Shown here: positions 1 to 64,000 of the stretch, piece by piece
Numbering within the stretch: the stretch's first letter is position 1
How the letters are laid out: each line of letters starts with the position of its first letter
Assembly (NCBI RefSeq): GCF_964213995.1
Contig: NW_027590388.1
Coordinates: 62,001-126,000 of the forward strand
DNA length: 64,000 nucleotides
Direction of reading: 5' to 3'
Origin: Mustelus asterias
Taxonomy: Eukaryota
Translations under genes and position numbers: made by a program
The notes under the pieces: model-generated
What the model was told of the DNA's origin: nothing
The model's database searches: none
The model's input: the letters and a program-made list of their open reading frames with translations, nothing else

Positions 1-465
1 TCCTTGCACCCCCTAATCACTTCAGACAGCCTTAATCACTTTAGACTCCAAGCAGGGAAACACAGACAATAGCTCAACTGATTAGATTATGCAAGAAGCT
101 CAAATCACAAAGGGAGCCCTCCAGAAACAGATCAGCCCAGGGGAAATGGGATCAGCTCCACCTATCTATAATGGCTGTTTTAATATCTCGCTATTGTGCC
201 ACTGCTTTGTGTTATGAGCTGGTACTGATCATGTAACTTGTCGTAAATGTTGAACCTATTACCATATGTTTGGCATGAAGTTCAAAACCCTATAAACTGT
301 AAAGCGCATAATGGCCAGGCAGAGCAGTTGACGAGCAGCTGTCTCTCCCCAGGCCTGCGGTTTTGTTATTTTAAACAGAGAATAAAATTTGTGTTGCCTT
401 TTTGTACTGTACTCATGTCTGCTTGTCTTTCATGCTGGTAGGAAGTGAGAAAACTTCCCCTTACA
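1..465 (+). mobile_element. Probable 3' part of an LTR (truncated by the window start)
   Basis: TATA-like CTATAA at ~290, AATAAA at 381, ends ...TTACA at 465. The sequence immediately after (ATAAC...) matches the uninterrupted copy at 34351. Confidence 0.45.
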
Positions 466-1297
466 ATAACCATGACAAATTAAAACTCTCAATTTCATGA
501 GTGAGTTTTATCTGGATTAAAATTCCCACATGTTTAGTAAAATATCCTGGAATCCTGTCTCTGGACAGTAAATATGGCTCCAGGTTCATAACTTTTGAAA
601 AAAAAAGCTTTATTCATTACACTTCCATTTTAAAAATCTGTTTGATTTAAATCACAGACAAAAAACCTCAAAGCTTAAAGCGTTCAACCCACAAATATCA
701 TCCACACACCAACAGAGAAACTTAGCATGTGCTTTACAATAATAACCAAAATTAATTACTTAAGCATTCTTCTGATTCTGTTTTTAAACTCCCAAAAATG
801 CCTTTAATTAAAGACTCAAGGTAAGGTTAATTCCCCAGAAAGATAAACCTTAACAAATGTAGCCCAAAACAATGATAAAACACATCTACAAACATCCACA
901 CAAAAACAAACAAAACACACAGATTCTCACAGCTTGCAAATTTCAAACAATGAATCCTCAGCATTCTCTCTCGCAGCTATAACTTCTTAAAGCGACAGAG
1001 CACTACAAGCTCACAACTCCTTGATTAAAATAAGATGCAAGATCCTTCATTGTAACTTAACCCTTTTTAAGCCAACTTCCAAGGCCTGATTTTATCAGCA
1101 ACATCTAATCTTTGTTAATTTAAAATCCCAAACACGTTACCACCTGCAAACTCTTTGTTCTTTATCTGGTGTTGAGGTGACAACAAAATAAAATTCTCAG
1201 TTATTCCAAATTCCTCCAGGGTATGCTTAAAATTTCCACATTTAACTGGCTCCAATAAATCCACAATTATAAACTAAAATAGACACGAGTTTCTGGG
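466..1297. repeat. AT-rich dispersed repeat/segmental duplicate, copy 1 (copy 2 at 34351-35175)
   Basis: Colinear, highly similar to 34351-35175 by direct comparison; family not recognised. Confidence 0.8.
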
Positions 1298-1319
1298 TGA
1301 TTTAAAAACAAGTTAAAAA

Positions 1320-4030
1320 CAAGATGCCAGAGGAAAGATAGAACAGGAGGAAAGAAAGGAGGGGGAGTTGCACTTTTGATTCAGGAAAACATCACGGCAG
1401 TACTGAGAGGGGATATATCCGAGGGTTCGCCTACTGAGTCAAAAGGGTTGAACTGAGAAAGAAGGGGGAAATCACTTTGATATGGTTGTACTATAGGCCC
1501 CCAAATAGTCGGTGGGAAATTGAGGAGCAAATATGTAAGGAGATTACAGATAGTTCCAAGAAAAATTGGGTGGTAATAGTCGGGGATTTTAACTTTCCCA
1601 ACATTGACTGGGACAGCCATAGTATTAGAGGCTTGGATGGAGAGAAATTTGTTGAGTGTATTCAGGAGGAATTTCTCATTCAGTATGTGGATGGCCCGAC
1701 TAGAGAGGGGCAAAAGTTCACCTCCTCTTGGGAAATAAGGAAGGGCAGGTGATAGAAGTGTGAGTGAGGGATCACTTTGGGACCAGTGACCATAATTCCA
1801 TTAGTTTTAAGATACCTATGGAAAATGATTGGTCAGGTCCAAAAGTTAAAATTCTAAATTAGGGAAAGGCCAATGTTGATGGTATCAGGCAGGAACTTTC
1901 GACAGTTAACTGGGGGAGTCTGTGGGAAGGCAAAGGGACGTCTGGTAAGTGGGAGGCTTTCAAAAGTGTTTTAACCAGGGTTCAGGGTAAGCACATTGCT
2001 CTTAGAGTGATGGGCAAGGCTGGTAGAAGTCGGGAACCCTGGATGACTCGAGATATTGAAGCCCTCGTCAAGAAGAAGGAGGCACATGACATGCATCGGC
2101 AGCTGGGATCAAGTGGATCCCTTGAAGAGTTTCGAGGGTGTAGGAGTAGAATTAAGAGAGAAGTCAGGAGGGCAAAAAGGGGACACGAGATTGTTTTGGC
2201 AGATAAGGCAAAGGAGAATCCAAAGAGGTTCTATAAATACATAAAGTGCCAAAGAGTAACTAGGTAGAGAGTAGGGCCTCTTAAGGATCAACAAGGTCAT
2301 CTATGTGCGGATCCACAAGAGATGGGTGAGATCATAAATGAATATTTTTCATCATTATTTATTGTTGAGAAAAGCATGGATGTTAGGGAACTTGGGGAAA
2401 TAAAGTGATGTCTTGAGAAGTGTACTTATAACAGAGAAGGAGGTGCTGGAAGTCACAAAGCGCATCAAGGTAGATAAATCCCCGGGACCTGATGAAGTGT
2501 ATCCCAGAACACTGTGGGAGGCTAGGGAGGAAATTGCGGGTCTCCTAGCAGAGATATTTGAATCATCGATAGTCACGGGTGAGGTGCCTAAAGATTGGAG
2601 GGTGGCAAATGTGGAGCCTTTGTTTAAAAAGGGCTGCAGGGAAAAGCCTGGGAACTAAAGGGCGGTGTGATTCACATCTGTAAGTTGTCAGAAGGTATTT
2701 GAGAGACAGGATCTACAGGCATTTGGAGACACAAGGACTGATTAGGGACGGTCAGCATGGCTTTGTGAGTGGAAAATCATGTCTCACAAATTTGATTGAG
2801 TTTTTTGAAGGGGTAACCAAGAAGGTAGATCAGGGCAGTACAGGTGATGCTGTCTACGTGGACTTTAGCAAGGCCTTTGACAAGGTACCGCAAGGTAGGT
2901 TGTTGCTTAAGGTTAAATCTAATGAAATCCAGGGTGAGTTAGCCAAATGGATACAAAATTGGCTTGATGACAGAAGACAGAGGGTGGTTGTAGAAGGTTG
3001 TTTTTCAAACTGGAGCCTGTGACCAGCGGTGTGCCTCAAGGATCGGTGCTGGGTCCACTGTTATTTGTCATTTATATTAATGATTTGGATGAGAATGTAG
3101 GAGGCATGGGTAGTAAGTTTTCAGATGACACCAAAGTTGGTGGCATTGTGGACAGTGGAGAAGGCTATCTAGGATTGTAGCGCGATCTTGATCAATTGGG
3201 CCAGTGGGCTGACGAATGGCAGATGGAGTTTAATTTAGATAAATGCAAGGTAATCCATTTTGGGCGATCGAACCAGGACAGGACTTACTCAGTTAATGGT
3301 AGGGTGTTGGGGAGAGTTACAGAACAGAAATCTAGGGGTACAGGTACATAGCTCCTTGAAAATGGAGTTGCAGGTGGACAGAGTGGTGAAGAAGGCATTC
3401 TGCATGTTGGTCAGAACATTGAATACAGGAGTTGGAATGTCTTGTTGAAGTTTTACAAGACATTGGTAAGGCCACACTTGGAATACTGTGTACAGTTCTG
3501 GTCACCCTATGATAGAAAGGATATTATTAAACTAGAAAGACTGCAGAAAAGATTTACTGGGATGCTACCGGGACTTGATGATTTGAGTTATAAAGAGAGG
3601 CTGGATAGACTGGGACTTTTTTCCCTGGAATGTAGGAGGCTTAGGGGTGAACTTATAGAGGTCTATAAAATAATGAGGGGCATAGATCAGCTAGATAGTC
3701 AATATCTTTTCCCAAAGGTAGGGGAGTCTAAAACTAGAGGGCATAGGTTTAAGGTGAGAGGGGAGAGATACAGAAGGGTCCAGAGGGGCACTTGTTTCAC
3801 ACAGAGGGTGGTGAGTGTCTGGAAAAAGGTGCCAGAGGTAGTAGTAGAGGCAGGTACAATTTTGTCTTTTAAAAAGCGTTTAGACAGTTACATGGGTAAG
3901 ATGGGTGTCGAGGGATATGGGCCAAACGTGGACAATTGGGATGAGCACAGGGGTTAAAAAAGGGGCGGCATGGACAAGTTGGGCTGAAGGGCCCGTTTCC
4001 AAGCTGGAAACCTCTATGACTCCATGACTA
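1320..4030 (+). mobile_element. CR1-clade LINE, ORF2 (APE endonuclease + RT), decayed and 5' truncated
   Basis: Motifs [63 protein letters not shown] and LVRPHLEYCVQFWSP in broken frames; short repeat tail CTCTATGACTCCATGACT. Confidence 0.92.
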
Positions 4031-4419
4031 AATCAACTGTCTGCTGAAAGGGTTAACTTTTCTACAGAACCGAAAGGGGTGGGGAGTGAGAAGAAACTTG
4101 GCACACAGTTACATCACTTTACATAATTTTTAAAAACTTCTCTAACAACAAAACAAAGTTGATTTTAAACTTTATCTATGAATTCTTTTGTTCTCTTCCT
4201 CAACCTAATTATTTTAATTTGTTCAGTTTTTGTTAGGGATGGGTAACTTCTGTTCTTTATAAACTGGTTCACTCATTTTGTTAATTCTACATGGGCTCGG
4301 AGAATCAGAACCCAGACTTTATCATCCTGATCCTTTTTCTCCTTCTGCCACCACTCCCTCTGTTTTGAAGGAGGGTCATGGGGATTCCAATCAGAACTAA
4401 TCATTTCATCAGAAGAGTA

Positions 4420-4590
4420 AAATACTGCAGATACCGGAATCTGAAACAAAAACACAAAATGCTGGAAAATCTCAGTAGGTCTGACAGCACCTGTGAAGAA
4501 TGGAGCCAAGGTTTCGATAATGGATGACCCTTCATAACAGCTCTCATGAAGTATCATTCAGACTCAAAATGTTGGCTCTGTTCTCTAATC
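4420..4590. repeat. Short dispersed repeat (AATGCTGGAAAATCTCAG..GGTCTG family)
   Basis: Related copies at ~6790-6880, ~16140-16230, ~31020-31075 and 41611-41800. Confidence 0.6.
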
Positions 4591-4619
4591 ATTTTATCGA
4601 TACATTTCTTGTTCTTAGT

Positions 4620-4897
4620 TTGAGGTTTAAAGTGAGAGGGGAGAGATACAAAAGGGTCCAGAGGGGCAGTTTTTCACTCAGGTCGTGGTGAGTGTCTGGA
4701 ACGAGTTGCCAGAGGCAGTGGTAGAGGTGGGTACAATACTGTCTTTTCAAAAGCATTTAGACAGTTACACGGGTAAGATGGGTATAGAGGGATATGGGCA
4801 AAATACGGGCAATTGGGACTAGCTTAGTGGTAAAAACTGAGCGGAATGGACAAGTTGGGCTGAAGGGCCTGTTTCCATGTTGTAAACCTCTATAACT
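4620..4897 (+). mobile_element. CR1 3'-end fragment
   Basis: Near-copy of 3745-4020 (GGTTTAA.GTGAGAGGGGAGAGATACA...GAAGGGCC.GTTTCC). Confidence 0.85.
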
Positions 4898-5122
4898 TCC
4901 TAACACCCTGTCACTCTGTGATCCGTGTGAAATCTAAAAACCAGGTATTCGCAACAAGACTCAAAGAGCATCAGCCCACTGGAGGCAAAGTCATGAGACC
5001 GGCCAGTCCAGCAGAAAGAAACCCTCCGACCCTCCCCATTGACCAACTGTGAGAATGAACAAAATGCAGTCCTGGATGTAATTGAGAGCAGAAACAATAA
5101 CAGCAGAATCCAACCTCTGGAA

Positions 5123-6301
5123 TCACTCGTGAACTCGCTGGTGTCTCAGCAGGTGGGATGAAACTCTGAATCCCTTCCCACACTGAGAGCAGGTGAATGG
5201 CCTCTCCCCAGTGTGAACTCGCTGGTGTGTCTGCAAGTTGGATGACTGAGTGAATCCCTTCCCACACTGAGAACAGTTGAATGGTCTCTCCCCAGTGTGA
5301 ACTCGCTGGTGTCTCTGCAGGTGGGATGACTGAGTGAATCCCTTCCCACACTGAGAGCAGGTGAACGGCCTCTCCCCTGTGTGAACTCGCTGGTGTGTCC
5401 GCAGATCAGATGAGTTAGTGAATCCCTTCCCACACTGAGAGCAGATGAATGGTTTCTCCCCAGTGTGAACTCGCTGGTGTATTCGCAGGCTGGATAACAG
5501 AATGAATCCCTTCCCACACTGAGAGCAGGTGAACGGCCTCTCCCTTGTGTGACGTAGCTGGTGTCTCTGCAGGTCGGCTGACTGAGTGAATCTCTTCCCA
5601 CACTGAGAGCAGGTGAACGGTCTCTCCCCAGTGTGAACTCGTTCGTGTGTCCGCAGGATGGATGAGTTCGTGAATCCCTTCCCACACTGAGAACAGTTGA
5701 ATGGCCTCTCCCCAGTGTGAACTCGTTGGTGTCTCTGCAGGAGGGATAACAGAATGAATCCCTTCCCACACTGAGAGCAGGTGAACGGCCTCTCTCCTGT
5801 GTGAACTTGCTGGTGTTTCTGCAAGCTGGATAACTGAATGAATCCCTTCCCACACTGAGAGCAGGTGAATGGTTTCTCCCCAGTGTGAACTCGCTGGTGT
5901 ATCCGCAGGCTGGATAACAGAATGAATCCTTTCCCACACTGAGAGCAGGTGAATGGCCTCTCCCCAGTGTGAACTCGTTCATGTGTCCGCAGGGTGGATA
6001 ATTGAGTGAATCCCTTCCCACACTGAGAGCAGGTGAACGGCCTCTCCCCAGTGTGAACTCGCTGGTGTCTCTGCAGGTCGGATAACTGACTGAATCCCTT
6101 CTCACATTGAGAGCAGGAAAATGGCCTCTCTCCAGTGTGAACTCGCTGGTGTCTCTGCAGGAGGGATAATCGAGTGAATCCCTTCCCACATTGAGAGCAG
6201 GTGAATGGTCTCTCCCCAGTGTGGCTGCGTCGATGAGCTTCCAGCTTAGATGGGGCTCTGTATCCCTTCCCACAGTCCCCACATTTCCATGGTTTCTCCA
6301 T
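5123..6301 (-). CDS. Tandem C2H2 zinc-finger protein A, 14 fingers, 392 aa from ATG (MEKPWKC...)
   Basis: 14 CxxC-x12-HxxxH units with TGERPF linkers; ACCATGG Kozak context at 6301; splice acceptor TTTTACAG at ~6655 on the minus strand. Confidence 0.9.
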
Positions 6302-7217
6302 GGTGCAGGTGTCCTTACCTCTCTCTTGACTGGACAATTAGTTGAAACTTCGCCCACACTCAGAACAAGATTACAGTCTCTCCCCGCTGTGAATGGTGTG
6401 ATATTTATTCAGACTGTGTAACTGGTTAAAGCTCTTTAGTCAGTGCATTGGAACACTCTCATTCAAGTGTGGCAGTGTGTTGATGCTTTTTCACTCACAC
6501 TGACATTTCAAATCTTTTCAAATCGACAGACTGGACAATCATTTCTCCTTCTGGATTCAAAGTCCGATGATATTGAGGTCCCAAGGAATATGACTCTGTC
6601 ACGTCTAGACATGACGTTTGAGATTTCGGCCTGTGATTCCTCTTTCAATATCCTGTAAAACGAGTTTACAAAAGTCATCAGTGTCAGTACAGCATAGAAA
6701 TTCAGAACAGACAATTTCTATGGAACATTCTTGCCTCTCTCATTCCCCAAAAGCTGTAAATCTCCATCCCACACACTGTCTCCCCATTCTCAGCAGGTCT
6801 GGCAGCATCTGTATGGAGAGAAAAGAACTGATGTTTCAGAGCTTTGACAAAGGGTCATCGAGACAAGAAACATCAGCTCTTGATGTAGGAAGAGAGATTC
6901 CTATTCGCTGATTCAGGCAGGCTCCATTGTGACGTCACAATGCGGAAGTTGTCCAATGAGCTTCAGATTGAAACTTCCTCTTCTGGACAACATCTGGGAG
7001 GAAATCAATGTTTCCCCCTTTCCATTTCTTTTCTCATTCTGGGGAAATTGGGGACTTGCAGCAACTGAAGGGAGTGAAGTGAATTCGGTCTGTATATTCC
7101 ACACATTTTTACTCCAGTAATGTAGACATTTATTTGTCTGGCAGCCTGCATGGAAATTTTCAGCTCTCTGCATCCAGGGCAAGAAGCAGTGAGCATGGAT
7201 CTGTCAATCACACATGA

Positions 7218-7580
7218 GGACGGCCTCAACCGGGATCTTGGGTTCATGTCACACTATCTGTAACTCACACTGTCTGTAACCCCCACAAATTGCCTGGGCT
7301 TGCAAAATCTCACTAACTGTCCTGGCTGGAGACAATACACATCTCTTTAACCTGTGCTTCACCCTCTCTCCACTCACATTGTCTGTACCTTTAAGACTTG
7401 ATTACCTGTAAAGACTCACATTCCAACCATTATTTTGTAAATTGAGTTTGTGTCTCTGTGCCCTGTTTGTGAATAGAACTCCCACTCACCTGATGAAGAG
7501 CAGCGCTCCAAAATCCTGTGGCTTATGCCAGCAAATTAACCTGTTGGATTTTAACCTGGTGTTGTGAGATTACTTACTGT
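7218..7580 (+). mobile_element. Penelope-like element 3' end / pLTR with degenerate hammerhead
   Basis: Matches the reverse complement of 14170-14520; CTGATGA..GCTCC core at ~7490 with GAAA mutated. Confidence 0.75.
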
Positions 7581-7719
7581 CTGAGGCTGAAACAGGCTGT
7601 TCACAACCAGGGTGAAATAGTTCATCCCAATATGAGCTTCCAACCACGTCCACATCATCATCAAGACCACCTTCATTCAAAGTAATTAATTAATTAACAG
7701 TAATGAATCATAAAATACA

Positions 7720-8005
7720 TTGTAGGAGGAGGCCATTCAGCCCATCGAGCCTGCACCGACAACAATCCCATCCAGGCCCTATCCACATATTTACCTGTTA
7801 ATCCCCCTGATGCCAAGGGTTAATTTATCATGGCCAATCTGTCTAACCTGCACATCTTTGGACTGTGGAAGGAAACCGGAACACCCGGAGGAAACCCACC
7901 CAGACACGGGGAGAATGTAGAAACTCTGCACAGACAGCGACCCGAGGCTGGAATTGAACCCGGGTCCCTGGCGCTGTTAGGCAGCTGCGCTAACCACTGC
8001 GCCAC
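7720..8005 (-). mobile_element. tRNA-derived V-SINE (HE1-like)
   Basis: On the minus strand: A-box GGTGGCGCAGTGGTTAGC, B-box GGTTCAATTCC and the V-domain core GGGTTTCCTCCGGGTG.TCCGGTTTCCT.CCACAGTCCAAAG. Confidence 0.85.
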
Positions 8006-8063
8006 CGGGTCACATGTCAGTGCCATCGCCCGACTCCAGCCCAGTGTCAGCTCATCTGGAACC

Positions 8064-8227
8064 CTCACCCATTCCATTGTGACATCACACTCTCACCCAT
8101 TCCATTGTGACGTCACACTCTCACCCATTCCATTGTGACATCACACTCTCACCCATTCCATTGTGACCTCACACTCCCACCCATTCCATTGTGACCTCAC
8201 ACTCTCACCCATTCCATTGTGACGTCA
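8064..8227. repeat. 28-bp minisatellite, 6 copies (CTCACCCATTCCATTGTGACNTCACACT)
   Basis: CATTGT recurs at 8075, 8103, 8131, 8159, 8187 and 8215. Confidence 0.95.
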
Positions 8228-8439
8228 GGGCTTCACTCTCCGATCACAACCCCTGCCGGCCTCCCACATGCAGCCTCAATGGCGGCAGTCAGCCCGGGTC
8301 TAACACTACAAGCTGCCGCTCCATTTGGTACAAAGGGGGGGAACCGGGAAGTTCATTTCCGGGGTTTGGGGTTGAACAACATGTTTACAAAGTCTCTCCA
8401 CCCACCCGCCACATTTATCATTCCTCGCACGCCGCCCTC

Positions 8440-8760
8440 TACCTCGTATTGATCTCGCTACCGAGTTAAAACCGTCCATCCGTCGTCATTACCCGCACTG
8501 CGCATGCTACAGGCCCCGCCTCTCATTCACTCCGATTGGTTGGAGGACCAGCCGCTCCCGCTCGGTCCTCCAGTCCGGCCCCCTCTTCCTATTGGTCCGG
8601 AGCTGCCGTCAATCAGTCCCCGGGCATTGTGATGTGGAGCATGCGCAGTGTCATTGCTGGCCTTGGCGCTTGTTTGTCCCGGAGAAGCGGAGTCAGCGTT
8701 AGGCGGTGGCTGGGAGGATTTGGAAACACTTTGTGGATCCGCAAACCCTTCAGAATCATT
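8440..8760. promoter_or_regulatory. Putative bidirectional CpG-rich promoter for ZNF A (-) and ZNF B (+)
   Basis: Lies between divergent genes; NRF1-like ACTGCGCATGCT (~8497) and AGCATGCGCAGT (~8638), GC box CCCCGCC, two ATTGG (CCAAT) boxes. Confidence 0.7.
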
Positions 8761-9638
8761 GTCAGCTCCCTGGTTTGCAGCTGCGGGGCTTCTCCCTCCC
8801 TCCCTCCCGGGAACAGGCCCAGGTTAACGGCCCCATCCTGGCTCAGCCACTGGAGGATGGTTCACATCAGAGGATGGGGGAGGGGGACAATAAATAAGAG
8901 GTTACACTTTGGCCTCAAATCAATGAGGACTCTGATCTCTGGGAAGGAAGGAAACCCTGGGAGGTGGGCGGGGAGGATTCACAAACACCCGCTGGAGGCC
9001 CCAACACCCCCAATAAGACCCATTGTTTTTATTGTCAGTCTGCAGACAGGAGCTGGAGAACTGAACCCAGACAGAGGAGAGGGAGGGAGAAAACTGGGAG
9101 TGGAGGAAAGAAATGGTGAGATGGGTTTGGATTTCAGCGCAGGGAGGAGGGAGAGTGTGTGGGACGGAGATTTACAGATTTGGGGGAACAAGAAAGGAAA
9201 AAATGTTCCAGAAAGACTAGAATTGTTCAGAGTTTCTATCCTGTTCTGACAGTGATGACTTTTCTAAACTGTTTTTACAGGATATTCAAAGTGAAGGAAT
9301 GGCAGACAGAAAACTCAAACCGAACATCACATCTGACAAAGTCATTCAGTTCCTTCGGAGCTGAATATGATCGGTCTTTGAATATGGAAGGAGCAATATT
9401 TGTCTGTTCTGCCTGTGGGCAAAGAAATTAAACATCAGTGTGACCAGAAAAGCAGCAGGACAAACACACACCCGAGTGAGAGTGTTCCAGTGAACCGACT
9501 GTGGAAAGAGCTTTAACCAGTTACACAGCCTGAAAAAAAATCACAGTTCACAGCAGGGTGAAACTACGTGTATGTTGTGTGTGTGGATGAGGCTTGAACT
9601 GATCATCCAACCTGGAGAAACACAAGGGCACCAGCACC

Positions 9639-10703
9639 ATGGAGAAACCGTGGAAATGTGTGGATTGTGGGAAGGGATTCGGTTTCCCATCACAACTGGA
9701 AGTTCATCGGCGCAGTCACACTGGGGAGAGACTGTTCACCTGCTCTGTTTGTGGGAAGGGATTCACCCATTCATACAACCTTCTGACTCACCAACGGGTT
9801 CACACTGGGGAGAGGCCGTTCACCTGCCCTGTGTGTGGGAAGGGATTCACTCGCTCATCCCACATTGTGACACACCAACTTGTTCACACTGATGAGAGAC
9901 TGTTTACATGTTCTGACTGTGAGAAGAGTTTTAAATGCAAAAAGGATCTGCTGATGCACCAACGTATTCACACTGGGGAGAGACCGTTCACCTGCTCTGT
10001 GTGTGGGAAAGGATTCATTCAGTCATCCCACCTGCAGACACATCAACTTGTTCACTCTGATAACAAACTTTTTCATTGTTCTAACTGTGAGAAGAGCTTT
10101 AAAAACAAAAAGGATCTGCTAACGCACCAATATGCTCACACTGGGGAGAGGCCATTCACCTGCTGTGTGTGTGGGAAGGGATTCAGCCGTCCATCTGCCC
10201 TACTGAATCACCAGAGAATTCACACTGGGGAGAGGCCCTTCACCTGCTCCGACTGTGGGAAGGGATTTATTAATTCATCCAACCTTCTGATACACCAGCA
10301 ACTCCACACAGGGGATCGACCGTTCACCTGCTCTGAATGTGGGAAGGGATTCACCCGTTCATACAACCTTCTGACACACCAGCAGGTTCACAGTGAGGAG
10401 AGGCCATTCACTTGCTCCGTGTGTGAGAAGGGATTCACTCGTTCATCCAACCTATTGAATCACCAGCGAGTTCACACTGGGGAGAGGCCGTTCCCCTGCT
10501 CTGTCTGTGGGAAGGGATTTTCTCATTTATCTTATCTTCTGAAACACCAGCGAGTTCACACTGGGGAGAGGCCGTTCACCTGTAATGTCTGTGGAAAGGG
10601 ATTTGTTCAGTCATCCCACCTGCTAACACACCGGCGAGTTCACAAGGGACTGCAAGGTTTGGATTCTACACTTATTGATCCTGTTAATCATATCCAGGTC
10701 TGA
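9639..10703 (+). CDS. Tandem C2H2 zinc-finger protein B, 12 fingers plus 18-aa tail, 354 aa
   Basis: ACCATGG start, MEKPWKC, 12 intact fingers; acceptor TTTTTACAG at ~9280. Confidence 0.9.
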
Positions 10704-11609
10704 ATCATGTTCACTCTGACTTTTTTCTTCTGTTGAGGTTTGATATTCTGAATAAATGTGAAATAGACATTTGATTGAATCATTGTTGTAGATTTTTGTC
10801 TTTTCCATTTGAGTGTTTAACGTCACCAGGCTGGAGCTCAGAAAGGGCAATCTGAGGGAGGATCATACAGTAGGAACAGAACTTCATTCTTGACCCAGTC
10901 CTTCAGGGTCTCGCTGAGAGGGACAAACAGCACTTTGGTCTTTTTCATCACTTTTCACTGACAGCAAAGTCCCCGTGTGGGTGAATCCTGAGGTGTGTAA
11001 GAAATGTGTCCCAGTCGTTCTTTTCCATGGTTCAGAGCTCCTAGACACGGAAAAGAAGCTCCTTTACAACTGTGTTTAGAGTCAGGAAGAACAATGGTGA
11101 ATGCTGGAAACGTGCTGTCAAAGATTGGTGTAAAACTGGGATCTATTCCTGACTGAGAGTGAAACGGCAGGTTTAGGTTTCCAGACTTAGAATGAAAAAA
11201 AGTCTAAAACATTTTAATGTGTGTGTGTCAGTCCTGGTTTATTGAACAGAAACTGGCGTCAAATAAATTGGTTGAAGTCTGCATCAAAGTAGCAGCTGGA
11301 GAAGTTCAAAGGAGCCTGTTAACTGCTGGGACAATTAGACAACAATTTGATTCCCAGATAGAGAAGGAGCTGCAGTGTGTGTCCAAGAATTCTCAGTTTT
11401 GTTGTGTGCTTCCCACACACTATCCTTTTAAATAAACCTCACTCCTATCAGCCTTTAACCATTATGAACAGAACAGAGAGAAGCTGAGCAGCAACAGAGC
11501 CCTGACTGACCATTTAAGAATGAGTGATGTGTTCAGCTGAAGTTTCCTGTTGGTAGTTTTCTGGGTGATCTCCTTATTTTGATCATTCTCAGTGACCCCT
11601 GGGTGTGAA

Positions 11610-12130
11610 CCTGCTCTCCTCTCTTTCAGACATTCACTCACTCAACATCTCCTCTCTCTCAGAAACTCAATCACTTAACATCTCTCATCTCTCTCACACT
11701 CACTGAACATCTCTCTCTCTCTCCAGGCATTCACTCACACCTCACCTTCCACCTCTCTTACACTCTAACCTCGCTCCTCTCTCACATTCACTTAACCTCT
11801 CTCCTCTCAGAAACTGTCTTTGTCACTTAATGTCTCTCTATCTTTCTTTCAAACACTCACTCGTTTAACCTTCCTATTTCAGATCTGCTTAAACTTATTC
11901 ATTGTTTTCTCTCTCTCATTACCTCTCTCTCAAAAAGCACAAACACACTTCATCTCTCTTCGCTGTCTGAGAAAACATCTAATTGATGGAGATTCAATCC
12001 TCTCTGTTTCTCTCTCCCACTTCCTCTGACAGGCCCTGACTCACTTTAAATCTCCTCTTTTCTAATAACCCTCTTTGGGAAAACTCATTTGTTCTCTAAT
12101 TCCTCCTCATTTCTCCCAGTGATGACCCTC
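11610..12130. repeat. CT-rich low-complexity tract
   Basis: Degenerate (CT)n/CACT-rich sequence. Confidence 0.6.
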
Positions 12131-14231
12131 AGTCCATCTCCCAATTCAGTGAATGTGTTAAAAATCCAAATAATCTCCTTTCTTTATTGTTTAAAATGGG
12201 AATGGAGGTGAACGTAATGCTGAGAGCGGCAGCAATCTGTGTGGTTGTTCTTGATGCTGTCAGAGTGAGTTCACCCTCACAGGCAGGAAGACTGTTCACG
12301 GTGATAACATCAAACTGACGCCGGCTGTTTCATTCTCAGGTAACACAACTTCTCTGCTGCCGGTTCAAAAACGCACATCTCACTTCTGAGCAGAAAATAA
12401 ATCCAGGCACAACAATCTGGTGAGAACATCTGTCAATGCGACCTATATCTGTCCACAGAGTCAGGGCAGAGTCACACAGGTCACATTGTGGTGACATTTA
12501 CAAATGAGCCAGTTATTTCTGTTCAGAGTTTCCATTCGCAGATATAACCAGCTGTGTCTGTGGATCAGTTACTGAGTTCCCTGTGCTCCCCACAGCTGGG
12601 AACTGATAGCCTGCTCCCTTACATACAGAGCATTCTCTCTGTATTGCTTGTTTCCTCTGTTTCTCAGCTTTTATCTTTGACCACCTCATCTTTCTGCTTT
12701 TTAAAATCTCTCAATTTTTCTTTCTGTCTCTCCCTCTGTATCTCTCTCAGGCTCTGTGTGTTCCTATTTGATCAAGATGTTCAAAATCATGAAGAGTTTC
12801 TGATTGATTATGGAAGGAATGACAGGGAGAAAAGCAGAAAAACCCGGCAGGTCCAGCGGCATCTGTTCAGAGTTAACATTTTGAGTCCATATAATTCTTC
12901 AGGGCAGGAGAAACATGGGTTATCCATCTTAGGTTGGGGAATGTGCTGGGAGATTTAATAGAGGTGTTTAAAATGACAAATAATTTATGATAGTGTCAAT
13001 GGAGAGAAATTATCTCCCAGGAGCACGAGGGTTTGTCGATGGAGAGAATCGATTTCCTCCGTGCAGGAAGGTCTGTAAGCAGAGGACACAGAGATTTAAT
13101 TTAATTGACAACAGAACTGGAGGGGGTGATAAGGAGAATTTGTTACACAATAACTTCATATGATCTGGAATGCACTAACTGACAGGTGCTAGAAGCAAGT
13201 TTGATAGTAGCTTTCAAAGGGAATTGGATAAATACTTGCAGAGGATAAATTGGCAAAGTTATGGTGAATGGGATTAATTAGACAGTTCACTCATCCTTGT
13301 GACATTCTGAATGTTTCTCTCCTCAGGTTTTAATATTTGATCTTTTCGATTATAATGTGTCTCAAACAGAAGATTAAAATATTGGGTTTGATGAGCTGTC
13401 AGATCTCTTTCCTGTGTGTCTGTGTAACTTGAGAACTGGAGATAACCATGAGGAAGAACTGATTATTTTCAGTTCCTCTAACAGATACACCTCAGATATC
13501 AGAAATCCCTGGAGTTCCCCATGTCCTCATTATTCTCGCCTCGAGTATAACAGCTCTCAGTCAGGCCGAGTCAGTCACATGTCTCTGTCATGATGTTTCC
13601 ACTTGTATTTTATCACTCACCTCCCAGTGACACTCACCACAACACAGACACCTTAAAATATCATTGTTCCCTTACACTTTGTCCTCCTATTATAATCAAA
13701 TGTTTGTTGGGCCTCTTGTCTCCATTAATGTCAGATTACCTGCAGTTAAAATGACCTCAGAGACACTGAAACTGCAGTTGTAAAATACAGCAGAATTGGA
13801 ATAACAGACAGGCTATTGTCTGATAATGACAGTGGCAGAGTAACACACACCGGAATCTAAATACATTATATCAATAGACCATGACTCACTCACACTATCA
13901 AATGAAACCGAAACTTTGGTTATGGTGCACGAGATACTGACTGTATTACCATTACATTGGATCCAATGCTGTGTTCGCTAACATACTGCAACGTGACTCT
14001 TATTATTTGAACAAACATTGTATTTGTTACACTCAGAGTAAGTCAGTGCTTTGCTGTGTTGTCTCTGTGCCCCATCTCCACTCTGATTGTATTGGAGCCT
14101 GTGTGTGTCATTGTTACACTGAGACTCTGTTATTGCTAATGTGGAGATGCCGGCGTTGGACTGGGGTAAACACAGTAAGAAGTTTAACAACACCAGGTTA
14201 AAGTCCAACAGGTTTATTTGGTAGAAAAAGC

Positions 14232-14268
14232 CACAAGCTTTCGGAGCCTTAAGCTCCTTCTTCAGGTG
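14232..14268 (-). ncRNA. Minimal type I hammerhead ribozyme in the PLE pLTR
   Basis: CAC-CUGAAGA-A-GGAGC/GCUCC stem II-GAAAGCUU-GUG; palindromic stem III, as described for Penelope-like-element hammerheads. Confidence 0.8.
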
Positions 14269-15459
14269 AGTGGGAATTCTGTTCACAAACAGGGCATATA
14301 AAGACACAAACTCAATTTACAGAATAGTGGTTGGAATGCGAATACTTACAGCTAATCAAGTCTTAAAGGTACAAACAATGCGAGTGGAGAGAGCATCAAG
14401 ACAGGCTAAAGAGATGTGTATTGTCTCCAGACAGGACAGCCAGTGAGACTCTGCAAGTCCAGGCAAGCTGTGGGGAGTACAGATAGTGTGTCATGAACCC
14501 AATATCCCGGTTGAGGCCGTCCTCGTGTGCGGAACTTGGCTATCAGTTTCTGCTCAGCGACTCTGCGCTGTCATGTGTCGTGAAGGCAGCCTTGGAGAAC
14601 GCTTACCCGAAGATCAGAGGCTGAATGCCTGTGACCGCTCAAGTGCTCCCCAACAGGAAGAGAACAGTCTTGCCTGGTGATTGTCGAGCGATGTTCATTC
14701 ATCCGTTGTCGCAGTGTCTGCATGGTTTCCCCAATGTACCATGCCTCGGGACATACTTTCCTGCAGCGTATCAGGTAGACAACGTTGGCCGAGTTGCAAG
14801 AGTATGTACCGTGTACCTGGTGGATGGTGTTCTCACGTGAGATGATGGCATCTGTGTCGATGATCCAGCACGTGTTGCAGAGGTTGCTGTGGCAGGGTTG
14901 TGTGGTGTCGTGGTCACTGTTCTCCTGAAGGCTGGGTAGTTTGCTGCGGACAATGGTCTGTTTGAGGTTGTGCGGTTGTTTGAAGGCAAGAAGTGGGGGT
15001 GTGGGGATGGCCTTGGCGAGATGTTCGTCTTCATCAATGACATGTTGAAGGCTCCAGAGGAGATGCCGTAGCTTCTCCGCTCCGATGAAGTACTGGACGA
15101 CAAAGGGTACTCTGTCCACCGTGTCCCGTGTTTGTCTTCTGAGGAGGTCGGTGCGGTTTTTCGCTGTGGCGCGTCGGAACTGTCGATCAATGAGTTGAGC
15201 GCTATATCCTGTTCTTATGAGGGCATCTTTCAGCATCTGGAGGTGTCTGTTGCGATCCTCCTCATCCGAGCAGATCCTGTGTATACGGAGGGCTTGTCCG
15301 TAGGGGATGGCTTCTTTAACGTGTTTAGAGTGGAAGCTCTGCACTCACATTGTTTGTACCTTTAAGACTTGATTAGCTGCAAGGATTCGCATTCCAACCA
15401 TTATTCTGTCAATTGAGTCTGTGTCTTTATATGCCCTGTTTGTGAACAGAATTCCCACT

Positions 15460-15496
15460 CACCTGAAGAAGGGGCTTGAGGCTCCGAAAGCTTGTG
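15460..15496 (+). ncRNA. Minimal type I hammerhead ribozyme in the inverted pLTR
   Basis: CAC-CUGAAGA-A-GGGGC/GCUCC-GAAAGCUU-GUG. Confidence 0.75.
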
Positions 15497-15559
15497 TGAC
15501 GTTTGCTACCAAATAAACCTGTTGGACTTTAACCTGGTGTTGTTAAACTTCTTCCTGTT

Positions 15560-15990
15560 ATTATTGGACAAGCAGCAAATCACCGTCACAATGCCCGGCT
15601 GATTGACGGCAGCGCGGACCAATGGGAAGAGGGGACAGTGCTGGAGGACCGACGTGGAGCGGTCGGTCCTCCAACCAATGGGAGCGAAAGAGGGGCGGGG
15701 CCAGCTTTGACTGGAGCATGCGCAGTGTGAGTAATGGCGATGGGAAACGGCTTTTGTTTTGGACTCGGAAATCTGTTAGAGGTGATTGGAGGTCCGGAGA
15801 GAGCAATGGATCGTCCAGGTGGGTGGAAACGCTGCGTAAGCATGTTGTGTAAGCCGCAAACCGCGGAAGAGAACTTCCCGGACCCAGTTTGTACCGAGCA
15901 GGGCTGCTGCTCCTCATGTTCGTCCCGGGTTAACGTTCGCCATCTTTATTGGGGGCAATATGCAGCAGTGTGCACGTGCGCCCGCCATGT
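15560..15990 (+). promoter_or_regulatory. Putative CpG-rich promoter/first exon of ZNF C
   Basis: Same module as 8440-8760 in inverted orientation: CCAAT x2, GGGGCGGGG, AGCATGCGCAGT, YY1-like CGCCATCTT. Confidence 0.65.
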
Positions 15991-16351
15991 TTGTAGAGGG
16001 CAATGTTGTCAATCAGTGGGAGGGGCTTGTTCCCCAGTGTTCAGAATGGAGACAACTTGTCCATCAAACTGCATCAACCCTGAGTCCCAATGTCTTATTG
16101 ATGAGGCAGAGCGGTAGCAGAGAAGGAAAAAGAAAGGAAAATAAAAACAGTAAATGCTGGAAAATCTCAGCAGATCTGACAGCATCTGTGGAGAGAGAAT
16201 ACAACCAACGTTTTGAGACTGGATGACCCATAGACAGAGCTTGTACACGTGTAAACAGAGCATGTAAACTTTGACACCTCCACGTACCCTTGTACACCTC
16301 TATCAATCTACTTTGCTCCAAGGAGAACAACCCCAAGTTATCCAGCCTAAC

Positions 16352-16646
16352 TGATGCGCGTCAATGAGCACATGGAATCAAGGCTTTAGTATTGAAGGCT
16401 TTAATACAGTAACAATGAAACTACTAACACGAATACACCAGTTCAGACTGAAGGGGTCCTGCCGGAGCAGGGGGTCTTATACACTGCCACCGGAGGCGGG
16501 ACCCCACTGGAATGTGCCATGGTAACACTTATAACAGGTAAACACCCTAACCCAACAACATAGTACAACCCCCACAGTAATAACACCCTAGCCCAACAGT
16601 AACATGGTAACAAACCCCAGTGGTGAACCAACGATGGTTCACCACA
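16352..16646 (-). repeat. 3' LTR of the Gypsy element
   Basis: Direct repeat of 20738-21032. Confidence 0.97.
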
Positions 16647-16718
16647 TTCACCCCTCCTTTAAGACAAAAGGTGGCGGGGTGGACGAAAACAGACAATAAC
16701 AAAAAAAAATCACAGGAT

Positions 16719-19700
16719 TCACAAGTCCAGACGGTCTGGAGGACCGCACCGACGCTGCGATCTCCTCAACACCGGTTGCGAAACCGGATCAGGTGCTTGT
16801 AGTGGTTCTCTCCAAGTAATGTGTGGCTGTCCCTTCAAGGACTCCCGGGCCGGCCGGCCCTGGTGAGGCGATGGTGCAGGGGATCCTGGAACGTTTGGTG
16901 GTAGTGGTGGTGGTGGTGATGATGGTGGCGCCGATCTCCGAGTCTCAGGCAAGCTGTACATGGGAGTAAAAGTGTTATGCACTGGTCCCGGTGCTGACCG
17001 CGCCACGTCTGGGGAAGTAATGAGGAGTAGTGGATTTGTGACTGGGGGAATAGGAGCGACAGGGGTTGCTACGTCCCCTGCGGGCGCCAGGTCTCTAATG
17101 GAGACAGTGTCCTCTCGCCCGTCAGGATATGCCACATAGGCATACTGAGGGTTGGCGTGGAGGAGTTGGACCGGTTCGACCAAGGGGTCGGACTTGCGAG
17201 CCCTCACATGGCGCCGCAGAAGGACGGGTCCTGGGTACGTCAACCAGGCTGGCAATGAGGTCCCCGAGGACAACTTCCGAGGGAATGAGAACATCCTCTC
17301 GTGGGGAGTAGCATTGGTTGCCGTACACAGGAGGGAGCGGATAGAATGGAGCGCATTTGGAAGGACCTCCTGCCAACGGGAGACTGGAAGGCCCCTGGAT
17401 TTCAATGCCAGTAGGACAGCCTTCCAGACTGTAGCATTCTCCCTTTCCACCTGTCCGTTACCCCTAGGGTTGTAGCTCGTGGTTCTACTAGAGGCAATCC
17501 CGAATGAGAGCAGGAATTGCCTCAAGTCGTTGCTCATGAACGACGAGCCCCTGTCGCTATGAATATAGCAGGGGTACCCGAACAGGGTAAAAAGTTCACT
17601 GAAAACCTTGATGACGGTGGCAGTTGACGTGTCCGCACAGGGGAAAACAAACGGAAACCGGGAATATTCGTCTATTATATTGAGAAAATAGACATTCCGG
17701 TCCGTTGAGGGAAGAGGGCCCTTAAAATCCACACTCAGCCTCTCAAAAGGGCGAGTGGCCTTGACCAAATGTGCCCGGTCTGGTCGATAAAAGTGTGGTT
17801 TGCATTCTGCGCAAATCCGACAGCTTCTAGTTACTGACCTGATCTCCTCCACCGAGTAGGGCAGGTTGCGGGCTTTGATGAAGTGGTAGAGTCTGGTGAC
17901 TCCAGGATGACACAGATCATTGTGGAGAGCCTTCAAGCGGTCCTCCTGCATGATGGCGCATGTTCCGCGCGAGAGGGCATCCGAGGGCTCATTGAGCTTC
18001 CCTGGACGATACATAATATCGTAATTATAGGTGGAGAGCTCAATTCTCCACCGCAAGATCTTATCATTCTTGATCTTGCCCCTCTGCGTGTTATTGAACA
18101 TAAACGCCACGGATCGTTGATCCGTGATCAGGGTGAACCGCTTACCTGCCAGGTAATGGCGCCAGTGTCTGACTGCCTCCACAATGGCCTGAGCCTCCTT
18201 TTCCACCGCTGAGTGCCGAATCTCTGGGCCTTGAAGGGTGCGGGAAAAAAACGCGACGGGCCTGCCTGCCTGGTTTAGTGTGGCGGCTAGGGCGAAGTCA
18301 GATGCATCACTCTCCACCTGGAAAGGGATGGATTCATCCACCGCGTGCATCGTGGCTTTCGAGATGTCGCTTTTCAAAACCTTGAAGGCCAATTGGGCCT
18401 CCGGCGTAAGTGGGAAGGTCGTGGACTTAGTGAGCGGACGAGCTTTGTCCGCGTAGTTGGGGACCCACTGTGCATAATACGAAAAGAACCCGAGGCATCT
18501 CCTCAGTGCTTTCGTGCTAGCGGGCAAGGGAAGTTCAGTGAGTGGGCGCATACGGTCTGGATCAGGGCCAATGACCCCGTTTTCCACCACGTATCCGAGG
18601 ATGGCTAACTTACGCGTACGGAATACGCACTTCTCCCTGTTATAGGTCAGATTCAGGCGAGATGCAGCGCGCAGAAAGTGTTGGAGATTCGTGTTGTGGT
18701 CCTGCTGGTCATGGCCGCAGATGGTGACGTTATCCAGGTACGGGAAGGTAGCCCGCAACCCATTCTGGTCCACCATTCGGTCCATAGCACGCTGGAAGAC
18801 CGAGACCCCATTGGTGACACCAAATGGAACCCTGAGGAATTGGTATAGACGACCATCCGCCTCAAAGGCCGTATATTGTCGGTCCTCTGGGCGGATGGGG
18901 AGTTGATGGTAGGCGGACTTAAGGTCTATGGTAGAAAACACTCGGTACTGCGCAATCTGATTGACCATATCAGAAATGCGCGGGAGAGGATACGCATCCA
19001 GCTGCGTGTATCTATTAATGGTCTGACTATAGTCGATGACCATCCGAGGTTTGTTCCCGCTTTTGACTACCACGACCTGCGCTCTCCACGGACTAGCACT
19101 GGCCTGTATGATCCCTTCCTTGAGGAGCCGCTGAACCTCAGATCTAATAAAGATCCGGTCCTCAGCGCTGTAACGCCTACTTTTAGTAGCGATGGGCTTG
19201 CAGCCAGGTACCAGATTTTTAAAAAGGGATGGTGTCGTGATCTTCAGGATGGATAGATTGCACGCGGGGCGCTTTGGGCAATTTGGAGGCTGCGGCTGGT
19301 TCCCTACTGCCAGTGAAGGGAGTGGCCCACCGTACTGTAGGATCACACTCTTCATGTGGACCATAAAGTTTAGTCCGAGGATAATTGGCGCGCAAAGGTG
19401 AGGTAGCACAAGGAGCCTGAATTGCTCGTAAACTGTGCCCTGTACCTCAAGAGTTACCATACATCGTCCTTGGATCGGTACAGACCGGGACTGTGATGCC
19501 ATGGAAATTGTCTGTTTGGCAGGGAGAATCCGGAGTCCACACCTTTTAGCAGTTTCAGGGTGTATGAAACTTTCGGTGCTCCCACTGTCAAACAGACAAT
19601 TCACAGTTCTGCCACTAACCTTTACCTCCATCATAGAATGTTCCAGTCTGTAATGCCTGGTCTGGTCCAGAGAGATCGACGCCACCGTTGGCCCCTGGGC

Positions 19701-20714
19701 GTCACTGCATGCTGCCGATGTGGATGCTGAGGACCCCTGCTGGTCGCTCCTAGTCGTCGTGGACCATGATGGCCGCCCCCATGAATCGCACGTGGGCGAG
19801 GGCGCCAAGCGCAGCGACTCCTGGTGGTCTTCCTCCTCCTCTGTTTGCCACGATGGCGCCGTCCTGAGATCGCACGTGGTCGGACCTCGTGGGTACTGCA
19901 ACGCCGAAAGAGATGGTCTCCGTTCTGGAGGGTTACAAACTGCACTGCCGTTTTTAGGTCTGGACCTACAGACTTTGCCGTAGTGGCCTTTTTTACCGCA
20001 CTGGCTGCAGATTGCCGTTCTTGCCGGACACTGTTTCCGTGGATGCTTGGCCCCACCGCAAAAATAGCATCGCTGGCCACCTGGAGCTGCCGCCGTCGTC
20101 GAATCGATCTGGGAGCGCGGGTTCGCGGGGCGAGGAGGGAGCAGAGCTTGCTCCAACCACGTTGACTGCACGTGGTCCTCGGGGTACAGCGCCAAGCTCT
20201 TCGACGCCGCCTCCAACCTCGCGGCCATCCCCATTGCCTGGGTCAAGTTGAGTTTCCCCTTTTCTAGTAATTTAAGCCTGATGTACGAGGACCCTACCCC
20301 TGCTACGAACGCGTCTCGGGCGAGGTCGTACATGTACTGCTCGGCGGAGACGTCCTTACAGTCGCAACCCCTGGCAAGCTGCAGGAGCTCATTGGCATAA
20401 TCCTCTATGGTTTCGCCCGACTGCCGACGTCGTGTAGCGAGGAGGTAACGAGCATGTATCTCGTTGGGTGGCGTAATGTACCTATTCTTTAGGAGCTCGA
20501 CGGCACCCTGGTAAGTGGGAGCTGCACGAATGGCTAGGTAAATCGTGTCGCTTACCCTCGCGTGGAGGACCTGGAGTCTATCACTGTCCGTAGTGATAGC
20601 TACCGAGGCTGCCAGGTAGTCCTCAAAGCACTTCCACCAATGGTCGAATGTGTTAGCTGCACCGACCGCACGTGGGTCCAGTGTCAGACGATCCGGTTTT
20701 AGAATCTGTTCCAT
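16719..20714 (-). CDS. Gag-Pol polyprotein, single uninterrupted ORF, 1331 aa
   Basis: Two CCHC knuckles (CYFCGGAKHPRKQC, CSQCGKKGHYGKVC), protease LFDSGS, RT (IDLKSAYHQ, PFGVTN, YLDN), RNase H (ESDASD, EKEAQA), integrase HHCC + D,D,E (SVDF, HSDRG, QVER). Confidence 0.95.
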   Translation of the reverse strand: MEQILKPDRLTLDPRAVGAANTFDHWWKCFEDYLAASVAITTDSDRLQVLHARVSDTIYLAIRAAPTYQGAVELLKNRYITPPNEIHARYLLATRRRQSGETIEDYANELLQLARGCDCKDVSAEQYMYDLARDAFVAGVGSSYIRLKLLEKGKLNLTQAMGMAARLEAASKSLALYPEDHVQSTWLEQALLPPRPANPRSQIDSTTAAAPGGQRCYFCGGAKHPRKQCPARTAICSQCGKKGHYGKVCRSRPKNGSAVCNPPERRPSLSALQYPRGPTTCDLRTAPSWQTEEEEDHQESLRLAPSPTCDSWGRPSWSTTTRSDQQGSSASTSAACSDAQGPTVASISLDQTRHYRLEHSMMEVKVSGRTVNCLFDSGSTESFIHPETAKRCGLRILPAKQTISMASQSRSVPIQGRCMVTLEVQGTVYEQFRLLVLPHLCAPIILGLNFMVHMKSVILQYGGPLPSLAVGNQPQPPNCPKRPACNLSILKITTPSLFKNLVPGCKPIATKSRRYSAEDRIFIRSEVQRLLKEGIIQASASPWRAQVVVVKSGNKPRMVIDYSQTINRYTQLDAYPLPRISDMVNQIAQYRVFSTIDLKSAYHQLPIRPEDRQYTAFEADGRLYQFLRVPFGVTNGVSVFQRAMDRMVDQNGLRATFPYLDNVTICGHDQQDHNTNLQHFLRAASRLNLTYNREKCVFRTRKLAILGYVVENGVIGPDPDRMRPLTELPLPASTKALRRCLGFFSYYAQWVPNYADKARPLTKSTTFPLTPEAQLAFKVLKSDISKATMHAVDESIPFQVESDASDFALAATLNQAGRPVAFFSRTLQGPEIRHSAVEKEAQAIVEAVRHWRHYLAGKRFTLITDQRSVAFMFNNTQRGKIKNDKILRWRIELSTYNYDIMYRPGKLNEPSDALSRGTCAIMQEDRLKALHNDLCHPGVTRLYHFIKARNLPYSVEEIRSVTRSCRICAECKPHFYRPDRAHLVKATRPFERLSVDFKGPLPSTDRNVYFLNIIDEYSRFPFVFPCADTSTATVIKVFSELFTLFGYPCYIHSDRGSSFMSNDLRQFLLSFGIASSRTTSYNPRGNGQVERENATVWKAVLLALKSRGLPVSRWQEVLPNALHSIRSLLCTATNATPHERMFSFPRKLSSGTSLPAWLTYPGPVLLRRHVRARKSDPLVEPVQLLHANPQYAYVAYPDGREDTVSIRDLAPAGDVATPVAPIPPVTNPLLLITSPDVARSAPGPVHNTFTPMYSLPETRRSAPPSSPPPPLPPNVPGSPAPSPHQGRPARESLKGQPHITWREPLQAPDPVSQPVLRRSQRRCGPPDRLDL

Positions 20715-20737
20715 ACTCTCTGTTTACTGTATTAAAT

Positions 20738-21032
20738 TGATGCGCGTCAATGAGCACATGGAATCAAGGCTTTAGTATTGAAGGCTTTAATACAGTAACA
20801 ATGAAACTACTAACACGAATACACCAGTTCAGACTGAAGGGGTCCTGCCGGAGCAGGGGGTCTTATACCCTGCCACCGGAGGCGGGACCCCACTGGAATG
20901 TGCCATGGTAACACTTATAACAGGTAAACACCCTAACCCAACAACATTGTACAACCCCCACAGTAATAACACCCTAGCCCAACAGTAACATGGTAACAAA
21001 CCCCAGTGGTGAACCAACGATGGTTCACCACA
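20738..21032 (-). repeat. 5' LTR of the Gypsy element
   Basis: Direct repeat of 16352-16646; TATAAG at 20867-20862 and ATTAAA at 20791-20786 on the minus strand. Confidence 0.97.
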
Positions 21033-21354
21033 CTAACATTGTAACTATAATTCCTCATCCCTGAAACCATTTTGATAAATCTCCTCTGCACCCTGTCAAG
21101 GAGCCTCACATCCTCCATAATGTGTGTGGTGATCACTGGTTTGCACAGACCCAGGTATTCTGTGTTCCTGTCTGTGATCTCATTACATACTTAAAATTGC
21201 ACAGTGACATCACCCCCGCTCCCCGGGGATTTCCTCAACTGGGAGATTTTTCTCTGATGCCAATGCTTCTGATATCTTTCCAGCTGCAGGCTCCAGCAGG
21301 AGATTTTAATATTAAAATCAGTTAAATTGTTTCAGAGGTGAGTGTTTGTGACCA

Positions 21355-23033
21355 TTCACGGGCACGAGTTCTCGTCATAAACCAGTTGCTCGCCTCCATG
21401 CTGTGGTACCGGCTGGTCCCTTTGGCCCCTCCCCCTGGCTTTGTTGCCAGTACAGTAAGAAGTCTCACAACACCAGGTTAAAGTCCAACAGGTTTATTTG
21501 GTAGCATGTAGCCAATATCCAGAGAACCCTCCTGCGGTTCTTCTGGGACAATCGACTGCACTGGGTCCCTGCCGTGGTTCTGCATCTACCGCTTGAGGAG
21601 GGCGAACAAGGTCTGGTGTGCCTCCGCATTCAGATAGCGACCTTCCGCCTCCAGGCCCTGCAGAGGTACCTTTACGTTGAGCCCCCTCCACGATGGTGTG
21701 CCATGGCGACGTATTTCTTCCGCCAGTGGCACGGCCTGAGTTATGACTTGCAGCCCCTGCATATCGAACTGGGGCGTGCTCCGACCGCCCTGCAGGAGTT
21801 GCCCGTCTTTTACCAGGACCTCCTCACTGTCTGGAACAAGGTCGCCTCGCGACGCAGCTCTCCCCCGTCAGGAGTAGCGGCTCTCGTGCGAGAGCCGCTG
21901 CTCAGGAATCCGCTCCTCCAGCCGTATGACTTCAGGTGGCTGGCGGAGAGGGGGGCTGTGGACGCCGGGGTGACCAGAATCGGGGACGTGCTCGATGGCG
22001 GAGGAGCGGGCTGGATGAGTCCCCGCGTGCTGGCTGAGCGCGTTGGGACATCCGTCTGGCGCGCGGCCAAAGCCATCCTAGACCTTAGGACGGTCGTGCT
22101 CGGCCCCGAAACTGCACGCAAACTCGAGACGGCGCAGGCGTGCGGTGGGATCCCGCCCGAGCGTTCCCCTGTTCGGGCGGAATTCCACATTGGCCCAAAG
22201 CCTCAGCCCCCTCCCCTGGGTGAGGTGCCCCACAGCCTGAGCCGCCTCACGGAAATGTCCTCCGTGCCTTTTTCTACCGCGCGGAGGTGTTTCCTGTGCG
22301 GGCTGCTGCTGCACACCTTCCACTACCGCGTCCTCACCTGTCGCCCGGATACACCTTGGCGGGCCTTGTTGCCGCCGGGCGGCGGAGGTCCCTCTACGGA
22401 GGGATCTCCCCCAATTACGTCGGGGACCTGGGGTGGAGAGTGATGCATGCAGCAGTGCCGCACAACCGTAGGATTCACTGGTTCACGGGCTCCGAAGACT
22501 GCCCTTTCTGTGGCCTTGTGGAGTCCGTGGACCATGTCTTTCTTTTGTGTCTTAGGTTGCACTCCCTTTTTGTTTTCCTAAAGAACCGTTTATTAATGTT
22601 TTGCTTGCACTTCAGTCCCATGCTCCTGATCTACGGACACCCGGTGCGGAGAGGGGAGGGTCGGGATGGCGACCTCCTCGTGAACCTGCTCCTGGCGAAA
22701 CGCGCCATTTACCGGTCCAGGCAGCGGGCGATCGAGGGGGCCGTCCATCCTGACTGTCTTCCCCTCTACCGCGGCTACGTTCGCGGCCAGCTGTCCCTGG
22801 AGAGGGAGCATGCGGTGTCCATGGGCGCGGTTGACGCCTTCCGCGCCCGCTGGGCACCGCAGGGGTTGGGGTGCGTTATCGACCCTAATAATCACATTTT
22901 AATTTGATGTTTTTAAGTTTCCTTTGTACTTTGATTTTTGTTCGGGCTGTTCCCCCCCTCCTTTTGGGGAGCTGCCCCTTTTACTTTGTCCTGACTTAAC
23001 TTGAGTTTGTTTCTTTGGTTTGACCTAAAAAGA
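21355..23033 (+). mobile_element. Tx1-clade (L1 group) non-LTR retrotransposon, 3' portion; short PLE insert at ~21453-21510
   Basis: RVLVINQLLASMLWYRL, LHLPLEEGEQGLVC, GDLGWRVMH, C-terminal CPFCGLVESVDHVFLLC knuckle; GC-rich body with T-rich 3' UTR; frameshifted. Confidence 0.85.
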
Positions 23034-23373
23034 GGCCAACATCTGTGAGTAAAAGACTTCCTTTTCTCCCCTTTCCATTTCTTTTCTCATTCTGAGGGAA
23101 ATTGGGAATTTGCAGCAACTGAAGGGAAAGGAAGTGAATCCAGTCTGTACATTCCACACATTGTTCGTCCTGTCACATCGACATATATCTGTCTGGCAGC
23201 CTGAATGGAGATTTTCAGCTCTCTGTGTCTAGGACAGGAAGCAGTGAGCATGGATCTGTCAATCAGCCTCAATCAGCACCTTCAGGAGAATTGGGAGGGT
23301 GAATATTAGATACAGCAGAGTGAGAATGGAGGGAGAGTGTGTGGGATGGAGATTCACAGCTTTTGGGGAATTA

Positions 23374-24032
23374 TGTCATACCTTGAATGATACCTTGAAA
23401 AAAATTTTTTTTTAAATCATGCCGCTTATAGCTTGAGCAATGTCATTACGGGGTGGAGCTGAGCTGTGGCAGTCAGGTGATGGGGCTTTCAGATTCGTTT
23501 GTGGCAGTCAGGTGATCGGAGTTTTTTCCTTTCGGCTTTTAGTTTCGTTTTGGAAAGCAGTTTCGCAGCAAGCTAAGAAGCAGTCTCTTTGTCTGTATTT
23601 TCTCTTTGTTTGGTTCTGCCTTAAAGAAACTGTGTTTTAGGGGAACAGATTCGACTACAATCACTTCTGAGTTTCTTCCCAAGGGATTTTCAGCATTCAA
23701 CCCAGGATGCTGGATACCTGTAACAAGTGGGCATTAACCTATGCTGTAGTGTGCTTATTAGGAGTGTTTTGTGTATTGGATGTTGGCTTTGGTTAGAACA
23801 CGTTAGAGATATTCCTTAAGCGTTGTACCTTATCGTGGTTGTTGTGTTTCTTGTTTGCAATTACTAAAAGTTCTCGCTAATTGTCTTGCTGTGCATGTCA
23901 ACAATATTCTTAATTAAACTTTGTTTTCGATAAAAGCTCCTCAAGGGTCAGTTGAATCACACCTGGAGTAAAATGTTACAGGTCAGGCGAGCTTCATAGA
24001 ACACCTCGAAGTATCCGACCTGACTTTCAACA
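23374..24032. mobile_element. Probable solo LTR in the last intron of ZNF C
   Basis: TG...CA termini; interrupts the paralog-conserved GGGGAATGA...GAAT.TTCCATAGAAA motif; 4-bp flanks ATTA/ATGA (1 mismatch). Confidence 0.6.
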
Positions 24033-24398
24033 ATGAAAAAAGAATTTTCCATAGAAACTAAAATAGTCTGTTCTGAATTTCTCTCCTGCACCGACAATGA
24101 TGACTTTTGTAAATTCCTTTTACAGGATATCAGAGAGTGAGGATTTACAGATAGAAATCTCAAACTTCTCCTGAAGATCACCTGAAGATCTGACAGTCAC
24201 TCAATTCACTGGGACATGTATATAATCGACCTTTGAATCCAAAAGTAGAAAACTTCTCTGTTCTGTCTGCTTCAGAAGATTTTAAACATCAGTGTGACCA
24301 GAAAAGCACCGAGACACACTCACACCGGAGTGAGAGTGTTCCAGTGCACTGAGTGTGGAAAGAGCTTTAACCAGGAGAGTCACAAGGACACCCGCACC

Positions 24399-25661
24399 AT
24401 GGAGAAACCATGGAAATGTGGGGACTGTGGGAAGGGATTCAGGTTTCCATCTGAGCTGGAAACTCATCAACGCAGTCACACTGGGGAGAAACCATTCACC
24501 TGTTCTGTGTGTGGGAAGGGATTCACTCAGTTACCCGGTCTGCTGAGTCACAATCTCACTCACACCAGTGAGAGACCCTTTAAATGCTCTGACTGTGGGA
24601 GTGACTTCAAAAGCTCACAGGATCTGATGTCCCACCAGCGCATTCACACTGAGGAGAGACCGTTCAGCTGCTCTCACTGCACAAAGAGATTTAAATGGTC
24701 ATCCAGCCTGCGGAGACACCAGCGAGTTCACACTGGGGAGAAGCCGTTCACCTGCTCTGACTGTGGGAAAGGATTCACTCAGTTATCTGACCTGTGGACA
24801 CATCAACGGGTTCACACTGGGGAGAGGCCGTACACTTGCTCTGACTGTGGGAAAGGATTCACTCACTCAACCATTCTGCGGAGACACCAGCGAGTTCACA
24901 CCGGGGAGAAACCGTTCACCTGCTGTGTGTGTGGGAAGGGATTCACTACTTCATCCAACCTGCTGACACACAAAGTCACTCACAGCAATGAGAGACCCTT
25001 TAAATGTTCTGACTGTGGAAGTGGCTTCAAAAGTGCTGCAGATCTGATGATTCACCAGCGCATTCACACTGAGGAGAGACCCTTCAGCTGCTCTCACTGC
25101 ACAAAGAGATTTAAATGGTCATCCACCCTGAGGACACACCAGCGGGTTCACACTGGGGAGAAGCCAATCACCTGCTCTGTGTGTGAGAAGAGATTCACTC
25201 AGTTATCTGACCTGCGGATACACCAGCGAGTTCACACTGGAGAGAGGCCGTACAACTGCTCTGTGTGTGGGAAGGGATTCACTCAGTTATCCAACCTGCA
25301 GAGACACCAGCGAGGTCACACTGGAGAGAGGCCATTCACTTGCTCTGACTGTGGGAAAAGATTCACTCACTCAACCATTCTGCTGACACACCAGCGAGTT
25401 CACACCAGGGAGAGACTGTTCACCTGCTCTGACTGTGGGAAAGGATTCACTCAGTTATGCAGCCTGAAGAGACACCAGCGAATTCACACTGGGGAGAGGC
25501 CGTTCATCTGCACTGTGTGTGACAAGGGATTCAGACATTCAAATGCCCTGAAGAGACACCAGCGAATTCACACTGGGGAGAGACCCTTCACCTGCCCTCA
25601 GTGTGGGAAGGGATTCAGTACATCATCCAGCCTGCGGAGACACCAGCGAGTTCACAAGTGA
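24399..25661 (+). CDS. Tandem C2H2 zinc-finger protein C, 15 fingers, 420 aa
   Basis: ACCATGG start, MEKPWKC, 15 intact fingers; internal block duplication (fingers 3-5 resemble 8-10); acceptor TTTTACAG at ~24125. Confidence 0.9.
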
Positions 25662-25751
25662 TGACCAGGGTTGGGTTCTGCTGTTATTGCTGCTGTTAAT
25701 CACATCCAGGACTGAACCATGTTCATTCTGACAGTTGGTGAAGTGGGAGGG

Positions 25752-26673
25752 TGTTGGGGAAAGGAAAAAAATCCAAGTGTGTTCGAGAAGATTTTAAACC
25801 ATTAGGCATTTAAGACACTGACTGAACGACCAGCATTGAGTTAAATGACTCTAAATCAGACTCAGAAGCTAACAAGGGAATAGTTCACACACGTGTGAAT
25901 GCAGTAAGAGATTTAAAACAAGTGATTATGATTTAAACGCATCTTTTGATATTTTAAATGTATTGACTGTATTTTTATAGAGTGATTGAGTGCTTTAGCC
26001 AAGAGCAAGTTGCCGCCGGGCCTGATGGTCTGGGGACTTTCAGACAGAGCCTCATTCTTAGGAAACAATGAAACCTCAGAATGTGCAAGTTCTTATTAAC
26101 GGGAATTGTGAGCAGTCAGGTTCTCAGGGCTGCTTATGAACAGAGTTATTCTCTGTCTGGATAAGACAATGCCTTCTCAGACATGAGAACGTGCATCAGT
26201 CTGATATGGCCGGTGACATGGAGGAAAATAGTGGGAAGATTAACTTTGACCTTAACGTCTGGCGTTGCTAAGCAGTAGAGGAAGTTGAGTCACCAATAGG
26301 GGAGGAAGCATCTGGATTCCACGGACCAATGAAATCCCATCATGTCAGAGGGTAAAATGCAATTGTCTAAAGTATGTGACAGATGTTATTCATGATTTAA
26401 GTATATGGAAGATTGATTCAAAGCTGATGAAAGGCAGGAGAATTTGATATGAAAAATGTAGAATTGATCGATCCGAAACTGTATTCATTGGAGTTTATTG
26501 GAGATGTCAGGCTGCTCTACGTCTGGAGGGGCCGAGGGCTCTTCAATAATCTCTCCCTGTGACGCACTCTTCAAATAAATGTTACATCTTTAAACTTGGA
26601 CACTGGCTTTCGTGAGTCCTTGTATTGGCTGAAGTTTTGGTGATATCCGGCCACCTCACAAACCCTGCTAACA
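25752..26673 (+). mobile_element. Solo LTR, 922 bp, in the 3' UTR of ZNF C
   Basis: TGTT...AACA termini, perfect 5-bp TSD GAGGG, AATAAA at ~26574; the flanks rejoin to the 3' UTR shared by paralogs. Confidence 0.85.
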
Positions 26674-27229
26674 GAGGGTTGGGTTTCTTTCTGTTGCATT
26701 AACCCATCACATGACTTTGCTTCCAAGGCTAATGCTCTTTGCGCCTGGGAGAGCACATTTCCAGTGAAATGATCCACAAAAGCTGATGAAGGACATTTAT
26801 TTATCTTGGATAGTAAATAGTGTTTTTCTAAAATAAATAAATTTTTCTCTGTTCCATTGAGTCTACAGCACAGGGCCAGGCCAGTCGTGTAACTAAGTCT
26901 GTGCACTAGATTTTAGTGAAACCCAACCATTTTCAGGTTAATTTCAGTTACATTCACAGCAATGAAAGGTTAAAATGTCATTTTGTTCTCGCACAGAGAT
27001 AAGAAGCCGTTTAATGTTCAGTATCATCACTCACATGTATTCATGAAGGGTTATTACATCAATAGGAATCAGCCAGAAACAGATGACTGACCAAATAGTG
27101 AACCTCAGTGAAGTTTCAATTGAAGGATAAGTTATTAATAATCAGCAGTTAATGAGAAGCCACTTTAGGATATTTCTGTATTTCTCCATCAACTTTGCTT
27201 ATGAGGACATTAAGGTGGTGTCAGAGCTG

Positions 27230-27690
27230 GGAAAGAAATGGGATGAGCCTTGGACTCTCAGGTCCACTCCATCCTATCCTCATAACCCCGCATATTTACC
27301 ATAGCTAATTCACCAAACCTGCTCATCTTTGGAATGTGGGAGGAAACCAGAGCACCCGGAGGAAACCCATGCAGACATGGCGATAATGTGCAAACACAAC
27401 GTCCTCACCTTCAACAATCAGTTTTTCATCTAGACACACGGAACAGCCATGGGGACCAAATTCGCACCTCAATATGCCAACATCTTCATGCACAGGTTCG
27501 AACAAGACCTCTTCACCGCACAGGACCTTTAACCGATGCTATGCACTAGATACATCAATGACATTTTCTTCCTTTGGATTTCTGGCGAACTATCACTGAG
27601 ACAACTATATGATGACATCAACAAGTCCCATCCCACCATCAGACTCACCACAGACTACTCTCCAGAATCAGTTGCATCCTTGGACTCTCT
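27230..27690. mobile_element. V-SINE fragment (-) joined to a PLE RT fragment (+, ~27395-27690)
   Basis: V-domain core at 27320-27390; GTAMGTKFAPQYANIFM coding sequence follows. Confidence 0.75.
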
Positions 27691-28579
27691 CCCTATCAGG
27701 AACACACACACTGTCCTTGACTGTTGAGTCTGTCTGAATGAATGGGACTCCGGTAAAGACATCAAGATAACAGGCAGAGCTGAAAGGAAGGCATTGTCCT
27801 AAGTTGAAGACCTTGTGCGTGATTAAATGGAACCAATGGAGTTGACTCTATTGACAAATTATAGACCAATTCGCCGTTTCCAAACATTTGCCTGAGGTGG
27901 ACTCACAACGTCTTTTGAGTCTAAAAAGAGGGGTTTCTGGGATTCACCTTTGTGAACATGGAGTGTAGGAGAAGCGGTTTGAATCTTCAGGGATAGTCAA
28001 GCTTCCTCCTATCAACGTGAAGGTCGTTTCCAATAAAGCTCAGGGGCAGATGAGTAGTTCATCCTGGGACTGGTTCAGTGATGGATTCCCTGCCCATCGA
28101 TACCCCAGGAAGGTGCCGCCTGTGCTTCTCGGAGGCAGTGACTGTTTCTCTGTCAGCCCCAGGAGTTCACGTTGTCGTCCCTTGGAATGATCACTGATTT
28201 GAAAGTGTGGAGTTGGTGGAGTTTCATTGATGAGTAAACTTTACCCTACATCCCATCTCTGTTAGTTAGGTGATCAGTTTCTAAAAGTTGCTTATAATCA
28301 ATAAACTTTGATACAATTGACTGATTTGGTGTCTGAGTCTTTGCTTGATGGTTATATCTCTGCCAAATTCAAACCCTTTAAAAGAACAATTTGGGATCCA
28401 GAATTGGGCAGTGTACAGCCAAATTGGAACAGTGTAAAAGATCAAAAATAAATATTTTTTAAGCTGACAATGTCTTTGTAACAATCAGCAGCCCCAGCCT
28501 TTCCTGAGGGTTAAATGCTCTCAGTTCTGAGATTATTCTTGTGAATATTTCTTGCTCCTTCTCCAGTGCCCCTATTTTT

Positions 28580-28868
28580 ACAGTGGTTAGCACTGCTGCC
28601 TCAGTGCCAGGGACTGGGTTTGATTCTGGCCTTGGGTCACTGTCTGTGTGAAGTTTGCACATTATCACCATGTCTGCATGGGTTTCCTCCGGGTGCTCTG
28701 GTTTCCTCCCACATTCCAAAGATGAGCAGGTTTGGTGGATTAGCTGTGGTAAATATGCGGGGTTATGAAAATAGGATGGAGTGGACCTGGCTGGGATGAA
28801 CCTTCGGAGAGTCGGTGAAGACTCAACGGGCTGAATGGCCTCCTTCCGCGCTGGAGGGATTCTATGAT
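28580..28868 (+). mobile_element. V-SINE (HE1-like)
   Basis: CAGTGGTTAGCACTGCTGCCTCA..., V-domain core, CR1-like 3' tail. Confidence 0.8.
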
Positions 28869-29228
28869 CACAAATGTTGACAGTATTCCCAGTGTAGTAT
28901 AATCACGCTTCCAATCAAGTCGAACATAACCTCCCTGCTGTTCAATTCTATCCCTCGAGAATGGAACCCTATATATGTCCCAGACCTTAGGGAAGATGTG
29001 AAGTTCTTAGAGAGGGTGCAGAGGAGATTTGCACGAATGGCATCTCACATCATTAAAAAGTACCTGGATCAGCATCTGGCAAATCAGAACATTGAAGGCT
29101 ATGGGCCAGTTGCTGGTAAATGGGATTTGGTGGGAGGTCGGGTGTTTCTTGCGTGTCGGTGCAGACTCGATGTGCCGAAGGGCCTCTTCTGCACTGTACA
29201 ATTCTAAGATGAGGTAATTCAGTTAGTT

Positions 29229-29548
29229 GGCGGCACCGTGGCACACTGGTTAGCACTGCTGACTCACAGCACCAGGAACCCAGGTTCAATTCCGGCCTCA
29301 GGTCACTGGCTGTGTGGAGTTTGCACTTTCTCTTCATGTCTGCATGGGTTTCCTCCGGGTGCTCTGGTTTCCTCCCACAGTCCAAAGATGTGCATGTTAG
29401 GTTGATTGGCCATGTTAAATTGACACTAGCGTCAGGGGGATTAACAAGCTAAATGTGTAGGGTTACGGGAATAGAGCCTGGGTGGGATCGTGATTTGTAC
29501 AGACTCAATGGGCCGAATGGCCTCCTCCTATACTGCAGGGATTCTCTG
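29229..29548 (+). mobile_element. V-SINE (HE1-like), full length
   Basis: GGCGGCACCGTGGCAC..GGTTAGC, GGTTCAATTCC, V-domain, tail GGGCCGAATGGCCTCCT. Confidence 0.85.
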
Positions 29549-29710
29549 AGAGACTGGAGCAGCTTAAATTTCTCTCTTCAGATCAGTCAGACAGTAGGGT
29601 CTAGAATGGGGCCATTCAGTCCACTGATTCAATGCTGGCTCTCTGTAGATCAAACCCCTGCCCTGTTCTATATATTGACAGATCAATGCTCACTGCTTCC
29701 TGTCCAGATT

Positions 29711-31505
29711 GCACCCTCCGTGCTCTCATCCCATGTACTCCCCGCATTGGAGATCTCTACTGCCTCCCGAAGTTACACAAGGCCAACACACCCGGCCATC
29801 CCATCGTATCAGACAATGGGACCCTGTGCGAGAACCTCTCCGGCTACGTCGAGGGCATCCTGAAACCCATTGTACAAAGAACCCCCAGCTTTTGTCGCAA
29901 CACTATGGACTTCCTACAGAAACTCAGCACACATGGAGCAGTTGAACCAGGAGCGCTCCTCGTCACAATGGATGTCTTGGCACTCGACACCAGCATCCGC
30001 CACGATGATGGCATTGCTGCAACGGCCTCAGTACTCAACGCTGACAACTGCCAGTTTCCAGATGCAATTTTACAACTCATCCGCTTCATCCTGGACACAA
30101 TGTCTTCACCTTCAACGACCAGTTCTTCATCCAGACACATGGAACAGCCATGGGGACCAAATTCGCACCTCAATATGCCAACATCTTCATGCACAGGTTC
30201 GAACAAGACTTCTTCACCGCACAGGACCTTCAACCAATGCTATACACTAGATACATCAATGATATTTTCTTCCTTTGGACTCGTGGTGAACAATCACTGA
30301 AACAACTATATGATGACATCAACAAGTTCCATCCCACCATCAGACTCACCATGGACTACTCTCCGGAATTGGTTGCATTCTTGGACACACGCATCTCCAT
30401 TAAGGATGGTCACCTCAGCACCTCACTGTACCAAAGTCCACGGAAAACCTCACGATGCTCCACTTCTCCAGCTTCCACCCTAAACACGTTGAAGAAGCCA
30501 TCCCCTACGGACAAGCCCTCCGTACACACAGGATCTGCTCGGATGAGGAGGATCGCAACAGACACCTCTAGACGCTGAAAGATGCCCTCATAAGAACAGG
30601 ATATGGCGCTCGACTCATTGATTGACAGTTCCGACGCGCCACAGCGAAAAATAGCACCAACCTCCTCAGAAGACTAACACGGGACACGGTGGACAGGGTA
30701 CCCTTCGTCGTCCAGTACTTCCCCGGAGTGGAGAAGATACGACATCTCCTCTGGAGCCTTCAACATGTCATTGATGAAGATGAACATCTCGCCAAGGCCA
30801 TCCCCACATCTTGCCTTCAAACATCCGCACAACCTCAAACAGACCATTGTCCGCAGCAAACTACCCAGCCTTCAGGAGAACAGTGACCAATACACCACAC
30901 AACCCTGCCACAGCAACCTCTGCAAGACGTTTTGGTCGTGGGCCGTGAAACATTTTGTCAGTTTGCAGATCTTTCATTTTGTTCTTCTCCACCTCCCTCG
31001 CTCAATTCTTCAGAGGTCAGTCTTTGACAAAGGGTCATCTGGACTCGAAATGTAAGCACTTTTCTCTCCTGACAAATGCCCGTGACCGCTGAAGTGCGTC
31101 ATGGGCATTCAGCCTCTGATCTTTGGGTAAGCATTCTCCAAGGCGGCCTTCATGACTCACAACAGCGCAGAGTCGCTGAGCAGATGTTGGATTTATGTCA
31201 CATTATCAGTAACCCCCACAGCTTGCCTCCTGGACTTGCGGGCTGTCCTGTCTGGAGACAATACACATCTCTTTAACCTGTGCTTAATGCTCCCTCCACC
31301 CACATTGTCTGTATCTTTAAGATCTGGTTGGCTGGAGGGATTCGCATTCTAATCAGTATTCTGTAACTTGATTTTGTGTCTCTGTGCCCTGTTTGAGAGC
31401 ACATTTCCACTCCATCTGACGAAGGAGCAGCGCTCCGAAAGCTAATGGTATTTGCTACCAAATAAACCTGTTGGACTTTAACCTGGTGTTGTTAAAACTC
31501 TGACT
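29711..31505 (+). mobile_element. Penelope-like element, decayed RT region through pLTR
   Basis: YCLPKLHK, LVTMDV, GTAMGTKFAPQYANIFM, RYINDIFFLW; frameshifts; pLTR at ~31190-31505. Confidence 0.9.
31412..31448 (+). ncRNA. Minimal hammerhead ribozyme (second PLE subfamily)
   Basis: CCAU-CUGACGA-A-GGAGC/GCUCC-GAAAGCUA-AUGG. Confidence 0.8.
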
Positions 31506-31989
31506 GGGTTTTCTCCCACAGACCGAAGGACTTGCTGGTTAGGTACATTGAGCATGCTAAATTCTCCCTCAGTTTACCCGAACAGGTGCCAGAGTGTGGT
31601 GACTGGGGGATTTTCAGAGTAACTTCATTGCAGTGTGAATGTGTGACACTTATAAATAAACTTTAAAAAACCTTGAACTTTTAAAAACTACTACCAAATT
31701 GGTTTCTTGAATCCCCTTTTTTATATTTTCAAAATGTAGAAAGCCCACCTCAGCCAATTGTTGGGAATTAGCCAATTGGTCTATAACTTGTCAATAATGA
31801 AACTGGTTTGGTTTTTAGCTAGTTGCACACATTGTCTGAATTTTAAGACAATTCTTTCTCTCAAACGATATCTCTTAGCTTGGGGTTGCCTGAGTGTTGA
31901 CCAATAATTGGTTAACATCAGTCATTCAATGTTGAGACATCTTGAACAGGAACTGATTCATCCCCTCCAGTCAAGGTTAACAAAGTATT

Positions 31990-32286
31990 AGTTTATTTAT
32001 TAGTGTCACCAATCAGCTTACGTTAACACTGCAATGAAGTTACTATGAAAATCCCTTAGTTGCCACACTCTGGCGACTGATCGGATAAACTGATTGAGAA
32101 TTTAACATGGCTAATGCACCTAACCAGCACGTCTTTCGGACTGTGGGAGGAAACTGGAGCACCCGGAGGAAACCCATGCAGACACGGGGAGAACGTGCAG
32201 ACTCCGCACAGTCACCCAAGCCGGGAATCGAACCCAGGTCCCTGGCACTGTGAGACAGCACTGCTAACCACTGTGGCACCGCGCCA
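31990..32286 (-). mobile_element. V-SINE variant with a different 3' tail
   Basis: tRNA head + V-domain + tail ...GTAACTTCATTGCAGTGTTAA; similar copies at 58145-58425 and 60938-61230. Confidence 0.8.
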
Positions 32287-32549
32287 CGCTAACAAGTCTT
32301 GTTATTTTTTTTATTCTGTTGGCCTCAGAACGTAACATTTTATAATTCCCACAGCATTTTAAACATTCTTTATATCTTTATAATTCTAAACGTTATAAAC
32401 TTTTGTGTTCAAATTTACATTTCCAGCCTAACAACTGTATTAATGATTCATTTATTATTTAATTGTCTCTCAATTCAGGCTGTCCATTTAACTAATCTCC
32501 TGCTTTACAATTGTGGGAACTTCAGTCACAAATAAGGTAGTCAAATGCA

Positions 32550-33790
32550 TTGTTAAAAGCAGGATGTTCTTTATATAAATAAATAACAAAGTTTAAAAAT
32601 CATTGGCAAACAAAAGGAAACAGGAGCATTGGAACCAGCCTGGACTTGCAGACTGAAACCCCGCCCAAAGCCCGCACGTGCTCAGAAGGGAGAGAGGTTG
32701 AGAAGAACACTCTGTAACACTTCTTCTCCCCTTAAATTTCAATCCCCCATCAGGACAGAAATACAACAAAGTAATGTCTTTAATAATACGGAAATCTGTC
32801 AGGAGCTTTGTGGTTGCATTGCGACCTGTACAATACCACTGGTAAATCTTGTAATGGTGTTTCTGGAATGGGAGGTGCAGAGGTAGTTTGAGAATCTGTA
32901 CATGAACATTCCTCTTCCACTCCCACAGCAGAGTCAACTGGCAAAGCTGGAACCATTTCCTGGTGAACATCCACAGCAGCATGACCCTCTGCCATGTTCT
33001 CAGTAATGGTTGCTGACTCTGAAACTGTTCCTGACACGGGGTCACACCGCAAGCGAATATGGTCTTGGTGTCTGCGAACAACTCTTCCATTTTACAGTCT
33101 CACCACCCAAGATACTGGACCACTTTGGTTTAAAATTATTCCCGGTAACCACCTTTGGTTCCTCCCAAAGTTTCTGATGTAAACCTGATCACCCGGTTTG
33201 AACTGCCCCTCTTTGGTGCGGTAGTCGTGTCCCTCCTTCTTCTCTTGTCTCCTGCTCACTTTTGCTCTGAGATCTGGGTGAAGCAGATCCAGATGAGACT
33301 TCAACCTTTCCCCGAAAAATTCCGCAGGAGAGAGTCCGGTTGTGGATTGTGGTGTGATGCGAAACTGGAACAAAAATCTTGAGAGCTTGTTCTTAAAGTA
33401 TCGCTTGCCATTCTCTTCAATCCCTCCTTCAGTGTTTGAACAGCTCTTTCTGCGAGACCATTTGTAGCCAGATGAAATGGTGCAGTACGCACATGGCGTA
33501 GACCATTCCTTTACAGGAATTCCTGAAACACCTCACTTGTAAACAGAGTGTCGTTATCTGAAACAAGCCAATCTGGTAACCCAGGGCTTGTGAAAATTTG
33601 ACAGAGCTTCTCTATTGTCACAGGAGCTGGAATATTACTCATGGTCTGTGCTTCCAACCATTTTGAATGCACATTTACAACGACCAAACACACGTGATTC
33701 ATGAAAGGCCCCCAAAGGCCACATTTAGTCTGGACCACGGCCTATCAGGCCACTCCCAAGGATGAAGTGGTAATGTACCCAGTGTGTTGT
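32550..33790 (-). mobile_element. Decayed Gypsy remnant: integrase + PPT + start of 3' LTR
   Basis: LVSDN, TAPFHLATNGLAERAVQT, TPQSTTGLSPAE in broken frames; PPT AGGGGAGAAGAAG followed by TGTTACA at 32719. Confidence 0.8.
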
Positions 33791-34350
33791 GCCTGATTCA
33801 ATCGACAAACAGTTTATTGAGTTACGCCAGCGGGGAGAAGCCACAGGGCTGATCATGTGTAACTCCACCCAACAAAGAATATCATCAATTCTTATCCAGT
33901 TACTCAGCCCATCCCGGCTGGACACAATCCAATCAGAATGGTGATAGATTACACACATTATAGGTTCAATAAAATTAGTATCTGGGCATTATGGGGCTTT
34001 GTGATCATCTCATGGACAAGTTCCCCTATCATGATGCTTTCCAGACCCCCCATTGGGGGGGTCTTTCTTTGTACATAGACTCCCTTAGTTAGAAATGGGG
34101 TGGATTAAAAGTTCTCAAATGGACGTCAGCACTCTTCCTTTGTTTTAATCTAATGACCACATGGTCTGGGAACATTTCTATTTAATACTCTTTCTTTGTA
34201 AACTCTTTTCTTCAGTATCCAATTCCAGAATTTTCCTTTTCTTTGTGTTACTTGCGTCAGGAATAAATCTTTGGACCTGACAGGAAGTTTAACCCAAGAT
34301 CAATCCAACACAGGATTGGTCAGAATCATTTCACATGTGTCAAATTTTAA

Positions 34351-35175
34351 ATAACCATTACAAATTAAAACTCTCATTCTCACATGGGTGAATTGTATCC
34401 GGATTAAAGTTTCCACATGTTTAGTAAAATACCCTGGAATCCTGTCTCTGGCCAGTAAATATGGCTCCAAGTTCATAACTTCTGAACAAAAAAAGTTTTA
34501 TTGATCACACTTTCTTTGTTAAAAATCTGTTTGATTTAAATCACAGACAGAAAACCTCAAAGCTTGAAGCGTTCAACCCACAAATATCATCCATACACAA
34601 ACAGAGAAACTTAGCATGTGCTTTACAACAACAATAACCAAAATTAATTACTTAAGCGTTCTTGTGATCCTGTTTTTAAACTTCCAAAAATGCCTTTAAT
34701 TAAAGATTCAAGATCAGGTTAATCCACCAGAAAGATAAACCGTAACAAATGTAGCCCAAAACAATGATAAAACACATCTACAAACATCCACATAAAACAA
34801 ACAAAACACACAGATTCTCACAGCTCATAAATTTCAAACAATGAATCCTCAGCATTCTCTCTCGCAGCTATAGCTTCTTAAAGCGACAGAGCACTACAAG
34901 CTCACAACTTCTTGATTAAAATAAGATGCAAGATCCTTCATTATAACTTAACCTTTTTTAAGCCAACTTACAAGGACTGATTTTAGAGGCAACATCTTTT
35001 GTTGATTTAAAACCCCAAACACGTTCCACCCAAACACTGGCAAAATCTTTGTTCTTTATCTGGGGATAAAATTCTCAGTTATTCCAAATTCCTCCAGGCT
35101 ATGGTTAATATTTCCGCATTTAACTTATTCCCAGAAATCCTCAATTATAAACTAAAATAGACACGTGTTTCCGGG
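34351..35175. repeat. Copy 2 of the 466-1297 repeat
   Basis: Direct comparison. Confidence 0.8.
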
Positions 35176-35344
35176 CAGTCACAGGAATATGGTCAAGATA
35201 GTCCAGTCCCACAATGCCTCACATTCAATCTGCAGTCCTTCAATTATAACAGAATATGTGGCTGTATGTCGCTGCCTTGGCCATGGTCAACCCCAAGGGT
35301 GCCTTCTTGAACTGCTGCAATGCCTGAGGTGTACGCACATCCAC

Positions 35345-36832
35345 AGTGCTGCGAGGAAGGGACTTCCAGTTACTGAGAGAGACAAGAGATGAAATTGCTG
35401 GGCCTCTGACAGAAATCTTTGTTTCTTCATTGGACACAGGTGAGGTCCCAGAGGATTGGAGGATAGCAAATGTGATCCCGTTATTTAAGAAGGGTAGCAA
35501 GGATAACCCGGGCAATTATAGGCCAGTGAGCTTGACGTCCGTGGTCGGGAAATTGTTGGAGAAGATTCTTAGAGATAGGATCTGTACACATTTAGAACTG
35601 AATAATCTCATTAGCGATAGACAACATGGTTTTGTACGAGGGAAATTTGGTTGAGTTTTTTGAGGAGGTGACAAAAATGATTGACGAGGGAAGGGCCATG
35701 GATGTCGTCTACATGGATTTTAGTAAAGCATTTGACAAGGTCCCTCATGGCAGGCTGGTGCAAAAGGTTAAATCTCACGGGATCAAAGGTGAACTAGCTA
35801 GATGGGTACAGAACTGGCTTCGCCACAGAAGACAGAGGGTAGCAGTGGAGGGGTCTTTTTCTGATTGGAGGGCTGTGACTAGGGTGTTCACAGTAAGAGT
35901 TTTAACAACACCAGGTTAAAGTCCAACAGGTTTATTTGGTAGCAAATGGCATTAGCTTTCGGAGCGCAGATAGTGAGGAACATTGTCAGAGGCTACAGAA
36001 GGATATAGATGGGCTGGAAATTTGGGCAAAGAAATGGCAGATGGAGTTCAATCCTGATCAATGCGAAGTGATGCATTTTGGGAGAACTAACGTAGGGGGG
36101 AGCTATACGATAAATGGCAGAACCATAAAAGGTGTAGATACGCAGAGGGACCTGGGTGTGCAAGTCCACAGATCCTTGAAGGTGATGTCACAGGTGGAGA
36201 AGGTTGAGAATAAGGCATATGGCATGCTTGCCTTAATAGGACGGGGCATAGAGTATAAAAGTTGGGGTCTGATGTTACGGTTGTATAGAACGTTGGTTCG
36301 GCCGCATTTGGAATACTGCGTCCAGTTCTGGTCGCCACACTACCGGAAGGACGTGGAGGCTTTAGAGAGAGTACAGAGGAGGTTTACCAGGATGCTGTCT
36401 GGGATGGAAGGGCTTAGTTATGAGAAGAGATTGGGTAAACTGGGGTTGTTCTCCCTGGAAAGACGGAGGATGAGGGGTGACCTAATAGAGGTGTATAAAA
36501 TTATGAAAGGCAGAGATAGGGTGAACAGTGGGAAGCTTTTCCCCAGGTCGGTGGTGACATTCATGAGGGGTCATAGGTTCAAGGTGAAGAGGAGGAGGTT
36601 TAACACAGATATCAGAGGGACGTATTTTACACAGAGGGTGGTGGGGGCCTGGAATGCGCTGCCGGGCAAGGTGGTGGAGGCAGACACACTGGGAATGTTT
36701 AAGACTTATCTTGATCGCCACATGAACGGAGTGGGAATGGAGAAGTACAAAAGAATGGTCTAGTTTGGACCAGGGAGCGGCGCGGGCTTGGAGAGCTGAA
36801 GGGCCTGTTCCTGTGCTGTATTGTTCTTTGTT
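35345..36832 (+). mobile_element. CR1 LINE ORF2 3' half, interrupted by a short PLE terminus (~35888-35967)
   Basis: GNYRPVSLTS, YMDFSKAFDKVPH, LVRPHLEYCVQFWSP; TTCTTTG tail. Confidence 0.9.
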
Positions 36833-36834
36833 TG

Positions 36835-36995
36835 TTCGCTGCTCCTTCGTCAGATGGAGCAGGTGGTCGAAAGGAGCAGCGCTCCGAAAGCTAATGGCAT
36901 TTGCTACCAAATAAACCTGTTGGACTTTAACCTGGTGTTGTTAAAACTCTTACTGTGTTTACCCCAGTCCAACGCCGGCATCTCCACCTCATGAC
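36835..36995 (+). mobile_element. Short PLE terminus with an inverted hammerhead half
   Basis: GCTGCTCCTTCGTCAGATGG (reverse-complemented hammerhead 5' half) followed by GGAGCAGCGCTCCGAAAGCTAATGG and the pLTR tail. Confidence 0.75.
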
Positions 36996-38125
36996 TCAGG
37001 TGTTCTGCAGGGCTCTGTACTGGGACCTCTGCTGTTTGTGATATATATAAATGATTTGGAAGAAGATGTCGCTGGGCTGATTAGTAAGTTTGCGGACGAC
37101 ACAAAGATTGCTGGAGTTGCAGATAGTGATGAACATTGTCAGAGAATACAGCAGGATATAGATAGGCTGGAAAATTGGGCGGAGAAATGGCAGATGGAAT
37201 TTAAGATGTGGAGATGCCGGTGTTGGACTGGGGGAAACACAGTAAGAAGTCTAACAACACCAGGTTAAAGTCCAACAGGTTTATTTGGTAGCAAAAGCCA
37301 CTCGCTTTTGGAACAGGCTGTCACTTCATCAGGTAGGTGGGAGTTCCAGATAAATGCGAAGTGATGCATTTTGGTAGATCTAATGCAGGGGGAACTATAC
37401 AATAAATGGCAGAACCATCAGGAGTATATACACACAGAGGGATCTGGGTGTGCAAGTCCACATATCCTTAAAGGTGGCAGCACAGGTGGAAAAGGTGGTG
37501 AAGAAGACATATGGCATGCTTGCCTTTATTGGACGGGGCATAGAGTATAAAAGTTGGCATATGATGTGGCAGTTACATAGAACGTTGGTTAGGCCACATT
37601 TGGAATACTGTGTCCAGTTCTGGTCGCCACACTACCAGAAGGATGTGGAGGCTTTGGAGAGAGTGCAGAAAAAGTTTACCAGGATGTTGCCTGGTATGGA
37701 GGGTATTAGCTATGAGGAGAGATTGAGTAAACTAGGGTTGTTCTCCCTGGAAAGACGGAGGTTGAGGGGGCGACCTTATAGAAGTTTATAAAATTATGAA
37801 GGGAATAGATAGGGTGAACAGTTGGAAGCTTTTTCCCAGGTCAGAAATGACAAACACAAGGGGTCACAAGTTCAAAGTAAGGGGGGCAAGGTTCAATACA
37901 GATATGTGGGGGACGTACTTTACACAGAGGGTGGTGGAGGCCTGGAATGCACTACCAAGCAAGGTGGTTGAGGCAGACATGCTAGGATCATTTAAGACTT
38001 ATTGAGATAGCCACATGAACAGACTGGGAATAGAGGGATACAAACGGATTGTCCAGTTAGGAAGACGTGATCAGTGCAGGCTTGGAGGGCCGAAGGGCCT
38101 GTTCCTGTGCTGTATTGTTCTTTGT
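36995..38125 (+). mobile_element. CR1 LINE 3' part, interrupted by a PLE terminus (~37205-37345)
   Basis: IYINDL, KFADDTK, LVRPHLEYC; 3' tail. Confidence 0.9.
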
Positions 38126-38659
38126 ACATTTTTCAGACTTTCACTAGACTGTAGGTGGATATCAGATTGATATTTTCCATTCAACCACACCCAAGGTGAG
38201 TTATTCCAATTCCTTTATTGTCCAGGACAATATATCCACAATATCTTTAAAACAGAAATTAAACATTCCCATTTGATTTCAGACAGTAACATATTCTGTT
38301 AGTTTGTTCTTTATTGTCAATGTCAGGCTGGGGTTGTTCTCCTTGGAGCAAAGGAGGTTGAGGGGAGATTTGATAGAAGTGGACAAGATTCTGACAGGTT
38401 GAGATAAGGTGGACAAAGAAAAGCTGTTCCCATTAGCTGAAGGGACAAGGACGAGGGGGGACACAGATTTCTTGTTTTGGGTCAAAGATGCAAGGGGACC
38501 GGGCCGGGGGCGGGGGGGGGGGAGTGGGGGAGATGTGAGGAAGAATATTCTGATGCAGCGAATGGTAATGACCTGAAACTCGCTGCCTACGAGGGTGGAG
38601 GAAGTGGAGACAATAAACAATTAAAAAGGAAATTGGATGGATATTTGGGGTGTTCCAAA

Positions 38660-39705
38660 CAGAATGAAGAACAAAGAAAATTACAGCACAGAAACAAGCC
38701 CTTTGGCCCTCCAAGCCTGCAGCAACCATGCTGCCCGTCTGAACTAAAATCCCCGACCTTTCCGGGAACATATCCCTCTGTTCCTATGCTATTCATATAT
38801 TTGTCAAGACACATCTTAAAAGTCACTGTCGTATCTTCTTCAACTACCGTCCCCGGCAACGAGTTCCAGGCACCCACCACACTCTGTGTAAAAAACCTGC
38901 CTTGTACATCTCCTTTAAACCTTGCCCCTCGCACCTTAAACCTATGCCCCTAGTAACTGACTCTTCCACCCTGGGAAAAAGCTTCTGACTATCCACTCTG
39001 TCCATGACCCTCAAAATCTTGTAGACTTCTATCAGGTCGCCCCCCTCAACCTCCTTCGTTCCACTGGGAACCAAGCAAGTTTCTTCAACCTCTCCTCATA
39101 GCTAATGCCCTCCATACCAGGCAACATCCTGATACATATTTTCTGTACCCTCTCCAAAGCCTCCACATCCTTCTGGTACAGTGGTGACCAGAATTGAACA
39201 CGAGATTCCAAGTGCGGTTTAACTAAGGTTCTATAAAGCTGCAACATGACTTGCCAATTTTTAAACTCAGTGTCCCGGCTGATGAAGGCAAGCATGCCGT
39301 GTGCCTTCTTGACTACCTTCTCCACCTGCGTTGCCACTTTCAATGACCTGTGTACCTGTACACCCACATCCCTCTGCCTATGAATACTCTTAAGGGTTCT
39401 GCCATTTACTGGATATTTCCCATCATTATCTCACAATTGTCTGGATTCAACTTCATCTGCCATCTCTCCGCCCAAGTCTCCAACTGATCTATATCCTGCT
39501 GTATCCTCTGTCGGACCCCATCGCTATCCGCAATTCCACCAACCTTTGTGTTGTCCACAAATTTACCAATCAAACCAGTTACATTTTCCTCCAAATCATT
39601 TATATATATTACAAACAGCAAAAGTCCCAGCACTGATCCCTGAGGAATGTCACTTGTCACAGCCCTCCATTCAGAAATGTACCTTTGCACTGCCAACCTC
39701 TGTTT
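38660..39705 (-). mobile_element. CR1 LINE 3' part
   Basis: [32 protein letters not shown]; tail on the minus strand. Confidence 0.88.
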
Positions 39706-39947
39706 TCTTCTGACTAAATATCTCGAAACCTCCTAACACCCTGTCACTCTGTGATCCTTGTGACATTTGAAACCAGGTATTCGCAACAAGACTCAAAGAG
39801 CATCAGCCCACTGGAGGCTGAGACCAGCCAGTCCAGCACAAAGAAACCCTCTGACCCTCCCCATTGACCAACTGTGAGAATGAACAAAATGCAGTCCTGG
39901 ATGTAACTGAGAGCAGAAACAATAACAGCAGAATCCAACCCCTGGAA

Positions 39948-41124
39948 TCACTCGTGAACTTGTTGGTGTCTCAGCAGGTGGGATGAAACTCTGAATCCCT
40001 TCCCACATACAGAGCAGGTGAATGGTCTCTCGCCAGTGTGAACTCGCTGGTGTATCCGCAGGTCAGATGACTGAGTGAATCCCTTCCCACACTGAGGGCA
40101 GGTGAATGGCCTCTCCCCAGTGAACTCGCTGGTGTGTCCGCAGGTGGGTTGACCGAGTGAATCCCTTCCCACACTGAGAGCAGGTGAACGGCCTCTCCCC
40201 TGTGTGAACTCGCTGGTGTGTCAGCAGATCAGATGAGTTTGTGAATCCCTTCCCACACTGAGAGCAGATGAATGGTTTCTCCGCAGTGTGAACTTGCTGG
40301 TGTGTCTGCAGGTGGGTTGACCGAGTGAATCCCTCCCCACACTGAGAGCAGGTGAACGGCCTCTCTCCTGAGTGAACTCGCTGGTGTGTCCGCAGGTCAG
40401 ATGACTGAGTGAATCCCTTCCCACACTGAGAGCAGGTGAATGGTTTCTCCCCAGTGTGAACTCGCTGGTGTATCCGCAGGTGGGATGACTGAGTGAATCC
40501 CTTCCCACACTGAGAGCAGGTGAATGGCCTCTCCCCTGTGTGACGTAGCTGGTGTCTCTGCAGGTCGGCTAACTGAGTGAATTCTTGCCCACACTGAGAG
40601 CAGGTGAACGGTCTCTCTCCAGTGTGAACTCGTTCGTGTGTCCGCAGGTTGGATGACTGAGTGAATCCCTTCCCACACTGAAAACAGGTGAATGGCCTCT
40701 CCCCAGTGTGAACTCGCTGGTGTCTCTGCAGGTGGGATGACCGAGTGAATCTCTTCCCACACTGAGAGCAGGTGAATGGCCTCTCCCCAGTGTGAACTCG
40801 CTGGTGTCTCTGCAGGTGGAATGACCGAGTGAATCCCTTCCCACACTGAGAGCAGGTGAACGGCCTCTCTCCAGTGTGAACTTGCTGGTGTGTCTGCAGG
40901 CTGGATAACTGTATGAATCCCTTCCCACACTGCGAGCAGGTGAATGGCCTCTCCTCAGTGTGAACGCGCTGGTGTGACTGCAGGTGGGATAACTGATTAA
41001 ATCCCTCCCGACAGTGAGAGCAGATGAATGGTCTCTCCCCAGTGTGGCTGCGCCGATGAGTTTCCAGCTCTGATGGGGCTCTGTATCCCTTCCCACAGTC
41101 TGCACATTTCCATGGTTTCTCCAT
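39948..41124 (-). pseudogene. Zinc-finger gene D (close paralog of A): 14 fingers, 2-nt deletion after finger 12 (truncated 12-finger product or pseudogene)
   Basis: ATG at 41124; CCCCAGTGAACTC at ~40115-40127 lacks the TG of the usual CCCCAGTGTGAACTC; the last two fingers continue in another frame to 39948. Confidence 0.8.
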
Positions 41125-41610
41125 GGTGCAGGTGTCCTTACCTGTCTCTTGAGTGGACAATTAGTTGAAACTTCGTCCACACACAGAACAAGATTACAGT
41201 CTCGACCCGCTGTGAATGTTGTGATATTTATTCAGGCTGTGTAACTGGTTAAAGCTCTTTAGTCCATGCACTAGAACACTCTCACTCGAGTGTGGCAGTG
41301 TGTTGATGCTTTTTCACTCACACTGACATTTCAAATCCTTTCAAATCGACAGACTGGACAATCATTTCTCCTTCTGGATTCAAAGTCCGATGATATTGAG
41401 GTCCCAAGGAATATGACTCTGTCACGTCTCGACGTGACGTTTGAGATTTCAGCCTGTGATTCCTCTTTCAATATCCTGGAAAATGAGTTTCCAAAAGTCA
41501 TCAGTGTCAGTACAGGATAGAAATTCAGAACAGACAATTTCTATGGAACATTCTTTCCTCTCTCATTCCCCAAAAGCTGTAAATCTCCATCCCACACACT
41601 CTCTCCCCAT

Positions 41611-41739
41611 TCTCAGCAGGTCTGGCAGCATCTGCATGGAGAGAAAAGAACTGATGTTTCAGAGCTTTGACAAAGGGTCATCTAGACAAGAAACATCAGC
41701 TCTTTTCTCTCCTTACAGATGCTGCCAGACCTACTGAGA
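41611..41739. repeat. Fold-back (inverted-repeat) element, ~50-bp arms
   Basis: TCTCAGCAGGTCTGGCAGCATCTG..GGAGAGAAAAGA.CTGATGTTTC pairs with GAAACATCAGCTCTTTTCTCTCC..CAGATGCTGCCAGACCT.CTGAGA. Confidence 0.85.
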
Positions 41740-41799
41740 TTTTCCAGCATTTTCTCTCTTGGTTTCAGATTCCAGCATCCGCAGTAATTTGCTTTTATA

Positions 41800-42440
41800 A
41801 GGCTGCAGATACCTCCTCCCAGGTAACATGCGTGTGCCCAAGACATCACCACTTGTTTCCCTTATTTCTTTCGCACCCATGGTGCTCTCCGCAGTAAACA
41901 CAGAGGAGAAGTATTCATTAAAAATCTCACCCATCTCCTGCGGCTACCCACACAGATGGCCATACTGATTTTTAAGGGGATCTATTCTCTCTCTAGCCAC
42001 CCTTTTACTCTTAATATAGCTATAGAACCTCTTGGAATTTTCTTTAATCTTACCTGCCAGATCCATATCAGACCCTCTTTTTGTCCTCCTGATTTCCCTC
42101 TTCAGTATTTTCTTACACTTTTTATAGTCAGAGTGATTCACTTGTCCCCAAAGAACAATACAGCACAGGAACAGACCCTTCGGCCCTCCAGGCCCACGCC
42201 GCTCCCTGGTCCAAACTAGACCATTCTTTTGTATCCCTCCATTCCCACTCCATTCATTTGGCTATCTAGATAAGTCTTAAACGTTCCCAGTGTGTCCGCT
42301 CCACCACCTTGCCTGGCAGCGCATTCCAGGCCCCCACCACCCTCTGTGTAAAATACGTCCTTCTGGTATCCGTGTTAAACCTCCCCCCCTCACCTTGAAC
42401 CTATGAGCCCTCGTGAATGTCACCACCGACGTGGGAAAAC
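41800..42440 (-). mobile_element. CR1 fragments (mid-ORF2 and 3' end)
   Basis: KENSKRFYSYIKSKR, MGEIFNEYFSSVFT; CR1 3' UTR. Confidence 0.8.
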
Positions 42441-42441
42441 C

Positions 42442-42578
42442 CTCACCCATTCCATTGTGACATCACACCCTCACCCATTCCATTGTGACATCACACCCTC
42501 ACCCATTCCATTGTGATGTCACGCTCTCACCCATTCCATTGTGACGTCACACTCTCACCCATTCCATTGTGACGTCAG
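42442..42578. repeat. 28-bp minisatellite, 5 copies
   Basis: CATTGT at 42453, 42481, 42509, 42537 and 42565. Confidence 0.95.
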
Positions 42579-42789
42579 GGCTTCACTCTCCGATCACAAT
42601 CCCTGCCGGCCTCCCACATGCAGCCTCAATGGCGGCAGTCAGCCCGGGTCTAACACTACAAGCTGCCGCTCCATTTGGTACAAAGGGGGGGACCGGGAAG
42701 TTCATTTCCGGGGTTTGGGTTTGAACAACATGTTTACAAAGTCTTTCCACCCACCCGCCACATTTATCATTCCCCGCGCGCCGCCCTCT

Positions 42790-43110
42790 ACCTCGTATTG
42801 ATCTCGCTTCCAGGTTAAAACCATCCGCCTTTCCGTCGCCATTACCCGCACTGCGCATGCTTCAGATCCCGCCCCTCATTCACTCCGATTGCTTGGAGGA
42901 CCAGCCGCTCCCGCTCGGTCCTCCAGCCCCGCCCCCTCCTCCTATTGGTCCGGAGCTGCCGTCAGTCAGTGCCCGGGCATTGTGATGTGGAGCATGCGCA
43001 ATGTCATTGCTGGCCTTGGCGCTTGTTTGTCCCGGAGAAGCGGAGTCAGCGTTAGGCGGTGGCTGGGAGGATTTGGAAACACTTTGTGGATCCGCAAACC
43101 CTTCAGAATC
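42790..43110. promoter_or_regulatory. Putative bidirectional promoter for ZNF D (-) and ZNF E (+)
   Basis: Near-identical copy of 8440-8760. Confidence 0.7.
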
Positions 43111-43423
43111 ATTGTCAGCTCCCTGGTTTGCAGCTGCGGGGCTTCTCCCTCCCTCCCTCCCGGGAACAGGCCCAGGTTAACGGCCCCATCCTGGCTCAGC
43201 CACTGGAGGATGGTTCACATCAGAGGATGGGGGAGGGAGACAATAAATAAGAGGTTACACTTTGGCCTCAAATCAATGAGGACTCTGATCTCTGGGAAGG
43301 AAGGAAACCCTGGGAGGTGGGCGGGGAGGATTCACAAACACCCGCTGGAGGCCCCAACACCCCCAATAAGACCCATTGGTTTTATTGTCAGTCTGCAGAC
43401 AGCAGCTGGAGAACTGAACCCAG

Positions 43424-43708
43424 TAAGAAGACTCACAACACCAGGTTAAAGTCCAACAGGTTTATTTGGTAGCAAAAGGCACTCGCTTTCGGATCACTGC
43501 TCCTTCATCAGGTGAGTGGGACTTGTGTTCATAAACAGGGCATATATATTGACACAAACTCAATTTACAAGATAATGGTTGGAATGCGAGTCTTTACAGG
43601 CAATCAAGTCTTAAAGGTACAGAAAATGTGAGTGGAGAGAGGGTTAAGCACAGGTTAAAGAGATGTGTATTGTCTCCAGCCAGGACAGTTAGTGAGATTT
43701 CCACATCA
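43424..43708 (-). mobile_element. PLE pLTR insertion with 14-bp target duplication
   Basis: AGAACTGAACCCAG at 43410-43423 and 43709-43722; the insertion is absent from the paralogous site at ~9060. Confidence 0.85.
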
Positions 43709-44189
43709 AGAACTGAACCCAGACAGAGGAGAGGGAGGGAGAAAACTGGGAGTGGAGGGAAGAAATGGTGGAGATGTTGAGATGGGTTTGGATTTCAGCC
43801 CAGGGAGGGGGGAGAGTGTGTGGGACGGGGATTTATCGATTTGGGGGAACAAGAGAGGAAAATATGTTCCAGAGAAATTTCAGAATTTCTATCCTGCACT
43901 GACAGTGATGGTATTTGTAAACTGTTTTTGCAGGGTATTATGAAGCAAGATTTACAGATATGAAACTCAAACCAAACTTCACATCAAGATCTGTTTCAGT
44001 GATTTGATTAATCAGAAACTGAATATAATCAGCCTTTGTCTACAGAAGGAGAAATGTTTATTCTGTCTGCGGGCAAAGATTTCAAACATCAGTGTGACTG
44101 AAAAAGCACATTGACACACACACACCTGAGAGTTTCCAATGTGCTGAATGTGGAAAGTGGTTTAACAAGTCTGAAAAACAATCACATCA

Positions 44190-45506
44190 TTGTCAGTGAG
44201 TAGTGACCCGACGCATATTCTGTGTAAACGAGGCTTCAACTCATCATCCAACCTGGAGTCACACGAGGACACCGGCAGCTCAGAGAAACCATTGAAATGT
44301 ATGGACTGTGGGAGGGGCTTCAATTACCCGTCCGAATTGGATATTCATCGTCGCATTCACACTGGAGAGAGGCCGTTCACCTGCTCTGAGTGTGGGAAAG
44401 GATTTGCTTACTCATCCAGCCTCTATACACACCGGCGTGTTCACACTGGAGAGAGGCCATTCACCTGCCTCGAATGTGGGAGGGGATGTCATGCTTTATC
44501 AAGCCTCCTGATTCACCGGCAGGTTCACTCCGATCAGAGACTGTTTCAGTGTTCTGATTGTGAGAAAAGCTTTAAAAGCACAAAGGACCTCCTGAGACAC
44601 CAGCGCACTCACATGGCGGTGAGACCGTTCACCTGCTCAGTGTGTGGGAAGGGATTCACTCAGTCATCCCACCTTCTGACACACCAACTTGTTCACACTG
44701 ATCAGAGACCATTTCAATGTTCTGACTGTGAGAAGAGATTTAAAAGTAAATATGATTTACAAGTCCATCAGCGCACTCACACTGGGGAGAAGCCATTCAC
44801 CTGCTCCGTGTGTGAGAGGAGATTCGGACGTTTATCCCAGCTGCAAACACACCAGCGAGTTCACTCTGATAAGAGACCATTTCAGTGTTCTGACTGTGAG
44901 AAGAGCTTTAAAAGTAAACAGGATTTGGTGACACACCAGCGAGTTCACACTGGGGAGAAACCGTTCACCTGCTCGGTGTGTGGGATGGGATTCACCCATT
45001 CATCCCACTGTCTGAGACACCAGCGAGTTCACACCGGGGAGAAACCATTCATTTGCTGTGTGTGTGGGAAGGGATTCACTGATTCACCTCACCTCCTGAT
45101 ACACGAGCGGATTCACACTGGGGAGAAACCCTTCACTTGCTCCACATGTGGGAAACGATTCACTCAGCCACCCCAGCTCATTGCACATCAACTAGTCCAC
45201 ACTGATCAGAGACCTTTTAAGTGTTCTGACTGTGAGAAAAGCTTTAAAAGCTCTAAGGACCTGCTGAGACACCAGCAAATTCACACTGGAGAGAGATCAT
45301 TCACCTGCTCCATGTGTGGGAAAAGGTTCACTCAGTCATCCCACCTGCTGAGACACCAGCAGGTTCACACAGGAGAGAGATCGTTCACCTGCTCCGTATG
45401 TGGGAAGAGATTTGCTTGGTCAGCCAATCTACTGAGACACCAGCAAGTTCACAAGTCACTGCAGGGGTTGGATTCTGCTGTTGCTGCTCACCCCATGCAG
45501 GACTGA
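44190..45506 (+). CDS. Tandem C2H2 zinc-finger protein E, 14 fingers plus tail; start codon uncertain
   Basis: Open frame with 14 fingers; the family ATG (MEKP) is replaced by TCA (SEKP), so the first in-frame ATG is 44301, inside finger 1. Confidence 0.75.
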   Translation: MSVSSDPTHILCKRGFNSSSNLESHEDTGSSEKPLKCMDCGRGFNYPSELDIHRRIHTGERPFTCSECGKGFAYSSSLYTHRRVHTGERPFTCLECGRGCHALSSLLIHRQVHSDQRLFQCSDCEKSFKSTKDLLRHQRTHMAVRPFTCSVCGKGFTQSSHLLTHQLVHTDQRPFQCSDCEKRFKSKYDLQVHQRTHTGEKPFTCSVCERRFGRLSQLQTHQRVHSDKRPFQCSDCEKSFKSKQDLVTHQRVHTGEKPFTCSVCGMGFTHSSHCLRHQRVHTGEKPFICCVCGKGFTDSPHLLIHERIHTGEKPFTCSTCGKRFTQPPQLIAHQLVHTDQRPFKCSDCEKSFKSSKDLLRHQQIHTGERSFTCSMCGKRFTQSSHLLRHQQVHTGERSFTCSVCGKRFAWSANLLRHQQVHKSLQGLDSAVAAHPMQD

Positions 45507-45660
45507 ATCATGTTCATTTATTTATTTATCTATCTGTTATTGAAGTAATTAATAAGTAATCCCATGCAGGACTGAATCATGTTCATTTATTTATCTATCT
45601 ATTATTTAAGTAATTAGTAAATAAGTAATCCCATGCAGGACTGAATCATGTTCATTCTGT
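45492..45660. repeat. 69-bp tandem repeat (about 2.4 units) containing the ZNF E stop codon
   Basis: CCCATGCAGGACTGAATCATGTTCATT at 45492, 45561 and 45630. Confidence 0.9.
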
Positions 45661-45664
45661 TATT

Positions 45665-46950
45665 AAGGAGACTGGGGTGGGACACAGATAATCTCTGTGC
45701 AATCAGGCAGAGTCAACATGGTTTTGTGCAAGGGAAATCATGTTAATTGATTTATTGGATTTCTTTGAGGAAGTAACAAGCAATGTGGATAAAGTGGAAC
45801 CTGTGGATGTGGTGTATTTAGATTTCCAGAAGGCATTTGACAAGGTGCCACATCAAAGTTCACCACACTAAATAAGAATTTGTAGCATAAGGCATAACAT
45901 ATTAGCATCCCATCCACTTTGATTCTTTATATTAGCATGGATAGAGGATTGATGAGCTAATAGGAAACAGGAGGGAGAAATGAGTCATTTTTGGGATGGC
46001 AAAATGTAGCCTGTGGAGTGCCACAGGGACCAGTGCTGGGCCCTCAACTATTGACAAACTATTTTCATGATGTGGATGACAGGATCAAAATTTGTTGATA
46101 ACACAAAGGTAGGTAGGAAAGTGAGATGTGAATGACCATAACAAGCCTGTAAAGTAATATAGATAGGGTCAGTGAGTGGGTAAAAGGTTGGCAGCTGGAA
46201 CAAGATTTTTGGATAATGTGAACTTGTCCATTTGGACAGGAAGGATGGAAAAGCAGTTGATTATTTAAAGCGAGCGATTGCAGAACTTTGAGGTACAGAG
46301 GGATCTGGGTGTCCTGGTACTGTAATCAGGAAACGTTAGTGTGTGGACACAGCAAATGATTAGAAAGGTAAATGAATTGTTGTTTATTGCAGGGATGTTT
46401 TGCTATATTTGTTCAGGGTATTGGTGAGACCACATCTAGAGCATGGTGTACAGTTTTGGTCTCCTTACTTAAGAGAGGACTTGTGTGAGAAGTAGTTCAG
46501 AGAAGGTTTACTTGACTGATTCCTGGGATGAGGGAGTTATCATACGAGGAAAAGTTGGACATGTTCGGCCTGTATCTATTGGGGTTTAGAAGAATGAGAG
46601 AGGATCTGATTGAAACATAAAATTCAGAGGGGACTTGACAGAGTGGATGTTGATTGTCGAGAGAGGAGAACTAGAGGCACAGTTTAAAAATAAGGGGTCT
46701 CCCATTTAAGACTTCTCTCAGAGGGTTGTTACAGTGTGGAATTCTCTTCCACAGAGAGTGGTGGAGGCTGGCTCACTGAATATTCTGAAGTCTGAATTTA
46801 ATAGATTCTTGATTGACAAGAGAGTCAAAGGGTGTGAGGGGTAAGAAGGAAAGTGGAGTTGAAGCTACAATCACATCAGCCGGGATCCTATTGAATGGTG
46901 GAGCAGGCTCGAGGGGCCGAGTGGCCTTCTCCTGCTCCTAATTCACATGT
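45665..46950 (+). mobile_element. Old CR1 LINE 3' part
   Basis: CAACATGGTTTTG..GGGAAATCATG, GCATTTGACAAGGTGCCACA, GGAGTGCCACAGGG..CAGTGCTGGG; 3' tail; many stops. Confidence 0.8.
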
Positions 46951-48554
46951 TCCCATTGTGATAGTTGGAGTTTGTTTCTGCTGATGTTAATTTCCCATAA
47001 AACTGAGCTGCAGCTTAATCTACAGAATAGAATCAAATAAATCTTGATGATAAACTAATTGACCAGCCAGGGTCTAACTGAATGACAGAGCAGACTGGAA
47101 GGGCTGAACAACCTGCTCCAGTTCCTGTGTAGTTTCTCCCCAGGATTCTCCCACTCTCTAACTCTGCTCCAGTGCTGGTTTCTGATGAAGTCTCTTCTCC
47201 CCAGGTCTCCCATCACTTTCCATTCATCAGCTGGTGTCTGAGTCCAAGTTTACCAGGAACAGGAGGAGGTCATTTATCCCCTCAAGCCTGTTCTCTCATT
47301 CACTGAGGTCATGGCTGATCTGTGACCTAACTCCATTTACCCAGATATTGTTTTAATCCTGACTTCCTCAGTCTGTTACAATGAGATTTTTAAAATAACT
47401 TTTGTTTACATCAGACCTTCAATGTAGGAGAGTGTCCCAAGGTGAATCTCAGAAACATCAATTGATAAATCAGACAACTGGCACTGAGGGGATGTTAGGA
47501 GGCTGACTGAAGACTTGGTGCAGTGTAAAGGGTTAATGTTAAATTTGTAAATATTCTACCCAGTGATGTAAGATCAGATGATAAGAGTCTGCTGAGAGAT
47601 GGTTGTCTGCTGAGCCTTGTGCTGTACATATTTAGAAGAAGGTGCAATAAAAAGTTATATTAACCAATAGCCTTGCCTCCAGCAGTCTCTGTCAATCGTG
47701 GCCAATTTCTGTATCCACTTGATCTAAACCTGTCATAATAGTGTTCACCTCTATCAGATCTTCCCTTAGCCTCCTTCATTCCAGGGAGAATAACTCCAAC
47801 TTCTCAAACCTGACCTTGGAGTTAAAATCCTTCATTGCTGGAACCATTCTGGTGAACCTCCGCACCTTCTCAAGGACCATCCCATCATTCCTAAAGCGTG
47901 CTGTCTGGATATGAACACAATATTCCCATTGTGGTTTAAACAGTGCTTCATAAAGCCTCAGCATAACTTCATTGGCTTTTATTACAATGGCTCTATTGGA
48001 AACCAATGTATTATGGACCTTTTTAATGTGCAGTCAGTTTGTAACTTTATTTATTTTATATTAATCAGTGTTCACGGGTTGTGGTGTAACGCTGTGTGTG
48101 GAGTCTCTCATGGTGGTAACAGGAAATATCGAGGGTGATAGAAGAACCCAGACTGAGCATATCTGAAGAACTGCACTGAACTGCATTGTGGGTTCAATGT
48201 GCAAAGCATGCTGGTCAATGTAGTCAAGTCGCAGCCTTGCTGGAATTAGCAATGTCTGCAAAATGAATTAAATTGTGCAGGAAACTGGCCTCACACTGTG
48301 AGAAAGATGTGTTTGTTTGAGCTAATGAACTAGTCTGTAGCAGCTTAGGGAATGATAACAGTGTCAGAGATAACACAGTGGAGTCAGGCTGGCTCTATTC
48401 CTTCAAGTATAACCGTGTAATAGGCCCAGGACATAAGAACAAGGGAGAAGACAATGCTGTCATTGAAAACCAATTCAATGGGCTAAAAACAGGTATTACC
48501 TTATTTTTTATTCGTTTACAGAGGTCAAAGCCCACAGCCTGCCCTGAATAATAA

Positions 48555-51105
48555 AAGGTGGGCCTCACTGGCTAGGTCAGCATTTATTGCCCATTTCTAA
48601 ATGGCCTTGAGAAGGTGGTGTTGAGCTGCCTTCTAGAACCACAGCAATCCCTGTGGTGTAGGGACACCCACACTTGTTTGGGAGGAAGCTCCAGGATTCT
48701 GGTCCAGTGACAGCAAAGGAACAGCGATATATTTTGAAGTCAAGATGTGAGTGTTACGATCCCAGTTGATGTTATAATTGGACAGGATGATTCCAGGATG
48801 GAACACTGGCTCAAAAGACTGCAACTTTTACTTTTTGTAGAAAACATAAAGGAACAGAATCTCAGGACTGCCAATTAGCTTTTAATAAAATATTTATTAA
48901 ACACGAAGAGTTTGACGATAACAAAATACTCCTTGACTCACACTTACCTTCACAAATGTATCCAGATTTCAAGGATAACATAGATTTAAAATTCCTTATG
49001 CTATAATGTTCTCAGTAAACACATGGTTCCTTTAAACCCACAGGTTAGCTGTGATCAGACAACCCCCACTCTGAAACCAAGTGGCAGATGCAACTCAATC
49101 GATCCTCTGTGGATTTCTCCTCAAATTTCCCCCCCAGATGATTGTCTCGAGTGTTTTCAAACTCCGCTCTCAGAAAGACACGTGTTAATATCTCCTTCCA
49201 AACCAAGTTTCTCTCCATTGCTTTCAACAAAGATCCACTTCCAGGTCTTCCAATTATCCTTTCAAACAAGCCTTTCTCTCCACTCTTTTAGCAAGAAGCT
49301 GCCTCTAGGTTTTTAACTCTCAGAATTCCTTTGCCTTGAATTGCAACATGCTTCCAAAATTCTGCATAAACTCAGATCATCAGTCTGTAACAGAATACAA
49401 TTGCTTCAAAATCTGGATTTAAGGACATCAAACGTTCCCACTATTCAGATATGCGGCTTGTCTGTCACCAACCTCATCAGTTCTTTTCTTCCCAGGTCTG
49501 AGTTTAACTTCCATGAATAGTATCCTGTTCAAAAGACAATGCTGTTCCTTTTTTTCTTCAATATTCCTGGAGCTTCTTTTCCATTCCCGGGTTTCTCAAA
49601 CTAACTGTCCTTTAGTTCCTCTGGAGCTTGCTTTCGCACACATTACTCCATTGTATGGCTTTCCTGCTTCTAGTAGAGCTGAGAGCTGCTCACTCTCTCG
49701 TTTCCTCATCCCAACTGCTATAGAACAAAGAACAAAGAAAATTACAGCACAGGAACAGGCCCTTCAGCCCTCCAAGCCTGCACCGGCCATGCTGCCCGAC
49801 TGAACTAAAACCCCCTACCCTTCCAGGGACCATATCCCTCTATTCCCATCCTATTCATGTATTTGTCAAGACGCCCCTTAAAAGTCACGACCAAAGACTA
49901 TAAATTCAACTAATACTACACTCAAAAACCTTCTCACCCTAAAGGTGCCCCTGGTTGCTATGCAACAATGCATTACTTCTCCAACTTCACGTTTATTTTT
50001 CACGCCATAAACTCTCTCAGCACAACAGGAATACAATTTCAATTGAAACCTATCCCCCACACATGCAAACACCTTTGTTCAACATTAATCCAACCAAAGT
50101 TCTCCTCTTCCTACACAGAAACACTAAATCAAACTTACTTAAATCTATACTTTATTTCTAATATTTAACAATAGAAACATAGATCACTTAAAACTATCTC
50201 TGTTTTCCTGACATGAGTGACTTAGAGAGGAACTTCCAGGTGGTGATATTCTCATGTATCTGCTGCTCTTGTCCTTCTAGATGGTAATGTTTCTGGGTCT
50301 GTAAGATGCTGCCTAAGGAGTCTTGGTGAGTTCCTGCAGTGCATTTTGTAGATGGTACACACTGTTGCTACTGTCCGTCGGTGGTAGAGGGAGTGAATGT
50401 TTGTGGTTAGTGTGTTGATCAAGTGGGGCTGCTTTGTCCTGGATGGTTTTGAGCTTCTTGAGTGTTGTTGGGAGCTGCACTCATTCAGGCAAGTGGAGAG
50501 TATTCCATCACATTCCTGACTTGTGTCATGTAGATGGTGGACGGGCTTTGGGTGGGGGAGTCAGAAGGTGAGTTACTCTCCTCAGGGCTGCCAGTCTCTG
50601 ACCTGCTCTGGTAGCCACAGTATCTATGGGTTTCTGGTCAATGTAACCCCCCAGGATGTTGATAGTGGAAGGGGGATTCAGTGATGGTAATGCCCTTGAA
50701 TCTCAAGGGGTGATGGTTAGATCTTCTCCTGTTAGAGATGGTCATTGCCTCGGACCTATGTGGCATGAATGTTACTTGCCACTTGTCAGCCCAAGCCTGG
50801 ATATTGTTGTATTTGGACATGGACTGCTTCAGTATCTGAGGAATCACAAATGGTGCTGAACATTGTGTATTCATTGGCGGACATCCCCACTTCTGACCTT
50901 ATGACGGAGGGAAGGTTATTGATGAAGCAGCTGAAGATGGTTGGGCCTCGGACACTACCCTGAGAGATCCCTGCATTGATGTCCTGGAGCTGAGATGACT
51001 GACCCTCCACAACCACAACCATCTTCCTAATTGCCAGGTATAAGTCCAACCAGCAGAGAGTTTGCCCCTTGATATCCATTGATTCCAGTTTTGCTCGGGG
51101 TCCAT
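48555..51105 (-). mobile_element. CR1/L2-group LINE 3' part, split by a solo LTR
   Basis: GISQGSVRGPTIFSCFINNL, IQAWADKWQVTF. Confidence 0.7.
48752..50213. mobile_element. Probable solo LTR with a nested CR1 tail (~49720-49890)
   Basis: TGTTA...TGACA termini, 4-bp TSD TGAG. Confidence 0.7.
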
Positions 51106-51432
51106 GATATGGTGGCACAGTGGTTAGACCAGTTGGCTCACAGCCCCAGGGACCCAGGTTTGATTCCGGCCTTGGGTGGCTGTGTCGAGTTGGCACATTC
51201 ATCAGCTTTTTTTTTGTGGATCATTTCAGTGGAAATGTGCTCTCCCAAACTCAAAGAGCATCAGTCCACTGAAAACAAAGTTGTGAGACCGGCCAGTCCA
51301 GCAGAAAGAAACCCTCCAACCCTCCCACTTCACCAATTGTCAAAATGAACATAGTTCAGTCCCGGATGTGATTAACAGCAGCAATAACAGCAGAATCCAA
51401 CCACTGTCATCACTTGTGAACTTACTGGTGTC

Positions 51433-52647
51433 TCAGCAGGTGGGATGACTGAGTGAATCCCTTTGTGAATCCTTGTGAACTCGCTGGTGTGTCAGCAGGT
51501 GGGATGACTGCATGAATCCCTTTCCACACTCAGAGCAGATAAACGGCCTCTCTCCGGTGTGAACTTGCTGGTGACTCTGCAGATAAGATGAAAGAGCGAA
51601 TCCTTTCCCACACTCAGAGCAGGTGAATGGTCTCTCCCTGGTGTGAACACGTCGGTGTGCCTGCAGGTTAGCTGAACGAGTGAATCCCTTCCCACACTCA
51701 GAGCAGGTGAACGGCCTCTCCCCGGTGTGAACTTGCTGGTGATTCTGCAGGTCGGATAACTGAATGAATCCCCTGCCACACTCGGAACAGGTGAATGGCC
51801 TCTCCCTGGTGTGAACCTCCTGGTGTGACACTAGGTGGGATGATTGAATAAAACGCCTCCCACACTCGGAGCAGACGAATGGCCTCTCCCTGCTGTGAAC
51901 TCCCTGGTGTGACATTAGGTGTGACGATTGGATAAAACGTTTCCCACATTCGGGGCAGCTGAATGGCCTCTCCCTTGTGTGGGTTCCTTGGTGTGTCACT
52001 AGGTGTGATAACTGAATAAAACGCTTCCCACACTCGGAGCAGGGGAACGGCCTCTCCCTCCTGTGGACTCCCTGGTGAGTCACTAGGTGTGATAACTGAA
52101 TAAAACACTTCCTGCACTCAGAGCAGTTGAAAGGCCTCTCCTTAGTGTGGGCTCGCTGGTGTATCTGCAGGTGAGATGACTGAGTGAAACCCTTTCCACA
52201 GTCGGAGCAGGTGAATGGTCGCTTTCCGGTGTGGATTTGTTGGTGATTCAAAAGTTCAGATGAATGATTGAATTGCTTCCCACACTCAGAGCAGTTGAAC
52301 GGTTTTTCCCCAGTGTGAACTTGCTGGTGTGTCAGCAGGTGGGATAACTGAGTGAATCCCTTCCCACAATCAGAGCAGGTGTACAGCCTCTCCCTACTGT
52401 GAACTGCTTGGTGATTCCACAGGTCGGCTGCCTGGAGAAAACCCTTCCCACACTCGGAGCAGATGAAGGGCCTCTCCCCAGTGTGGCTGCATTGATGAAT
52501 CTTCAGGGCAGATGGGGAGCAGTCTCCTTCCCCACACTTGGAGCAGGGGAACAGTCTCTCCCCAGTGTGAATATGTTGATGAGTTTGCAGTGCAGACGGG
52601 ATACGGAATTCCTTACCACAATCCTCATCTTTCCCCGGTTTCTCCAT
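51433..52647 (-). CDS. Tandem C2H2 zinc-finger protein F: degenerate first finger, 13 intact fingers, frameshifted remnant of a last finger
   Basis: ATG at 52647 ([10 protein letters not shown]); ends [14 protein letters not shown]; the family stop CACAAGTGA lies at ~51410. Confidence 0.85.
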
Positions 52648-54099
52648 GGTGTGGATGTCCTTGTGTCTTTCCAGGTTTAACAATCAGTTAAATCCTCATC
52701 CATTCATAGAGCATGTGTACTGTCTGTCCCCGCTGTAAATGATGTGATATTTTTGCAGTCTGTGTAACTGGTCTTTTGACAGTCAGTGTACTGGACACTC
52801 TCACTCAGCTCTGTGTTCCTTGGTGCCTTTCCAGTCACACTGATGTGACAGAAAAAACAGATAAATATTTCTTCTTCTCGATTCAAAGTCTGATGATATT
52901 CAGGTTCTGATAATTTGAGTGACTCTATTAAGCCTTAACATGTTTTGAGATTGCTGGCAGCAAATCTTCCCCTTATAACTTCCTGTAAAATGAGTTTACA
53001 AAAGTCATCACTGTCAGTATCAAACAGAAATTCAGAATAGACAATTCTAGTTTCTGTGGAACATTTCTTCCTTTCTCGTTCCTCTGGATCTGTACATCTC
53101 CATCCCACACCCTATCCCTGTATCCTCACTCTGCTGTCTGTATAATACACCCTTCCAATTCTCCTGAAGGTGTTGATTCATGCTGATCAACAAATCCATG
53201 CTCAGTCCTTCTTCTCCAGCACTGAGATATCTTCATGCAGGTTGCTCGTCTAAATACCTAAATATACTTAGCGAAGTAAAATGTATGTAACATAGGGGAC
53301 CAGTTTAATAATTAGAAGTACAGCAAGGCTATGAGATAGAACATTTCAACAGTGAACGTTCTTGAATATCAATTTTTTGGCTATGAGGGTGGTGCATTTT
53401 GATACATTCAATATTTCAAAATGAAATTAGATGGGCAGTCAAAATAGACTGGCAGGGGAACAGGGATACAGACGGGATGAGGAGCATATCAGCCATGATT
53501 GAATGGCGGAGTGGACTCGATGGGCCAAATAGCCTAATTATACTCCTATATCTTATGAACTTAAGGGGGAATGGGACTGACTGGATTGCTCTACAGAGAG
53601 TTAGCATGGACTTGAGTTGCTGAATCGACTCCTTGTGTGATACAATAACCCGATTACTGAAAATAAACTACTTAGTTACAGTATTAACAAAACTAAAAAT
53701 AATAAAAAATGAACTTTATTACTGGACCATGCATAATATATCTAATTTGTACCATATTACAAGACTGCACACATCTCTGTCCTATATTAATTTACTGCCC
53801 CTTAAATTTCAGCTATTTCCTCGGGAAATCATCCCTTCAAATTGTGAACATTAGGAAAGAGACCATCCTCTTAACCAGACAAATAAATGTGACAAGTTGA
53901 GGAAGCAAAGGATGGCAATGTCTTTAAGAGGGAGAGAGATACCTGGGCCAACCTTTCCAGAGTCTGCAGCCTCCCTGAATTCACTTCCTTTCCCTTCAGT
54001 TGCTGCAAGTCCCCAATTTAACCCCAGAATGAGAAGAAAAAGGAGAGAAGAAAACAAAGTGTTTTACTGACAGATGTTGACGACAGGAAGAGGTTTCAG

Positions 54100-54400
54100 T
54101 CTGTCTGAAATCCAATCTGCATTGTCACAAAGCCCGCACTCTGATTGGCTGGAGGACCAGTGTCCTTCCGGTCCTCCAATTCCTCCCATTGGTCAATGCC
54201 CTCATGAAGACAGTGGTGCAGCGGAAGTGAGTGGGAGACACTTTGACCCCGGATCGCTCGAAGTTGTTGGCCAATGGGAAACGCTATCCTCCGCACATGC
54301 GCAGAACTTCTCTGGGTTAATCATGCGCAGTCCCACCCGGCGAAGAGAGCGATTTTCTCAGCGCGGGGGATTGTGGGAGCTGCGGCTGCCATTACTCGGC
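54100..54400. promoter_or_regulatory. Putative promoter of ZNF F and of a disrupted + strand partner
   Basis: CCAAT boxes, TGGAGGACC..GGTCCTCCA palindrome, CATGCGCAG x2, CGGAAGT (ETS-like). Confidence 0.65.
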
Positions 54401-54699
54401 CGGAGCCCAGTCTCCAAACACCTGGGACTGCGATGGATGGGATGGGATGGGGAGGAGGCGAAGTGACTCCATCCGGATATAATGTACATCTGGGTAGTCA
54501 CTGGAATTGATAGCGAAGCCGCCTTCGCAAAATTCAGGTGTAAAAATTTAGACACCTGGGTGACATATTGGGGAGTGGAATAGCTCAATGTGAAACTGAA
54601 CCCCAGAGTCAGCAGCGTCCTTGGGGGAGAACTGGGGAAAAATAAGGAGGATGGTCAAAAGAATTAGGCTTACAATTGATAGGGAGGAGGCAGATGTTT

Positions 54700-55170
54700 A
54701 AAGTTTGAAATTTGATTAGATTTGATTTATTATTGTCACATGTATTAGTAGACAGTGAGAAGTTTTGTTTCTTGTACGTTTTACTGACAAAGAGAAGGAA
54801 AGAGGAGGGTGCAGAATGGAGTATTACAGTCATAGCTAGGATATAGAGAAAGATCAAATTAATGTGAGGTAGTTCCATTCAAAAGTTTGATGGCCTCAGG
54901 GAAGAAGCTGTTCTCGATTTGGTTATACATGTTCTCAGACCTTTATATCTTTTTCCCGATGGAAGGAGGTGGAAGAAAGAATGTCCAGGGTGCGTGGGGT
55001 CCTTGATTACACTGGCTGCTTTTCTAAGACAGTGGGAAATGTAGACAGAGTCAATGGATAGGAGGCTGGTTTGCATGATGGATTAGGTCATTCATGACCC
55101 TTTGTAGTTTCTTGTGGTCTTGGACAGAGCAGGAGCAATATCAAGTTGTGATACAACCAGAAAGAATGCT
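54700..55170 (-). mobile_element. Rex1/Babar-type LINE 3' end
   Basis: CLRKAASVIKDPTHPGHSFFHLLPSGKRY resembles the Rex1/Babar C-terminus. Confidence 0.7.
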
Positions 55171-55499
55171 TTCCAGAAAGGGAGGAGAATGTTACGTGAC
55201 AACCAGAATATCAGTTTCAAATTTCTATCCTGTGCTTACATTCATTGCTTTGATAGATGTTTTTATTTACAAGGGATTAGAATGGAAGGATTTTCAGTCA
55301 GAAACATCTTGATTCATTTGGACACGACTATCATCAGCGATCAAATGTCAGAGGAACACTGATGCCCTGTTCAAAAAGATTTCAATCATCAGTGCGAATG
55401 GAAAAGTTGTGTGATGCACATTCCCAAGAGAGAGAGAGAGATTTCCAGGAAAAGAGACATAAGAATATATGAACAAATGAACTATGAGCAGGCCACTCA

Positions 55500-56260
55500 G
55501 GCCGTTTCAGTGCTCAGCGCCGACAACTGCCAGTTTCCAGATGCAATTTTACAACTCATCCGCTTCATCCTGGACCACAATGTCTTCACCTTCAACAACC
55601 AGTTCTTCATCCAGACACACGGAACAGCTATAGGGACCAAATTCGCACCTCAATATGCCAACATCTTCATGCACAGGTTCAAACAAGACATCTTCACCGC
55701 ACAGGACCTTCAACCGATGCTATACACTAGATACATTGATGACATTTTCTTCCTTTGGACTCATGGTGAACAATCACTGAGACAACTATATGATGACATC
55801 AACAAGTTCCACCCCACCATCAGACTCACCATGGACTACTCTCCGGAATCAGTTGCATTCTTGGACACACACATCTCCATTAAGGATGGTCACCTCAGCA
55901 CCTCACTATACCGCAAGCCCATGGATAACCTCACGATGCTCCACTTCTCCAGCTTCCACCCTAAACACGTTAAAGAAGCCACCCCCTATGGACAAGCCCT
56001 CCGTATACACAGGATCTGCTCAGATGATCGCAACAGACACCTCCACGCGCTGAAAGATGCCCTCATAAAGAACAGGATATGGCGCTCAACTCATCGATCG
56101 ACAGTTCCGACGTGCCACAGCGATAAACCGCACCGACCTCCTCAGAAGACAAACACGGGACATGGTGGACAGAATACCCTTTGTCGTCCAGTACTTCCCC
56201 GGAGCGGAGAAGCTACGGCATCTCCTCTGGAGCCTTCAACATGTCATTGATGAAGACGAA
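55500..56260 (+). mobile_element. PLE reverse-transcriptase fragment
   Basis: GTAIGTKFAPQYANIFM, RYIDDIFFLW, FLDTHI, SFHPKHVK. Confidence 0.88.
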
Positions 56261-56863
56261 GGTTTGTGACAAATCCCCACATTAACATGGTCAATTCCCC
56301 CATATTTCTGTGCTTGTGTCTCCAATTGGGCCCCCAGACTGCCATCATTTCCATCCACTAATGGAAATGTTCATATATTTGGCATGGTGTGACACCCCTA
56401 TGGCTGTAAAATGGTAGATCCTCTGGCTCAGTATGAGCTGTGACTTGGTGGACGGGCTATGAATGTGATATAAATACAGCCTTACAGATGATGCATTTCG
56501 TCCAAGTCAACTTGACAGTCAAATGATGAGGGCTGAATGGACTCCCCGAACTCTCTCGTTGCATATTGTTCTTATTGAATGGGATCATACCTATCCAAGC
56601 AGTGTAAAAAAAAGGAAACAACAGGAAACAAGTAGCCAGAGTAAATCTTGGTCCAGAGAAAGCTCACTTCAAAAGCAACTAACTTGTGTTAATATTAAAA
56701 ACATTTGCCACATATTGTTTGACACAAAACTGATTCAGTTTAATTTTATCCAGAACATTAACACCTATTACCGAGCTGCAGTTTATGAACACCAGCAGAA
56801 TCGGACCCTAATGAATGTTGTTCAGTCCTGGGTGTGATTAACAGCAAACTCTAACTCCTGCCT

Positions 56864-57884
56864 TCACTTATGAATTCGCTGATGCGTCAGCAGGTTGGAT
56901 TTCCGAGTGAATCCCTTCCCACACTTGGAGCAGGTGAACGGTCTCTCCCCAGTGTGAATTCGCTGGTGTTCAGTGAGATGGGATGATTGTCTGAATCCAA
57001 TTGCACAGTGAGAGCATCTGAACGGTCTCTTGTCAGTGTGAACATGCTGATGGGATTTCAGTTCTCCAGAACTTTTATAGTAATTCCCAGTCTGGGCACT
57101 TGAAAGGTCTCTCTCCAGAGTGAACCCGCTGGTGCACCATGAGTTGGGATGACCGACTAAATCCCTTCCCACACTCCGTGCAGGTGAATGGCCTTTTCCC
57201 AGTGTGAATTCGCTGGTGTTCAGTGAGTTGAGATGATTGCCTGAACCCAGTCCCGCAGTGAGAGCACCTGAACGGTCTCTCCTCAGTGTGAACACGTTGG
57301 TGGTACGTCAGTTCCCAGGAGCTTTTATAGCCCTTTCCACATTCTGCACAGTAAAAAGGTCTTTCCTCAGTGTGAACTTGCTGATGGCGTGTCAGTTCCC
57401 GGGAACTTTTAAAGCACTTCCCACATGCAGGACATTTAAAAGGTCTCTTGTCAGTGTGAACTCGCTGGTGTGATAGCAGGTTGCTTGTGTGAATGAATCC
57501 CTTCCCACACAGGGAGCAGGTGAATGGCCTCTCCCCGGTGTGAACTCTCTGGTGTACCAGCAGATTGGAGGACTGAGTGAATCCCTTCCCACATTTGGAG
57601 CAGGTGAATGGTCTCTCTCCAGTGTGAACTTGCCGGTGTCTCAGCAGGTTGAACGACTGAGTGAATCCTTTCCCACACACAGAGCAGGTGAACGGCCTCT
57701 CCCCAGCATGAACTCGCTGGTGAATTTCCAGTTCAGATGGGGAATAGAATCCTTCCTCGCAGTCCCCACATTTCAACGGCTTCTCTTCAGTGTGACTGCA
57801 CTTGTGGTTCGTGGGGTCAGATGATTCATACACAGAACACGTGTACAGATTCTCCCCACTGCAATCGATGCTTTTTTCTTCCAT
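56864..57884 (-). pseudogene. Zinc-finger gene G, 11 fingers, frameshift in finger 9 (8-finger truncated product or pseudogene)
   Basis: ATG at 57884; CPD-WELL* at ~57085 arises from a 2-nt loss; the remaining fingers run in another frame to 56864. Confidence 0.8.
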
Positions 57885-58144
57885 GTTCAAAATCCAATAA
57901 TGATACAATGGTTACAATAAATTGGGCGACTCCATCAGATCCTGATGTGATGTTCGCTTTGTAATTCCCGACTGAAAATCCTCCTCTTCTAAAACCCTGT
58001 GAAACTGATTTAAATGGAAAAAAGGCAGTGAGAGAGAACCCACAGAAACTCAAAGGCAGGTTGTGAAATTGAGCTGAATGGATCTGGTCATTTGTGGGGC
58101 CGGCAGTAGGAAAAAGTGACCATGGAAACTGCCGGATTGTCATT

Positions 58145-58425
58145 GGGCGGCACGGTGGCACAGTGATCAGCACTGCTACCTCACAGTGCCAGGGACCCAG
58201 GTTCAATTCGCGGCTTGGGTCACTGTCTGTGTGGAGTTTGCACGTTCTCCCGGAGTTTGTGTGGGTTTCCTCCGGGTGTTCCGGTTTCCTCCCACAGTCT
58301 GAAAGACATGCTGGTTAGGTGCATTGACCCAAACAGGTGCTGGATTGTGGCAACTAGGGGAATTTCACAGCAACTTCATTGATGTGTTAATGTAAGCCTA
58401 CTTGTGACTAATAAATTTTTAACTT
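58145..58425 (+). mobile_element. V-SINE variant
   Basis: GGGCGGCACGGTGGCACAGTG, GGTTCAATTC, V-domain. Confidence 0.85.
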
Positions 58426-58709
58426 TAAAAAAACTCAACTGATTCACTAATGTCCTTCAGGGAAGGAAACCTGCTCCCTGGTCAGGGGCGACACAAGACT
58501 CTGGACAATCTGGGAGAAGAGATCGAGGGGGAAGAGGCAGTGAGACAGAAGTAGGAGAGGGTGAGACAGAATTGGGCAGCACAGGAAAAAAGGAATTTCA
58601 AATATTTCAAACTCCCACAACCTCCACCACCTCGATGGAGCAATGAAGCAGGCGTATGGAAACACCATCATCTCCAAGTTCCTTTTCAACTCACACACCA
58701 TCCTGACAT

Positions 58710-59225
58710 GTCTGACATCCAGTACTGGATGAACAGAAACTTCCCCCAATTGAATATTAAGAACAAAGCCGTTGTCTTCAGTCCTCACAACAGACTCCAC
58801 TCTCTCTCCGTGGCAACTGTCTGAGGCTGAACCAGACTTCTCACAACCTCAGTGTCCTGGCTCATCCCAAACTGAGCTTCCAGCCACATATCCTCATCAT
58901 CACCCAGAATGCCTATTTCCACCTCAGTAACATCGCCCGAGTCTCAAATCATCTTGTTCAGAAACTCTCATCCATTCCTTTGTTACCTCTGGACTTAACT
59001 CTCCCAGAGCACTCTTTGCTGGCCTCCCACATTCAGCCTCCCTGCAATCCTGAGGTCATCCAAAACTCTGCTGTCTGTGTAATTATTCAAGACTTGTTCA
59101 CCCATCACCCCTGTGCTCACTGACCTATAAAGGTTCCTGTTTAAGAACCACTAACATTTTAAAACTCCCGTTCTTGTTTCCAAATTTCTCCATGACTGCG
59201 ACCACTCCTCTCTCTGTAATATCCT
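58710..59225 (+). mobile_element. Old L2-like fragment, duplicated at ~60205-60670 and partly at ~7578-7680
   Basis: Shared CTGAGGCTGAACCAGAC..TCACAACC..CATCATCACC; L2-like C-terminal coding remnants. Confidence 0.55.
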
Positions 59226-59269
59226 TCAGTCACACAATTCTCCATCATCGATGCTCTCCCCTAATTCCA

Positions 59270-59830
59270 GCCTCTCTTCAGTGTGAACATATTGATGGGA
59301 TGTCAGTTCTTGGGAACTTTTATAGCACTTCCCACAGTCTGGGCATTTAAAAGGTCTCTCGTCAGTGTGAACTCGCTGTTGTGTCACGGATAATGATGAC
59401 TGAGTGAATCGTTTCCCATATACAGAGCAGGTGAATGACCTCTCCCCCGAGTGAACCTGCTGGTGTTTCAACAGATTGTTTGACTCATTGAATCCCAACC
59501 CACACTCAGAGCCGGTTCACAGCCTCTCCCTTGTGTGACTGCGTCGCTGAGTCTCCAGTTTAGATGGGTAACTGAAGGCCTTCTCACAGTCCTCATGTTT
59601 CCACAGTTTTCCCCGGTGTGATAGTGTCTCGATAGGTTAGATGATTGGTTGAAGCCTCATCCACACATAGAACATATGTACGGTTTTTCCCCACTGTGAA
59701 CAGTGCTTTTTCCTTCAATGTTCAAAATCCCATAATTTGGACACTCCATCAGATCCTGATGTGAATGTTTGGTTTGAGTTTCCTGACTACATATCCTCCT
59801 CTTTCAATATCCCATGAAATTAATTTAAAA
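59270..59830 (-). pseudogene. Zinc-finger pseudogene remnant (tandem duplicate of the G cassette)
   Basis: Broken fingers ([29 protein letters not shown]); 59680-60670 parallels 57840-59225. Confidence 0.8.
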
Positions 59831-60937
59831 CAGAGAAAAGGGAGTGAGAGAGTGCCCACAAAAACACAAAGGCAGGTTATGAAATTGAGCTGAATGAATC
59901 TGGTCATCTGTGGGGCCGACCTGAGGAAAAAGTAACCATGGAAGCTCCTGGATTGTCACAAAAACCCAACTGGTTCACTAATGTCCTTCAGGGAAGGGGA
60001 CTTACCACCCAGTCTGGGCCTACACAAGACTCTGGCCTCTATGGGAGGGGAGAGAGGTGAAAGATGCAGGAACAAAGGAGGTGATTTTCTACTTTGAATT
60101 CTAGAACTCTGACAAAATTCTCCAAACCTTCAACTTCCGCACCAAGGAGGACCAGGTGTATGCGAACACCATAATCTCCAAATTCCCCTCCAACTCGCAC
60201 CGTCCTGCCCTGTCGGATATCCAGTACTGAATGAACAGCAATGTGCTCCATTTAACTACTGGGAAGAAGAAAACCATTGTTTCTCTTCAGTCCCCGCTAC
60301 AAACTCCACTCCCAAACTACTGACTCCATCCTTCTCCCTGATAACTGTCTGAGACTGAACCGGACTGTTCCCAGCCTCAATAACAGCTTTCACTCTAAAC
60401 TGAGCTCCTGACCTCATATCTGCATCATCACCAAGACTGCCAATTTCCATCTCAGTAACATCATCTGTCTCTTTCCTTGATTCTGCTCATCTGCAGCTGG
60501 AACTCTCATCCATTCCTTCAATAACTCCAGACTTAACTATCCGAATGCATTCCCGGCCTCCTACATTCAATCGCCCTGAAGTCTTAAAGTCATCCAAATC
60601 TCTGCTGGCCATGTGCTTCCTCACACCAAGTCTTGTTCACTCATCACCCCCGACCTCACTGACCTGCAAAGGCACTTAGTGTATAACACTTCTTTGAAAT
60701 GCCGTGGGAAAGTCTATGACATGGAAGACATATAAATACAGATTGTTATTATTGACATGTATCAGCGTTCCTTCATCATTACTGGGTGAATAACCTGTAA
60801 CTCTTACTGAACGAATTGTGGGAGCACCTTCACCACATGGACTGCAACGGTTCAAGAAGGTCAAACATCATCTTGCCCACAGGTACCTGGGGATGGGGAA
60901 TGTTTGCTGCTGGTCTTGTTAGTGAAAGGACACAGTC

Positions 60938-61230
60938 TATTTATTTATTAGCATCATAAGTAGGCTTACATTCACATTGCAATGAAGTTACTGTGAAAAC
61001 TCCATAGTCGCCACACTCCGGCACCTGTTCGGGTTTACTGAGGGAGCATTTAGCATGGCCAATGCACCTAACCAGCACGTCTTTCGGACTGTGGGAGGAA
61101 ACCAGAGCACCCAGAGGAAACCCACGCAGACACGGAGAGAATGTGCAAACTCGACACAGACTCCACAAGGCTGGGAATCGAATCCGGGTCCCTGGCGCTG
61201 TGACGCAGCAGTGCTAACCACCGTGCCACC
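60938..61230 (-). mobile_element. V-SINE variant
   Basis: Same layout as 31990-32286. Confidence 0.85.
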
Positions 61231-61312
61231 TTAATTTTCACATCAAAGCAAAAACAGTGACTTAACTATTTGGGACTTTCAAAGGTGGTGATTTTAACCA
61301 ACATTCCCCACG

Positions 61313-61893
61313 GTGGTGAATGTTGAGTTTAAAAGTTGGCAAATTATGTTACAGTCATATAAAATATTGGTTAGGTCACATTTGGAATACTGTGTCCAAT
61401 TCTGGTCGGCATTCTACCAGAAGGACGTGGTAGCTTTGGAGGGAGTACAGAAAATGTTTACCAGGATGTTGCATGGTATGGAGGGTATTAGCTATGAGGA
61501 AAGATTGAATAAACTGGAAAGATGGAGGCCATGGGGCAACCTGATAGAAGTTTATAAAATTATGAGGGGCGTAGGTAAGGTAACAGTTGGAAGCTTTCTT
61601 CCTGGCAGAAATGACAATCACAAGGGGGCACAATTCAAAGTAAGGGGGGGGGGAAAGTTCAGTGGAGACACGGGGGGAAGTTTTTTTACACAGTGGGTGG
61701 TGGGGCCTGGAATGCACTGCCAAGTGAGGTGGTCGAGGCAGATACATTAGCAACATTTAAAACTTATCTGGATAGAAACATGAACAGACGGTGTATAGAG
61801 GGATATAAGCGGTTGGTTTAGATAGGATAACGTGATGGGCGCAGGCTTGTGGGCCGAAGGGCCTGTTCCTGTGCTGTACTGTTCTTTGTTCTT
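61313..61893 (+). mobile_element. CR1 3' fragment
   Basis: LVRSHLEYCVQFWS; tail TGTTCTTTGTTCTTT. Confidence 0.85.
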
Positions 61894-61914
61894 TATCCCC
61901 TATCCACACCATAG

Positions 61915-62240
61915 GGGAACAGTGCGCAGGCGCAGTACCGAACATGGTAGGGAGCATGCGCGATGTCAGTGATGGCGAAGGGGAGAGAGGATCCTTTTGT
62001 CTGATCCGCAGCCGGTAAAGATGTGGAAACGCGCAGGGCCGATGGAGTCGGCGGGTGAACGGGGAGGGTTTCTAAATACCTGCTGAAAGCCTCAAACCGC
62101 GAATACGGACCTGCAGGTTCCGCGTTTGCAGCTCCGGTTTGTCCTCCCGGGGCGAAGACCCCGGTTACCAGCCGCCATCTTAGTTCAGCGGAGGGCAGAG
62201 CGCATGCGCTGGCGTCTTGGTGACGCGCATTGTGACACAA
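61915..62240. promoter_or_regulatory. Putative bidirectional CpG-rich promoter (G cassettes - / ZNF H +)
   Basis: NRF1-like GCGCATGCGC (~62200) and AGCATGCGCG, YY1-like GCCGCCATCTT (62171), GCATTGTGAC. Confidence 0.65.
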
Positions 62241-62865
62241 CAGAGAGTGGATGGGATTCAGGATTTCTGTTTTTAACTGGGTCCTAGTGCCCGAGGCCAC
62301 ATAAAAGGTTCAGAGACACTGGTCAGAACTTTCTGGTTCAGTGAGGAAGGTTCCCTTTGGTTTTGTTGATGCTTGGTTGTTGATTTTTGTCTTTCAGTTC
62401 GTTTGGACCATATGATTGGAGGGAATAAGAAAGGAAAGAATGTTCCATCCAAACTAGAATTGTCTGTTTTGAATTTCTATCCTGTATTTACACTGATAAC
62501 TTCTGTAAACTCCTTTTACAGGGGATTAGGATGGGAGGATTGACAGGTGGGAAACTTAAATCAAACATCACATTGAGATCTGACAGTCATTCGATTCATC
62601 AGGACCTGAATATCAATGTGGAAGGAGAAATGTTTATTTGTTCTGTCTGTGGGAAAAGATTTCAGACATCAGTGTGATTGGAAAAGCACCGAGACACACA
62701 CACACCCGAGTGAAGGTGTTCCAGTGAACTGACTGTGGAAAGAGCTTGAACCAGTTACACAGCCTGAAAAAACATCACACCATTCACAGCAGGGAGGAAC
62801 CGTACATGTGCAGTGTGTGTAGTCAACTGATCATCAACCTGGAGAGACACAAGGATACCGGCACC

Positions 62866-63624
62866 ATGGAGAAACCATGGAAATGTGAGGATTGTGGGAA
62901 GGGATTCAAATGGCCATCCCAGCTGGAAATCCATCAGCGCACTCACACTGGGGAGAGGCCATTCACCTGCTCCATGTGTGGGAAGGGATTCAGAGAGTCA
63001 TCCAACCTGCTGCAACACCAGCGAGTTCACACTGACCTGAGACCTTTTAAATGTCCAGACTGCGGGAAGGGCTATAAAAGTTCTGGGGACCTGATGTCCC
63101 ATCAACGTGTTCACACTGACCAGAGGCCATTTAGGTGCTCTCACTGCGGGACTGGGTTCAGGAAATCATCTGAATTCACTGTACACCAGCGCACTCACAC
63201 TGGGGAGAGGCCATTCACCTGCTCCATGTGTGGGAAGGGGTTCATTAATTCATCCAACCTGTCGAGACACCAGCGCACTCACTCTGATGCAAGAACTTTT
63301 AAATGTCCTGACTGTGAGGAGAGCTTTAAAAACAGTGATAATCTGCTGAGACATCGACGCACTCACACTGGAGAGAGGCCATTCGCCTGCTCTGAGTGTG
63401 GGAAGGGATTCACTCGATCAGCCGCACTGCTGACACACCGGCGAGTTCACAGCGGAGAGAGGCCGTTCACCTGCTCCGAGTGTGGGAAAAGATTTACTTG
63501 TTCATCTCATCTATTGAAACACCAGCGCACTCACACTGTGGAGAGACCATTCACCTGCTCTGAGTGTGGGAAGGGATTCACTCAATCTTCTAACCTGCTG
63601 ACACACCAGCAAATTCACAAGTGA
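62866..63624 (+). CDS. Tandem C2H2 zinc-finger protein H, 9 fingers, 252 aa
   Basis: ACCATGG start, MEKPWKC, 9 intact fingers; acceptor TTTTACAG at 62521; its 3' flank 63690-63895 resembles the ZNF B flank 10985-11190. Confidence 0.9.
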
Positions 63625-64000
63625 GTGCAGAGGTTGGAGTTCTCTGTTATTGCTGCTGTTGATCACATTGAGGACTAAATGTGTGGATTAAACCTGAGGT
63701 GTGTAAGGAATGTGTCCCAGCTGCTCTCTTCCATGGTTCAGAGCTCCTCGGCACGGAACAGAGGCTCCTTTACAACTGTGTTTAGAGTCAGGAAGAACAA
63801 CAGTGAATGCTGGAAACATGCTGTCAAATCAGAGATTGTTGTAAAACTGGGATCTGTTCCTGAGTGAGAGTGAAACAGCAGGTTTAAGTTTCCTGTCTGG
63901 AACTGATTGTGGTAATTATGGTAATCATAGAATCCCTACAATGCAGAAGGAGGCCATTTGGCCCATCGAGTCTGTACCGACTCTCTGTCAGAGCATCTTA

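Follow-up and report, generated by a model that had tools for sequence, protein, structure and literature searches.

The window, a 64,000-nt stretch of Mustelus asterias DNA (contig NW_027590388.1), contains a young, intact Gypsy retrotransposon on its minus strand (Table 1), situated amid ORFs for C2H2 zinc-finger proteins. The element has the traits of the Ty3/Gypsy elements (Metaviridae): LTRs of the TG...CA type, a 5-nt target duplication, a polypurine tract, and the order gag-protease-RT-RNase H-integrase. Among solved structures, that of Ty3 is nearest to its reverse transcriptase (RT). The two 295-nt LTRs differ at 2 positions (99.3% alike). The gag ATG is found at 20714, and the leader of 23 nt between the end of the LTR and this codon contains no TGG; the first-pass annotation had described an intact Gypsy element with just such a leader, and all of its coordinates hold. 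The junction between LTR and leader occurs in 102 exact copies in the 3.68-Gb host genome, the region is identical across the best 30 loci fetched from that genome, and the contig carries a further copy of the element at a distance of about 135 kb. An assembly artefact was rejected on the basis of the 102 exact junctions and the identity of the 30 loci. Since the exact junctions and the 99.3% likeness of the LTRs indicate that the family was recently active, it must possess a primer, though it lacks a TGG.

Table 1. Features of the Gypsy element and of its predicted priming region (window coordinates)
Feature	Position	Strand	Remarks
Young intact Gypsy element	16352-21032	minus	between LTR outer ends; LTRs, TSD and single ORF
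5' LTR	21032-20738	minus	295 nt, TG...CA
3' LTR	16646-16352	minus	295 nt
Left TSD copy	21033..21037	minus	GTTAG, 5 nt
Right TSD copy	16347..16351	minus	GTTAG, 5 nt
TATA-like box	20867-20862	minus	TATAAG; putative function; spacing common to related host-genome families
Initiator-like motif	20832..20837	minus	TCAGTC; A at 20835 is the predicted transcription start
LTR arm (predicted 3' end of self-primer)	20786..20798	minus	includes ATTAAA at 20791-20786
GCC just beyond arm	20783..20785	minus	predicted cut junction and start of second stacked helix
Spacer between LTR end and primer site	20737	minus	single A; same in 36/36 testable elements
Primer-binding site (predicted)	20724..20736	minus	13 nt; complement of LTR arm
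Single ORF	16719..20714	minus	gag-protease-RT-RNase H-integrase, 1331 aa
Two CCHC zinc knuckles in gag	19968..20069	minus	aa 216 and 236
Polypurine tract	16647..16660	minus	ends in AA, adjoins 3' LTR
3' LTR copy of arm	16400..16412	minus	putative working poly(A) signal and alternative primer source

The surrounding zinc-finger exons form a cluster on both strands with 84-nt repeats, at 9.6-10.7, 24.2-25.7, 40.0-41.2, 44.2-45.5, 51.4-52.7, 57.1-57.9 and 62.7-63.6 kb; the repeats suggest a further array at 5.0-6.4 kb, where the scanned frame gave no zinc-finger match. Two other segments gave weak matches: 14571-15344 (minus strand) to GIY-YIG, probably a Penelope-like piece, and 55363-56250 (plus strand) to RT. 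Each LTR of the Gypsy element opens with a perfect 11-bp hairpin at the start of U3 (21031-21006 and 16645-16620, on the minus strand; the first 42 nt fold at -21.7 kcal/mol), which at the 3' LTR directly follows the polypurine tract; a similar inverted repeat is present in related families of the host genome.

One nucleotide past the LTR, positions 20736-20724 are the exact 13-nt reverse complement of 20798-20786, an LTR segment (hereafter the arm) ending in ATTAAA. This complement had been noted in the first-pass annotation, and both the coordinates and the shuffling results agree with it: none of 5000 dinucleotide shuffles of the LTR yielded a 13-nt complement to the leader, the longest being 12 nt (in 2 shuffles), and a chance origin was accordingly rejected. 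The 5' copy of the arm is 49 nt from the primer site. As a whole, the 124-nt 5' region folds with an ordinary energy (z -0.52), so the signal is a placed helix and not global stability. It had also been stated that the hairpin can form only at the 5' LTR; this stands for the local hairpin, but the identical arm copy in the 3' LTR (16412-16400), being part of the same RNA, could pair with the primer site at long range.

Relatives were collected by two protein searches of the host genome, which produced 60 loci of other subfamilies, and by scans of metagenome and genome contigs, which gave 80 and 6 loci, respectively, with gag proteins 31-45% identical. The contigs bearing these latter relatives appear to be animal DNA. 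After four loci with less than 70 nt upstream were dropped from the total of 147 (window element included), the remaining 143 were grouped at 75% gag identity, which gave 44 clusters. When every cluster was represented by its first member, with no selection, 12 of 12 pairs were formed in 23 of the 44 and at least 11 in 30; the corresponding figures for mononucleotide shuffles were 0/176 and 1/176. The 28 canonical families discussed below are each represented by the best member of a cluster, with a CA end and no fewer than 11 of 12 pairs required. Sixteen of the 44 clusters failed this selection; some of them are still in register with 9-10 pairs, while others appear rearranged or truncated. 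The pairing is real and clade-wide. Among the 120 RT matches listed, the closest named relatives are in rays and catsharks (74-83%), followed at about 61-66% by corals, anemones, a tunicate, a sea cucumber and a nematode. The gag scans revealed no relatives in viral contigs. Six contigs from bacterial MAGs (L171-L176) carry eukaryote-type retrotransposons, three of them with both LTRs, and are likely host contamination of the bins. At locus L169 the LTR end and primer site are doubled in tandem within some 70 nt upstream of gag.

The first-pass annotation had proposed looking for covariation between the primer site and the LTR segment, and the two arms of the helix do change together. In an alignment of 27 distinct arm pairs from the host genome 96.3% of 351 cells are paired, and changes on both sides affect 7 of the 13 pairs (37 cells). 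The covariation score is 0.328 as against 0.105 for shuffled alignments (0/500 reach it) and at most 0.094 for slid registers, with the caveat that related sequences can beat shuffles. Across the 28 families helix positions 1-3 are almost invariably A-T and positions 5-12 are variable; at these eight positions the arms of one family form 7.9 pairs on average versus 4.0 for cross-family combinations, only 28 of 756 of which reach 7. Divergence of the arm roughly tracks that of gag: 1 of 13 positions at 89-95% gag identity, and 5-7 of 13 from the window element at 65-69%. Changes in the arm are matched in the primer site, the exceptions being L042 and L046. Within the window element's own family the search turned up no compensated variants; one single-base variant of the primer site was found, uncompensated, and two further variants proved to be junctions to unrelated sequence.

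The 117 loci in register contribute 1404 cells: 1357 Watson-Crick, 8 G-U, 10 A-C and 29 other. Since G-U is no commoner than A-C, wobble does not seem to be favoured, unlike the situation in an ordinary structural helix; in the 28 families, preselected for at least 11 of 12 pairs, the scarcity of G-U is partly a selection effect. The scarcity is in keeping with copying of the primer into its binding site as the plus strand is made, and strict selection could also produce it. In loci L042 and L065 the arm and the primer site belong to different subfamilies; these loci are candidates for the one-cycle intermediates that such copying predicts, or for plain point mutations.

The position of the helix is fixed relative to the LTR. 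It begins one nucleotide (A) after the CA of the LTR in all 36 elements with at least 11 pairs and an LTR end fixed from the 3' LTR, while the loop varies from 24 to 87 nt across families and the distance from stem to ATG from 0 to 37 nt. With the stem starting at the LTR edge, the 3' end of the arm points into U5, as is required of a primer. Directly after the arm, 23 of the 28 families have RCC, giving an AAA/RCC junction. When the stem was enforced in folding models, the first three bases past the arm had a mean predicted pairing probability of 0.66 versus 0.30 in loop shuffles. This second helix is predicted above the shuffles in 20 of 28 families and not above them in 8 (Wilcoxon p 2e-4; the families are not independent). 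It frequently takes the form of a short hairpin that RCCT/AGGY closes and that would stack on the primer helix; the second helix of the window copy is weak (0.39, shuffles 0.37). What this analysis adds is the conserved AAA/RCC junction, where the cut is predicted and a second helix stacks, together with the 7 of 28 families that have no canonical poly(A) hexamer in the arm (see below). In 15 of the 20 elements displayed, AA closes the polypurine tract ahead of TG; the other 5 alignments are offset or begin inside the LTR, so the position given for the cut may be out by one base.

The TATAAG motif precedes the initiator-like TCAGTC by 32 nt, and the A of the latter is 37 nt upstream of the paired segment. 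This spacing is kept in 7 of 7 host-genome elements examined (in L034 only by way of a second initiator-like motif); in the host-genome families the TATA lies 82-88 nt, and the initiator-like motif 50-55 nt, before the 3' end of the arm. The start site placed about 35 nt upstream of the pairing segment by the earlier analysis is thus supported by the conserved spacing, at a predicted 37 nt. No consistent promoter motif was found across the 20 metagenome families shown. Inside the LTR of L109 and L174, some 40-75 nt upstream of the arm, a branch-point, a pyrimidine tract and CAG together look like a strong splice acceptor; (trans-)splicing could set the 5' end of elements of this type in some hosts.

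Covariation and geometry together support the earlier suggestion that the element may self-prime, and we put the likelihood of self-priming in some form at about 85%. Probably, though with less assurance, the route is that of Tf1, in which the 5' LTR copy of the arm and RNase H supply the element's own RNA in place of a tRNA. Transcription would start some 37 nt upstream of the arm, and in the 5' RNA the arm would fold onto the primer site. A cut by the element's own RNase H, as in Tf1, would follow at or within one base of the AAA/RCC junction, where the two helices are predicted to stack, and would release a capped fragment of ~50 nt with its 37-nt 5' part unpaired. The 3' end of this fragment, pointing into U5, would prime minus-strand DNA, and the overlap for strand transfer would come from the ~15-30 nt that separate the cut from the poly(A) site. 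During plus-strand synthesis the primer would be copied, with the result that the primer site is rewritten from the arm; this would explain why both arms drift together. Should the helix mask the 5' poly(A) signal as well, that effect would be secondary. In Tf1 the primer consists of the transcript's first 11 bases, which pair and are then released by RNase H cleavage (PMC7175516; here and below the papers cited are represented by the excerpts available to us), and the 37-nt 5' extension ahead of the primer proposed here has no precedent in the excerpts examined.

That extension would be avoided if the arm copy in the 3' LTR, on the same or a co-packaged molecule, paired with the primer site, the poly(A) tail and the final 15-30 nt were removed by cutting or trimming, and the RNA's own 3' end acted as primer. 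We regard this as a possibility of lesser weight. The 3' copy is identical to the 5' one and stands at the 3' end of the RNA because the arm usually holds the poly(A) hexamer (21/28 families), and the short hairpin that represents the second helix in many families would form there too. Against it, the 5' copy, so close to the primer site, would presumably fold first during transcription, and the mechanism demonstrated for Tf1 employs the 5' copy, to judge from the available excerpts. The data do not separate the 5' from the 3' LTR copy as the primer. It is improbable that the stem serves instead to keep the 5' poly(A) signal hidden or to regulate translation of gag, priming being left to something else. 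A(A/T)TAAA is located inside the arm in 20 of 28 families, or 21 if L109, where the hexamer straddles the junction, is counted, and the stem is close to the ATG. The seven families with no hexamer in the arm nevertheless pair perfectly, and L091, L092, L095 and L163 have a separate one in the loop; hiding the signal therefore is not the defining role of the stem. Nor would this function need a fixed distance of one base from the LTR; it would tolerate G-U pairs, which are not enriched, and it leaves the element with no primer. Of the original proposal that the stem conceals the 5' poly(A) signal, what survives is a possible side benefit. Least credible of all is priming by a host tRNA, tRNA half or other small RNA, with the LTR match secondary. 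Half-tRNA priming is known in Copia elements (PMC6317226, PMC10886601), and our sample of host tRNAs was small (31 distinct genes, 10 anticodon types). The longest complement to these 31 genes was 7 nt at each of the 7 primer sites tested, which together with the missing TGG agrees with the original claim that there is no tRNA primer site. As a control, both Mag-like copies inspected in the host genome show CA-G-TGGCGAC after the LTR. Furthermore, the primer site is not the same in close subfamilies and changes along with the LTR; a host RNA of fixed sequence could not keep up with this.

A different kind of alternative concerns ancestry, namely that we are dealing with an aberrant member of Tf1/sushi that has lost its chromodomain and inherited a mechanism already described. 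Elements of that group are found in vertebrates, and self-priming is predicted for them (PMC6317226, PMC4600332); our RT tree lacked a labelled Tf1/sushi reference. We consider this very doubtful. In agreement with the claim that there is no obvious chromodomain, the 10 Pfam hits of the window ORF include neither a chromodomain nor SH3_Tf2-1, and PF00385 was detected in none of the 120 RT relatives listed. The gag profile had no match in the PDB at E up to 10. Tf1/sushi is close to Ty3, against which the RT-RNase H of the window element scores 186 bits and a Mag-like protein 249 bits. The host genome supplied no chromovirus reference: none of 17 Chromo loci has pol homology, and the 20 SH3 loci from an SH3_Tf2-1 search resemble, by reading of their sequences, Gmr1-type or retroviral pieces. 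A quick maximum-likelihood tree of 50 RT segments, from which 16 loci with short or no RT were excluded, united the window element and 33 relatives on one branch (length 0.93, SH-aLRT 99; midpoint root, no bootstrap, long branches meeting), set apart from the few outgroups, 15 rows that we take to be Mag-like from their gag and one presumably Gmr1-like. Independence from Tf1/sushi is likely.

A pair of CCHC knuckles in gag is a feature of the Mag lineage. The gag of the window element, described previously as Mag-like, does have this pair and a remote similarity to Mag (E 7e-9 and 4e-7), but the term applies to gag alone: its RT is 27-35% identical to a Mag-like RT and falls on the separate branch, and the TGG site present in both Mag-like copies inspected is absent. 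Like members of the Mag lineage, which in the available excerpt are compact single-ORF elements with short LTRs (PMC11117352), the window element is compact, with a single ORF and short LTRs. Cigr-1 is known from a tunicate, molluscs and annelids (excerpts of PMC6238403 and PMC8556966), and a tunicate protein is among the 120 listed RT matches; identity with the Cigr-1 clade, compared by description, is a lead only. A motif search in the part of the published supplementary files that was covered found no sequence that would name the clade.

The class of mechanism is already known from Tf1; the window element would work like Tf1, but no chromodomain was found in it. Repbase entries reportedly call some invertebrate Gypsy families self-primed, so a prior description is quite possible. 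Self-priming has been described, in the literature excerpts at hand, for Tf1, Tf2, Tj1, the Tf1/sushi group, Tcn1 and TAR; no description for a chromodomain-less animal Gypsy clade was found in those excerpts (including PMC3601003, PMC3670739 and PMC12440569), Repbase Reports lying outside their scope. Like Tf1 and Tf2 of Schizosaccharomyces pombe, Tj1 of S. japonicus and the Tf1/sushi elements, the window element is a Ty3/Gypsy element without a tRNA site, whose primer site complements its own LTR (PMC7175516, PMC4600332, PMC5341516). It differs from Tf1 in the predicted position of the arm, ~37 nt into the transcript, and in that this arm in most cases overlaps with the poly(A) hexamer, measures 9-18 bp and is followed by RCC; from Tf1/sushi as a whole it differs in having no chromodomain, two CCHC knuckles and an RT on a separate long branch. 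In plants, self-priming has been predicted for Tcn1 (Gypsy) and TAR (Copia; Houba, Osr-1) where a complement of at least 10 nt starts 0-5 nt after the LTR (PMC6317226), and the same rule predicts it here. Tcn1 is a plant chromovirus and TAR a plant Copia lineage, unlike the window clade; these lineages show self-priming to have arisen more than once, which makes the present case less surprising. Unconventional priming has also been proposed for Skipper of dictyostelids and the fungal GalEa, both devoid of TGG (PMC5006619, PMC6934838). Unlike the window element, Skipper has no LTR complement and GalEa has its hairpin within the internal region.

It is an even bet, in our judgement, that the whole of the following picture is correct: a Gypsy clade spread across animals (by protein hits in sharks and rays, corals, a tunicate, a sea cucumber and a nematode) evolved self-priming on its own, separately from Tf1, by means of a stretch within the LTR which doubles as poly(A) signal and is cut at AAA/RCC, the primer rewriting its own site in each cycle so that the pair drifts, with the RNA 3' end possibly serving as primer. 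If this is true, a widespread and currently active animal lineage would join the few LTR elements able to do without a host tRNA. Control by tRNA fragments would not reach such elements, and they would be missed or misread by annotation tools requiring a tRNA site. The geometry, with its fixed spacer, conserved cut junction and predicted 50-nt primer, allows one to ask how often self-priming has evolved, and whether a single segment of 13 bases can be both primer and poly(A) signal.
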